A stretch of 64,000 nt of DNA. Source: Podarcis pityusensis (lineage: Eukaryota). Below the pieces are notes generated by a model. The model was not told where the DNA came from. It saw nothing but the letters and a program-made list of their open reading frames with translations, and ran no database searches. The stretch lies in the NCBI GenBank assembly GCA_964106645.2, contig OZ067039.1. One strand, 5' to 3'. Position numbers and translations under genes: made by a program. This document shows, one piece after another, positions 1 to 64,000 of this stretch (positions are counted from its first letter, which is position 1; the number at the start of each line of letters is the position of its first letter).

Positions 1-1482
1 TATACCCAGCTAAGATCTTTTACATCCCCTGCCACTGCACTCAGCACTGCCTCCTTTAGTTTCTTCCTATCCTTCTTGGCCTCTCTCTGCAGTGCTAAGA
101 CCTTCCTATTTAGAGGTCAGACTTTAATTCCTGTTGGTGAGAACTACAGAGTTCTCCCACAGTCCATATCCTGAAGACCATAAAGCACACTTTTCATGCA
201 TTTATGTATCTGTTGTAAGTTTCAGTATCTCCAATTTTAAATGCCAGGAGCGGTATCAAATTTCTTCATTTAAGTTCACACTGGAGTACCCTGGTGATGC
301 AATTTCTGATCTTTGCTGGCTCCAATAAACATTTTTGTGAATCTATTTCCCCTCCATTCTAATGTTTGACCTTCTATTGCAACGTAGACATTCAGTGTCA
401 TATTTTACACTATTTTCTCACCTGCTCACCCCCCATTTCTGGTCTGCCATCCTCCAGTGCCCAAAGCAATAACCCAAGACTATCTAACAGCTCTGCAGGG
501 TTCCATTCAGAGAACTGCCAGTCCTTGGCAGAGCAGAGCACATAAGAAAACTTCTCTTTCTGTTTTCACAAATGTGCATTGAAGAAATATGCTATTGCTC
601 AAGGTCTCATCGGCATTTACTTTCATCTTTCCTCACATTTGTACCAAAAATACAACATCTTTTTATTATCTTAACAAATTAACAAGACATGGCAGTTCTG
701 CTGCAATCATGTTATATAAACATCTCCCATGAAGATATATCATTAGATTATATTTTAAGCTCCCATATGTCATCAGAATTCATGCTGAAGCAACCTTACA
801 AAGCAATCTTTATGACAGATTTCTATGGATTAACCAGGTTCCCCTCCCCTCTCCCAACAATTTTCTCTGACATTTTGTTAAAACTTTAATACTCTAAGCA
901 TTGACAGTTGACATCCTTTCTGACACTACTTTTACCAAACATCAGCATATGCTACAAAATAGTAAATGATGCCTTGCAGATTTAGGCCTCTTAGCTTGAA
1001 ATACACAGAAATGTGTTGGTAACCAATGGCACCACCAATTAAATAATTAACTCTATTAACTCTATTATGCACTATTCAGTTTTCTGGCTTCTTTCAGAAA
1101 TCACTTAGATCTTCTAGATTTCTTTGCATTGTGTTGTTCTTGCCGCTAGCTGCATAAACTTTACAATGTGCTGTAAACATTACAGCCTTTATTAATAGGC
1201 AGCATGTATTTAAATAGCCTTTTATACTCCAGCTGCTGGTGATGTACATGAAACACGTCATTCGATGTAACTGGAGCTTATGGTGGGAAGGTGAGGGAGT
1301 GTAGAAGGGATCTTAATGGCCATTTGCAGGCCTAACAGCTTTTAGTTTTTTACAGACTAGAGCTGCCAACATACACAGATAGGGGCAAATCATAAGCATC
1401 ACCATTATGGGCCAGTGCAACTGGTAATTAACAGTTGCATCACACAAGCATTTCTGGATTGGTTCCCTATAATACATGTTTC

Positions 1483-1518
<36 letters not shown>

Positions 1519-1530
1519 ATCTATCTATAT
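1483..1530 (+). repeat. (CTAT)n microsatellite abutting a SINE 5' end
   Basis: Read directly from the sequence. Confidence 0.95.
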
Positions 1531-1878
1531 GGGGTCATGGTGGCGCTGTGGTCTAAACCACAGAGCCTAGGGCTTTCCGATCAGAAGGTCGGCAGTTCGA
1601 ATCTACGCGATGGGGTGAGCTCCCGTTGCTCTGTCCCAGCTCCTGCCCACCTAGCAGTTCGAAAGCACATCAAAGTGCAAGTAGATAAATAGGTACCACT
1701 CTGGCGGGAAGGTAAACGGCGTTTCCATGTGCTACTCTGGCTTGCCAGAAGCGGCTTAGTCATGCTGGCCACATAACCCGAAAGCTGTACGCCGGCTCCC
1801 TCGGCCAGTAAAGCGAAATGAGCGCCACACCCCCAGAGTCATCCGCGACTGGACCTAATGGTCAGGGGTCCCTTTACC
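1531..1878 (+). mobile_element. Sauria SINE (POM/Squam1-type)
   Basis: tRNA-like head (tggcgctgtggtctaa ... cagttcgaatc) and a tail ending ggggtccctttacc. Homologous to the copies at 11792 and 15240. Confidence 0.9.
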
Positions 1879-4133
1879 ATAATATTTGAAGAAGAAAAAG
1901 GCTTCTCAATGCTTTGAGATGGGAAAGGCTTTGTTTCGAATGAAACTAGTTCACATTTCTATGGGAGATTGAGGTGCAGAGGGATTTTGTTTAGAGGAAG
2001 GAGGGAGATTAGAAAAGTGGGGAAAGGCTTCATTGAATCTACTTTAGAGTTAATTGAATACTAGTTACTGAAACTATCAGCAGATGGAGCTGCTGCTTTA
2101 CTTAACCCATTTTAAAGAACATACCAAGGAGCAATTTCCACCCATTATAAATAGCAGTTTCAAAGGAGTGATTTTTGTCAGGAACCCAACAAAAGAAGAA
2201 AGGGTTATATTCCTCTTCCTCACCTGCTGCAATAACCCAAATGCTCAACATTTTAGAATGGGCATTTTAAAAGACATGCATATAAAGGCAAATATGAATT
2301 TAACATCAGATTTAGTTTGGCTCAAACACTGTGTTTAATAATGAGCGTTCTATGTTTTCACATGCTAAAACAGCCCAAAATATCAATTTTTCTCCATGAT
2401 TCTGCTTTTTCAAACATTTTCTTGCTGAGGACTATTAGTCCTAGGCTTCTTGCATGAGAAAGCTGCAGGAAAATCCAATGAAGGGCTGTCAAACCCTGCA
2501 CCAAAAATACAAGGGGGTAAGCATTATTAGAATCAGTCTTTTTTTTTTATGGAGGTATAGTTTGTGGCAGAGGTGGGGAATCTCCAAGCCATAGGCCTGG
2601 CAAAATTCCTAATTTGGCTCCCTCAAACCATGGCCACCTGCCTCAAATCTAATGTCGTATGTGCCATGAGGCGTGAACCAGGCTGGGATATGACTGTTTC
2701 AGTTGCATAGATGATCCCTGCAGAAAGCCAGGTTGAACTCACCGCCTATAATCTAATATGAATAATGAATCCAACCCTGTTGTGCAACTGGCTTCCCTAT
2801 GGGGAACTGGGCCATGCAGCTGATTCTTAAAGAAAGCAGCTCTTCTGCTGCAGTTCCCAAGCACCCAACAACCAGCTGTCCCGCCCCCCATTGAACCCTA
2901 CTGGAGTATCGTACATATGTCAATAAAGGTTTGAGAGTCTGACATCTCAGCATAGCAAGGGAGGCTGTAACCAGGTGATCTTGCTTATTCAGTCTGCTGT
3001 GCAGGTGTTAAGCACTGACTCAGAGCTTCAAGGCTCCTGCTCTGCCTTCTTATGATTCTTTATCTTTAAATCAGACTTCGACTGCACAGCGTTTCAGAAA
3101 ACTCATTCCAAAAGAGGACAGCTCCCAAGTCCTTCACATTGGGGACTGTCATCTGTAAAGCAGTACACATGGCTACCCTACTAGGGTAAGATTATGGGAT
3201 AGCGTGATCAGAAGAAGAGACTGAGGAATCTGGTTCTTGAGTTCTCAGTAGTTCTCTTTGCAAATCTGGAGGTCCAGTTAGTCAAGAAGAAGTGTGCTAA
3301 GACTCCTGAGTTCAATTTTATATATGGGGTGTATGGTATATCCAGATTTAAGTGAGAGAGGGGGGAGACAGATAATACAAAGCATTATCACTACTTTCAC
3401 AAATCCATACCTTTTTCTTTTTTGGAAAATATTAAATTATGTTCATGTGGAACAAACTGTGCCGGATTTTCAGCCCCAGCTGGAATCTCCCTAGTGAGCT
3501 TTACTATACCTTCTGGCTAAAAAAGGCTTCCTAAAAATCAGCCAAATCCCTGAAGGAAAATAAAAGGATTTAAACATAAGCAGCTGCCCTATGTTGCTTG
3601 ACTAACAAAATTTAAAGAAATGTGTTCTTAAGAATCCATGAACTGAAAGCCTAAGGCTAGCCAATGGTCCATTTCAAGAATGGTCAAGTGGACTCTGAAA
3701 TAAAATAATAAAGCATTCAGCCAGCCCACACCTTCTGGCCATTTAACAGCCCAAGATAAAATTTGGCTCAACCAAAGGAGGAGGAGTATAGCTAATTCTA
3801 TTCCATGGAGCAAATATGTCACCGAAATGTTGAATATAAAAGTGAAGACAGATATTCTAAAATGTGGGGAAATGGTTTCAACATGCATTTTCTGTATTCT
3901 GAGGAATTCTGAGGAACACATCCAAAGTGATACTTAACTTCCTGGTCTTCCCTGTCTGCTTGCTGCCTCAAATTCTGTATGATGTCTAAGATAGACAACA
4001 GTTTCCTGCTTACTAATTAAATGTCTCCTGTTCAACACTTCCACTAAGGAAATATGACACTAAGGTATAGTGCTTGCAAAATGATCTCACACTGGAGGGA
4101 CATGGGAAGAGCCAATATTGACTTTAGCACAGA

Positions 4134-4363
4134 GCACGCTTGTCATCTAGTGGTTAGAGCGACAGGCTAGAACCTTAGAAATCACAGGGTTCAAATTCCC
4201 ACTTGGCCATTAATTTCACTGATTGATCTTGGGCCAGTAACTGCCTCTCAGCCTAACCTACATCAAAGAGTCATGGGGAAATAAATGAGGAACAGAGAAC
4301 CGTATACACCACCCTGATCTCCTTGCAGAAAAGGGTGGGATATAAATGCAATACATTAAATAA
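4134..4363 (+). mobile_element. Diverged Squam3/CORE-type SINE
   Basis: tagtggttagagc ... ggttcaaattccc ... gatcttgggccagt ... ctcagcctaaccta, ending in an L2-like tail gggtgggatataaat. Confidence 0.65.
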
Positions 4364-5347
4364 CAAACAAAAACATTATAACATGGGATCATTTGGATGA
4401 TGTCCATGAGCCTGACAGGCTTAAAGAGAACCAGAGAGAAGGTAAATTTTGCGTGCCTTTTTTGAGCCACAGCAGGACCAACCATGTTTATGAAGTAGGA
4501 AGACTTAAAAAAACCCTTTGCCAGACAAGGGTGGGGGTGTGTGACTTATTATAAGCAGAGATAAAATATGTTTTATCAAGCTCTCTAATGGAGAGTGGAT
4601 TTGTTGACTGGGAGTTTACTGTTTCCACCTCATATGTCAACATTACCAGCTACTGGGTTTCATAGAAAACAAACCTAAGTATTTGCTTGAATGCATGATT
4701 GTCAACATTCATAATGTAACTTATGGAGAACATATTGCTTGCCACATTGTATTTATAAATCCAGCAATCTGTGTTGATGAGGTTCAGGAAAGAGAGTTCT
4801 TCGGAGGAGCTGCATCAGTGGTAACAAATGAGGCATTACATTACCTTCTATCACACTATCAGCATCAACAGCTGAGATTTAAGGGGCTTCTGCAGAGGGT
4901 TGGAAACGCTTTTTCAATTATGAAATGGATGCAAGCCACTTCTGAAGGAGGCTGCAGATTACCTCTGACAGCACTAGTAGTATACAGTAATTCAGTTTAA
5001 AGCTTACAGACTAGCCATGGAAGTAAAGTCCACCAAACTCAATCGATCTAATTTCAAGTAGACATGCATTGGATTGCACTGTAAGGGAGAAACGAGGTAC
5101 TATGTTAAATACATGTATGCATTTAACGTAACCTTTTTGCTTTAAAAAAACAGCCATTCTGGGAGGGGGAACGAGCATGGTGGGGGAATTAAACTCCCTA
5201 CAAGCTACAATGTTGATGGATTCCTGGCGCCTCTGCTATTTTCTCTTGAAGGGAAGCTGCAATTGGATTGCAGAAACTGTAAAGTTAAGTAATTATGTTA
5301 GAAACTGACTTTTTTTTAAAAAAAATAAAGACTCTCCTCCCTGTAAG

Positions 5348-5551
5348 GGAGGGGAGGGGTTGTGGTCGGGGCCCGAGCCCCGGCTAGCAGGGGGCGTGGC
5401 CCCCTGCTGCCCGCTCACCTGGCTGGCGCTCACGCCCCCTCGGTGGCCATCCAACCAGGGGCCACGGTGGGGGCGTGTTCAGCAGCATTTTGCTGCAGCG
5501 CCAGCCTTCCCCGGCCTCATTCTTCCTTCCTTCGTGGGAGTTTGTCCTTTG
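5348..5551. mobile_element. Unclassified GC/CpG-rich insertion
   Basis: Sharp GC-rich block in an AT-rich intron, flanked by tcctccctgtaag (5335-5347) / tcttccttgtaag (5552-5564). Confidence 0.45.
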
Positions 5552-7069
5552 TCTTCCTTGTAAGAGTTTTGATTTTAACATTCATTCAATACCTTCTAAC
5601 TTCTGGGCATCGTAGCTATGCCATGTTCAGCTTATACACACCATTCTTGCAAATAAAACTTTAAAAATGTGAAATTGGCAAGACTTCCCCCTTCAATTCT
5701 GCAGCAGTCTTGGTAGACTTTCAAAGCAAAATGAGCAAAACATTTTTTTAAATAAATAAATAATGGAAGCCATTGTTTTTGAAATGGTGGCATGATCTTC
5801 CTTGCTATAGAATCATAGAACTGGAAGAAAGAATATCACTGAGAGCACTAATCAGTTCCTCAAGATTACAGGGATTTGAGTTCTGTCTTCCTCCTCCTAT
5901 GAATAGGATGAGCATTACCAGCTGAGGATGGACTGTCTGAATGTGAGGCAATTCTCAAAAAATTAAAATACTATTTTGTTTTTTATTCTTGTCATGTTTC
6001 AGGATAAATATTCATTTTGAGATAGCCCAGCCTTTCATCCTCCAAAGGACTGGAAGAAGCAGAGCTGTTAATTCACAACAGCAAAAAAGTTAACAGTCTT
6101 TGCCATAGCAATTTGGAAAGACAGTATGTGCCAAGTTTATATTCCCATGATACTGCACCATATGCATTTTGTAATTTCTGAAAGCTTGTAAAGTTTCCTA
6201 CTGAAGTAGTCGTGTTACAACTTGCATGCCAATATGCTCTAGCAAACTTGCAATGGCATTTTCTCACATCAGTTACCATAGTTTAGGCTGATAGGAAATG
6301 ACAACTGCATCCCCTAGCATTGCTAAAAGTTAGATGAAGCCTTGGCTGAATTCTCTTAAATGAACTGCTGTTGTTGTCAGACATAAACTAACTCATCACT
6401 CCAGATTTCATAGATCTAAGGCATGGAAAATGAGAATATTTCTAATGGCAGAATGCAGCTACATTTTCATGATTCATACAGACTTTGAACATGCTGTATT
6501 TGCAATACAAACAAAATACTGATTGAAAAGGACAAAAGTAACTTTGGATGGCACAATGTGTTCATTCTGTGCAAATGTCATTCCAATCTAATAAATATAA
6601 GATTCCATGTGGTTTAGTGTTTCATTATATTATTTCATAATCTTCCATCCAATGAAACATTGCCTTCCTTTACACTATCGGGGTCTCTTAACGATCCAGC
6701 ACTTTGAGTTGGCTCATGCAGTGCAAATCTCCTACATGTTTGTCACTGGAGAACGTGAGGCCACAACTGGGAGGTGCTCATAGGTTAGTGCTCCCACCCA
6801 GGGGCCAACTAAGCAGTTGCAATGACCCGTGTGATTATGTCATCTTACAAATTGCAGTAGATGCATGGACAACGTCATGTAGGTGCACTGATTAATAGAG
6901 AATGCCACCTTTGTAAGAGCCTAATTGTGAAACCCTGCAGACTCCCTAAGTAGCTTCTCTGAGCCTTCCCTGAACTAACATTCTGCTACCTTCATTGATT
7001 TTGACACTCCCATTCCAAGGACCAACCGAAGTGGTGCAGCACATGACACCCCCTCTCCAAATTAAGATA

Positions 7070-7272
7070 TAATAATAATAATAATAGTAATAATTTTTAT
7101 TTATAACCCACCCATATTATTTTTTTAAAAAACCCATAAGACATTAAAAAAAAGTCCCAATACAGGGCTGCCTTCAGATGTCTTCCAAAAGTCAGATAGT
7201 TGTTTATTTCCTTGACATCTGATGGGAAGGTTTTCCACAAGGCAGGCGCCACTACCAAGGAGGTCCTCTGCC
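7070..7272 (-). mobile_element. L2 LINE 3' end
   Basis: ORF 7097..7297(-) contains VVAPALWKTFPSDVKEINNYLTFGRHLKAAL, an L2 ORF2 terminus, and there is a (TTA)n tail. Confidence 0.75.
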
Positions 7273-9902
7273 CAAGGCTGGTGTACTTATTTTTCAATCT
7301 GAGCCTGATAATCCCACATGTGCCTCTTTGGTCGCTGACAGTAAAAGTGCAATCATTCTAGATCTGTAGCTTCTAGTGTGGTGTGCCAGCCATGACCTTG
7401 CCACTGCCCTGCCCCACTCCATCTAGCACCATCCAGGAAAGCTGCAGAGATGCCGGTGTTGGGAAAAGCAGCTCTGCACCACCATACAAGACACTACTGT
7501 TATGAACTAACTAATTAGCTGCCCATTCAATACATCTAGAATCAGCTGCCCTCCCACTCTGTTTGACGGAATGGCCAGTGCTACCCATCCTCCTTCCCAG
7601 CTCCTCCACCTAGTCACGGTTCTCAAATGTTGAACAAAAATCCTCTTGATAGGGACCATAAGGACTAAACTAAGCATGACCGGCAAGATCTATGATTAAG
7701 ATCTCCCAGCAATGTAATCATAATTTAAAAAATAGTAGCTGTAGCATGCCACCAATCAGATTAGCACTGTGGCACTGGAAATATTGTTCACCTGATAAAA
7801 ATTATGCCCCTTAGCTGCTAGTATCTCTACAGAGCATATAGTATTTTGGGGGGTGGGGGACAATTTTATTCACAAAAACATCACCAGTGGGGTGGGGGAA
7901 GGGCTAAGACCCCTCTTCACCAGCATTACAGTCCTAAGGCCATTCTCACCACAGCTGCTTTGTTCACTGATTTAACCATCTCCTAACCACAAGTTTTGTC
8001 TCCCATGTCATGGCAAAAACAAGATTTTTTTTTAAAATGACTACTAATAGTATAATAACGCTTACAGTAGGTTAATCCAAACAATCTGTGATCAGATATT
8101 AGAGCCACAATGAGAGATGGTGAGAAAAGGATTATTTTTCTGCTTTTAATATATATTTTTCTCCTGTTGCCCAAAGTAAGAAATTAGCCCATTTATGCAA
8201 TTCTACTGGATGACAAAGTTACAGAAGTGGGAATTTGGACTGCAGCAATTTTAAGCTGAGCTGGCAGCACTTTCAACAAAAGAAAATACTATGATTAGCA
8301 GATTTCATTATTCCATACAAAAATAGCTGTTCAGTTCTAGCAGGTTTAAATTCTTGTTGCAGCTGTTATAACAACCGGACATCTTCAAAGCCTGAAATTC
8401 ATCATTTTCCCATGCCAGGAGGTAGGGGTTATTTATACAGTCATTTACAAAGCTAAGTTATTGGTTCAGAAGCAATGTGTAATGAATGAGGCAACTCGGT
8501 TTTCCTAAAAGATTTTGCAGAAATACCTAGGGTACTCAGCCTCCCTGCTTCTCTAGAGGCAAAAAGTATAATAGGAATGAACAATACCTGTTCTAACCTA
8601 ACATGAACTTGCATGTTTTCTAGTATGGGTCAAGACGGGAACATCTTATATGCTGTTTACTGGTCTGGATCATAAAGAATCATATATTTAGTTAAACAAA
8701 ATGTCTTAGACATGTTGAATGCAATGATAGTGCAGTATTGCTTGGTGAATATGAGACAATGGAATATGAGACAAAGACCCACAAAAAAATTATCTTTCAG
8801 TGCAACTAAGGACATAAAGATTGACTAGTATTAGTTCTGAAATGCAGCAGAAACTCCAGGCAGTCCTTTTTTTTTGGAAAAGAACTGGAGAATGCCTCTA
8901 CCAGCATGCATTCACTCTGGGATAATCCATTTGCCACTAGTGATGCCAATAAATCAAACTCCCAGTATATTTATTTTGAAACTTTTAAATATGGATTTAC
9001 TAACCCTGCTCCTAAACTGGACACAAAGGACAGCCAATGCGTTACTTAGATAATCTCAGAATTCCAACAAACACAGTTTATACTCATGAAGATTGATGCA
9101 GTTCTCCAATATATAAAGTTTGCTGTTTGATATTCTATCCAAGGCACACTAATTACATTTCCTCACTTAAAAGCAGATGTCATTTGCTAGATTTTTAGAG
9201 CAGATAATGAACAGCAATGAACATACACAGTGTCAAGAACTGCTGTCAGGAACGTTAGTAAATTTTTGATCTCATGGATACGTTCAGAGTAGACCCTAGT
9301 ACCTTCGGTGAAGAGTTATTTGACAAATGAAACAAAGGCTACAATTAACTCTCTCCACGGTTTCACACAGTGAAAAATGAACAGGACTCCACATGCTTCT
9401 GTTCTTCAAAATGCAAACATGGGTATTGTTTTGTAAAATGTCTTATAGAGCAGCAAGATAACACATTACGTATCTATGTATGTCTACAAGCAATAACAGA
9501 AATTTGGCATTCATGAGTGTTGCACAGCAGATCTAAAGTATCACATTTTAACCAGAAATCAATAGGACAGAAATCAATACCCCTACTTTCCTGGAGCAAG
9601 CCCCACTAATCCCATTGACACTTTCTTCTGAGTAGGCATGTATAGGATTACACTCAAAAGTAAGACCCAGTGAGCCTACTGAAACTTATTCCTAGGTAAG
9701 TGTTATAAGATTGCAATTTTGTTTTAAATCAAACAAAACAAAAACATTTCAAAAGACAAGGAAGGATAAAACTGAACAGCAGTAACAAAACCCTTTCCAC
9801 TGAAGAATGGCTTTTTATGCTTCATACTGTACTTTTATTTAGATGTTTCTAATTATTCTGTAAGCCACCTTGAATCCTGGTTTAGGAAAAGGCAGGGATA
9901 TT

Positions 9903-10163
9903 ATAGAATCATGGAATCATAGAGTTGGAAGGGACCCAAGGGTCATCTAGTCCAACCCCCTGCAAAGCAGGAATCACATCTCCTCTCATTCTCCTCTTTT
10001 CCAAGCTAAACATACCCAGCTTCTTCAACTACTCCTCATAAGTCTTGGTTTCCAGACCCTTGACCATCTTGGTTGCTCTCCTCTGCACACGTTCCAGCTT
10101 GTCAACATCCTTCTTAAATTGTGGTGCCCAGAATTGGACACAGTATTCCGGATGTGGTTTGAC
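9903..10163 (-). mobile_element. CR1 LINE 3' end, internally deleted
   Basis: CR1 terminal repeat (atagaatc/atggaatc) with the adjacent 3' stem sequence. The ORF2 remnant reads [42 protein letters not shown] on the minus strand. Confidence 0.85.
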
Positions 10164-11693
10164 AGTATTATTAGTATTATTATTAGTAGTAGTAGTAGTA
10201 CTTTAGTACATATATGTAAACACAACATATTTGCAGACAATGTTATACAAGTCAGATATGTATAAACCTAATTGAAATAACTCTTTGCAATGAAGAAGAA
10301 TCACAATATGCACGTTTTGTACTTTGTGATCTGAATTCCAGTACAAACTGCAGTTTGAAAAGCTACTTTCTGAACATGTTAAAATGCTCACATTGTATAC
10401 AGTCTTTTCATGCCACTGGACCAAGTTAGAATGCACATCGGAGAAACCACCATTTTTTGAAGACATGCCCCTCCTTCCCTTACAGCCTCCCTCAGTGTGG
10501 AAATGGCAAACATCTTTAGCAGAACCACGGTCATTCTCCTATATGCATTCTGAGGTGGTGCAGTCTTATGACAGAATTGCGACAACCACCACATGTTTGA
10601 AACACCTCTTATTTAAGCTTGTTCAATACCTTGGAAAGGATAGCCAAGGGGCTGTTTTTACTGAACAAGGATATCTATTTCTAGCAGAACAGGAAGTATT
10701 CTTCAACACAAGAAAAGCATTTGAAAAACATTTTTCTGCAGTCCCCTTGAGTGTGCAGAAAGCTGTAAAAAGAAGGGATCTGTCAAGAAAACCTTTAAAC
10801 GAAATGAGATTGCATGTAATCTTATGTGTGGTATAAGAAAATGGGGGGGGGGGACCTTAGCCTTTGATTCAAAATCTCTTTCATGTTCAACTGCTAGAGG
10901 AAAAGGTACTTCCCAGGGCAACTGCCATTCAGAGAATTTATCCATGCACATTTGCTCTCTATGTGCCACAAATTAATTTTATTATTCTCAAATTTATTTT
11001 TTTCAATGAAAGCTATTTGTTTTATTTGAAAATGTATCTAGTCAAAACTATTTAGTGCGCTGTTTATTATCATCATTTCTGTGGCTATTATAAACTGTGA
11101 AACAAATTAGCCTTTTAGTGTGCATATGTGGCCGTGCATTTGCTTCTTCCTTCACAATTGTGAGCAATCAAATCAGGAAGTGTCCAATCAATCATGGTTC
11201 CCATTTTGTCTAATCTGGGAAATTATGCTTGCCAGCTTCAGAAAAAGTCAGTATATTAAACACAAGTTTGAAATTAGTTTTGTTAATAAAAGGTATGTGG
11301 CATGTGAACATACAGATTCTACTTTTAGCTGTCATGACAATCACCCATTGAAAGGCTTGCCCTTCATGGATTTGCCTAATTTTGTTTAAAATGCCAGCAC
11401 TAAATTCAGTGGACAGTACATGTATTGTATAAATATGTGCTTTTAATCGTTCTGAACATACAATCAGTTCCATTGTATAATGAAGGTCTAGCATTATGAC
11501 AAAAATAGTTTCTCTTTATTCACTACCTATATGGTTGCTAATCTGGTACGTTTCTGTCATGCTTCCTCCTCCCCTAGTTATCTTGTTCCTAAGCTAGCCA
11601 CCCACACAAACAACCAAACAAACAAACACTAGTTTAGCCTTTTCTCATAGTGAGATACTCTATCTGGATGATCAGGGGGTCTCTAGTTGGCCT

Positions 11694-11694
11694 T

Positions 11695-11725
<31 letters not shown>

Positions 11726-11735
11726 TTATTTATTT
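11694..11735 (+). repeat. (TTTA)n microsatellite
   Basis: Read directly from the sequence. Confidence 0.9.
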
Positions 11736-11791
11736 AAATACTTTATTGACAATCTTATACAACAAATAAAGTATACATCTTCTTTTATTAG

Positions 11792-12144
11792 GTAAAGGTC
11801 AAGGGACCCCTGACCATTAGGTCCAGTCGTGACCGACTCTGGGGTTGCGGTGCTCATCTCGCTTTATTGGCCGAGGCAGCCGGCATACAGCTTCCGGGTC
11901 ATGTGGCCAGCATGACTAAGCCGCTTCTGGCGAACCAGAGCAGCGCATGGAAACGCTGTTTACCTTCCCGCTGGAGCGGTACCTGTTTATCTACTTGCAC
12001 TTTGATGTGCTTTCGAACTGCTAGGTTGCCAGGAGCAGGGACCGAGCAACGGGAGCTCACCTCGTTGCGGGGATTCAAACTGCCGACCTTCTGATCGGCA
12101 AGTCCTAGGCTCTGTGGTTTAACCCACAGCACCACCCACATCCC
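11792..12144 (-). mobile_element. Sauria SINE, full length, with TSD
   Basis: Reverse complement of the 1531 copy. TSD tcttttattag (11781-11791) / tcttttactag (12145-12155). Confidence 0.92.
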
Positions 12145-13053
12145 TCTTTTACTAGACATGAGTATAAATCTTATAAATGAAGCAACAACCATATACAAGT
12201 AATACTCCATTTGTTAACAAACAAAAAACTTTCTTATTCCTTTTAGTGAATTTTCCATTATGGTTCCAATCTCTCTTCTTTTATGGGGGGTGGGGGGTGG
12301 ATGGACCTTATCTGCTGACTTTAGGCTTTTTTTTTTTTTATCTAGGTCACTTTTCAGCTATTGCTTGAATTTATTCTGTCCTCATACCTCTCTGTGCTGT
12401 GCTCCATCACATCTAGCTTTAAGTTTTCATATTTAGCTGCTTTCTCCAGCCCAGTTTGTTCCTTTCTTTCACATTTCAGCTGCTGTTTTGACTTCCTTAC
12501 TCAAATCCTGGCAACTGACCTTTTGTTCCCCTTGGATTGTGATTTTGGATCACTTTTCTGGTAAATAATTATTGGCTCCATCATGATTTGCCGTCCTTTA
12601 GAGCAGGGACAAAGAACCTGTAGCCCTCTCAGAGCAAACCATACTGGGCCTGAGAGTCGGGGTGTGACTAAAATACATGATGACTATTTACATTTGTTGT
12701 GGGAGCAGATGTGCACCCCTGAAAAATACCCTACTGTACCAGGCGAGGAGACAACAGAACTCAAGACCATGCTGAATAACTAAGGAATGACTAATACCAA
12801 GATAAACTAAACCTAAACCCCTGAAAATAACCTAGCGTAACTGATTTTAAAGATTGTGTTGAGACCATTTTTAGTGTGCTGTGCACCCTAAAGTAAAGCA
12901 CATAATCTATGGCAGAAAGCAAAAAATGGCCTAATCCCATGTTTCCAGAAGGTAAAAGTGCTTGAAAATGTTATTTTGTTGTTGTTGTTATGCTGGTTTT
13001 TCTGTTGCTAAAAATACATTGTTATAGCTTCCGAGAATGATCTGCCATTTTTA

Positions 13054-13090
13054 AAACAAACAAACAAACAAACAAACAAACAAACAAACA
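13054..13090 (+). repeat. (AAAC)n microsatellite
   Basis: Read directly from the sequence. Confidence 0.95.
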
Positions 13091-15239
13091 GCAACACACC
13101 CTTACACCTTATCCAGGATACTTTGTGAGCAGAGTAACTTTGTGAGCAATAGAAGCTGACAGGAGCCAATGAAGCTGACAGGCTTATAACTGTGTGTAAG
13201 CTGCATGGTACCTGTTACAACTGTCTTATTCTTTCATGCCCACCTATGGTTTGATAATACATTTCTTTTTTAAAGTGACAGAAAAAGAGGGAGAGAATAA
13301 AAATTCTACCACTAGTCCAGTGTCAGCAAACACACAATACAGGTTGAGTAGTCTGTGAAATTGTGGGGCTGTGTCATGAAAGTTACTCCTACAAGGGTTA
13401 ATGAAATGAATGACAAGTCTGAAATGTAGAACTGCCACAGTCCAGAGCTGCTGGCCAAGGCATGTGTCTGGGTGGCACCATATCTTAGAACGAACTAGCA
13501 AGGTCACCAGCAAGTGAAGGCTACTAGCTTGCATCAGGGTAGTTTGGAAATTATGGAGAAAGAAAACCACACCATGTGAACACGCCCCTTGCAAAAAGGA
13601 CTGCAGCACAATTTCCTCAATACCCTTTAAAAACTGCACCCTGCTGTCTCCATGGCAAGTCTTTACCACAGAGAGATTAAAGGATGCTGAAAATAAACAA
13701 ATAATATCTGACCAATTTTCCTTGTGATATGCAGTTCCTACGTTTAAATGGTGGGAAGCCTTTTTTAAAAAGAAAAACTTCACTTATCACAGCAGGTATT
13801 TCTTGACTGCAAACAGTCATATTGCACAAAAGTAGTACGCGTGCGAAGAGGGGGGGATAAAAGAATCCTAGGAAATAGACTACAAGCAAAAATAAGCAAA
13901 CCATTTAAAACTTTGTGGTAATTCTGAACAATGCAGTAGCCATAACTCACCCAAAGAGGAATTAAAGTTGAGTATCGCAATTCTGAAAATTCACAATATT
14001 CCAGAAAAATCCTATTGGCCTTACAAGAAAACAGAAAGACACTCACCAAGGTGGGTAAGGGGCTTCTGAAAAGATGTGTGTCCCTCATGAAGCAATAACA
14101 TGGTGGTTGTAAAGAATATAGAGGATTAATGGTGCTTTAATTACCGTAAGTACTATAATGGGGATGAGACAAAGATGACTCGGAGACAGAACTCTTCATT
14201 ACATAGATCACAGCATTGTGACAAACAGGAAGAAGAAATTAACTGTTATCCTCAAAATCATCATCACATCACTGAAATCAATGGTATGAGTGGGACATGA
14301 TTAGCTGAACATTTCCAAAATTATTTTAAATAATTTTCTGGTTGTATCTGCAAGCTACACACCATAGCTTTTACATATGGATGGTGTCATCTGAAAACCA
14401 GTATCCAGCAGTTCCTGGGTTTCTTTGTTTTATTTATTTATACATTTAATGAGAGAAACCGGTGTTCTGTGAACTGCAGAAAAACATCTGTTTGCCTCTG
14501 GCACAGAGGCTCATTTGTTAACACACAGCTAATATTGGAACACAGGAAAAAAAAGTTGGTGGAAAGGGAAAAGTCTGAATTGTCAGATAACGTAGACATA
14601 GATTTTGTCCACTTAATAAAATAAAAAAGGAGGGAAAGACCAATGCATGCACTACAATCTATTTTTCTGGGAGTACATGTCCCAAGGCTCGGCAGTCAGG
14701 ACTGAGTTATATAATATTGAAAAGAAAAGTGGTGAAGGACATAGGCAAGAGTGCAGAGAAGACTGGGAGCCCGAAGGCATGGGAACCAGGGATATTAAAA
14801 CAACAACAACATTCATGTAAGCAGGCTTTCCCTCTTCCACTGTCCTCAACCCACTTACACCCCCTCCAGAAAAATTGTTCCTGGGATAGTACAGGGAGTG
14901 AAATTAAGATGGAGGAAGCAGTTGGTATAAACTGGGTCCTCCTTATGTGAAAGGAGGAGGAAAATGAAACCAATCCATTTGGCAGGAATTGGTGCAAGGC
15001 TGCTATGGAGGAAAGGAGGAAACGATGGATAAGGGCACCCAGGGACTAGGAAGATTCGTAAGAAGCCCAAAAATTTGCTCAGCAACAGAAGATGGTGGGG
15101 AGGGTAGTGGAGTTGCCCTGCAGGTTGGGGATGGGCAAGGTAGTGGCAAGGTTGAGGGAGCTCTGGGTTGGTGACAGCACCATCCAGCTGCATCCAAGGA
15201 AGTCTTATGTCACTGGGAGGCTGATTTGTTATTCCCTAG

Positions 15240-15588
15240 CGTGGGTGGTGCTGTGGTCTAAACCACAGAGCCTAGGGCTTGCTGATCAGAAGGTCAGAGG
15301 ATTGAATCCCCATGACGGGGTGAGCTCCCATTGCTCAGTCCCTGCTCCTGCCAACCTAGCAGTTCGAAAGCACGTCATAGTGCAAGTAAATAAATAGGCA
15401 TTGTTCCGGTGGGAAGGTAAAAGGCGTTTCCGTGTGGTGCTCTGGTTCACCAGAAGCGGCTTAGTCATGCTGGCCACATGACCCGGAAGCTGTACGCCGG
15501 CTCCCTCAGCCAGTAAAGTGAGATGAGCGCCGCAACCCCAGAGTCGTTTGCGACTGGACCTAACGGTCAGGGGTCCCTTTACCTTTAC
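15240..15588 (+). mobile_element. Sauria SINE
   Basis: Colinear with the other two copies; ends in an (acettt-type) ccctttacctttac tail. Confidence 0.9.
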
Positions 15589-17145
15589 ATTTTAACATTA
15601 GGATACATGAAGAGGCTGGCTGAAGATCCTGGCTTGTTAGGAAGCAGTAAGCCATGCTCTGGGTTTGGATGTAATAGAGACATGCTACTCATGCAGAATA
15701 AATGATGATAAGCCAGCAACCCTGGCTTACCATGATGTGCAAATTTCATTTCTACTGTATATCTAAGCCAACAATCTGAAGGATCTGAAAGCAAGGACAA
15801 ATGTGCATAAGCACTCTTGCTTTTCCTTAATTTAAACATTTTCCTATGCTGTGAATTCTGATCCCACCTTCAGATTACCTTGTTCTAGTATGCCTATATT
15901 GTTATAAGCAACTGGCACTAATTTTTATTTAAAATAAATGGCTTGTTCTACACTTACCCAACCAATCCATTCATCCATATACCTGCCCACACACTTCTTC
16001 CCAGGTGTAACCCTGGAATAAACTACAGGAATAATATCCCTCTATACTTTCTCTCTAACTAATTGTAGAATTTACTTAATTTATTTCTTCTGTACTGTAG
16101 TGCCATTTTTGTACCTTCAAGTGCTGTTTCAGTTGTTTTTCATATATCCTAAATGTGCTTTGCAGAAAGCATTTTTAGGGCTGCCTTATGACCTAATTCA
16201 CCTACACAGAAAATATTGCACTCCCTTTACACACATATACTTAGCACCAAACTAAATGAAATGTAAGGCATCCCATCCTGCTGATACCATATAAAAAAGC
16301 ACAAAGCTGGCAATATGTCTTATAAATTGTGCTGGTACTTTCTCAGACAGATATAAGTGGAAGGAAAATTTGCCTTCCCATAGTATTTCATGTTGCTGTT
16401 ACTAATTCTGGGTCATTATTGCTGAACTGGAAACAACCGCAGAATATTGAGAAATCCAGGTCACAGGGAGGAATTCAACATCATGCTATTTTGATCGTTC
16501 CATCAGCTCCAGCGTTTCTGCTTACCAGATGGAACAAGCACCCTCTTCTCCTCCCTGCACACTGGTCTGGGGGAATCTTCTGATCCTCCAAAGTGGATTG
16601 GGGGAGGAGACACACAGGGAGAGGAGAGAGGAGGGAAGTCCCATTGCACTAGTGGGAGCCCTTGGGTTGGCTTCTGGTAGTTCACCAGGTTATATGAATC
16701 TGGGCCACAGTTTCCACTAATATAATTCAATGGTTTGGTTTTTCTCTGTTTGCTAACAATGCACCATTGCTAGTTATATATCACACACACATAATTAATC
16801 ATACATGTATAGTCAATAAGCAAAGGCAGCAATTATTAATTATCCTTAAATATTACAAGTAAAATACTGAAAAATGCATTAGGTAGGTTAAACATCAAAG
16901 TTTGGTTTCATGGCAGGATTCAGCATCATTTGGCCAATTAAAAATAATAATAATGGAGGGACTCATCAATTCAGTGCCACACGGAACCATGACACCACAG
17001 CTCATTAACAAACCACGAAGGAGTGCTTAGAATGCAGAAGGAAGGGTTGGAATTGAAGCAATAGTGGATGGGCATAAACTGTCAGCTATGTATTAAGGCC
17101 TAAACAACACCCATCCACCCACCTACAATTAAGGTCACACAGCAC

Positions 17146-17587
17146 TAGGGATGCTTGAATCTGTCAATTTCAGAATCTCGCAGTTTCTCATTTTTCCAAT
17201 CAATAGGTGATTGATATCACCTGTATTGATTGGAAAAATGAGAAACTGAGAGATTCTGAAATTGACAGATTATATATATATCTATATCTATATCTATATA
17301 TATATAAAATTCATCAACATTATATGCTACTTTCTCCTAATATACACATTTCTTTATTGTATGCAATTTTGCCTTATACAAACATTTGTGTTTGTGATTT
17401 TCATTAATATATGTGTTTTTATGCCATTTTGTATGCACTGCATGGCTGCGGAATTGCACTACAAAATTTGGAGAAGTGTGAATTTTGAAGGGCGGCCGTA
17501 TTTCACTTCACTTCTTCTTTCAAAAAGTGCAAATCATGTAAAATTACATTTAAATGCAAATTGAAATGGAATCCATCCCAGTTCCTC
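17146..17587. mobile_element. Probable diverged hAT-like non-autonomous element with an internal fold-back rearrangement
   Basis: Begins tagggatg (an Ac-like terminus). Flanks cacagcac / tccagcac match at 6 of 8 positions. Contains a hairpin with 54-bp arms. Confidence 0.45.
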
Positions 17588-18137
17588 TCCAGCACCTTAT
17601 CCTCCTGCATGAGTGCTTCAACAAACACACCCAATCAACTGAATATGTCAACTAACTTGCTGCACACAATGCTTACTTATAAAGTTATCATCAATGTTTT
17701 ATGTTCTTGTGCAGAAAATGCAGAATTTGCAATATAAACACTGGGGGGAGGAATCAAACATATGAATCAGTACAAAGAGGCAGGAAATAATAATTAAAGT
17801 AAATACACATGATAAAGCAATCACGTTTGCACTGGGAAGCCTAATTACAGTGGTGCATACACCATCTACTTCAATGACCAATCTAAACCCTTCATTTAAA
17901 AAACCTGAAACAAATAGCAATCCTGTTCAGCAGCAGAAAAGGATAAGGAATTGATAGTAATCCTCATGCTCCTTGCATGAACTCCAAAAGACATTTGAGT
18001 GAGCTGAAAATTGTCCATCAAACACACAAAATAAGTTCCTCTAATCCTTGTGCCACAAATTACTAATCCATCTGGAGAGCTAAATTTGTTTTGTGTGTTT
18101 ACAAGGATCTAAATGTCATCCGACACACAGACAACTA

Positions 18138-18341
<204 letters not shown>

Positions 18342-20627
18342 CTATTTTTGTGGATTTTGTTCAATCTGCTTGATATATAAGATTCTCAAGTTCCAAGAAA
18401 AGTCAAGAAAACAATCCATATTTGCAAGAAAACAATCAATATTTTTGCCTGATTTTCGAACAAGCTGAATGCCATTTATATTGCTTTATGAGGCATTAGT
18501 CTTTTTTAGTCATGATTTCACTTCCAGTGGTCATAAGCCAGTGGTGGGTGGGTCATAGGCAAAAAGTGGGAGGAGCACTTACCTTACCTTTGTACAATAG
18601 CTATGAAAAAGAAATAGGTTTCTACATGCACGCACACACCCTTCTATCCTCAATCCAGGTAAACAAAAGGCATCATCACAGTTAAATGACACATTCTAGC
18701 CTGGCATAAACACTTGGGGAGGGAATGCAGTATGGTAAGTGAGAGGTATGGTCTGGGGAGGAAGTTTGGATGAAAAGTAGTCCCTGCTAAGTGCAGATAA
18801 TTATAGGACATCACCACAACTGGCCACCATCCCCAAAAATGGTCACACAACTTGTGGTTGTGTGAATCACTCTTTAGGCTTATGAATCTCAGATGAATTA
18901 AAAACCCAACAAGCAAGTTTTCTGGAACCAGTTCCTCTCACATAGTGGGACAAAGAATGAGGGAGTACATTGAGACAGAGCTTTTTGTACAGCACCATCT
19001 CAGAAGAGCATGATGTCTCGTGTATCCTGCAGTCCGCTGGAAAGATGCAGAACTGTCTGTGACTAATATTTCTTGCTAGTTCTGCCAGGGAAAAGGAAAG
19101 GAGTAGTGAGAGTGAGTAACTCTTCTGTGAAACCCATCATGAAGTTGTGTAGCCCTTCAGCGTTGAAACGCCACAGCCAACCAAATCTATAGAGAAATTA
19201 CCTTCTCCTTTTTTTGGCCTTTTATCTCTCACAGAAGCCATGGCTCTACCACCTCCCCCCCCCCCTTTCCTTAAAGACTTCAGCTTTGGTCTGAGATATT
19301 GAATTTTAATAGAAAATTCTAATAATTGTACTTTTCTTCACAAACACAGCTTTCCTTATTCACACCTAATAGGGTGTCGGCTTCCCCACTTCCACACAAA
19401 AGAGTATATAAACTTATGACAAACGTTCTGAGAAAATTTTCTGAGAAAACTTGTCCACAAAATATGTAGAGTAAGGTAAGTATTTAAAGTTCCTAGTTTC
19501 CTGCCCACCGCACCCAGTAGAAAACAGGTATGCAATCAGAGGACAGATTTGAGTTCCTCATTAGCAATCTTCAGTATAAAATTATTTTCTGCACCTGTTT
19601 TCATACTTTTATTAAAACCCTTATCAGAAGTCTCCCATGTGCAATGACTAAGCTCTGGTGACTCTCGTTTCTGAAATAGTTACAAAAGCTGTGCACTTGT
19701 AGCTCTGCCCAATGTTCACTTCTGCTTCTTGGAAGCATGCCTGCTTTGTGACAGTTGGAAAGGCTGGCAGCAGACCCAGTTATAATATATGGAAATCTGA
19801 GGACAAAACTGCCTTGTGATTAATTTCTCTCCTGCACGGAGAGATCAGCTTTGAAGAAAAATGGTTATGGCTTTTAGCAACAGTATTTTCTTCTTTTCTT
19901 TTAATTTGCTGCCTGTTGTGAAATTCAGGATAATTCTGTTTCCAGGTCCCTTGTGGAAAAAATAAAATAAATTCAAAGCTTCCCTTCTACTTGGGCATTA
20001 AGATGAAGTGGGGCATTTTAAGAAACCTTGAATTATAGTGACATAATCCCCGCTCCCCAACATGTGAACTTTTCAACAGATTTGGGACTTGAAAGTACTT
20101 GGTCTAGCTTGTGGGGTGGAAAAAAATACTGCCACAATCTGCTATTCTTCTGCTTTGCTTTGTTTTGCTTCTGGACTTTTTCAATCCAGGTGAATCCCAT
20201 GGATGAAATAAAGGAAAAAAGGGATGTTGATATGATGTTTCACACCATATCTCTTGGTTCATGGTTGGAGAAGGGAAATACAGTCTGCAAGCTCAGATGT
20301 TAACAGCAATGATCAGAATCTTATTGACCATGAGAATCATGTGATACCAGAAATCCAATATACTGTCCTTGCCTGCTCTATGAGCGCCCAAGTGGAGCAG
20401 GGCCTATGAGGCACAGTGAGGCAACCACCTCAGGCAACAGAGCCCACTTGGGGCAACAGACCCCAATGTCAATCTTTTGCTTTGCCTTGTTCCTGATGTA
20501 GATCTTCCCTGATCCCTTCTTCCCTGGCAGGGAGGAGGGGCGCCATTTTGGAATCCATCTTAGGTGCCAAAATGTCTTGGGTCAGCACTGATGTGGTGTA
20601 ATACAGCATCATTGCACTCTACGTATA

Positions 20628-20853
20628 CAGTGGTACCTCGGGTTACAGACGCTTCAGGTTACAGACTCTGCTAACCCAGAAATAGTGCTTGAGGTTAAGA
20701 ACTTTGCTTCAGGATGAGAACAGAAATCATGCTCCGGCGACGTGGCAGCAGCAGGAGGCCCCATTAGTTAAAGTGGTGCTTCAGGTTAAGTACAGTTTCA
20801 GGTTAAGAACGGACCTCCGGAATGAATTAAATACTTAACCCGAGGTACCACTG
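20628..20853 (+). mobile_element. pogo/Tigger-type MITE, copy A (226 bp)
   Basis: TIRs CAGTGGTACCTCGGGTTA / TAACCCGAGGTACCACTG, with TA on both sides. Confidence 0.88.
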
Positions 20854-21424
20854 TAGAATCAAACTGGGGAGACCTAAGTTCAAATCTCTACTCAGCCATG
20901 ATGTTCACTGGTTGAATTTGAGCTAGTTTGTTTGTCTCAGCTTAAACTATACAATAAGCAGAACCTAGGAAGGGCATTGCTTGTAGCTGCCTGTGTCTAC
21001 CTCTTAAGAACTGTAGGAACTGTAGTTCACCCCTCACACTGCTATGATTTCCAGTACCCTCAACAAACTACATTCACAGGATTCTTTAGGGGAAGCCGTG
21101 TGCTCTAAATATATGGTGTGTATGCAAACTTCTTCTTCACCTTGTGCCTTGTTTCATCAGCCTTCTGCATTTTTAATGCTCACATCCACTTTTACTATCT
21201 CTTTCTGCTAGATTGTATTGGCCTACATACAACTATTATCGACTTTAATCTCAAGGAAATAAATGTTAGATGGGATCGTTTTACTCATCCATCAAATTAG
21301 ATTACTGCTATTTTAAGCACCCTGCCAGCAAATGGTGCTCCTCAGTACAATTTGTTCACAGAATTTATTAAATAAGTTACTTAATTTTTTAAAATCAAAA
21401 ACTAGGCAGGCCTGTATCGGAAAG

Positions 21425-21505
21425 TTTTTAATGTTTTATATATGCTGTGAGCCACCCAGAGTGGCCGGGGGAACCCGGCCATATGGACGGGGTATAAATA
21501 ATAAA

Positions 21506-21548
<43 letters not shown>
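21425..21548 (+). mobile_element. L2 LINE extreme 3' end with (TTA)n tail
   Basis: tgtgagccacccagagtggccgggggaacccggccatatggacggggtataaataataaa, followed by (tta)n. Confidence 0.7.
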
Positions 21549-22210
21549 TCCAAACTTTCATGGCCCTCTTTTTTGTTTTGTCTTACAAATAAAATAAAAA
21601 TGAAATTGAAACCAAAAGACATTTTGGCTAATGCAAAAATTGTATGCCATCTTCAGTCTGTCCTGCTACATAAATACAGCACAAACCAGCATCTAAGTGG
21701 TCACTTCATCATCAGGTTTAAGCTTAAAATCTTTAACGTCACAATAAGCACTCAGGTGACTGGCATATTTCACTGTGACTCCAGTCATTGAAACAAAAGG
21801 TCTTCTAAGCTAGACAGCTGTAGAATCACAATTTGTAGTCTATGTAGGAGGATTGCTGTGATTCTATGATTCTATAACTCACAGAATGCCACAGTACAAA
21901 GCAGAGCATTTGGCCATAACACAGAGGAAAGCTGAGAAACAGACACATAATTGAGTTAAGAATACAGTCTATCACTTGAGTGATTTTAATAACAAATACA
22001 GCTATAGTTATTGGGTCATTAGATGTGTCTGGTGTAGGAGTTGATGGCCCTATGTCAAAACCAGAAAAATGTAGCTAGACTAGGAGACGGCTCATATGTT
22101 TAAAGAAATGGCTGAATAAATCTGAATGATGTGCATGCTTCTTCTTTTCCTACACAAAGAGCTATGTGAAATCAGGACTAACTGTTTGGGCCAGCTCATC
22201 TGCTATTAGT

Positions 22211-22241
22211 TACCTACCTACCTACCTACCTACCTACCTAC
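22211..22241 (+). repeat. (TACC)n microsatellite
   Basis: Read directly from the sequence. Confidence 0.9.
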
Positions 22242-23894
22242 GTATCAAAATTATATCCTGCCCTCCTTCCCAAAGGAGCCCAGGGCAACAAACATATCTG
22301 TAATAAAAGCACAATGTGTGTGTGTGTGTGCTCATACACACACACACGTATACATTTTAAAACTGTTTAGAAATCTAAAAAAACAACAAAAAACATGAAA
22401 CACAGTAAGACATGTCTGAATAGGCCTGCCAAAAGATCTTTTCAGAAACCTAAAATGTTTCCTGATGCCTTCAGGAAGTTCCATAATACAGGTGTTGCCA
22501 CGCTATAGGGAAGCACAGAATGGACACTGAACAACATTTGTAGAAGTGCAAGTTCTGCAGATTGAAGTGATCAAGTAGACTTAAAGTAAACTCTGCACAA
22601 AAATTCTACAGAAAAACCCCCTGTACAAAATGCATTTTATTAGTTCGAGATCTCATTAAACAGCTGCCACTACATCTCCCTTTAATATTTTTTTAAGTCT
22701 GTTTTGATAAGGATAGCACCTTGATGTGGAAATCACTTAGTATACATTACCCTCCTTAAAGCATCACCACCATTAATTTAATAACATTCTAATTTTACTT
22801 TAATTTTCCCCCACTACTCAATTCAGTACTGAAGTCCATAAAAAAACCTCTCATGCTTTCACTTGAATTGGAAAATGCCTCCACTGCCCACTATCCATTC
22901 CATAGTTCTTTCTATCTTCCTTACCGCTAGGACGCTGCACATTGTCCCAGCAATCTTGTAGATAACAGATTTAGATTGTATTGAAAATCAGATGAACAGA
23001 TGAAGCTTAGAGGAAATGAAATGAGGTGAAACAGGCAAGAAGTGAACAGATGAGACAGATGAAATCTCTCACTCTGTTAGCAAATAAATATACAAAAATT
23101 GCAAACAGAACATTTAACATAACTAATGCAATTTTGCGGGGTGAAAATCCTTATTTTTTTAAAGCAGAGAAAGAAAGATGGTTGAAAAAAATGATGACAT
23201 CTTAAGCATGGGGACATTCCTAACATTTCAATTTCCTGCATATTTTGTGGCTGTATATGTCATCTTTCTATCACATTTGTTCATAGTAAAAATAATTGCT
23301 GAGGAAAGTGTTGGGGGAGTAGGGTTTTGAACACTATTTATGAAAAAAAAATTATAAAAAAAATTACAATGACACATTGGCCGGAATGTGCAATTCATTC
23401 TGGGACAGACCATCTTAAGGAGAGGCCATAAAATGGGCCACATTGGGAATAATACAAAGCCAATTGGATTTCTTTATTTTAGATAGGTTGGAGAGAAAAG
23501 GATGACAGAGGTGGAAAACTGCAGCAGCATCCTGAATACAGTTTCAAATTCAAAACAATGTAGCTAATCCAGGGACACCTGCATCAAATCAAGAAGAGGG
23601 CATACTATGTGAGAAATAATGCCTGAAGGGTTGAGAATGGCAACAGAGATTCTAGGCTGCCAAATCTGAGTCTTGGAGAGCTGGAAAACTCGCAATTCTG
23701 CTTGGACAGAAAGGGACATGAACACAGACTGGGAAAACAGATAGTGCCCACCTCAGCTCTTACCCAAATAAATTCTAACCCACAGTGCTATTTTTTCTAG
23801 AAAAAGAGGTGCTGGACCTCACAATGAATGCCTCCTTTGTTCTCTTATAATGGCAATAGTGTCCACCTGAGAGGTGCTGGAACTGAGTTCCAGT

Positions 23895-24143
23895 GAGAGC
23901 CAGTGTGGTGTAGTGGTTAAGAGCGGTGGACTTGTAATCTGGTGAACCAGGTTTGATTCCCTGCTCCTCCACCTGCAGCTGCTGGGTGACCTTGGGCTAG
24001 TCACACTTCTTTGAAGTCTCTCAGCCTCACTCACCTCACAGAGTGTTTGTTGTGGGGGAGGAAGGGAAAGGAGAATGTTAGCCGCTTTGAGACTCCTTAG
24101 GGTAGTGATAAAGCGGGATATCAAATCCAAACTCTTCTTCTTC
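23895..24143 (+). mobile_element. Squam3-type tRNA-derived SINE (younger copy)
   Basis: Head gagagccagtgtggtgtagtggttaagagc with B box ggtttgattcc, core gctgggtgaccttgggctagtcac, and (CTT)n tail. Confidence 0.8.
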
Positions 24144-24438
24144 TGCTGCTGCTGAAAAAATGTCCTGCTTACTCAAATACTTGCCTCTTACCCAAAGAAA
24201 TCCTAATGCCTCACTAAAATTAGCAACATACAACTTGAATGGCTACAGGAAAGCAGTGTCCTCTGTGCCCTTTAGAGATTGCTCCAAAATGCTGCCACTG
24301 GAAGATGTGGAATTGCATGGTTCTTGAGTGACCTTTGTACATTTATTGATGTTTGCTGTACTGTGTTTTTTAAGAAAGCACTCCTATAAAATAGTATAAA
24401 CTGTATTTTATAGGAGTGCTTTCTTAAAAAACACAGTA

Positions 24439-24680
24439 CAGTGGTACCTCGGATTAAGTACTTAATTCGTTCTGGAGTTCCATTCTTAACCTGAAACTGT
24501 TCTTAACCTGAAGCACCACTTTAGCTAATGGGGCCTCCTGCTGCTGCCGCGCTGCCGGAGCACAATTTCTGTTCTCATCCTGAAGCAAAGTTGTTAACCC
24601 AAGGTACTATTTCTGGGTTAGCAGAGTCTGTAACCTGAAGCTTATGTAACCTGAAGCGTATGTAACCCGAGGTACCACTG
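24439..24680 (-). mobile_element. pogo/Tigger-type MITE, copy B (242 bp)
   Basis: Same TIRs and TA TSD, inverted relative to copies A and C. It interrupts one arm of a perfect palindrome. Confidence 0.9.
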
Positions 24681-24734
24681 TACAGCAAACATCAATAAAT
24701 GCAAGTTTAAAGCGGCAAGCTGAAGTTCCTATTT

Positions 24735-25700
24735 TTCGTTTTCTTACTTATGCATTGGCCTACCCAAAGATACGCAATCCGCCATGGTTAGGCTGGAAAC
24801 TTGTATGTTGAGCATAGAGAGCCAAATAGATAAAAGAATCCTCTGCTACTGGTTCAGAGTTCAACAGATGGACAACACTAGGTTACCAAAAAAATGCCTG
24901 ATTGAGCTCGCGAATGGATTACCCCTTAAAAACTGGGTACATCATTCTGCCCAACTGATGGGCAAATATGACCTCTCAGGGATCCGGGCTCAAAGAACTT
25001 CCCCTACATTCTCAGAATAATATTTTTAAAAGGGCCACAAGGGCAGTGGCTACTAAAAACGACTTAAACTCCATGTACCTATCCACATGCGCCCCATTAT
25101 ATTTTAAACTTAGAGAGGCCCATGAACATACGTTTTCAATGAACTGACTTTTGTACAACTCCGGAAAGCTGTTACAGAGTTACAATTAAATACAATAAAC
25201 TCTGCTTATAGAGATGGGAGACATACCAGTAAATGAACGTGTTTGTATTAGGGGATGCCCTGAATTAGAGGACCTTACGCATTATATCTTACGTTGCCCC
25301 TTATATAATGAAGCAAGAGAATGGTTTTTGACACCTATAATGACAAGGTCCCCTGGCCAGAATCCTTCTGACATGATTCTTAATCTCCTTGCAGACATAG
25401 ATAAGCATATGACGTGGTGTGTAGCACTTTTTGCAACTGCCGGCAGGAAAATTAGAAAAAATTATATAACCGAGATAGCTATCAACTGTAAAGGAGATGA
25501 ATTTAATTGACCCCATCTACACCAAGCTGTATTTTTCTCACTAAACTTTGTACATAATTGTCTATTGTATTATTTAAGATTACTTTTAATATATTAGTGG
25601 CCCTGTGGTGATTTTAGCTGAGCCTCAACATAGAAGTATTCCTATTTTTCCATACACATCATTAAGTGTAATTTTGTAGTTCAATTATTTATATTTTAAT
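24735..25700 (+). mobile_element. Degenerate non-LTR retrotransposon 3' region with zinc knuckle (RTE-X-like)
   Basis: Broken ORFs 24784..25020 (VRLETCMLSIE...YWFRV...RLPKKCL) and 25214..25510 (IPVNERVCIRGCPELEDLTHYILRCPLYNEAR, a C-x3-C...H-x4-C motif), followed by an AT-rich UTR. Confidence 0.6.
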
Positions 25701-25764
25701 GCTATCCCATTTTGAAATTGCAGAACAATCTGCTTCCAAGAAATCCACACACCATATAACTGCC

Positions 25765-26025
25765 ATTATACAAATCTGCGGTGCAACCACATTTGGACTA
25801 GTGTGTATGGTTTTGGTCGCCCCACCTCAAAAAGGATATTGCTGAGTTGGAAAAGGTTCAGAAAATGATCGAGGGGAAGGAGAAACTGCCCTTTGAAGAA
25901 AGGCTACATAACTTGGGGCTTTTTAATTCAGAGAAGAGGTGAGTCAAAGGCAACAGGATAGAAGTGTACAAAATTTTGCATGGCATGGTGAAAGTGAAGA
26001 GAAGCATTTCTACCTCTCTCATAGC
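25765..26025 (+). mobile_element. CR1 LINE ORF2 3' fragment
   Basis: Degraded translation resembles [27 protein letters not shown]...LPFEERL..LGLF..EKR...IEVYKILHGM. Confidence 0.8.
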
Positions 26026-26059
26026 ACAGGAACACAAAGTGCTTGGTGTTTTGGGTTTT

Positions 26060-26630
26060 TTTTTTTCCATTTTCTCTTCCTTTGGTCTCAGTAGGAGGGA
26101 GAGCAAGTACTCAAACCCAAGGGGTAGTTTACTTAACCCCCCTCATCCAGGGGTCCGTTGGGGTAACCAGATCAAAAGCCTCCCTCAATCTACTCCAGTT
26201 TTATTAAGGATTTTCTTGTTTTACAGAAGTAAGTGTAGTGCCTCGTATTTTTTTTTTCATGTAACGTTTTTACAAATCCGTTTCATTTGTTGAGGCATTA
26301 GGGGGAGAAGAAAAAAAAAGAAAAAAGAAAGGGGGTGGAGAGAGGGAAGATGGATGGGGGTGGGGTCGGGTGACGGTGTTTCTATTATGTTTAATGTATG
26401 TAGAGTTTGGTGTCAGCGTTGCTTATGTTGTTCACTTGTGTTCCTTTGGTGGTGAGAGAGGTTGGGGTTGGCCTAGGGTGTGATTGTTTGCTTGTGATTG
26501 GCTGTGGTGATCTTTGTTTTCGTGTGTGAGTGAGGTGGGTGGGTGTTTTGGATCAGGTTAGCCATATTGATTTGTATGCTGTTGGTGGATTATTGTCATT
26601 GTCCTGTTGGGCTGTGTATGTGCTAGAAGG
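26060..26630 (-). mobile_element. Probable L1/Tx1-type LINE 3' end (last ORF2 codons and 3' UTR)
   Basis: Minus strand ...YTAQQDNDNNPPTAYKSIWLT* followed by a strongly strand-biased UTR ending near a T-run on the + strand. Confidence 0.5.
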
Positions 26631-28799
26631 CTATACCTATTACAAGCCCTGAGAACATAAACTGTTTTTCAAACAATAGTTTCTAGTGGCTAGTGCCAGA
26701 ATCAGGCAATTCTAGCATCTAGCATCTATTCTGTTTTAATGCTTTTTTTTTTTTACAGTGGATGTAGTTCTTTTCCTTCTGGTTTGATTTTTTGACATCT
26801 CCCTCTGGCCCTGTAGCATATTTCCCATCTGTTCATACAGATGGCACATTCCAGCAAAGTCAAAGAAACTGGTGTCCCAACATTCCAATATATTATGCTA
26901 TACTTGTATGGGCATGTTGCAAAATACTGGGGAAAGGAAGCCATTTCAACTTTCTCAGGAAAATTAAAGAAGAAATCCAAATACAGAAAACTGATACTGT
27001 AGCTATATGGCTAACTACCCATCCCACCTGTTTCCTCCCGGTGGCCTTTTGTAACTAACATTAGAACAACAAGACTATCTTGTAAAGGGGCTTCCATTGG
27101 TTAGCCTCAAAGCCAAGCCATTTGTGACTTTCATCCATATTGGGAGTCTTCAGACTGCCTCTAAGCTTCAGTTAGACTCCCTGCCAAGGAGAAATCTGCA
27201 AGAAGACTTCTCCAGGTTTTGTCTCTTTGTAGATAGAGCTGGTATAGTTGGGCAAATGATTAAAAACGCAAGCTGATCTTCCCATTCCATGCTTGGCATT
27301 ATCATAAATATATAATGTGGACTTTGAGCTTTTCAAATAGAAGGACATTGGTAGCAGAAGCTCACACAAGGACTTCTGCTAGCACAAATGGGTTCCCCCC
27401 TCGTCCCCATTGCAATTGACTTGTGGGTGTTATGAGAAGCCCCATAACAGCACAAGGGGGGCGGCGGGGGGAGGAGAAGTGGGATTGTTGTACCCAGCAA
27501 GCTGAAAAGCTTCTGCTTTACAGAATAATTGCTATAGCAGTAAGTAGAATTCCTCCCAGTATAAATACTAAGAGCAGAATTCTAAGCTTGCTTTCTTAGC
27601 TGTCAGACCTGCTGCGTTTAATGGGACTTGGAATGCTTCAAGACAGGTGTTTCTTGTGGGATGGGTGCTTCTCATGCATGACTTTTTTCTTTTTCTTTTT
27701 TTGCGGTATCCACACAACATTGTTGGTACAAAAATGCCAGCCCGTATTCCACCCCCACACTTACACTTTATAAGAAATAAATTAAGTAAGTTTTTTAAAA
27801 AAGAGGAAGTCCTGTGGCCAACAACACATTTGCATTATTAAGCCCCCATATGGAAGTACCCTAATTCTCAAGCAACTGTGTTTGCAGTTGGAGCCTAAGT
27901 GTTATGATTTTCTCCCAAATATGGAATCCCACCAGGATGCAATCTGGTTTTAAAGTTAAGTTTCAGGAGACACTAATCGTCACATAAAGTAGCAATCAGT
28001 TCTCTAATGTTCTTGCATAAAGTTAGTCATCCCTCCTCCTTGATCACACATATTTGCCTCCTGCTGCCTTTAAAAAGGTGGGTTAGAAAACAGATTCCCG
28101 GTTTTCTTCTTCTTCAAACTCTATAAGACAAACCATAGAATGCCCACAGAAGCTCAGTTTCCAAAAACCCACTAGAACTTCATGGGTGACAAATGTTGAC
28201 TCATCATTTAAAACATGCCATAACACCATGGAAGCAAGAATAAGCTTGCTCTTCTGAAACAGTTCACATCACACAGAAGTGAGCATTTTCCTTTCTTTTC
28301 TCCAAGGGGACAAGTTTTTGTATGTAGGCAGTAAAGTTTGAGAGTTTAAAATTAGCGCATTTTATGACAGAACTAAGCATTCTGCAGCAAACAACGGTCT
28401 GGGAATCCAGGCTGTTGTTTCTCTGCAGTAAAGGATTTTTAGGGAACAAGCAGCATCTGGGTGGAAATGCTGAGCTGTTTCCCATCTTTTGTATGACCCC
28501 TCAATGCCACATTGTTCCCAGTCAGGGTTCTGAAATAGAAAACAGCAGGTGAGGGGAGGGTTAAGCATTCTACTTATTGCCACGTCTTCTCTACAAATCT
28601 CTATTCCCCACTCGTAACTTGCTTTACAATAAAAAAGCAAAAACTGAGATCTTAGGGCTGATCCTGACTTCTCTTGTTTAGTGGATCTGTTCTTGTTCAC
28701 TTTTAATTTCCTACCTGGAACCATCTCCAGAAAACCTGTGTTTCTTTGTCCACTCTTGGGTAGTGCTTAGCTTGATTTTTCTGAGTGTATCTGTCTTGC

Positions 28800-29470
28800 A
28801 AAAGGTATTTAAACATACCTTCTCAAAGAAACCAGAGGCCTTTCTCCTGGGCATAGTTGGCCAATTGGTACCAAAGAAGGATAGAACCTTTTTTATGTAT
28901 GCCACAACAGCAGCAAGAATACTCATTGCAAAGTATTGGAAGACACAAGATCTACCCACTCTGGAAGAATGGCAGATGAAGCTGATGGACTATATGGAAC
29001 TGGCAGAAATGACTGGCAGAATCCGAGACCAGGGAGAAGAGTCGGTGGAAGAAGACTGGAAGAAATTTAAAGACTATTTACAGAAATATTGTAAAATTAA
29101 GGAATTTTAGAAGGATGTTGGATAGAAACTAAGTGGTTTCCAGCTGTAATGCTTTAAGAGATACGAAAAATGGTTTATAAATGGGTAAAAGCTTAATGGT
29201 AAGGATTTGCTGAACTAACAAACTGAACTGGAATACAAAAAAGGGAGGTACGTGGAGGTCCGGGGAAATAAGTGTAAGGAAGATATGTTATGGAAAATTA
29301 ACGTGTTTTTAACTGTTTTTATTTTGTATGTTTCTTTTTATTCTTCATTTTTTTGTTATATCTTAAAAACTTTATTCTTTTTTTCTGTATTTTGTATTGT
29401 CTTGTATTTTTATCTTTTGTTTTTGTATTCTTTGAAACTTTAATAAATATCTTTTTTTTTTTAAAAAAAA
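28800..29470 (+). mobile_element. 5'-truncated L1-clade LINE (ORF2 C-terminus, 3' UTR and tail)
   Basis: Open frame ...AARILIAKYWKTQDLPTLEEWQMKLMDYMELAEMT...WKKFKDYL, stop at 29110. AATAAA followed by a T/A tail. Perfect 17-bp TSD gagtgtatctgtcttgc (28783-28799, 29471-29487). Confidence 0.92.
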
Positions 29471-30750
29471 GAGTGTATCTGTCTTGCTCCACCACCATCT
29501 GTGCTTGCCAGGACTCAGAGGGACTGTTCCTAAGAGGGGTGGTTAAGGGTGTTCTAGGTTGTCAGGACTCCTTTTACTCCTCCTCCCATGTTTTTAAGAG
29601 GAGTCCTTAAGGGCACTGTGGGCTTCTGAGTCATTGGTACTTCCTCTTCCCTCTCCCTTCTCTGAAGACACTGGGTCCTTTTATTTTTTAGAGGACCAGT
29701 TTTGTGATTATGCAGAGATGTGATAAAATGAGAACAGAGGTATGAGCTGATTTATTTATTTTTTGACGGGGTCATTTGGAAAAGGAGGGGGGAAACCAGG
29801 CAATAATAACTGGAAGCATGCAGTTCAACCTTTTGGAACTCTAATAAAAACTGGCAGGGGGACAGGTGCATGGAAAGAAAGGGAGGAGAGGAGATGCCTC
29901 ACCTCTAGATACAGGAGAAGCAAAGTATAGATGGGCCCTTAGATTTTAAAAACAACACTTGACAGCTCTGAAATATTCTACCACAGCTGTAATTATGATG
30001 GCCTTCCAACTTCATCATCTTTATACTGATGGAAGCTCAGTTGCTACAAATATACTTTATTTTGATGTGGATATAAGCTGTTTGGAAAACTCACTTGCAA
30101 CACGAAAAGGTCAAAAATTAAAAGATGGTAAGGTGGTGTCTCATGTACAATGTAGATGTTAAAATGAATTCTTACCTTTTAAATGTTTACAATATACTAG
30201 TGCAGGAAAACTAGTATTTCAGAAATATGCTGCAGCAGTGCAGCTAAAGTCAAGAAGGTAAGCAGGGCATTTTTTCAAAGGTTAAGCACATATCTTTCAA
30301 ACACACATGTAATCAAGCACATGTTTTCTGGCAAAAAACCCTGCTGTATTGTCTGTGCTTAAAGTAGCTGACTTTTTCACAAAGGCATACACTAACAGTA
30401 TATGATCCACTTTTCACAGTTCAGTGTTTCCTTGTTAAAAGCTACATGGCTAAGTCTGCTTATCAAGGAATATGTCTGATTGAATTCAGTGAAACTAACT
30501 TTCAGGTAAACATGCACACCACTGGACTGTTCTGTCACATATCAACTCTACCAAAGTTGCATTCCAGAAACCTCCCTTCTCTTCTTTCTTTGTTGCATGT
30601 GTTTGTATAAAACTCAGTATCTCTTAAAGTCTCTTAAAGTACTTAAGACGGGTGGGCAAGTCCAAAATCACCTGGAACTGAAACTATGGAATGCTGGAAA
30701 ATAAAGGAAAAAACAAATCTTAGCTTTAGATATTAAATTATGGCATTTTA

Positions 30751-31131
<381 letters not shown>

Positions 31132-32788
31132 CTACATCTGCCTCCTAAATCGTAAAATAAGAGGTGCACAAATGTTTTGAGTTATAGGATCACCAATGAG
31201 TAGCATGATAAAGTCTTTTAATTATTCTACCTTCTCACATTACAGGCAAAAATCTTGAAATCATAATAGTCAAGTGACCATCCAATAAGTATCCTTTGCT
31301 CATTAAAAGAGACTTTATTTAGTATGATCTGCATTACTTGATTAAAATGTGAAAATGTTAGCTTTGGAAATGTACTTTCAGTTCTCTTTTTCCAGATGTC
31401 AGTGATAAAATTCCTTTATTTACGTAAGCAACTGAAATAACAGTGATAAAATGAGGCATTGTTTCATGAAAGCATCTATCCAGCAGTAAGACAAAGTATT
31501 GTGCCCAAGAAAGACTATTTAATAGTTTTGAATAAATTATAAAATAACAGGTTTGTGATGCACCATGTATTTAGTAACACAACTACTTAAGATTCAGTTG
31601 GTCAGACAAAAACCAAAACCTAGGCAAATTGTCACGTTCATCTAGGTCTCATATAGACAGTATAGAATTGCACTGTCAGCCTGAAGGAACTACTAATCTG
31701 TGATCTTTGAATGAAGAGCAGTTATAAATTATTATTATTATTATTAACAATAACAATAATAGTGTCCTGCTGAAATGAGGTACCTGTAGGAAAGATCTTT
31801 CCTTAACTTATTGGCAGTGTACAAGAACTGCTTGTCAAAATACTCACGGAGACATATTGTACAAGAGCTGGTACAGATAACTTTCCTTTCCTGTTCCCCC
31901 CTTTCAATTGAAGTTGAAATAATTTTATTCATTCAGACACATAACACTAAGGCAATCCAATTATCCTGTTTGTGAGGGTAGGAACAGTTTAGCTTCAGGT
32001 TTCATGGTCATTCCCAAACTTGTAACTGAATATATTTAAGTGCTCCAGTACAGCATATCTAAGGCCAGATGATATTCTTTGCAGCTCTTTGCAACATGTA
32101 TGCAGGACATAATTTCAACCTATGACTGCATGCAGTAATTTACTGCAAATATTTATAAACAATCCAAGCACCAAAGCATTCAACTACCCCTCAGAAATTT
32201 AATACCCGAAGTGCAATGTTTGCAGAGTGAACAAACACACTTTTTATATTCTATTATCAGGGACCATTAATGATTTTTTTCACCAGAGTTTCCTTTTGTC
32301 ACTGGCAGAGGTAAAAAAGGAAGTTGGAAGGTGATGACCTATGCATGTGTACTGAGATCTCCCTTAGGAATGAATTTGCCGCATATACTCTTCAGCTTCC
32401 CTTTAGCCCAGAGCAGAACACTCAGGCATATCCCCATTCATTTCCTTATGCTCAACTCAAAGGCATATGCAGTTTCAATTGAGTAAATTTCAATAAATCA
32501 ACACTGCATCTCAGTCTCTTTCTGTGTGTATATATGTGTATATTTTTAAAAAAAACACACACACCACTATTTGACTTAGCAATCATTCTCATCTCTTTAT
32601 CATAAATTACTGTAATTTTTCTTTCGATTGCAGATAAATAGTTGATCAATCCTTCACTAGAAAGTCCAAAATGCACAAACACTGTCCACCGATCTTACAA
32701 ATTTTCCCTTTAGATAATAAATGGATGATTTTCTGCCATTGACGAGACAACTTCTATAGCGATTTCTACCATTTAAGAAATATATTTT

Positions 32789-33271
32789 AAAAAAATAAAA
32801 ATTGTCTAGCAGCACCTTAGAGACCAACTAAGTTTGTTCTTGGTATGAGCTTTTGTGTGCATGCACACTTCTTCAGATACACTGAAACAGAAGTCACCAG
32901 ACCTTTATATATAGTGAGAGGGTGTGGAGGGGTATTACTCAGAAGGGTGGTAGGAATGGGTGATTGGCTGATAGGTGTGGTAAACCTGTTGATGACTGTT
33001 AACGACTGCAATTGGTCTTACAGGAAAAAGCAAGGGGTGAGATGGCCAAAAATAGCTTTATCATGTACAATGAGATAAGAATCCACTGTCTCTATTCAGA
33101 CCAGGTTTCTCCATAGTTTTAAGTTTGGTAATAAGTTGTAATTCAGCAACTTCTCTTTCCAGTCTATTTCTGTAAAAAAATTTTTTTAATATGACAGCTA
33201 CTTTGAGATCTTGTATAGAATGTCCTGGGAGATTGAAGTATTCTCCTACTGGTTTCTCTGTCTTGTGTCCT
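32789..33271 (-). mobile_element. Penelope-like element 3' fragment (GIY-YIG C-terminus plus pLTR/3' region)
   Basis: Minus strand translates, with one frameshift, to GHKTEKPVGEYFNLPGHSIQDLKVAVI...RLEREVAELQLITKLKTMEKPGLNRDSGFLSH, typical of the PLE endonuclease end. It is followed by a minimal hammerhead motif. Confidence 0.85.
32843..32880 (-). ncRNA. Degenerate minimal (helix III-less) PLE-type hammerhead motif
   Basis: Minus strand GUAU-CUGAAGA-A-GUGUG caug CACAC-AAAA-GCUC-AUAC. The GAAA box reads AAAA (position 32854). Confidence 0.65.
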
Positions 33272-36200
33272 TACATCCCTTCTCCTTCAGGACTGCAAAA
33301 ACAATTCCAGCTGCTTCTTAATTAGCATACCATGTTTTAAAATATGCAAAGCATGATTTTGAAGTACCATTGCCTACCGTGTTGTTATACAAATGTCTTC
33401 AGTTATTAAGAATAATGCTCAAACTATCTGTGGATGAGGTCTGCAGAAGGTAACACTCCAGAGAAAAAGAATAGAAAGTATCAAGAATGGAAACACCACA
33501 TTGAGAATCCTAGACACAAACACACCCCATCGATTGTTTACAAACCTTGTACCTTTAGCAGAGAAAGCAAAAGCAAAACCCTTCGTGGCTAATTGCAGAG
33601 TAAGAAACTTGAACTCTCTAATGGGGGGAAAAGGCTGGATTCTCTTGGCATACTAACATGTATGTAGCATTTTGTGTAGATTTGGCACATATTTTAAATA
33701 GCAAATTCCATGTTATATAACATTTAATGTTATATATGTTATAACATTGTTATATGTATAACATATATAAAATGTTATACATATAACATTTAACAGCAAA
33801 AAAGGTGTTGTTGCTTTTAAAGAAATTTTAATTACAGACACTGTTCAGTTTAAACAATGAAGATATTTATCACTTACTCTTAGCAAATTCATGTTTGCAC
33901 CAGAAACGCCATCAATTCAAACAGGAATGCTCAGTAAGCTATGTGCTGCACAGTGCTGATTTAGCCTGCTGCAAGTTTTGGCATGCAAGAAACAATTTCA
34001 ACTTGCTGATACCCCTAAATTTTATATGAAATAAACTGAAATATGAAGTCAACAGATTTATAGTCAACCTAGACAAAAGACTGATTATGGCAACAGATCA
34101 CTGAAAGAGAAGGAAAATAATGACTGCTGACCACCCACTTACTCTTAACAGGATTAGTATTCTAAACCACATTTTATTTTATTTATTGTAATAATTTGTA
34201 TACGGCTTAACACTTCAGTTTCTAAACAGAGCACAACAGAGATACAGCATAAATTTAATTTAATTTAATTAACCATTAGGTAGACTACTGATGGGGACGT
34301 GTCTCCCCAACATCTTATATATCCTTGGAGACACTCATCATTCCTCCTAACAATGAAAAAATGAGTTACTCAGCTGAGAGTTCTTTCACCCAGTTTCAGC
34401 ACATCAGAACAGCACAGTCTGGGGGAAATGTTGGCAGCAGTTCACCTCAGAACTGCTATTTCCTCTCACAAATGTCTTGTCTTGTAATTATAGATAAAGG
34501 GTAACCGCCTATAGTTATTCATCAGCACACGAAAGCATTCTAAACATGTGCAGAGACACTCTCTTTATTATTTAACATGTTTGGCAAGCTCTGGTGCAAA
34601 TGAGGCACTGGCTAAGGAATAAAGCAGCAATTTAAAATGTCTGGCAGCTGAAGCGATGGCCCAACAATGCATAAAAACCAATTTGGCAGTAACAAGCCAC
34701 AAGTGTACTTAACACAGATAAATGAACATCTAAACTGTACACCAGAGAAGGTCTGCTCTGCGATGTGAGAGCGTTGCATAAGTGACTTTGCAGACTCCTC
34801 AGGAAACTTGGCACAGGCCAATATTTAAAAAGAATGATAGATTGCTGAGTTACTCTCAAATGTGTCTTTGCCAAGCAAAGGAGGCAAGCTGACCTAATTA
34901 TTATATATCAGTTATAATATTGTGCCAAGATCATTTTGGGTAACATTTCAATAGACACATCACAGAGCTGTTCAGTTACTTTAGTGAGCTCAAACACCTT
35001 TCGAAAATAAAAAGGAAATATATAGAGGAGTCTATATAAAGGAAAACAAGGCACTTCCATAAATTCCTTTGGTCATAGCTGTTCTTTACCAAGCCCTCTC
35101 AAAGCTGTAAACTGCAATCCTGAACACATTTACTTGGAACTAATCCTACAAAAAAATCTGTACAACTTATTTCTGCATGAACATAGGTAAGGTTTGTGCT
35201 TTTTCTTAGGATTTTTAGCATATGTTTCTATGGAAGCTGAGCCACACTGAAAGGATAAGTTGTATCTTTCCAGGGTGTTGTGCATATGTCTATAAAGATA
35301 GACATATCTTTATAGTACAGGGTTGAGATATTTGTTCATGAGTTTGCAGCAGTGGTGACTAACATGTCCCTCATATCTTATATCCCCCATCATGATTTTT
35401 TACATTTACATTTTATATTTATGTTTATTTTTAGTGGGGTTTTTTGCAGCTTGGTAGGTAGAGTCTCTCCCCTCCCTTTTAATTTTTTTATTTTTGTTAA
35501 TTAGCACAATTTATTTATATACTGCTTTCAGTCCAAGAACACCTGGCTTGGGCCTTCCATGTTACTCTCCAAATTTATCTTCCTCCCTGGCTAGTCCATT
35601 TCCCTACCAGTCTCATGGACCCAATAACTGCAGGCCACTCAGTGCTGGGAGACCAAACAGTGCAATGGGCTTTGTGGAAGCCTTTCTTCATGATTTTTTT
35701 AAAAAATAATTTATAAAGATTAAGACCCATAGGGCAGATAGGCCCTTAGGCTCCAATCCAGGTACACTCAGTGGGACTTAATTATGAAAAGATACATATG
35801 CTTAAACTCCTAATTGTACAATAGAAGGTATCAATAAAGGTGAAAATATATAGATTCTGCGTCGGTAACAAGCAGTAAAAAATGACAACAGAAGAGTACT
35901 TCCACTTCTATTTTTATAGCCAGTGATTTATGATTTAGTTTGACTGTAAAACCTGGTTGTTTATAATATGTATAATACAAATGCAAAAGAAAAGTAACAA
36001 TCCCAAACTAAATGTAGGTTGTTGAAAAGAGTACACAATGTGTTCTTCTGGAGTTAAAGCTTATAATAAGAACAAATTCATCTTCATCATTATGTGCTGC
36101 TAAACATCAACATCAATCAAGAGACAATTCCATAAGGAGGCACATGCATTCTCTCTCACACGCCTGCACCTCCTTCTGCTAAAGACATCCTGTTGCAAAA

Positions 36201-36459
36201 GGTGGGGCTCTGAACACTGCAAACAAGCATGCTAGTATTTACGAAAAGGAAAAAAAGAAACGCTGTAAATTGGAAGTAAGAACTACTAAGTGAGTTCCAT
36301 TTCGTGCCCACATGCCTTTTCTCAAAAAAAATTATTTCGCTCCATAAAGCTCATACCAGTTTCTTTTAATATTATCTTTTTTATATAGTCTCATCCCACA
36401 AAATGAACAGTCATGCTTGTAAAGATCAAGAGAGAGGATCCTATTCAAAATCTACTAAG

Positions 36460-36845
36460 TATGGGGAAATGAAAAGGTATTCACTCGGTGCTGAAAGAAT
36501 ATTTAACTCCGTACCAGGTAAAGGCCCCTCAGGAGTAGGTGCCACAACACAAATATCCGATCTAGGGTCTCCACCCTCCTCATCTCCAATGAGAGGAAAG
36601 AGGAAGAGGAAGAAGACCCTCTGATAATATTATACTATGTGGGAAGGCTCATTCAGAAAAAGGTGGTCCCTTAAGTATCCTGGTCCCAAAACATCTAAAG
36701 GAATAAAAATTAAGAAGAACATTTTAATTTTTGCTCAGAAGCAGACCAGGTTCCAGTGAAGTTGCTTTAAAACTGGTGGAATATGTTACTAATTATTGGT
36801 CATGGTCAGCAATCTGGCTGATGCATTTTGAATTAAGTGGAGTTT
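36460..36845 (-). mobile_element. Old L2 LINE ORF2 fragment
   Basis: Minus strand resembles LIQNASARLL...HIPPVLKQLHW, the L2 C-terminal region. Confidence 0.6.
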
Positions 36846-37680
36846 TATTTTCACCCACCAACCGTATATCCACCTTATTGATTTTAGACATCAGTTCAAT
36901 ATTTCAAACATACATTCTTAAGTGTTTCTTTAAATAAGAGTTTATTTTATTTTATTTCTATTGCATTGTTTTCAATACGTTTCACTGATTTTGTATTTTT
37001 TAATATAGTTTTCATTCACATTATAAACTACTTCAAGCTTTGGAGAAGGAACACACAAATAAGTAAGTAAACAAACATAGACCACTGCTGTCATAAATGG
37101 TTGGAGCAGCTTCATAAAGGCAGTTATGGCTGCTAATTTCCTTCCGAATTGCTTGCAAAAGGGTATGCTATGACAAATGTATAATAGCAACTACCAAGCA
37201 TTTTTATTTGTATATATATCCATTTTCTAGGGATTCGGGTTACAATATAACAAGACATCTCTTCTGATTGTCCAGCTAATAAACACAACTGTCTCACAAC
37301 CAGTGGTAAGCAAACAAATGACAATTGCAAAGCTGAAGAGAGAGAGTGGGGGCGGGGCGGGCGGGGGATGTTATTTTGAAGCTAGGATGTTCCTCAGAAG
37401 CTTCAGCCTTAATAACCAAAAAGCTGTGTGCTGAGGGCTACTTCTCTAGTTACTACTTAAGTCAAATCCAATAAAAGTTAATGGGGGATTGCTGGCCTAA
37501 AACAAATCAGCAATGCAGTGCTGTTGCAAAACAGGAAAAATGCTATATGGCAAATCTGAGTTCACTGCAATGTAACCCAGATCTACCTTTTTCTGCAGTC
37601 CAAGGAAATAGATGTACTTGCTAAAGCAAACAGCAGCGCAGCAACAACAACTGTGGTATATAGCCACGTTTTCATAGAAC

Positions 37681-37868
37681 CATAGCTGGCAACTTTCAGA
37701 TTTGAAAATAAGGGATCAGCAGCCTCAAAAATAAGGGATCAGCAGCCTCACCTGTCCTGGGGACAGTCTACAGGATATCTAACAATCTGGGATAGCAGCG
37801 GGAAGCAACGGGAAACGGCACTGGAATAAGGGAATTTCCCGCAAAAAAGGGGAAGGTTGACAGCTATG
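37681..37868. mobile_element. hAT-superfamily MITE (188 bp)
   Basis: TIRs catagctggcaac / gttgacagctatg. Perfect 8-bp TSD catagaac (37673-37680, 37869-37876). Internal 23-bp tandem duplication at 37705-37750. Confidence 0.88.
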
Positions 37869-38095
37869 CATAGAACTGTAGAGTTGGAAAGGACCTGGGG
37901 GTCATCTTGTCCAAACCCCTGCAATGCAGGAATCTCAACTAATGCATCCAAGAGATATGGCCACCCAAAGCTCAGCTTAAAATGAAGTAGAGTCCACCAC
38001 CTTCCAAGGGAGTCCTCTCCACTGTCAAAAAAGCTCTTACCATCAGAAAGTTCTTCCTGATGTTTAGTTGAAACAAATAACATGCTTTTGAATTG
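37869..38095 (-). mobile_element. CR1 LINE 3' end
   Basis: catagaactgtagagttggaaaggacctgggggtcatcttgtccaaacccctgcaatgcaggaatc ... tcagaaagttcttcctgatgttta; homologous to the start of the 9903 copy. Confidence 0.8.
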
Positions 38096-38236
38096 TTGAC
38101 GGTGATAATGATTTTCTATATTTTTCTGTACAGTATTGGTATTCATCTGGTGGATCAATGTCCTCAAATGGGTTGTTGCCCTGACCTAAGACATACTGCA
38201 GCACCACTGTATTTTATTTGGCTCAGGGTGTATATA

Positions 38237-38258
38237 TGTGTGTGTGTGTGTGTGTGTG
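38237..38258 (+). repeat. (TG)n microsatellite
   Basis: Read directly from the sequence. Confidence 0.9.
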
Positions 38259-40200
38259 CAAAGAAGATGGGAGGGAAGAGAAACGCAAGGGAACATTAGA
38301 GAGGGAAAATGTTGATCAAGTTTGTTTACAGTCAAGCGTTAGCATAAACAAAGAAAATGTAAAAATACAGAACAAACAACAATAGCTGCATTTCACTTCA
38401 AAATGAAGAGCACATCATATGAAAAGAAAAGATAGGTATATATTGTTAAAAAGTGGGCTTCATGTGGCATGTTGTGCTTAAAGCTGCTTGAATCCTGATC
38501 TGCAAAGATTTTAAACTACAACAACTACATTAACCAGAGCTCAAAAGCAATTTTCATGGCTTTCCAAGTGGTGAATATGTAAAATTTTCCTGTATAAAGT
38601 CTGGGAAAGTCTCCCCCCCCCACACACACCACAAAGATAGAAGTAGCCATTCCTTCTCCCACAACTAGCAGAGATTCCAAAATGTTGAACACAGATTTTC
38701 TTGCTAATCTTAGCCTGCTCTACAAAATGATGGTCTGATTATGCCTAAATAAGAGCAGTATTCCACTGCTGGCACTACAAAGAAAGCAGTAAAGGCAAAA
38801 CAAAGGAAATGTTACTTAGGCTTTTAAAAAAGGAACTAAATCACCCTTATTCAAAAAGGGCAAATGTATTGAATTCTTCATTATTAGTGCTTAATACTAA
38901 TTACTAAGAAATATACCAGGCAGACCTTTCAGAATTATTTTCCAATGCACTATGCAGGTAGGAACATGAGGGAAATTTCTTTCAGTAAATGCATGCATGA
39001 AAAATGATGCACAAGGGAGCTAGGGAACTAGGCAGATCCATCTACTCTTTAGGACGGGAGCCGAGATGAACAGAAGATCTCAGTTAAACCCTACAGCTTG
39101 TTGGAGAAAGTTCTTTGCATGGAACTTTCCAAGGTCCTGAAACTCAAGTCAGTCACAACCTGCCTGCTTAAGCTGCTCTCGTGGTCTCCTGTGACATTCC
39201 AGGTACTGTTCTTAATTTACAGTAATTCATTTTTTGCCTGTGTACACATTGATTCTAAAAAAGCAGTAATCACAGTTCATTTGCCTTTTTCCTGGGAAAA
39301 AAACGATATAGCTATAAGCTTCTCATAATGTAGCAACACATTTTCCCTTGCAACGAACCCTTCCAGAATCACAAATGAATACAGTACCCTGCTCTTTCCC
39401 TCCTTATTTAGCAGTGCAACGTCTGGTGCTCTGTGAAGTGAACTAAGGAATCAAACATGTAGAAAATAATTTTAAAACCAACCCTTTCAGAATGGTGTCG
39501 ATGTTACCCTGGAGGTCTAACCTTGTCGATTCCAACCACTCCTCTGGGCCTAATGGGTCTAGCTTTGGCCTGACAGGCCATCTGTCTTTCTGAATCTATT
39601 TCTACCTTGTGCACAGGCAGTTCTACTGGCCTGTGCTTGACATTTGGTGCAGAAATGCTGTGGGCCTTTTTACGGCTAAATAGAGAGTCTCCCACAACTA
39701 ATTATTCACACTGTATCCATTTCTCAGTGATAAGACAGCATCCCCCTTCCCAATTTTATTGATTATGCCAGTGTGAAAGAAGGAAAGGAGAAGCTGTGCA
39801 TGTGGGAGGAAAAGAATGAAAATCATTCTCAATTGCTAATGCAATTCTTCTGTTTAATTTGTAGTTTGAGACTTACTTTAACAATTGCAATCCAATACAT
39901 TTCAATACATCTAAACTACAATGCAGTAGAATATTGATTATGATTTTTTTGGAATGGTTGCAAGATGTCTCCTAGCAAGCAATGATCTGGCCTGCATGAA
40001 GACCAGATGTGGAAAAGGGAAGAATGGTTTCACACTTAAGATGAGCGTACTGCCATGAATAATATGTATAATTTGTTGTATTTGTTGACATATTCCCCAA
40101 GTGTCTTTTCAAAAGACTAATGCATTATATCACAAGTTTCTTTTGTGGTAATGTGATGTTGGTTTGCCCAAGGACAGCTCCCTTTTGGTCTGAAGTTGCT

Positions 40201-40568
40201 TGTCAGGGGGCTGGCCAAGACAGGACAGATAGGACGACCCTGCAGCAGGATCCAGTGGCCTGGGAAGGTCTTGGCTCAGGTTGGGAGGGCCCAAGGAGCC
40301 TGGTGAGAGACTTGGCTGTGGGTGAGTGTTTCTACTCACTCTGTTCCATCTTCCCATCAGTCCCTACAGCATGAGGACTCTACCTCCATCTCTGGAGTTG
40401 TCAGAGTCTTGAGTCTGGTTCATTCCACCAACCATAGCCACACCTGCCTTTCCAGGAAACACTGTTGCCCTGCTTGTCCTGTCCACCTGAGGAAGCAGTG
40501 ATGCACCGCCTATCACAGAGATGCCACTGAAAGCATGAACAGGCAGGTCAAGTTCAGCCCAATCTACA
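40201..40568. mobile_element. Possible solo LTR
   Basis: GC-richer block that starts TGTCA and ends TACA, flanked by gttgct / gttgcc. Confidence 0.35.
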
Positions 40569-43500
40569 GTTGCCCAATTTAAGGAACCAGTTGCTGTGCT
40601 AAGCTGTGCTAATTGTCCTGTGAATATAAAAGCTGCTGGTTTTGGTTTCATTTTGTTGTTTTCATTTCCTCTCCCCCCCCCCCCCACTTCGGTAAATTTG
40701 CAAAAAGAAAAAGAAAAAAATTGCTACCACCAAGAAGCAGTGTAACACAAGAGCACTGCTGAAGTATTACTAGGAGTTTAAAAAGTCATATAATTGCCAG
40801 GCTTATTTTAATATATTATATTTTACACTGGATATCTTCTATTTTTATCTGATGTGCAATCATAATTACATACTGCAAGTTTTTTGGACAGAGAAGAACT
40901 CCAAGGGAAAAAAACAAAAACAAAATATCAAATATAGATAGCCATTCATTAGCTAAGATGCTTGTAAAATATAACTTTTTACCAAGTTTAAGCAGTGAAC
41001 AATAAGAAGCTGCTGATGAGTAACTAATATGGACTAGCACATTCTATTAGTAACCTGTACTGTTATTCCCTTCCAAGCCTTCCAAGCAGGTTGCTATCAG
41101 AGTGGGTGGATCATCCATCTGATTTGTAAAGATGCTGTTATACTTGCATTGCTAATTGCTTTTTCACATACATAGAATATTAACCTTTTTTCTTTCTTTT
41201 CTCTTTTGGAGCCAACTGTCCAAATCAAGTGCTTCAGGATCCAAAATCTTGGATCCCCTGCAAGTGGATGCACAAAAGAAAATGAGCCAAATTACCATTT
41301 CACATATTTGGAAAGCTTTGTCCCCAAGCCATACAAGTAACATTTATTTAAATTACATGATTTAACAGGGGTGTGTGTGTGCTGCTAGCTGACTTGCCCT
41401 GGAAATTCTTTAACATATAAGCTTGCTTAAGATTAATCACAGACTTACCAAAGATTAGACCTACTACCAATGAACCTATTCTGAGTATGACTACCACTGG
41501 GTATCACTCAATTTCTTAATGACAAGGCATAAAGATAATGCCTGCTAGGATTCAGGATTTTCACAAGGATGATAAATTAGTAAAATCTGCATTCTGTTTT
41601 TTATTTAAAATATTGATCACTTTCAGTGATAAATCCCTAATGAATATACAACAGAATAAAATACATCAGACATAAAACAGCAAAGTATTAAAAGTGAGCA
41701 GATAAAATTATCCTTTAGAGGGAATTGCTACCCCATAGAGAGCAAGTAATTAACTACTGCCATCACACCCATAAAAAACTCAAGATACAACGTAAGTTTC
41801 AAAATAGGTTATAACAGATTAGAGGAACTGCCCAAACCAATTAACAAGATCAACCAAATCAAAGTAGTCCAAGCAGGAGTTATCCAATAAGGGGAGAATC
41901 TTATCCCCCCCCCCCCCCATCTCCTGAGTCATGTTTACAGCCATAATCTGTGACCATGCAGCCAAGGACTGGAAATAAATCCTTTCTCCCTGCCATGTGA
42001 CCCTGACATGCACAACAGGGGCTCTGCTGCCCAGCGTTCACCACACCTAAAAAACCCCCAGGAATGGAATGGGCTAGCACACAATTTATGAGCTTTGAAC
42101 TAAAACAAACTGAGTTCTTACAAGGATGCAGTGAGGGGAAAAAATGATTGGGTACATGACTGTGAAGCCTGTCACCTGGAAATGACTGTAATTTACCACC
42201 TGCAGTTTAAATACCTCTTAGCATATTTGCTGGCCACAACAAAGCCAATTCCTCAGCAACAGAAATATATTCAAAAGCATGCGGTCTGGAAAACTGTTGC
42301 GAATTTCCTTATTAATTCACATTTTTTGTACAGTAATGTATCTAAAAACAATTTGAGATGCATCGTTAGCAAGCATTTCTATCCAGTTAAGACCAGTCTG
42401 ATTTTAGCTTTCTGGTCCTCTTGCTGGGAAACCACTGCAGTGCCTTGCTAATCAGTGGGGAAGTTCTCTAAGTTCTCTCTGAATTCTTGCAGACTGTACA
42501 TCTGTTCACAAACTCATTCATAATTTGTATATCACTTCCTTTTCGTTATTTAAAAAAGCACACACCAGTGGTTTGAATGAAAATGATAAACCGAAATATC
42601 AACTCACCACAAGGGAAAAAAGAGAAAAAATCTTAATTAATAAATCCTAACGGGCACCAAGTTTCTAGCAAAAGGAGGTTGACAGCTAGATAAAGATACA
42701 CCTAAGAACATTCATATGAAGCAATCTAATAAATATTTGATTGCACATGCATAATCTTCACAACTGGAGGTGCTGGTGGACTATGCATAAGGTTTAAGTG
42801 CATAAGGAGGAACAGCCAGATATTTTGTTGTATATAGAAGGTTGTACTGCTGCAGAGAAAAGTTGATCTGCATTAAGAAAGGTATTCTGCATCGATTGTG
42901 CATAACATGGTAACATCTATATACACCTTTATTCTACAGAAGTGGTTCCCTATTTCCCCCCTCACAGAACACTTGAAAATTGGTAATGGTCTTGGTGGAC
43001 CATTTAATGATTTTTCAACCTGTTGTAGCAATTGCAATGCCCTGTGCTAGATGCTGTAAGAATTTTAGCTGTGCTTTTATTACTTCTTTTATTTCTTATA
43101 TTGTATTACAATCTGTCTTCCATAAAATTTAAACTATAGTACAATAAAAAACTAGACAAAAAAAGAAAAGAAGCAATAAAAATATAATTTGATATCAATA
43201 TGAATTTTTAATATCGACATGCCACAGACCCCACAAACGGTGTTCGCAGACACAACCATTGGTGATCCATGAACCAAAGCTTAGAAATCCCGATTCTATA
43301 GCCTGGCAATGGTTAATATTTTCATGCTAAATGGAGCACCCCTCCACAAACAAGATTACATTTCAATGTGATTTTTCACTAACAACTGTTACAGACTGTA
43401 GCAATGTAGACAGAAGGAGCAAATTTGGTTTCTTTACACAATCCACAATGAGTTTAAAAACTACAACTATCCATAATGGAAAGAGACATGACACAACAGA

Positions 43501-46500
43501 AAATAGTGGTCCTTTTAAAATAGTGGTCCAGAAAAGCCTTCTTCTACAGTGCATCACAATATTCAAAGCACATCAAGACACAGTAATGCCCAGCTTATTA
43601 CACACTGGTTATTCCAGAACAAGCAAGTATAACAAGTTTAGCCAAAAGGTCAAAGAATACTGATACTGCCATTCTGTGTATGTCTGCACAGAAGTAAACC
43701 CCACTGAGTTCAATAAGGCTCACTCCCAGATTAGTTGATACAGAATTGCCACTTAAATGGAAAACAACAATAATGATGCTTCCAGCCGTTAAAGGCAGTT
43801 GTCAAGATTATTTATGCATGTTATTACAGGAAGTTTTCAGAATGTAATTGCATCTCATTTTAGTCTTGTTTTATTCAGATTAGTTCATTTCTTTAACTTC
43901 TGGTTCACTTGTCAACTGTTTTATTTGGAAAACATCCCACAGAATATTTTGCAACTCATGGATCCTGCTTTTTCCTTCACCTTTCTGAAGATATTTGAGG
44001 TATTAAGGAAATGGAGTGTGGAAATAAATCCCAAAGATTTCCTGTTGTATTTGTTATAAAACAGAACGCCATGCTTCTAAATATCAAGGAGGAAATCATT
44101 TCTCACACATGCAGTCCAAATGAAATTATCCATTATTGAGCCAGTCTGCATTTCTTTTTATAGCTGCTCTAATTATTAAACAAGCAAAGTTGTGGAATGC
44201 TTCAGTATCCTACTAATTCCATGCTGGATTAAAGTTCTTTTAAACTTCACTGCTTTTTAATTATACTGCTGATGAGAGTCCCAAATACTTCCAAAGCTAA
44301 GCTCTTCAGATAAATTGCTGCAATTCCAACTACCACCTCTCTTTCCTCTGGGTCCTCTTTCCTATGCAGTCTTGAGTGCTCTCAAGTCCAGTTCCTTAGA
44401 AGAGCATATGCAATATAGCATTGGAATCCTTAATAAGAGAAGTCGTGTCAACTGGATTATGCATAAACTGGACACCGGTGAATTCAGGCAAAAGAAAAGG
44501 GGGCACACTAGCTGTGAACTGCAACAGATGCTATGACCAGCATGCCAACAATTGTCCTTCAGTGCCACAAGAGGCCCTGGAGCTGATGATCAAAACCAAT
44601 TCTGCTGCTTTAATTGTTGGAGACTCGTTGAATCTTTTCATCTACAGATGCCCTCCTTTCACCCTTCCATCCCTACTAGCTGATCAAGAGGTTGTAAGCA
44701 GAGACCGGGTTTACTTTTACCATCAGTTGGCAAACAACAATCCTGACTCTTCCCAGCAGCTGATGTTCAAACTAGTAAATGTCGCAGTGTGCTACTAATG
44801 CTGCCTTCTTTCTGCCATTGTACGAGTGGTGGGATTCAAGAAAATATATCACATATATAGATTGTTCTCCTTGCTATTATTTAATGGTTTTCATTAACAA
44901 AGGGACTGTCAGCATTCCATATTATTCCAGAGGGGCGGTTGTTCTGGCATGTTACAACAAATATTTAAAAAATATACTGTGGCACTTTGAAGACTAATAG
45001 TGTTTTTCTGGACTACTGAAATGTATACAATATGCACAGCATATTCACAACCATTCACAACAGCATAATTGTCAATAATAATACCTTCCTAAATTTGCTG
45101 TGCTAATCTTAATACCTGTAGTGGGAAAGGAAACCTTGGTTCTGGCAGTCTGAAACACATACAATTGGATTCAATGAAATTTTAGGTCAGAACGTCCATG
45201 CTGGGGTCTCTTTTATGTTATGGGGGGTTGAGGGGGAGAGAATACTGCCTTTTGGTCATATTATTCAGAATTCCTCAGTGCACCAACTGGGAAGAATTTT
45301 ATGACTTTTGTGTAGTGAACAAAATTTGGAGACTCAGAATGGGAATTCATCTGCTGCCTGTCATCACATCATGTGTCAGCTGCATGATGCCCTGAGCAAC
45401 ATGCATGCCTTTAGCTTGTTCTAATTTTAGTTTTGATTTATTCATCTTCGCTCATTTCTTTTGTTCTTGGGTCACTTCATTCATCTGCAGTGATTGAAAA
45501 ACAACACAAGTACAAATAAAGGAATGCTTGCAAGCCATGGTAGTGCACAACATGATTCTCCACAAACAGTCATTTGTTCCAAGGTTGTTTTAATTAGCTT
45601 TTAAAGGACAAGGCCAGTTAATAACCTAGAGAATATATTTGTCACAATTCACATTCTTCTGAAGAGGTAAACAGCATAGACAAGGTAAGCAACATATATA
45701 ATTCTTCCAACATTCATTTGTGAGAGCACAGAACTGAATATTCCACTGATTATGCTTTCATAGAAGCATTATAAAAACACTATTAAAATCATAGAGAGGT
45801 ATTTAATATGCACATGTTGATTTTGTGTTGAACGGCTGGGCAAATGGTAGAGGTTAGAAAAATTCTCGCATCTTACAGGTATGCTTTCCTCAGCAATGAA
45901 TTGTTTTGCCCCCAAACTTTGGAAAATAAGCATATACATAATAGCTCCACTTTAGTTAATTAATCTACATTTATCTTACTAAATTCAAAATGAATTTACA
46001 TAAGGAAGGTTTCTCTCAACAGCTTCATTTTTGAGCAGAAATCAACAAGCACTAATGCAAGTCTCAGTCTAATGATGTTCATTCCCTACCTGCACTAATT
46101 TCAAAAAATTCACTAGATGATTGGCAGAAAAGTCAGCAACCTCATTTTGGATGCAATTTCCTAAACAGTGCTTTTTTAAAATGACCACCACCACAACAAC
46201 AACAATCTGAGAGTTGGCGAGAAAATGATTTGGAAGTGATATTTCAAATACTGCTGGATAAACAATGATAAATAAAACCATTTACTGTTTCTATAACATT
46301 TAAAATTGTTTAAGGTGATATTATGTTTAACTTCTGTGGTGGTGGTGAGTACGCACTTCTAGATAATGTGGTATTGACAAGAAGCCAGGATAAAGAGGAA
46401 GGCATTAGGGACCTCAGATCTGGAAGAAGAAGTTGCATCAGATAGGGAAAAACATGGATCACTTCTAGGAAATATGAATGCTTATGGGAAGTAGGCAAGT

Positions 46501-49134
46501 GCACCACCTTGCCCCCATGACTGAGGGGGCTGGGGCCATGCAACATCAGCAAGCCGTGTGTGCACACATAACATCAGCACACCCTACAGCACACCCCACA
46601 TGCCATGAGTTATGTTTTAACCTGTCTCGTACTTTCTCTCCAAAAATGCCATTAGCAGCAACCAAGCCAAAGGGGATGGCATTCCAAAGTGCAAGGGCAA
46701 TTGCAGAAAATGTCCATTTTCTGGTAAACACCCTGTGATATTCTGTAGAGTGTGTTGCCACATGTAAAATTTCTGCAGATTTTCTAAGTGATCTTACAGA
46801 TCTGTAAAGAGGTAGGCAATCCTTTGGGTAACCTGGCTCGTTTTTTTTTTTTTTAAAATCATTTATCTGCTTTGATTTAAATAAGTATTTCCAATTTACT
46901 TTATTTTGGGTCTGACTCTGGTTTCTCTGGTTACCACAGTGGATTCAATGAAGCAAGCTCAATACTGCCAGTTAAAGAACCTATTTATGCCTGGAATAAC
47001 AGCAGCTAAAAGAATCTTTCCAGGACACAGAACAGGAATTAAGTTACTACATGTGGCTGGAACTTTCCTTTTTCAAAAGGAGGATCAGAATGAAAATTAT
47101 CAGATGATTTATAACAGATGATCTGCTTGCAAAAATCATTGTGCAGCATTAGCCAAAGCATTTTAGGAATATCATTTGTAGAGTCAATGAACCTCTAATA
47201 TGTGGCATATAAAGCAGCCTTGAACTGGATAGGGGGTCATGATGTACTAATTATTTGGTTACTCACACAGTGGCTTAGATGCAATTGTACAAAGTTTAAG
47301 GCATCAAATTGTGTAGCACAGCTCTCCATAAATCTCAAGTTCCAGCATTCTAGGGTTTGTAGTTGATCATAAATCCTTGTTAAAATGGAAACCAAGCTAG
47401 CATTAACTGTGCTGAACAGCAGTACTGACACAACACTTGACAATGGTTAAGATTAGCAGATGGAAGTTTGGAGGAATCTGTGTTTCAGTACATACAGTAA
47501 TTCTGTAGCAGTGTAGCCCTGTGGTTTCCAATGTGGCACACTTTGATACTAAGCAAGGGCAGTGCCCCTCCTAATTTTCATTAAAAATGACTTTTATTGT
47601 TGCTTTCTTGTTTGCAAAGGTTAATTGTTTTGAGACAGGTTAGGTATTTTTCCTGGGTTGCTGTGTTGTGTGTGTTATTTTGTGGTGCTTCTTAGATTTC
47701 CAAATGTGCCCCAGGCCCAAAATGATTGGAAACCACTGCTGTAGTCAGAGGCACCAGGTTTTGAAGCAGAATGTGGGGGGTTGACTTTATGCACCTGACA
47801 TCAGGACATCGGGGGAGTCAGGGGCAGAGTCAAACATGGCTCAACCCCCAGGAGATGGTGCCCCTAGCTGTAGCCCATTCCCAACACTTTAACCATGGTA
47901 GAAGACTTAATTTATTTTTATCAAATTAAATATCAATATGTTAAAAGTGAGCTCTTCCGTGAAAGTAGCAATAGTGTTATTTATTTACCCTGAGATAGAA
48001 AGGTTGACCAAATCATTACAATGAATACCATCAGTAAGAAAAGCACAGCACTTGCCTATATTTCTTCATGCAAACTGAGTATTAATTCATAATTAATATT
48101 TCATTTTTATGTAATTTGCCATAGCAGAATTTTAAAACTTCATATCATAGACAAAATGGCACACTCAAATCAAGAGAGCTTTAAATGGGAATCTGCCGCC
48201 ACAAAACGTCAACCAGAAGCAGTGGCAAACTTTTTCCTTTTCCTTGGAACTCAACACTAACTTATGCAAACCACTGATACTGATGAGTTGGTATTGCCCA
48301 GTGCCCACAATCAAGTTTGGAGACAAAAAATGAACAAAATGCAGGCAGAGTTTGTGTCTCAGCATTTAGTGTGACAGCTTACATTGGGCAACTAGTCAGA
48401 ATTCAGAGTGAACTGAGTAAGACACCAAGTTCAATTTTAGAACAATTTTATAAAGAGAGGTTTGTGTATCTCTCTCTGTGTGTGTGAACTTGCCTTTAAA
48501 ATAGGCAATAAGCAGGTTAGCAGTGAAGATGGCAATTAAAAAAAACAAATTTGAAGGCAGAGCATGGCAATTTTAAATTATCCCAAAGGTGCACATAACC
48601 GTCAGGTTTTCTGAACACATACAAATATTGCTTATAAATGGGGATAATCCTGTTTGCAGCTAGTTACATAAGCTGAGCATATACATGAGTAATAAGCATG
48701 AGCTGTCAAGCCCTTAGCAAGTTACAGTTTACTATCTTGCCTTGTGTCTCAAAACATATTATCACCAAAGGGCTGGCTTCTGTTGCCCCAATGATGCAAA
48801 ACAAGAACATTTTAGAAAATATACTTTGTAACTTGTATATTACAAAGCACAACTAATGCAACTGCCTAATTTCAGTATAAATATGGCTTTGCATACTTTT
48901 GGATTAAACTGTCCACCCTCCAAAATTGGCTTGTGGGGAGTGCGGGGGTGGGGAATCCCCAGAGTAGCGCATTGAATTCACACAAAGTGTGACATTGAGT
49001 TCTACCCTATAACTATGCTTTTGTAAGGTTTCACTATACTTTTAAAACTGTTTTTAAAACGTGTTACATAATAAACAAAAGCAAACATAAAAAAGTATAG
49101 ATATGATACTGCCTAAACCTTATTCTGTGATGGT

Positions 49135-50430
49135 TGTTCGCTCCTCTTCCTCCTCCTTTCTTTGGCGATCACTCGTAGCTGAGTAAGATTGTCTTCCATG
49201 AACACAGTCTTAACAGTGAGTCTGTAAGATTTTGGCCAGCCACAGCTAATACAAAGATAAAGAGATACCTCGATAGAACAGACTGCGGAAACTATCATCT
49301 TTTTAAAAAAAGAGATTGATAATTTTGACATCCTTAAAGTCTGCTGGGATCTCCTCTCTCTCCCAGATTTTTTCGTGAAGTTGTTGTGTAAGTTCAATTC
49401 CGCCCACTTTGAAGACTTTGGCAGGTCTCCCATCAGGTCCACTGACTTTGTTGTTTTTCATTTGGTTAATAGCCGCACACAACTCTCCCAGAGAACCTCA
49501 GCAGCTATGGGGGAGCTGCGGTTAAGGGGATGCTGATAATGTTCTTTCCAACGCAGTGCAATAGCTTCTTTATCTTTTAGAAGTGTGGTACTGTCCGTTG
49601 TGCATAGGGGGCATATGCCATGATTTATTGGCCCAATAAATATTTATTATTTTGTGGCTTTAAAGAAACTCTGTGCATCGTGAGTGTCGGCTATGTGATG
49701 GATCTCTTGAGCTTTTTTTTTTTATCCACCAGCTGTTCTTTAGTTCTCTGGTTCTTCTTTGAACCTCAACCTTAGTGTTGGCATAGGTTTTTTCATAATG
49801 GCATAGTTTCTATCTCTTTACCAGATCTGAAAAGCCTTCCTTTTCTTGTCAAGAATGCGTTCAATCTCACTGTCATACTCATCAAACCAAGTCCTGGTGT
49901 TTATTGGTTTGGTATCCAATAGTTTGTTCACAGGCTGTAATAATGGATGTTTTTAGCTTGGTCCAGTGTTTTTCAGTGTTATCAGGGAACTCCGAAAGCA
50001 GATGGTCTTTAAGAGTCATTTGGAAGCAATCCTGCTTAATAGGATTGAAGGGCTTGAGTGTTCATTTTGCACCTTGGTTTCCTTCCTTGAAGCCTGCACT
50101 GAGGTATAATATTGATAGCCATCGTGGAACGTATTAATCGGTGATCTGTCCAGCAGTTGTTGGCACTTGTCATACCTCTGACAAAGAGCACATCATGACT
50201 GCTTGTGCCTCCATGATTTATTTATTTTGTCAAAAGAGTGTGTTGGTAATAACAAAGTTGTGCGTTGCACATATAGTCAAAAGTCAGATTCTATTCTGGT
50301 TGCTGTTGTCAATTCCTTCTTTCCCAATAGTCCCAAGTCACAGTTTGAAATCTTGCCCAACTCTTGCATTAAAATGCATTTACCGCCCACTCATACAGAT
50401 ATCCCCTTTTCCTTTTCAGCCCTGGAAATA
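49135..50430 (-). mobile_element. Rearranged RTE-clade LINE fragment (AP-endonuclease and linker, plus 3' terminus)
   Basis: Minus-strand remnants FNARVGQDF...GTIGKEG...HNFVITNTLF and EVQRRTRELKNSWW..KAQEI..IADTHDAQSFFKATK...LLKDKEAIALRWKEHYQ. An RTE-like 3' end (tttggcgatcactcgtagctgagtaagattgtcttcc on +) sits at about 49160. Confidence 0.75.
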
Positions 50431-50991
50431 ATGATAGTGCTATATTTGCAGTGCTTTAACAAAGAAAAAGAAAAACCAAACTACAGTGAACATAAACTAA
50501 TTTGAAACCATGATCGGAGATTTGGGCAATTTTTAGTAAGAATATCAGTGATGAGATAAATGTTTGCCACAGTTAAAACTAAAGGGGGGGAGAAGTGCAC
50601 AGGAACAAGTCTGTGAGTTCTGTATCACCAAACTATGGTTCTGTGACTAGGCAGTGTTTTATCTTCGCTAGAGAGTGAAGGGTTATTCATATTTCTATTT
50701 ACTGTGACTCCAGTGTGCTCCTGTTGTTGTTTGTCTTAAACTAGGTTCACATCAATCTGCATCCTGTGGCTTTTAGAGGAATACTGCTATTTGATGCACT
50801 TTCTCTCAAACCAGCTTCCACCTGATTAAAAAATGGAAGCCGCCATTCCATTGTAGTGTGAAAATATGTATTATGATGATCAGGATGGTTTTGTGAATGC
50901 ACGGATGACAGAATGTGCACAGATGAAAGTGTCACTGGTTTAGGGAATGAAATCATGGGGAGAAATCATCCCTGCCCTGATATGAACAGTT

Positions 50992-51505
50992 ATTAAATAT
51001 ACCAAGAAAAAATCACAAATATACCAAGAAAAAAGCAAAAAAAATATGTCCAGATTCGTCGTAGAGGTCTTGAGAAATGTAGAAAATAACAGGATATATT
51101 TATCTGAAAGTCTTCAAACTTACACGACCCTTTAAAAATTAGCTGATGAAGGTGAATACATCGAAACAGGGCCCTGTCCTGGTTTCTAATCCATAACAGA
51201 CTTCTGACTTCTGCTCAGTGATTGAAACTAAGACCTCCACGACGAATCTGGACTAACATGAATTTATCTTGACTCATAAACTCTTATTTCTAATTCTGTA
51301 ATGAATTATTGTGTTATACATATTTTTATGAGTTTGAGTCTGTAATCTCTGTTAGAGTTTGTAATCTCTATTTGAGTTTGTAATCCTTGTCAGAATACAT
51401 ACTTTTGAATGGATTAGTTTTTGTTACTATTGACTATTGATTTGCGAGTAGGGACCACTCCCACTACTGAAACTTACATTGGCCTGAGTTCTTGGTGTGC
51501 TTTCC
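50992..51505 (+). mobile_element. Non-autonomous hammerhead-bearing retroelement (retrozyme or Penelope-like), 514 bp
   Basis: Flanked by a 17-bp direct repeat, ccctgatatgaacagtt (50975-50991) / ccccgatatgaacagtt (51506-51522). Internal 24-bp inverted repeat (51048-51071 / 51230-51253), hammerhead at 51136-51185, no ORF in the track. Confidence 0.7.
51136..51185 (+). ncRNA. Type I hammerhead ribozyme, predicted cleavage after GUC at C51178
   Basis: AAAUUAG (helix I) - CUGAUGA - A - GGUG aaua CAUC (helix II) - GAAA - CAGGGCCCUG (helix III, palindromic) - UC^ - CUGGUUU (helix I'). All conserved core nucleotides are present and all three helices pair. Confidence 0.8.
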
Positions 51506-51984
51506 CCCCGATATGAACAGTTGCAGGAGAAACTGACTTAGAGACACAGCGGGGGTGGTGATGGTGTTGGTGGTGGGGAGACAGCAATGACCTTGCAGCA
51601 TTCCAAGAAACTAATGTGAACACATAGAATCTGCTTTGCCCTTTCATACTTTTTTTTTTAATATTTAACAGAGAAAAATCACCAGAAAATAAGAGAACCT
51701 TATCATGCTTCCCTGTTTATTCCTTAAAGCATACAGAATGAACCTTAATGCAGAAAACAGGATAAAGATCAAGACAGGGTCAGTTTCTCCCTACTGATCT
51801 GAGCTAGTTACCCTAGGATGCTAACACACTTGCTCCGAGACCTAAACACACTTTTTTAAAAAAGTGTATGCTTAAATGTATACAGCAGGGAAACCTAATG
51901 TTGTTTCCTTGGAAAAGCAAAGTGTCATCAACAGTTTGATTCTCCACATTCCTCCAGTTCAAACAATGACTGAGTTTGTACATA

Positions 51985-52226
51985 CAGTGGTACCTCAGGT
52001 TACATACGCTTCAGGTTACATACGCTTCAGGTTACACACTCTGCTAACCCAGAAATAGTGTTTCAGGTTAAGAACTTTGCTTCAGGATAAGAACAGAAAT
52101 CGGGCTCCGGCGGCACGGCGGCAGCAGGAGGCCCCATTAGCTAAAGTGGCGCTTTAGGTTAAGAACAGTTTCAGGTTAAGAACAGACCTGCGGAACGAAT
52201 TAAGTACTTAACCTGAGGTTCCACTG
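51985..52226 (+). mobile_element. pogo/Tigger-type MITE, copy C (242 bp)
   Basis: TIRs cagtggtacctcaggtta / taacctgaggttccactg, TA TSD. Confidence 0.88.
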
Positions 52227-52374
52227 TAATGCTGAACCATTCCATGGCTAAGATTGAACAAACAAGCATGCTTTCCTCCTTCCCCACCCTTCTTCTTGCT
52301 ACACTACCCAGATCTAAGCTTGTGGTTTGTCTCTCTCCAGAAGAACCATGAACAGTAAACTCAAGAACCAACTT

Positions 52375-52549
52375 TGGTTATAGCTGCCTTATATTGAGTC
52401 CACCCAGCTCAATATTGTCCACACTAACTGCTAGCTGAAATCCCAAGTTTTCAAATAAGGGACACTAGCTCTAACTAGAGATCCTGGGGACTGAATCTGG
52501 GACCTTCTGCTTGCAAAGCAAGTTCTCTACCACTGAACTACATCCCTTC
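52375..52549 (-). mobile_element. Diverged tRNA(Cys-like)-headed SINE (Squam2-like)
   Basis: Minus strand reads gaagggatgtagttcagtggtagagaacttgctttgcaagcagaaggtcccagattcagtcccc, followed by a degraded SINE body. Confidence 0.55.
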
Positions 52550-55500
52550 AAATCCTAAGCATAGGGCTTACAATCTTGTAAGCATGTTTAGGATTGCAGC
52601 CATCGTCACATTGTTCTTTCATGCTTCTAGAAGCTGGAAGATTTGTAGAGAAAATGTGTATTATTGTGATGAGGCTGATTATATTTTAAGTGAGAAATCA
52701 AAAATCTATTCTGCTGTACTTAAAGAACTTCTGGAAAATGACAACCAATCAGCCGCATTTAAACACAAGGGGATGGAGTTGTTTGCCCTCACGTAGCTTT
52801 AAGCAACAAAAAACCCTCAAAATATCAAAGATTTCAGTTCATAATGACTATTCTTTAATTATTATTTTTTTAAAAAGATACATGCACGTTTCTGTTATCA
52901 TTACAGAAATGTTACCCTGTGCTTTTTTCAGATAATTTCTGGTTTCTTTTCTTTTTTTAAAAAATGAAAGCAATACAGCTAAGAGATAGTTATTCAGTCA
53001 TTGTACATACAGAATAGATGCCTCATCACCAAAATGTCAAGTGATGCACTGAGTGTTGATGCATCATTCTGTTCTCAAAAAGTCAACCCAATTAAAAAGT
53101 TAATCAAAATGAAATCCTGCACTTCAGTGCTCTTATGATTATGAGTACCTTATCTAACACATACTCACTTCTGATTTGATGAAAAACAGTTTCCCCCCTA
53201 AAAAATAATAATTATTAATTTGCTTACTGTGTTCAGCTCTGGAGACTGGACATCATGCTTATTTATTATATTTATTAGTCAACTCATTAAAAAAAATCTC
53301 TAGACAACACGCTGATTAAAATAAAATACATTAAAATTCAGCATGGACACCCTAAGCAACCCTAAATGTTAAAGAAAATAAGAAAAATTGAAGAAAATAT
53401 AGCAAGAAGTACTATGTGCAACTACAAATACATTTAATTTCAGCCACATACACTTTCTTTCACTTAGATAGTATGGAAATTTTGGATGTTACATTACATG
53501 AAACAGACTGCGACTACCTACCACTATTTCTGTGGAGCAGTGGGAGAAACTTACTCTTGATGTTATAGTGCCACTAGCCCTAAAGCTATTATAGCTGCTC
53601 GATAAAAATGAAGGATGCAAAAGGAATCATCGTTACACAATTAAAAAGAAGTTTGCTCTAGTGCTAAAGCGGGGGGGGGGGGGGAATCAAACCTCTCCTC
53701 CCTTCACGCTATTGCCCACAATCATTTATCCCAGCTACCCCTACGTACTTAAATAAAAAGGGGTGGAAGTAACTGCATATTGTAAATAGCACTATTCACA
53801 CTGGATAATAAACCTGACACATTATCATTACACCTTTTAAGTTCATCCCCACTCAAATACTGAGTTCGCTTAAATGTTACACTACCAGGAAGAAGGCACC
53901 GTTCCATGTCCCAACTTGTATTGTGACTGCAAAGTGTCCTGCCTTCTCTTGGGTCATGCACTACAGATGGGCATGCTGTCCCAAATGCTCCTTGGATTCA
54001 TTCAGAAATAATCCAGAGTTATTGGTGGGGAGGTGTTGTGGGGGCACTGCACTGGAAAAACTCAGATTATTTTCCAAGGGTTCGGGAAAACACCCACTTG
54101 TTTTTACCAATGTACCCAAAAAACAAACAAACCAACAAATCCCTCTCTTCTTTTTATTGACCTATCCAGTGGTTGCAGAAGCAGTAGTGGCACGTGGTGA
54201 GAGAAGGAAGGTTTTTCCTTTCCCATCTCCCTCCTCCGTCTTAGTTTCTGCAACATCCTGGGCAGCAGAGAGCATATCTGGAAGATCATGGAAGAGGTGG
54301 TTGCAACTGTGTTAACCCTAGGGAGAACTGCTATCTCACTGTCTCCCAGGTTGCTGGTATTTCTACTGTATGATGCTCTTAGGACTGAGTTTTCCAGGCT
54401 TTTTTCAAAGATGTAATTTAATTTTTATTGTGGCATTTTGTATTGTTTTTAGCATATTGCACACCACTTCAAGTGCTGCTTAGAAAGCGGGGAAAGAGGT
54501 ACAGCAGTAATAATACTGTCAATAGTTTAGTATATTTTAATGCTAAAGTAAACAGCATGAAATACTTTATACAAGCAAAAATGCAAAGTTTTACAGAAGT
54601 AGGTTAGAACGGACCTATGTCTCAAATAAATAATTCATACTTTCAAGCTCCCATAAAACATTTAATAGGCAATAAAGCTTAAGAGCCAGAGTTTTCAAAA
54701 TTTCTCAGACCCCAAAATTGATACTAGGTTTTCAAACAAGCTTAATGCCTAGTTTGTCTCTTTCAACTGAAGTGGACAGCTTTTTCAAAGCACTCAGCAC
54801 TTCAAGCTCAGATTCTTATTATGAAAAGAGTCTGGCAGAGCAAACATCCGGCTGATAGAAACTCATACAATTTTATATGACCAAAAAACACAGCTGAAAT
54901 GTAAGAAATGCTTTCTACTTGCTCCAGTGGCAACAAAAGCTATAATTACACATATTCCAAGTCTTCAAGATCTTTTTTTAAAGTATTTTAAGCTTCTCCA
55001 TCAATTGATCTCTGTATGACTTATTTCCTAACCATTTTCTCCTTCTCCCATCTGCTTTCTAGTATGCATTTTCTAGCTTAGGAAGTGCTGATCATTGTTT
55101 CACATTTAAATATGGCCCAGTTCAAACTAAGCCAAAATATGAAAGAGCCTTTTGCTTCTGCATCCCTTTGCTTCTTCCTTCAGCACATGCCTAAATACCA
55201 AGTTTCATCTCAGCTGAGAGATTATGTTGACAACTTCCAAACAATCCAGAATCCTAAACCAACTTCAACTTTTTCCAAAGTTTGGAACCGTGATTTCCCA
55301 ATAAAGATGAAACAGAAAATGATTCCTCCTTAGAGATTTCCTGGTTTAAGCACAGCTCATGCAATGGGGATGGTGCATCAGCAAAAGACTCGTTCGTGTC
55401 TCAGATTATTAAGAAGAAATATCATTGTCCAACAGTCTCTTCAAAGCTCCTGCTTAAATTTAAAAGTTAACTCTTCTCAAACAGATAGGGCTTGGTTGAT

Positions 55501-56831
55501 ACCAGGGAGCTGTGCCTAAGCTCTGGAGACTCCCCTTCCAAAGGAAACCCATCACACCATCTCCTTATGAGCCTTTTGCAAGTTGGAAAAAACCTTCTCT
55601 TTTAGGAAGCATTTGGGCTGTGGACTGCTATATTAAGCAATTGGTCTCTGGATTTTTGTTTTGTTGTTAGTCACTTTGACCTCTTCAGAAGAAATGTCAG
55701 ATAGAAATTATTCACATAAATAAGCCTGACTCCCAGAACACATCTGTCTTTCTAAAATGCCCTTCAGCCATGAGAGCCAACTCTCATTGGGCAGGCTTGC
55801 CTGCTCTGAGTGTTAAAAGGTATAAAAAAGTCAAACCCATAACACACACATACACACTGAAGACTTTAAAAAAAACAACACTTATGCTTCTACAGGATAT
55901 GATCTGGCTCACAGAAACTGGATTATTTTTCAGTATTTCTCTTAGTGGAAATTCCACTCACCAGTTAAAGTATTTCTGAATATTCCAACATTCTGTGACA
56001 TCACAGCACACAGGGAACAGCTGGGAGAGAGGAGTTTGTAGGTGGCAGGCACCAACCTCCTAGTGAGAGCCAATTTCAAACCAATTGTAATTTTTAATAA
56101 TTTACTCTGGCTTTGTTAAATGTAAGGATTCACTCACTGTATTGTTCCAGTTTGTTCTGCATTACTCATATAACCAGAAACAGCATAATGGCATACATAA
56201 ACCACAGGAAACTTATCAGATGCTTCAGCCTTAAAGACCAGTACGATGCCCATATAATTAATACTATAATAAAAGCTATTAATGCCAGTGCAGTGTCCAC
56301 ACTACGGTACTTATTACCAAAGTCCTTGTGGTTATATTGCTTGTTTCCTGTGTTGTTTTTCCAATGGCTAAATGTTAATGCAAATATCTTAGAGAGGGCA
56401 AAATGTTTAAATATTTTTTTGTCTACCCACAGTATAACTATTACAATAGGAGCATCAACATCTATGTATAAGTTTAATTGTTTCAGCAGCAAATTTAATT
56501 TCCAGAATAGGCATGTTAACTTTGTAGCAGCAACAAATAGCTTGAGAGCTCATTTAAAAGAAACTTGATAGCCTCTAAATTGCTACAGAAGAGTTTGTAA
56601 TGTTATTAATTGCTTAGGTACCCTTATTAAAGTTAGGATGTGGGTCAGTCCTGATAGGCAAATGGTATAGTCCTGGCTAACAACAGACAATTCCCATTAT
56701 GGCAGTCTTCTTTCCCACTTCTTTCTGGAATCACTGGGGCTCATTTTCTTACAATGGTTCAATCTGTAGTGGGTGACACAGACCCCAAATTCAGAATGAA
56801 TCTGATCTTTTTATACTCTCTCAGAGAATTA

Positions 56832-57090
56832 CCGTATTTTTCGCTCTATAAGACGCACCAGACCATAAGACGCACCTAGTTTTTGGAGGAGGAAAACAAG
56901 AAAAAAAATATTCTGAATCTCAGAAGCCAGAACAGCAAGAGGGATCACTGTGCAGTGAAAGCAGCAATCCCTCTTGCTGTTCTGGCTTCTGGGATAGCTG
57001 CGCAGCCTACATTCGCTCCATAAGACGCACACACATTTCCCCTTACTTTTTAGGAGGGAAAAAGTGAGTCTTATGGAGCAAAAAATACGG
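56832..57090. mobile_element. Tc1/mariner-superfamily (pogo/Tc2-like) MITE, 259 bp
   Basis: TIRs CCGTATTTTTCGCTCTATAAGAC / GTCTTATGGAGCAAAAAATACGG, TA flanks, internal ataagacgcac repeats. Confidence 0.85.
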
Positions 57091-57189
57091 TAAATGGGCG
57101 AAAAGACTTTATCTGAGAGGTTTCTGAAATCTCATAAGTCAAGTGCCCAGGGAACCACCCTGCCAACTTAATCATTCATTCCACTCTTT

Positions 57190-57500
57190 TCTCCAAATCT
57201 CTGCTTACCATTTTACACTTGTTCACATTGAATTGCATTTTATCACCCACTCACGCAGGTTTGGAGAGGTCCTTTCAGAGCTCTTCACAATCTCTTTTTA
57301 ATGATCCTGAACAATTTAGTATCATCTGCAAACTTGGCCACCTCACCACTCACTTCAGGTTGAGAAGCACAAGTCCCAATAGTGATCTTTGCTCCACTTC
57401 AGAGAACTGTCCATTTATCCCTAGTCTTTGCTTCCTGAAACTTAGCCTATCCATGAACTACAAGAGGACCTTTCTTCTGACTCTTTGACTGCTAAGCTAG
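57190..57500 (-). mobile_element. CR1 LINE reverse-transcriptase fragment
   Basis: Minus strand encodes EVAKFADDTKLFRI (RT motif [Y/F]ADD). Confidence 0.75.
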
Positions 57501-59391
57501 GTTTGCTAGGGAAACTGTTTCCAGTTTTCCTGGCAAACAACACAATTGAGGCGTCTGAACATGCCACCAAGACTACTGGGGTATGTCATTTGAACTCCTC
57601 CTGGTTGAATGAATTGAGCCAAATGGATTTAGAAAGTACAGACACACAGCATATAGAAGCACCAAGCATGTTTGGAGGCCTTCAGAGTGTCAACTGGTGT
57701 CAACAGTCTTCTTCCCCACTATTGCAACCTAAGCTTGGGAATGCATGGGAAGAGGCAAACCAGGTGAACACTACACCGGGGGCAGTAGGTGCTGAGGCAA
57801 GTGAATTACAAGCTCAGGTGAACTTTGGAGGGAGGATGGATTCCCTATATTTGGGTATCTTAAATACTTGTGTAGTTTAAACATACATACACATCAGTTC
57901 AACTTTGACTATCTTATATGTACACTGGAGCTTTTCTGGCCTCTGCAAAGGCTTTAACCTGCATGCTGTTTATTCTAGTCCTCCCCTCCAGCTCCCTTCA
58001 TATGACTCCTCAGAAGAAAATGATGATTTGTACTTTGCAGATAGAAACCATTGCAATGGTCTCTAAATTTAGCAATCAGTGAAATCTGTTCATGTGGAAG
58101 CCCAGAAGATTCTTCAAAAGCAACCAGCAAACCAATCACAACTTCCTGCTGGATTTGGAAACCCAGTTCTTTCTGCTCCAGAATCCAGTGGGGAAGGGGC
58201 GCTCAGAAATTCCATGGGAATCCATTGTTTGAATTCAAGCATGCAGGTTCATCTCTGAATTTTGTTTCCTGCTGAAGTTACTTAGATGATAAAAAGTTCC
58301 AAAATATTACAAGAGCCCTCTTCACTTAGTCGCAGCTGTGAAATGCACTATGGATAAATGATGCCCACCTGCATAGTTAACAGCAAACATTATCTATCCT
58401 AACATACATTTCTAGGATAATGCACTTGGCTGAACAAAATTTCTGAGCTAGGCTATATTATTTGTTATAAAATAGTAACATTAATATTTTCAATCTCAAG
58501 AGAGCTAGTGCCATTCAAGATAGAATGATAGACATAAATTATTGACAACTAGGTACAAAGTCAACTATTCAAAAGTATTCTCAGTGGTGTAACTGCTGCC
58601 AAAAATCACTTTTTCGTTGTCAGGATTGCACAAGACATATTTGAACCTTCTTGTGTACGCTGTTAGCTCACAAGGGAGAGAGGCTTAAAAAAAATGGGGT
58701 GGGGTGGGAACAGTGATGTGCATGTGTGGTACAGTTGGAGCACACTGTCCGCAATGAACTATATTTAAAAATGGGGAGGGACATGTTTCAAAATAAGGTG
58801 GTGGAGAAAGGGGTGTTCTTCCTGGTGTTCAGCATTTGTTTTATCATTCCTGTTTTTAACACACTTGCTTGATATAGAAGGGATACTAAGCCTTTGAAGT
58901 AATAAAGCTGTAAATAAGGTCACAAAATGGCTTGCAGAAATTCATAACTTCAAACTACAAAAATTATTGGAATATGTCCCAATCTGCAGAGGAAATCACA
59001 TTTTTCCAGCAATGAAATACTGCCATTTGAGTGTTGGGAAAATGTGATTTATCACCAACAGAAACACATGTGAGGAAAGGCAACTAGATTGTCAGTGCCA
59101 GAGTAAAAAAAAAGCACATTTTTATTGCTGAACAAAAATAAACTGGCAACACCCTGACAAATTAATTAAGTTCTTTTTAAAAACAAACAAAAAAAACACT
59201 CCTTGTCAACAAGCCTGTTTAATGGAAATGTGTGCTTGCTCTCATATGCCACTTTCACATGTCACTCAGATTGTATACTGCCATACATATATGCTGTTTT
59301 GGACGGATCTCCACTCTCTTCACTTCTGCATCAACAATTGTTCTTGTACATTCTTTACCAATATATCCAGGACTGGAGGGAGGGCAGAGGA

Positions 59392-59419
59392 GTGTGTGTG
59401 TGTGTGTGTGTGTGTGTGT
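59392..59419 (+). repeat. (GT)n microsatellite
   Basis: Read directly from the sequence. Confidence 0.95.
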
Positions 59420-60298
59420 CATGATCCTCATATCTTCTCAAGATATGGTTCTGCATCAGCATTTATTGACAAATTAAAGGCCAACAATGTGTTAGACCAA
59501 ACGTTAGATGAACAATTAGAAGATACTACGTGACAACTATGTTCAAAAAACCTGGGCTAAAATTTTCTAACGTTTAATAATATTGGTGTTACTATTGACA
59601 ATTGGATACTTGTAGCCAACAACCCAATTCTATGAATCACTCGGGAGTGAATCTCACTGCATCCAATGAGGCCTACTGCAGGCAAGTGTGTGTGTGTGTA
59701 AGGCTGCAAACATAAAACACTTGCTAGGAAAAAGTGGAGCTCACTTTTGAGTTCACATGCTAAGGATCACGCTGTAAATCTTCTGTTTTGTCACACATGC
59801 CAAGGTTTAGCTGTGCTAGACAGTAACTTGTACAACATTTTGAATATTTTACTTTAGACTTTGGGGGGCGGTGAGAGACCACTAGTTTCAATGAAATGTA
59901 AGTGAAGCTCTAACTGAAGCAAAACACCTTTGAAACTGTCACTCATGCTTTTGACCAGACAAGCCCAGTATAAAAAGGACACACACTCAATCTTGTACAG
60001 CACAAGGCTACTCATATCTACTCAGAAGCATGTCCCATTAATTTCAATGGGCTTATTCCAAAGTATTGCATTGGATTGTAGGCTTAACAATAGTGAATGA
60101 CCAGGAGCTGTCCATGGTACCACATGCTTCTCTTCCCTGCAGCCCTTCCACTCTTCTGCTCAAATTCTTTTTACCAAATTTAAGTAATTGTTAGTTGGCA
60201 CCAGTTGCAATTAGGGTTAATATTAACTGAGGACTGACAACTAGGATTTGAAAGTAGCTTCAAATTCTGGTTCGAGACAAACACCAGTTATTCCAAAC

Positions 60299-60424
60299 TA
60301 GTGTTTCCCAAACTTGGGCCCCAGCTGTTTTTGGACTACAATTCCAATCATCCCTGACAACTAGCTAGGGATGATGTGAGTTGTAGTCCAACTACAGCTG
60401 GAGACCCAAGTTTGGGAAACACTG
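60299..60424. mobile_element. hAT-Charlie-like palindromic MITE (126 bp)
   Basis: TIRs (t)agtgtttcccaaacttggg / cccaagtttgggaaacactg. Imperfect 8-bp TSD ttccaaac / gtctaaac; near-palindromic interior. Confidence 0.78.
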
Positions 60425-63049
60425 GTCTAAACCATGGTTAATGTGGCTCTGACGTAGTCCTTAACTATGGTACAGACTAAAGAGGCAGGAAATTGAGCTG
60501 AGAAAAGAGGTTTTTCTGTAAACCCACAGCATGCTCCTTTTTCTGCAATCACAGGAAGGGGTTAAGATTATTCGGTCTGCAGCAACCTATAATGACAATA
60601 TCAATTTATGCACTGCCAAAGTAAGTGATAGCATGGCGACTAAAAACCACACAGAAACAGTAAGGCCTTCTATGACAAAATGTCAGAGAACAAGCTATGC
60701 AGGTCTATGCAGAATTAAGCTCCAATGAGTTCAATGGGACTTATTCTCAGGCAAGTGTAGGATTGCAACCTCTATTTTTTAAAATAAATCAGATCACATT
60801 GCAGGAAAGTGAAGAAACTCTGTGTTGTCCTTGGCACAGGCACATACCCACCATCTCATGAAATGAGTTTACTGACAATTTTTTATCTTTCATCTGATTA
60901 AAAGAAGCCTTATGAGGCCAAATTCATTTTTTCCAAACAGGTGGTTTTTTTTAAAAGAGTACTATCTAAGTAGGACTATGAATATTGTTTTTCACATTAT
61001 GTTCATTCTTCATCAGTATAGAGACCTTTTCTGATACTAAAGTTTCACCATTCAAACTTCTGGAGGACACTTAACAGACTGCATAATCTTCTTAACAAAA
61101 CAGAATAGTTCCAGCCTTCAGAGCAGAACAGGTTCTTATTTTAACACCAGTCTTGCAGATCAGCTTTGTAAAGTATGAGACTCTTGAACAAAATTAATGT
61201 TAATATTTCCAAAAAGGCATTAAAACACGGTATGTGTTACCCAGGTTAGTTTTACTAAGTAGTGGGCCGATTTCAAAAATATAATCTGCCATTTCTAGAC
61301 ATATAGACAAAACACTAGGAGCATGCTGGAATATGTTCACGTGACAGTGATCTAAATTCAAAGTTCAGCGTCTCTCACTAGACATAGTATACCTTAGGAT
61401 CACTTTCGGGAAGAAGGAATTGGAATTAAGCATGGCCTCGGTGATCAGGTTCCGACACAGTACAACAAAGTCTCTGAACATGAAACATGCAAAGATTTCA
61501 TATTTACACAACCATTTCTCGATACATTAGAAATTGAATTGTTCTTTCAAAGTTTGGAAGATTATGCCTATCACAAAGACACATTAATAACTTCTGAAGG
61601 AAAAGTGTCACACCCTGACAATGTCACCGAGTGTTAACTCATGTCATGCTAATGTGCAATAGAGCCAAATATCCCAAGCAATCATTTTAAAAAATTTAAA
61701 CACAGTGCATGGGGGGTGGGGTGGGAATCTGTAATTTAAATTGAACATATTCTAATTGAACTCTAGGTCTCACTCATTAATGAAACTGAGCTGACACAAT
61801 TTCATGTCATTATAATTTGCCTGGTTATCTCATTAAAGCACAGTCTTCCATATTTTACAATGCTAAGCTACTGTGATCCTTTAACAAACACAATGGATGT
61901 TAAGGTTCAACACAGTCTGCAAATGAAAACCAAAAGTTCAAAAGAAGTTAACCCTAGTGCTTCTTGTTACTTTCTTTCCTTCATTAGTGGTCTGCCGCCT
62001 GAGTAATGGATATATGATGAGGCTATCTTATAAATATATATATTTAAAAGTGTTTTAGCAACTCTAGATTAACTAGTCTGACAGATAGCTCAATCACTAT
62101 GCAAGAAATTTTGTTTTAATAAAATAAAAATAATAAAAACTTGCCTCAAGTGTAGCATGCTACAATAGGGCAGTCTTCCTAACAAACTTTCCAGTGTGTT
62201 TACATGGCTTCTACAAACATTTTTAAAAATGGAAGGCCAAAGATATGCAAGACAAAGTGTGACCACATTTTATGCGATCCAGGTCCCATTCCAACATATG
62301 TACACACCCATCTCTTCACCCTCTGTACTTTCATTTAATAGTATGGCTCTACACATTAGAACTGGCAATAAACTTATATGAAGCGTTCATGCAACATTTA
62401 AAAACTGCATTCATCAACCTAATTACAACTTTATGTTTGGGTGCACAACATTCATCTCAATCCCCATGCCTCCCAATAGTAACTGAAACAATTAAACTGT
62501 CCCAAATACATGATGAAAATGTTAAAATATTCTGAACTGTTGTGCAAATCGATGTCAGCAGGGGGCGCTCCTGCATGAAGCAAAAGGAGGCCACTATTGT
62601 TCCTCTAAGTCTCTCAGTAGCACTTAACTATATGTCTGAAATGGTCTCTCCTATATACTAAGACTGTCAAAAATAATAATAATCGTACCAGCTTTTTACA
62701 CACTAAAAGTCGTAGTGTTTAAAAGCTTTTTGGAATAAACTTGCAGATGTTAATCTGAAGGACAATGTTTTATTTCAGTGGCTGTACAAGAGGCCTCCTA
62801 AAACTCATTCTAGTAATTCTATGGATTCCCCCAAAATACCATAGGTTACTAGCATTTTCTTATTCAGACGTTTCAGATAAAAATAGCCCAAAATCAATAG
62901 CTTGAGAAATTATTTCACACTGCTTTCTGACATCTATGTAGAGAAGACGCAGGCACCCAATTGGGGGTGGGGGGTGGAGAGATGGCCTAATTAACTGGCG
63001 AGCGCTGGTGCACATTGGTGGTAAATGAGAAATAAAAGCGATAAAGTCA

Positions 63050-63304
<255 letters not shown>

Positions 63305-63363
63305 TTAGCCACGAGTTTGCCTTGCAGCGTTTCCAGGATCGCCGTCAGCAACGGGTGCTTTAT

Positions 63364-63366
<3 letters not shown>

Positions 63367-63410
<44 letters not shown>
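63367..63410 (+). repeat. (AC)n microsatellite, about 22 units, upstream of the 68-nt exon
   Basis: Read directly from the sequence. Confidence 0.95.
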
Positions 63411-63413
<3 letters not shown>

Positions 63414-63429
63414 TGTTAATAAAGTGTCT

Positions 63430-63950
63430 TTAAGTGGCTGGCCGGAGATACACCCCACTAGACTTGCAGTGTGAGTTTCAACCCAGAGGCTTCTGTTCCT
63501 GCTTGCTGCACGGGCTCAGTCCGGTTAGCCGAGCCCTTGCAAGGAAGCGAAGCCGAGCGAGAGGGACGCTGACTCGGGATTCAAGGAGGACTTTACGGGG
63601 CTCTCGGAACCGCACGCTCCTCGGAGCCCAGTACAAGTAGAGTGCCGTCTGTACTAGCGGCTGCCACATACGTTCAGAGAGGGTCCAAGGACCCGGTTTA
63701 GCATACACAAGCACAAACGACGCGGAAACCTGCTCCCCAACGCACAGCTCACGGGGAGCAGAATGACATTTTCATCTCGCTTAGCCGAACATCCTGTACT
63801 CAAAAAAAGGAGAAATGTTTACTGTGGCCACAGGCACAGCACACCAGGCTTGGTGACACGGCTGCTGGGGAAACTTAGGAGATTTGCATCTCCATAAAGC
63901 CAATTAGCCAAGCTTTAATTACGCGTTAATAGGTAATCAACGCACACGAG
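63430..63950. promoter_or_regulatory. CpG-enriched region, probable edge of the GABRB2 5' CpG island
   Basis: Many CpGs (ccggttagccgagcc, gcgaagccgagcgag, acgacgcgg, acgcgt) against a CpG-depleted window. It lies toward the gene 5' end, where the first exons of GABRB genes are clustered. Confidence 0.6.
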
Positions 63951-64000
63951 ACCAAGTACTGTATGTATAGATACAAAAACATACAAATATAGACACACAC

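What the first reader, a model, noticed from the sequence alone, without database searches (positions are those of the whole stretch)
50975..51522. Intact hammerhead ribozyme in a TSD-flanked, non-coding 514-bp insertion: candidate lizard retrozyme or non-autonomous Penelope family
Seen: a full type-I hammerhead on + at 51136-51185. Helix I is AAAUUAG/CUGGUUU (two G-U pairs), followed by CUGAUGA plus an extra A, helix II GGUG-aaua-CAUC, GAAA, the self-complementary ACAGGGCCCUGU helix III and a GUC cleavage triplet. The 514-bp block is bounded by a 17-bp direct repeat whose single mismatch is a CpG-type change, and it has no ORF. Established: type-I hammerheads with short palindromic helix III occur in Penelope-like element pLTRs and in non-autonomous retrozymes, often acting as dimers or producing circular RNAs. 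Inference: this is a self-cleaving, retrotransposed, non-autonomous RNA element mobilised in trans. Its sequence differs from the Penelope family at 32.8 kb, so it may be an uncatalogued squamate family.
Basis: partly seen in the sequence, partly recalled or inferred. Interest (0 to 1): 0.88.

Follow-up and report, generated by a model that had tools for sequence, protein, structure and literature searches.

The report
Solitary Penelope-type hammerhead insert in lizard intron
A young, non-coding 514-bp retro-insertion in an intron of the lizard GABRB2 gene carries an intact-looking hammerhead ribozyme of the kind typical of Penelope-like retroelements. This is an ordinary member of a known class, sits antisense to the gene, and is probably idle as a single copy.

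Summary
A complete type-I hammerhead motif lies at 51136-51185 (+), inside a 514-bp ORF-free block flanked by a 16/17 direct repeat.

It is the only such motif in the window. Of 1217 shuffled windows, one gave a hit of equal helix lengths, and none had its bulged base with a G10.1-C11.1 pair or its palindromic helix III.

No Rfam hammerhead model scores it. The "extra A" after CUGAUGA is not a defect: Cervera and de la Pena 2014 name it, the G10.1-C11.1 pair and a palindromic helix III as hallmarks of Penelope-like-element (PLE) hammerheads.

Folding favours a two-copy "double hammerhead" (-30.3 against a dimer optimum of -32.7 kcal/mol). The monomer fold has under 0.2% of the ensemble.

New here:
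- A discrete 24-bp inverted repeat brackets the ribozyme.
- CpG content suggests a young insertion.
- The element lies in a GABRB2 intron, antisense to the gene.

There is one unit and one ribozyme, so it fails the tandem criterion for a retrozyme. PLE hammerheads and retrozymes are already reported in reptiles.

I could retrieve no other copy, so family size, covariation and any autonomous partner are untested. The scan holds 36 hammerhead notes in its index, those shown all from this genome; none is shown to be this family.

Verdict: new member of a known kind, modest interest.

The parts
50975..50991 (.). Left copy of the target-site duplication, CCCTGATATGAACAGTT
   Evidence: the repeat finder family D3, 16/17 identical to 51506-51522
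50992..51505 (+). The 514-bp inserted block. It is non-coding with 33.7% G+C. CpG observed/expected is 0.48, against 0.20 in the flanks. It has no poly(A) at either end.
   Evidence: no second copy in the window
50995..51041 (+). A-rich 22-mer repeated 2.1 times at the 5' end of the block
51048..51071 (+). Left arm of a discrete 24-nt inverted repeat (GTCCAGATTCGTCGTAGAGGTCTT)
   Evidence: the repeat finder I1, 96% complementary, 158 nt between the arms. The 206-nt stretch it closes folds with z = -6.0. The repeat does not continue beyond 24 nt.
51136..51185 (+). Type-I hammerhead motif. Helix I is 51136-51142 / 51179-51185. CUGAUGA is at 51143-51149 and the bulged A at 51150. Helix II with its loop is 51151-51162. 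GAA is at 51163-51165. The palindromic helix III is 51166-51177. The predicted cut is after C51178.
   Evidence: not reported by Rfam models
51230..51253 (+). Right arm of the 24-nt inverted repeat
51332..51385 (+). 19-mer (GTTTGAGTTTGTAATCTCT) repeated 2.8 times in the AT-rich 3' part
51506..51522 (.). Right copy of the target-site duplication, CCCCGATATGAACAGTT

Best explanation
This is a solitary, fairly young copy of a non-coding retroelement of the Penelope-like element (PLE) lineage. It is either a 5'-truncated terminal (pLTR-type) piece of a PLE or a single unit of a PLE-dependent non-autonomous family.

How it probably arrived (inferred): a PLE reverse transcriptase with its GIY-YIG endonuclease copied it into a staggered break. 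That would leave a 17-bp target-site duplication and no poly(A) tail.

What it carries: a PLE-type type-I hammerhead, with a bulged base between A9 and G10.1, a G10.1-C11.1 pair and a palindromic helix III. This design is predicted to cleave only when two copies pair through the 12-nt palindrome (a double hammerhead), or with help from the element's protein.

What it does here (inferred): with a single unit, on the strand antisense to the host gene GABRB2, the ribozyme is most likely idle and the insertion neutral.

Shown: the motif, the duplication, the absence of ORFs and of a tail, the inverted repeat, the intron position and strand, and the fold predictions. Inferred: the PLE machinery, the dimer mode, and the lack of activity.
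For: - The motif is complete and unique in the window, and equally good matches are very rare in shuffles.
- All three PLE-hammerhead hallmarks not forced by a core search are present: the unpaired base after A9, G10.1-C11.1 and a palindromic helix III (sequence; criteria in PMC4209133).
- The undoubted PLE fragment in the same window (about 32842-32880, minus strand) has the same bulged A after CUGAAGA.
- A natural active hammerhead, CChMVd(+), has an extra A at the same place with only a moderate loss of rate (PMC3705267).
- The double-hammerhead structure scores -30.3 kcal/mol, against a dimer optimum of -32.7. The monomer hammerhead fold scores -4.8 against -9.8, and its helices I and III hold under 0.2% of the ensemble.
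- The insertion has a 16/17 TSD, no poly(A), no tRNA-like head and no B box. L1-type inserts in the same window do end in poly(A).
- CpG observed/expected is 0.48, and 0.72 in the core, against 0.20 in the flanks.
- Most PLE hammerheads occur as single motifs in truncated copies, and most PLE insertions are 5'-truncated.
- GABRB2 exons lie on the minus strand on both sides of the element.
Against: - No Rfam hammerhead model scores the motif, even at E<=10 on 81 nt.
- No second copy could be retrieved, so there is no copy number, consensus, covariation or autonomous partner.
- Helix II (4 bp) and helix I (7 bp) have canonical sizes. They are not the long helix II and short helix I described for PLE minimal hammerheads.
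- The predicted cut site lies 327 nt from the 3' end. In Anolis Poseidon it is about 90 nt from the end, and in the PLE fragment at 32.8 kb about 40 nt.
- No RT or GIY-YIG coding remnant lies nearby.
- The 24-bp inverted repeat and the A-rich 5' end are not explained by this reading.
Confidence: 0.6

Rival explanations
1. It is a true non-LTR retrozyme. Under this reading the family exists elsewhere as tandem arrays whose transcripts self-cleave at successive hammerheads, circularise and are copied back into DNA. This locus would be a one-unit offspring, perhaps copied from a circle, which would explain why the ribozyme is unbroken in the middle of the insert.
For: - The element is non-coding, has low G+C (33.7%) and a TSD longer than 4 bp. 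Its helix I and II sizes are close to canonical type I.
- Its size lies within the 51-972 bp range reported for retrozyme consensus sequences.
- Monomeric derivatives are common, and retrozymes were found in 4 of 5 reptiles.
- The intact internal hammerhead fits a circular or multimeric template (inference).
Against: - There is one unit and one hammerhead at this locus, no tandem copy and no terminal redundancy. The operational criterion of at least two consecutive units is therefore not met.
- The bulged base is described for PLE minimal hammerheads, and retrozyme hammerheads are described as canonical.
- No RNA data could be obtained.
Confidence: 0.2
2. The hammerhead-like motif is a chance or decayed resemblance inside an unrelated, unclassified insertion, such as an unknown non-LTR-dependent element or filler DNA captured at a repaired break. 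It has never acted as a ribozyme.
For: - Rfam models do not score it.
- The 50-nt stretch folds no better than shuffles (z = -0.37), and not as a hammerhead.
- Loose descriptor hits arise at about 0.04 per 64 kb, which would be about a thousand in a genome of some 28,000 such windows. That genome size is my assumption.
- Nothing else in the element is diagnostic of a PLE.
Against: - Only one shuffle hit in 1217 windows matched its helix lengths. None had the bulge with G10.1-C11.1, and none had the palindromic helix III.
- These extra features are exactly those reported for PLE hammerheads.
- The motif sits in a tail-less TSD-flanked insert, in a genome where the scan holds 36 hammerhead notes, those shown mostly PLE-linked (unchecked notes).
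Confidence: 0.15
3. It is a host-exapted ribozyme or structured RNA that acts on GABRB2 expression.
For: It lies in a GABRB2 intron, and a strongly folding 206-nt domain is closed by the 24-bp stem.
Against: - The hammerhead strand is antisense to the gene, so the pre-mRNA does not contain it.
- The insertion looks young.
- No conservation data exist.
Confidence: 0.03

Closest known systems
Minimal and variant hammerheads of Penelope-like elements (Cervera and de la Pena 2014, PMC4209133)
   Same: Type I. It has an unpaired base between A9 and G10.1, a G10.1-C11.1 pair and a palindromic helix III, and is predicted to depend on dimers. It occurs as a single motif in a short non-coding insert.
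   Different: Helix II has 4 bp, not 6-8, and helix I has 7 bp, not 4-5. Helix III is a real 4-bp stem with a GGCC loop rather than 0-2 bp. No adjacent RT/GIY-YIG ORF or second pLTR is present.
Poseidon_Ac (PAc) of Anolis carolinensis (Frangieh et al. 2024, PMC11167929)
   Same: A squamate PLE with a hammerhead close to where insertions end. That ribozyme needs the element's protein to cleave and is dispensable for insertion in vitro. Insertions have no poly(A).
   Different: In PAc the ribozyme overlaps the ORF start, and reverse transcription starts about 90 nt downstream of the cut. Here 327 nt follow the cut and no ORF starts there: the ATG inside the core opens only 16 codons.
Metazoan non-LTR retrozymes (Cervera and de la Pena 2020, PMC7229834; Li, Clavereau and Pollet 2026 preprint)
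   Same: Non-coding, low G+C, type-I hammerhead, TSD longer than 4 bp, and a unit size within the reported range. Monomer offspring are described. The retrozymes are proposed to derive from PLE pLTRs.
   Different: The defining tandem arrangement with a hammerhead in each unit is absent at this locus. Circular RNA was not tested.
CChMVd (+) hammerhead (De la Pena and Flores 2001, as summarised in PMC3705267)
   Same: An extra A between A9 and G10.1 in an active natural hammerhead
   Different: It is a type III viroid ribozyme and is unrelated in context.

Membership tests
Hammerhead ribozyme, type I | Conserved core: C3 U4 G5 A6 N7 G8 A9, G12 A13 A14, A15.1-U16.1, and H17 that is not G | tested here: met
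   The sequence at 51143-51178 carries every core position, with one extra A at 51150.
Hammerhead ribozyme, type I | Three helices around the core, with helix I open and helices II and III closed by loops | tested here: met
   Helices I, II and III have 7, 4 and 4 bp in my descriptor scan.
Hammerhead ribozyme, type I | Match to the curated Rfam hammerhead covariance models | tested here: not met
   No hammerhead family was listed at gathering score or at E<=10 on 701 nt and 81 nt.
Hammerhead ribozyme, type I | The hammerhead fold is the favoured fold of the RNA | tested here: inconclusive
   The monomer hammerhead fold scores -4.8 against an optimum of -9.8 kcal/mol. The double hammerhead scores -30.3 against -32.7. 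Energy models ignore the tertiary contacts of the core.
Hammerhead ribozyme, type I | Site-specific self-cleavage | not testable with these tools
   This needs in vitro transcription of monomer and dimer constructs.
Hammerhead ribozyme, type I | Conservation and compensatory changes among related copies | not testable with these tools
   No other copy was found in the window, in metagenome or viral collections, through an ORF search, or in papers.
PLE-type hammerhead (Cervera and de la Pena 2014) | [quoted passage not shown] | tested here: met
   A51150; criterion
PLE-type hammerhead (Cervera and de la Pena 2014) | A G10.1-C11.1 pair | tested here: met
   G51151-C51162
PLE-type hammerhead (Cervera and de la Pena 2014) | Palindromic positions 15.2-16.2 and loop 3 | tested here: met
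   ACAGGGCCCUGU is a perfect palindrome. No shuffle hit had one.
PLE-type hammerhead (Cervera and de la Pena 2014) | A long helix II (6-8 bp) with a short helix I (4-5 bp) | tested here: not met
   Helix II has 4 bp and helix I has 7 bp.
Penelope-like element copy | An RT plus GIY-YIG ORF, or a second pLTR, at the locus | tested here: not met
   No ORF above 33 aa lies in the block. Neighbouring ORFs have no Pfam match. There is no direct or inverted second copy. Single truncated copies are, however, the usual state.
Penelope-like element copy | Sequence similarity to the terminus of an autonomous PLE of the same genome | not testable with these tools
   Only one PLE fragment is in the window, and it is unrelated. 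Neither the genome nor Repbase/Dfam was available.
Non-LTR retrozyme | A tandem array with at least two consecutive units, each with a complete hammerhead | tested here: not met
   There is one unit and one motif; criterion.
Non-LTR retrozyme | Non-coding, low G+C, and a TSD longer than 4 bp when present | tested here: met
   criteria
Non-LTR retrozyme | Expression as unit-length linear and circular RNA | not testable with these tools
L1- or CR1-mobilised SINE or retrocopy | A 3' poly(A) or microsatellite tail next to the TSD, and a tRNA-type head | tested here: not met
   No tail at either end, no tRNA-like fold and no B box in the block

The most novel reading that the evidence does not exclude
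The 514 bp represents an uncatalogued squamate family of PLE-dependent non-autonomous elements. In it a canonical-sized but PLE-bulged hammerhead is locked inside a 206-nt domain closed by a 24-bp long-range stem. That stem could act as the recognition or priming hairpin for the PLE enzyme, or as a clamp that keeps the ribozyme off until two units pair. If so, it would link the minimal PLE hammerheads to the canonical retrozyme hammerheads.
Probability: 0.15. Interest if true: 0.5.

Novelty: new member of a known kind. Interest (0 to 1): 0.3.

Why it matters
If the family proves abundant and conserved, it would add a squamate example in which the hammerhead has canonical helix sizes but keeps the PLE-specific bulge. 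That bears on the recent proposal that animal retrozymes descend from PLE terminal repeats.

The 24-bp clamp around the ribozyme would then be worth testing as a regulatory or enzyme-recognition element.

As a single locus it has no evident consequence for the host. It lies antisense in a GABRB2 intron and is predicted to be inactive on its own.

Tried and rejected
- **Rfam covariance models.** Three searches of decreasing span gave no hammerhead hit. I do not treat this as exclusion. PLE variants with a bulged base are, to my knowledge, poorly covered by these models, and I could not run a positive control.
- **Other copies or relatives.** All of these were blank:
  - BLAST of the block against the window;
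  - pattern scans of metagenome contigs and viral contigs;
  - a profile-free search with the 33-aa ORF that spans the motif against 1.8 billion representative proteins, which gave only one chance hit to a repetitive protein;
  - exact look-ups of the two flanking ORFs;
  - a full-text search for the motif's letters in papers, which gave only one unrelated primer match;
  - the scan's own index by sequence.
  
  None of these collections is expected to hold lizard DNA, so the blanks say little.
- **tRNA-derived SINE:** rejected.
- **L1-type retrocopy:** rejected, because there is no poly(A).
- **PLE head-to-head fold-back, or an inverted truncated copy, as the source of the inverted repeat:** rejected. 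Complementarity stops at 24 nt, and the outer ends are not inverted copies of each other.
- **A nested MITE bounded by the 24-bp arms:** considered. There is no matching flanking duplication (read), so I did not pursue it.

Full report
**What is there**

- Helix I is AAAUUAG, paired with CUGGUUU: 7 bp, two of them G-U.
- The core is CUGAUGA, followed by one extra A (51150).
- Helix II is GGUG/CAUC, closed by AAUA.
- GAA follows.
- Helix III lies within the perfect 12-nt palindrome ACAGGGCCCUGU, 4 bp plus a GGCC loop when folded on itself.
- The GUC triplet puts the predicted cut after C51178.

A descriptor scan of my own asked for CUGANGA, an optional extra base, helix II, GAAA, helix III with A15.1-U16.1, H17 and helix I. 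It finds this as the only match on either strand of the 64-kb window.

In 1217 dinucleotide-preserving shuffles of the window there were 49 loose matches. Only one had helices as long as here. None combined the extra base with a G10.1-C11.1 pair, and none had a palindromic helix III. The motif is therefore far beyond chance for the window. With its extra features it is unlikely to be chance even across a whole genome.

**The Rfam result**

No hammerhead family of Rfam 15 reports the motif. This held at gathering score on the window, at E<=10 on 701 nt and at E<=10 on 81 nt. This is real evidence against a textbook hammerhead, and I record it as a failed membership feature. I could not run a positive control with a known PLE hammerhead.

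**The extra A is a lineage mark**

Cervera and de la Pena (2014, PMC4209133) list features of hammerheads in Penelope-like elements (PLEs) that their search did not impose. [quoted passage not shown] All three are present here.

The one undoubted PLE fragment in the window carries a minimal hammerhead on the minus strand at about 32842-32880. It reads CUGAAGA-A-GUGUGCAUGCACAC-AAAA-GCUC. It has the same bulged A, and an A where G12 should be, through what looks like CpG decay.

An extra A at this very place is also tolerated in an active viroid hammerhead, with a moderate loss of rate (PMC3705267).

The helix sizes, however, are canonical: helix I has 7 bp and helix II 4 bp. They are not the long helix II and short helix I of PLE minimal motifs. 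The motif therefore sits between the two described forms.

**How it would work**

- As a monomer, the hammerhead fold scores -4.8 kcal/mol against an optimum of -9.8. In that optimum, CAGGGC pairs with GUCCUG and buries the cleavage site. Hammerhead helices I and III hold under 0.2% of the ensemble, and the 50-nt stretch folds no better than shuffles.
- As two copies, a double hammerhead with a 12-bp intermolecular helix III scores -30.3 kcal/mol. That is within 2.4 kcal/mol of the dimer optimum of -32.7, which contains the same 12-bp helix.
- This is the behaviour described for newt, axolotl and PLE hammerheads, which cleave poorly alone and better as dimers.
- In Anolis Poseidon the ribozyme cleaved only in the presence of the element's protein and was not needed for insertion in vitro (PMC11167929).

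With one unit at this locus, I infer that the ribozyme is idle here.

**The insertion**

- A 17-nt direct repeat (50975-50991 / 51506-51522) matches at 16 of 17 positions. The mismatch is TG against CG. It bounds a 514-bp block.
- The block has no ORF above 33 aa, no tRNA-like head, no B box and no poly(A) at either end.
- Two other TSD-flanked inserts in the same window do end in poly(A). The machinery here therefore differs from the L1 type, and a tail-less insertion with a long TSD fits a PLE. That PLE TSDs vary in length is from my own knowledge.
- CpG observed/expected is 0.48 for the block and 0.72 for its core, against 0.20 in 5 kb on either side. Together with the near-perfect TSD, this points to a fairly recent insertion.

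**New features**

- A discrete 24-nt inverted repeat (51048-51071 / 51230-51253, one mismatch) brackets the ribozyme. It closes a 206-nt domain that folds with z = -6.0.
- Complementarity does not continue beyond the 24 nt, inward or outward. The outer ends of the block are not inverted copies of each other. It is therefore not the head-to-head arrangement common in PLE insertions. Its role is unexplained.
- The block also has a 22-mer repeated twice at its A-rich 5' end and a 19-mer repeated about three times in its 3' part.

**Host context**

GABRB2 exons lie on the minus strand:
- 30769-30987, whose best matches among solved structures are beta-2 chains at E about 1e-46;
- near 63.1 kb;
- near 18.3 kb.

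This agrees with an earlier scan note that places a GABRB2 exon upstream of the window. The element thus lies in a GABRB2 intron, with the ribozyme antisense to the gene. The pre-mRNA does not contain the hammerhead strand.

**Classification**

The retrozyme label needs tandem units, each with a hammerhead. That is not met at this locus.

The data fit two readings, which I could not separate because no other copy was retrievable:
- a truncated terminal piece of a PLE, the usual fate of PLE insertions and the usual setting of single PLE hammerheads;
- a one-unit offspring of a PLE-dependent non-autonomous family.

Against a simple PLE terminus, the cut site lies 327 nt from the 3' end. In Anolis Poseidon the distance is about 90 nt, and in the fragment at 32.8 kb about 40 nt.

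**Novelty**

- PLE hammerheads were reported in turtles and snakes in 2014 and dissected in Anolis in 2024.
- Non-LTR retrozymes were found in four of five sampled reptiles in a 2026 preprint, which also argues that they derive from PLE pLTRs.
- The scan's index holds 36 hammerhead notes, and the ones it listed are all from this genome. Many describe short PLE-type inserts. These notes are unchecked, and none is shown to be the same family.

The finding is therefore a new member of a known kind. Whether the family is catalogued in Repbase or Dfam could not be checked.

**Limits**

The collections I could scan are not expected to hold lizard DNA, so their blanks carry little weight.

Noticed in passing
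window 32803-33260, minus strand; hammerhead at about 32842-32880: A fragment of a different Penelope-like family. It carries a minimal hammerhead (CUGAAGA, bulged A, helix II GUGUGCAUGCACAC, 1-bp helix III with a GC loop). The G12 position reads A, apparently through CpG decay on the plus strand, so this copy is dead.
   Followed up: partly
window 51985-52230: A separate short repeat about 460 bp to the right of the insert. Its ends are inverted copies (ACAGTGGTACCTCAGGTTA ... TAACCTGAGGTTCCACTGT). It holds a perfect 16-mer repeated 2.6 times (51995-52036) and a CpG-rich centre. It looks like a common lizard MITE or SINE-like element.
   Followed up: no
window 28782-29486 and 16939-18228: Two inserts flanked by 17-nt direct repeats (16 of 17 matching), each ending in poly(A) next to the right repeat. 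These are L1-type retropositions and serve as a contrast to the tail-less hammerhead insert.
   Followed up: partly
window 30769-30987, about 63140-63190 and about 18240-18320, all minus strand: GABRB2 coding exons. The window lies inside the gene, which is transcribed from the minus strand.
   Followed up: yes
window 51447-51468: A small stem-loop (AGUAGGGA-CCAC-UCCCACUACU, with a 2-nt bulge) lies about 37 nt from the 3' end of the insert. Its position recalls the AC-rich stem-loop at which the Anolis Poseidon enzyme starts reverse transcription. This is only a resemblance.
   Followed up: no
window 51146-51196: The AUG inside the CUGAUGA core opens only 16 codons before a stop. In Anolis Poseidon the element's ORF starts within the hammerhead; here no ORF follows.
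   Followed up: partly
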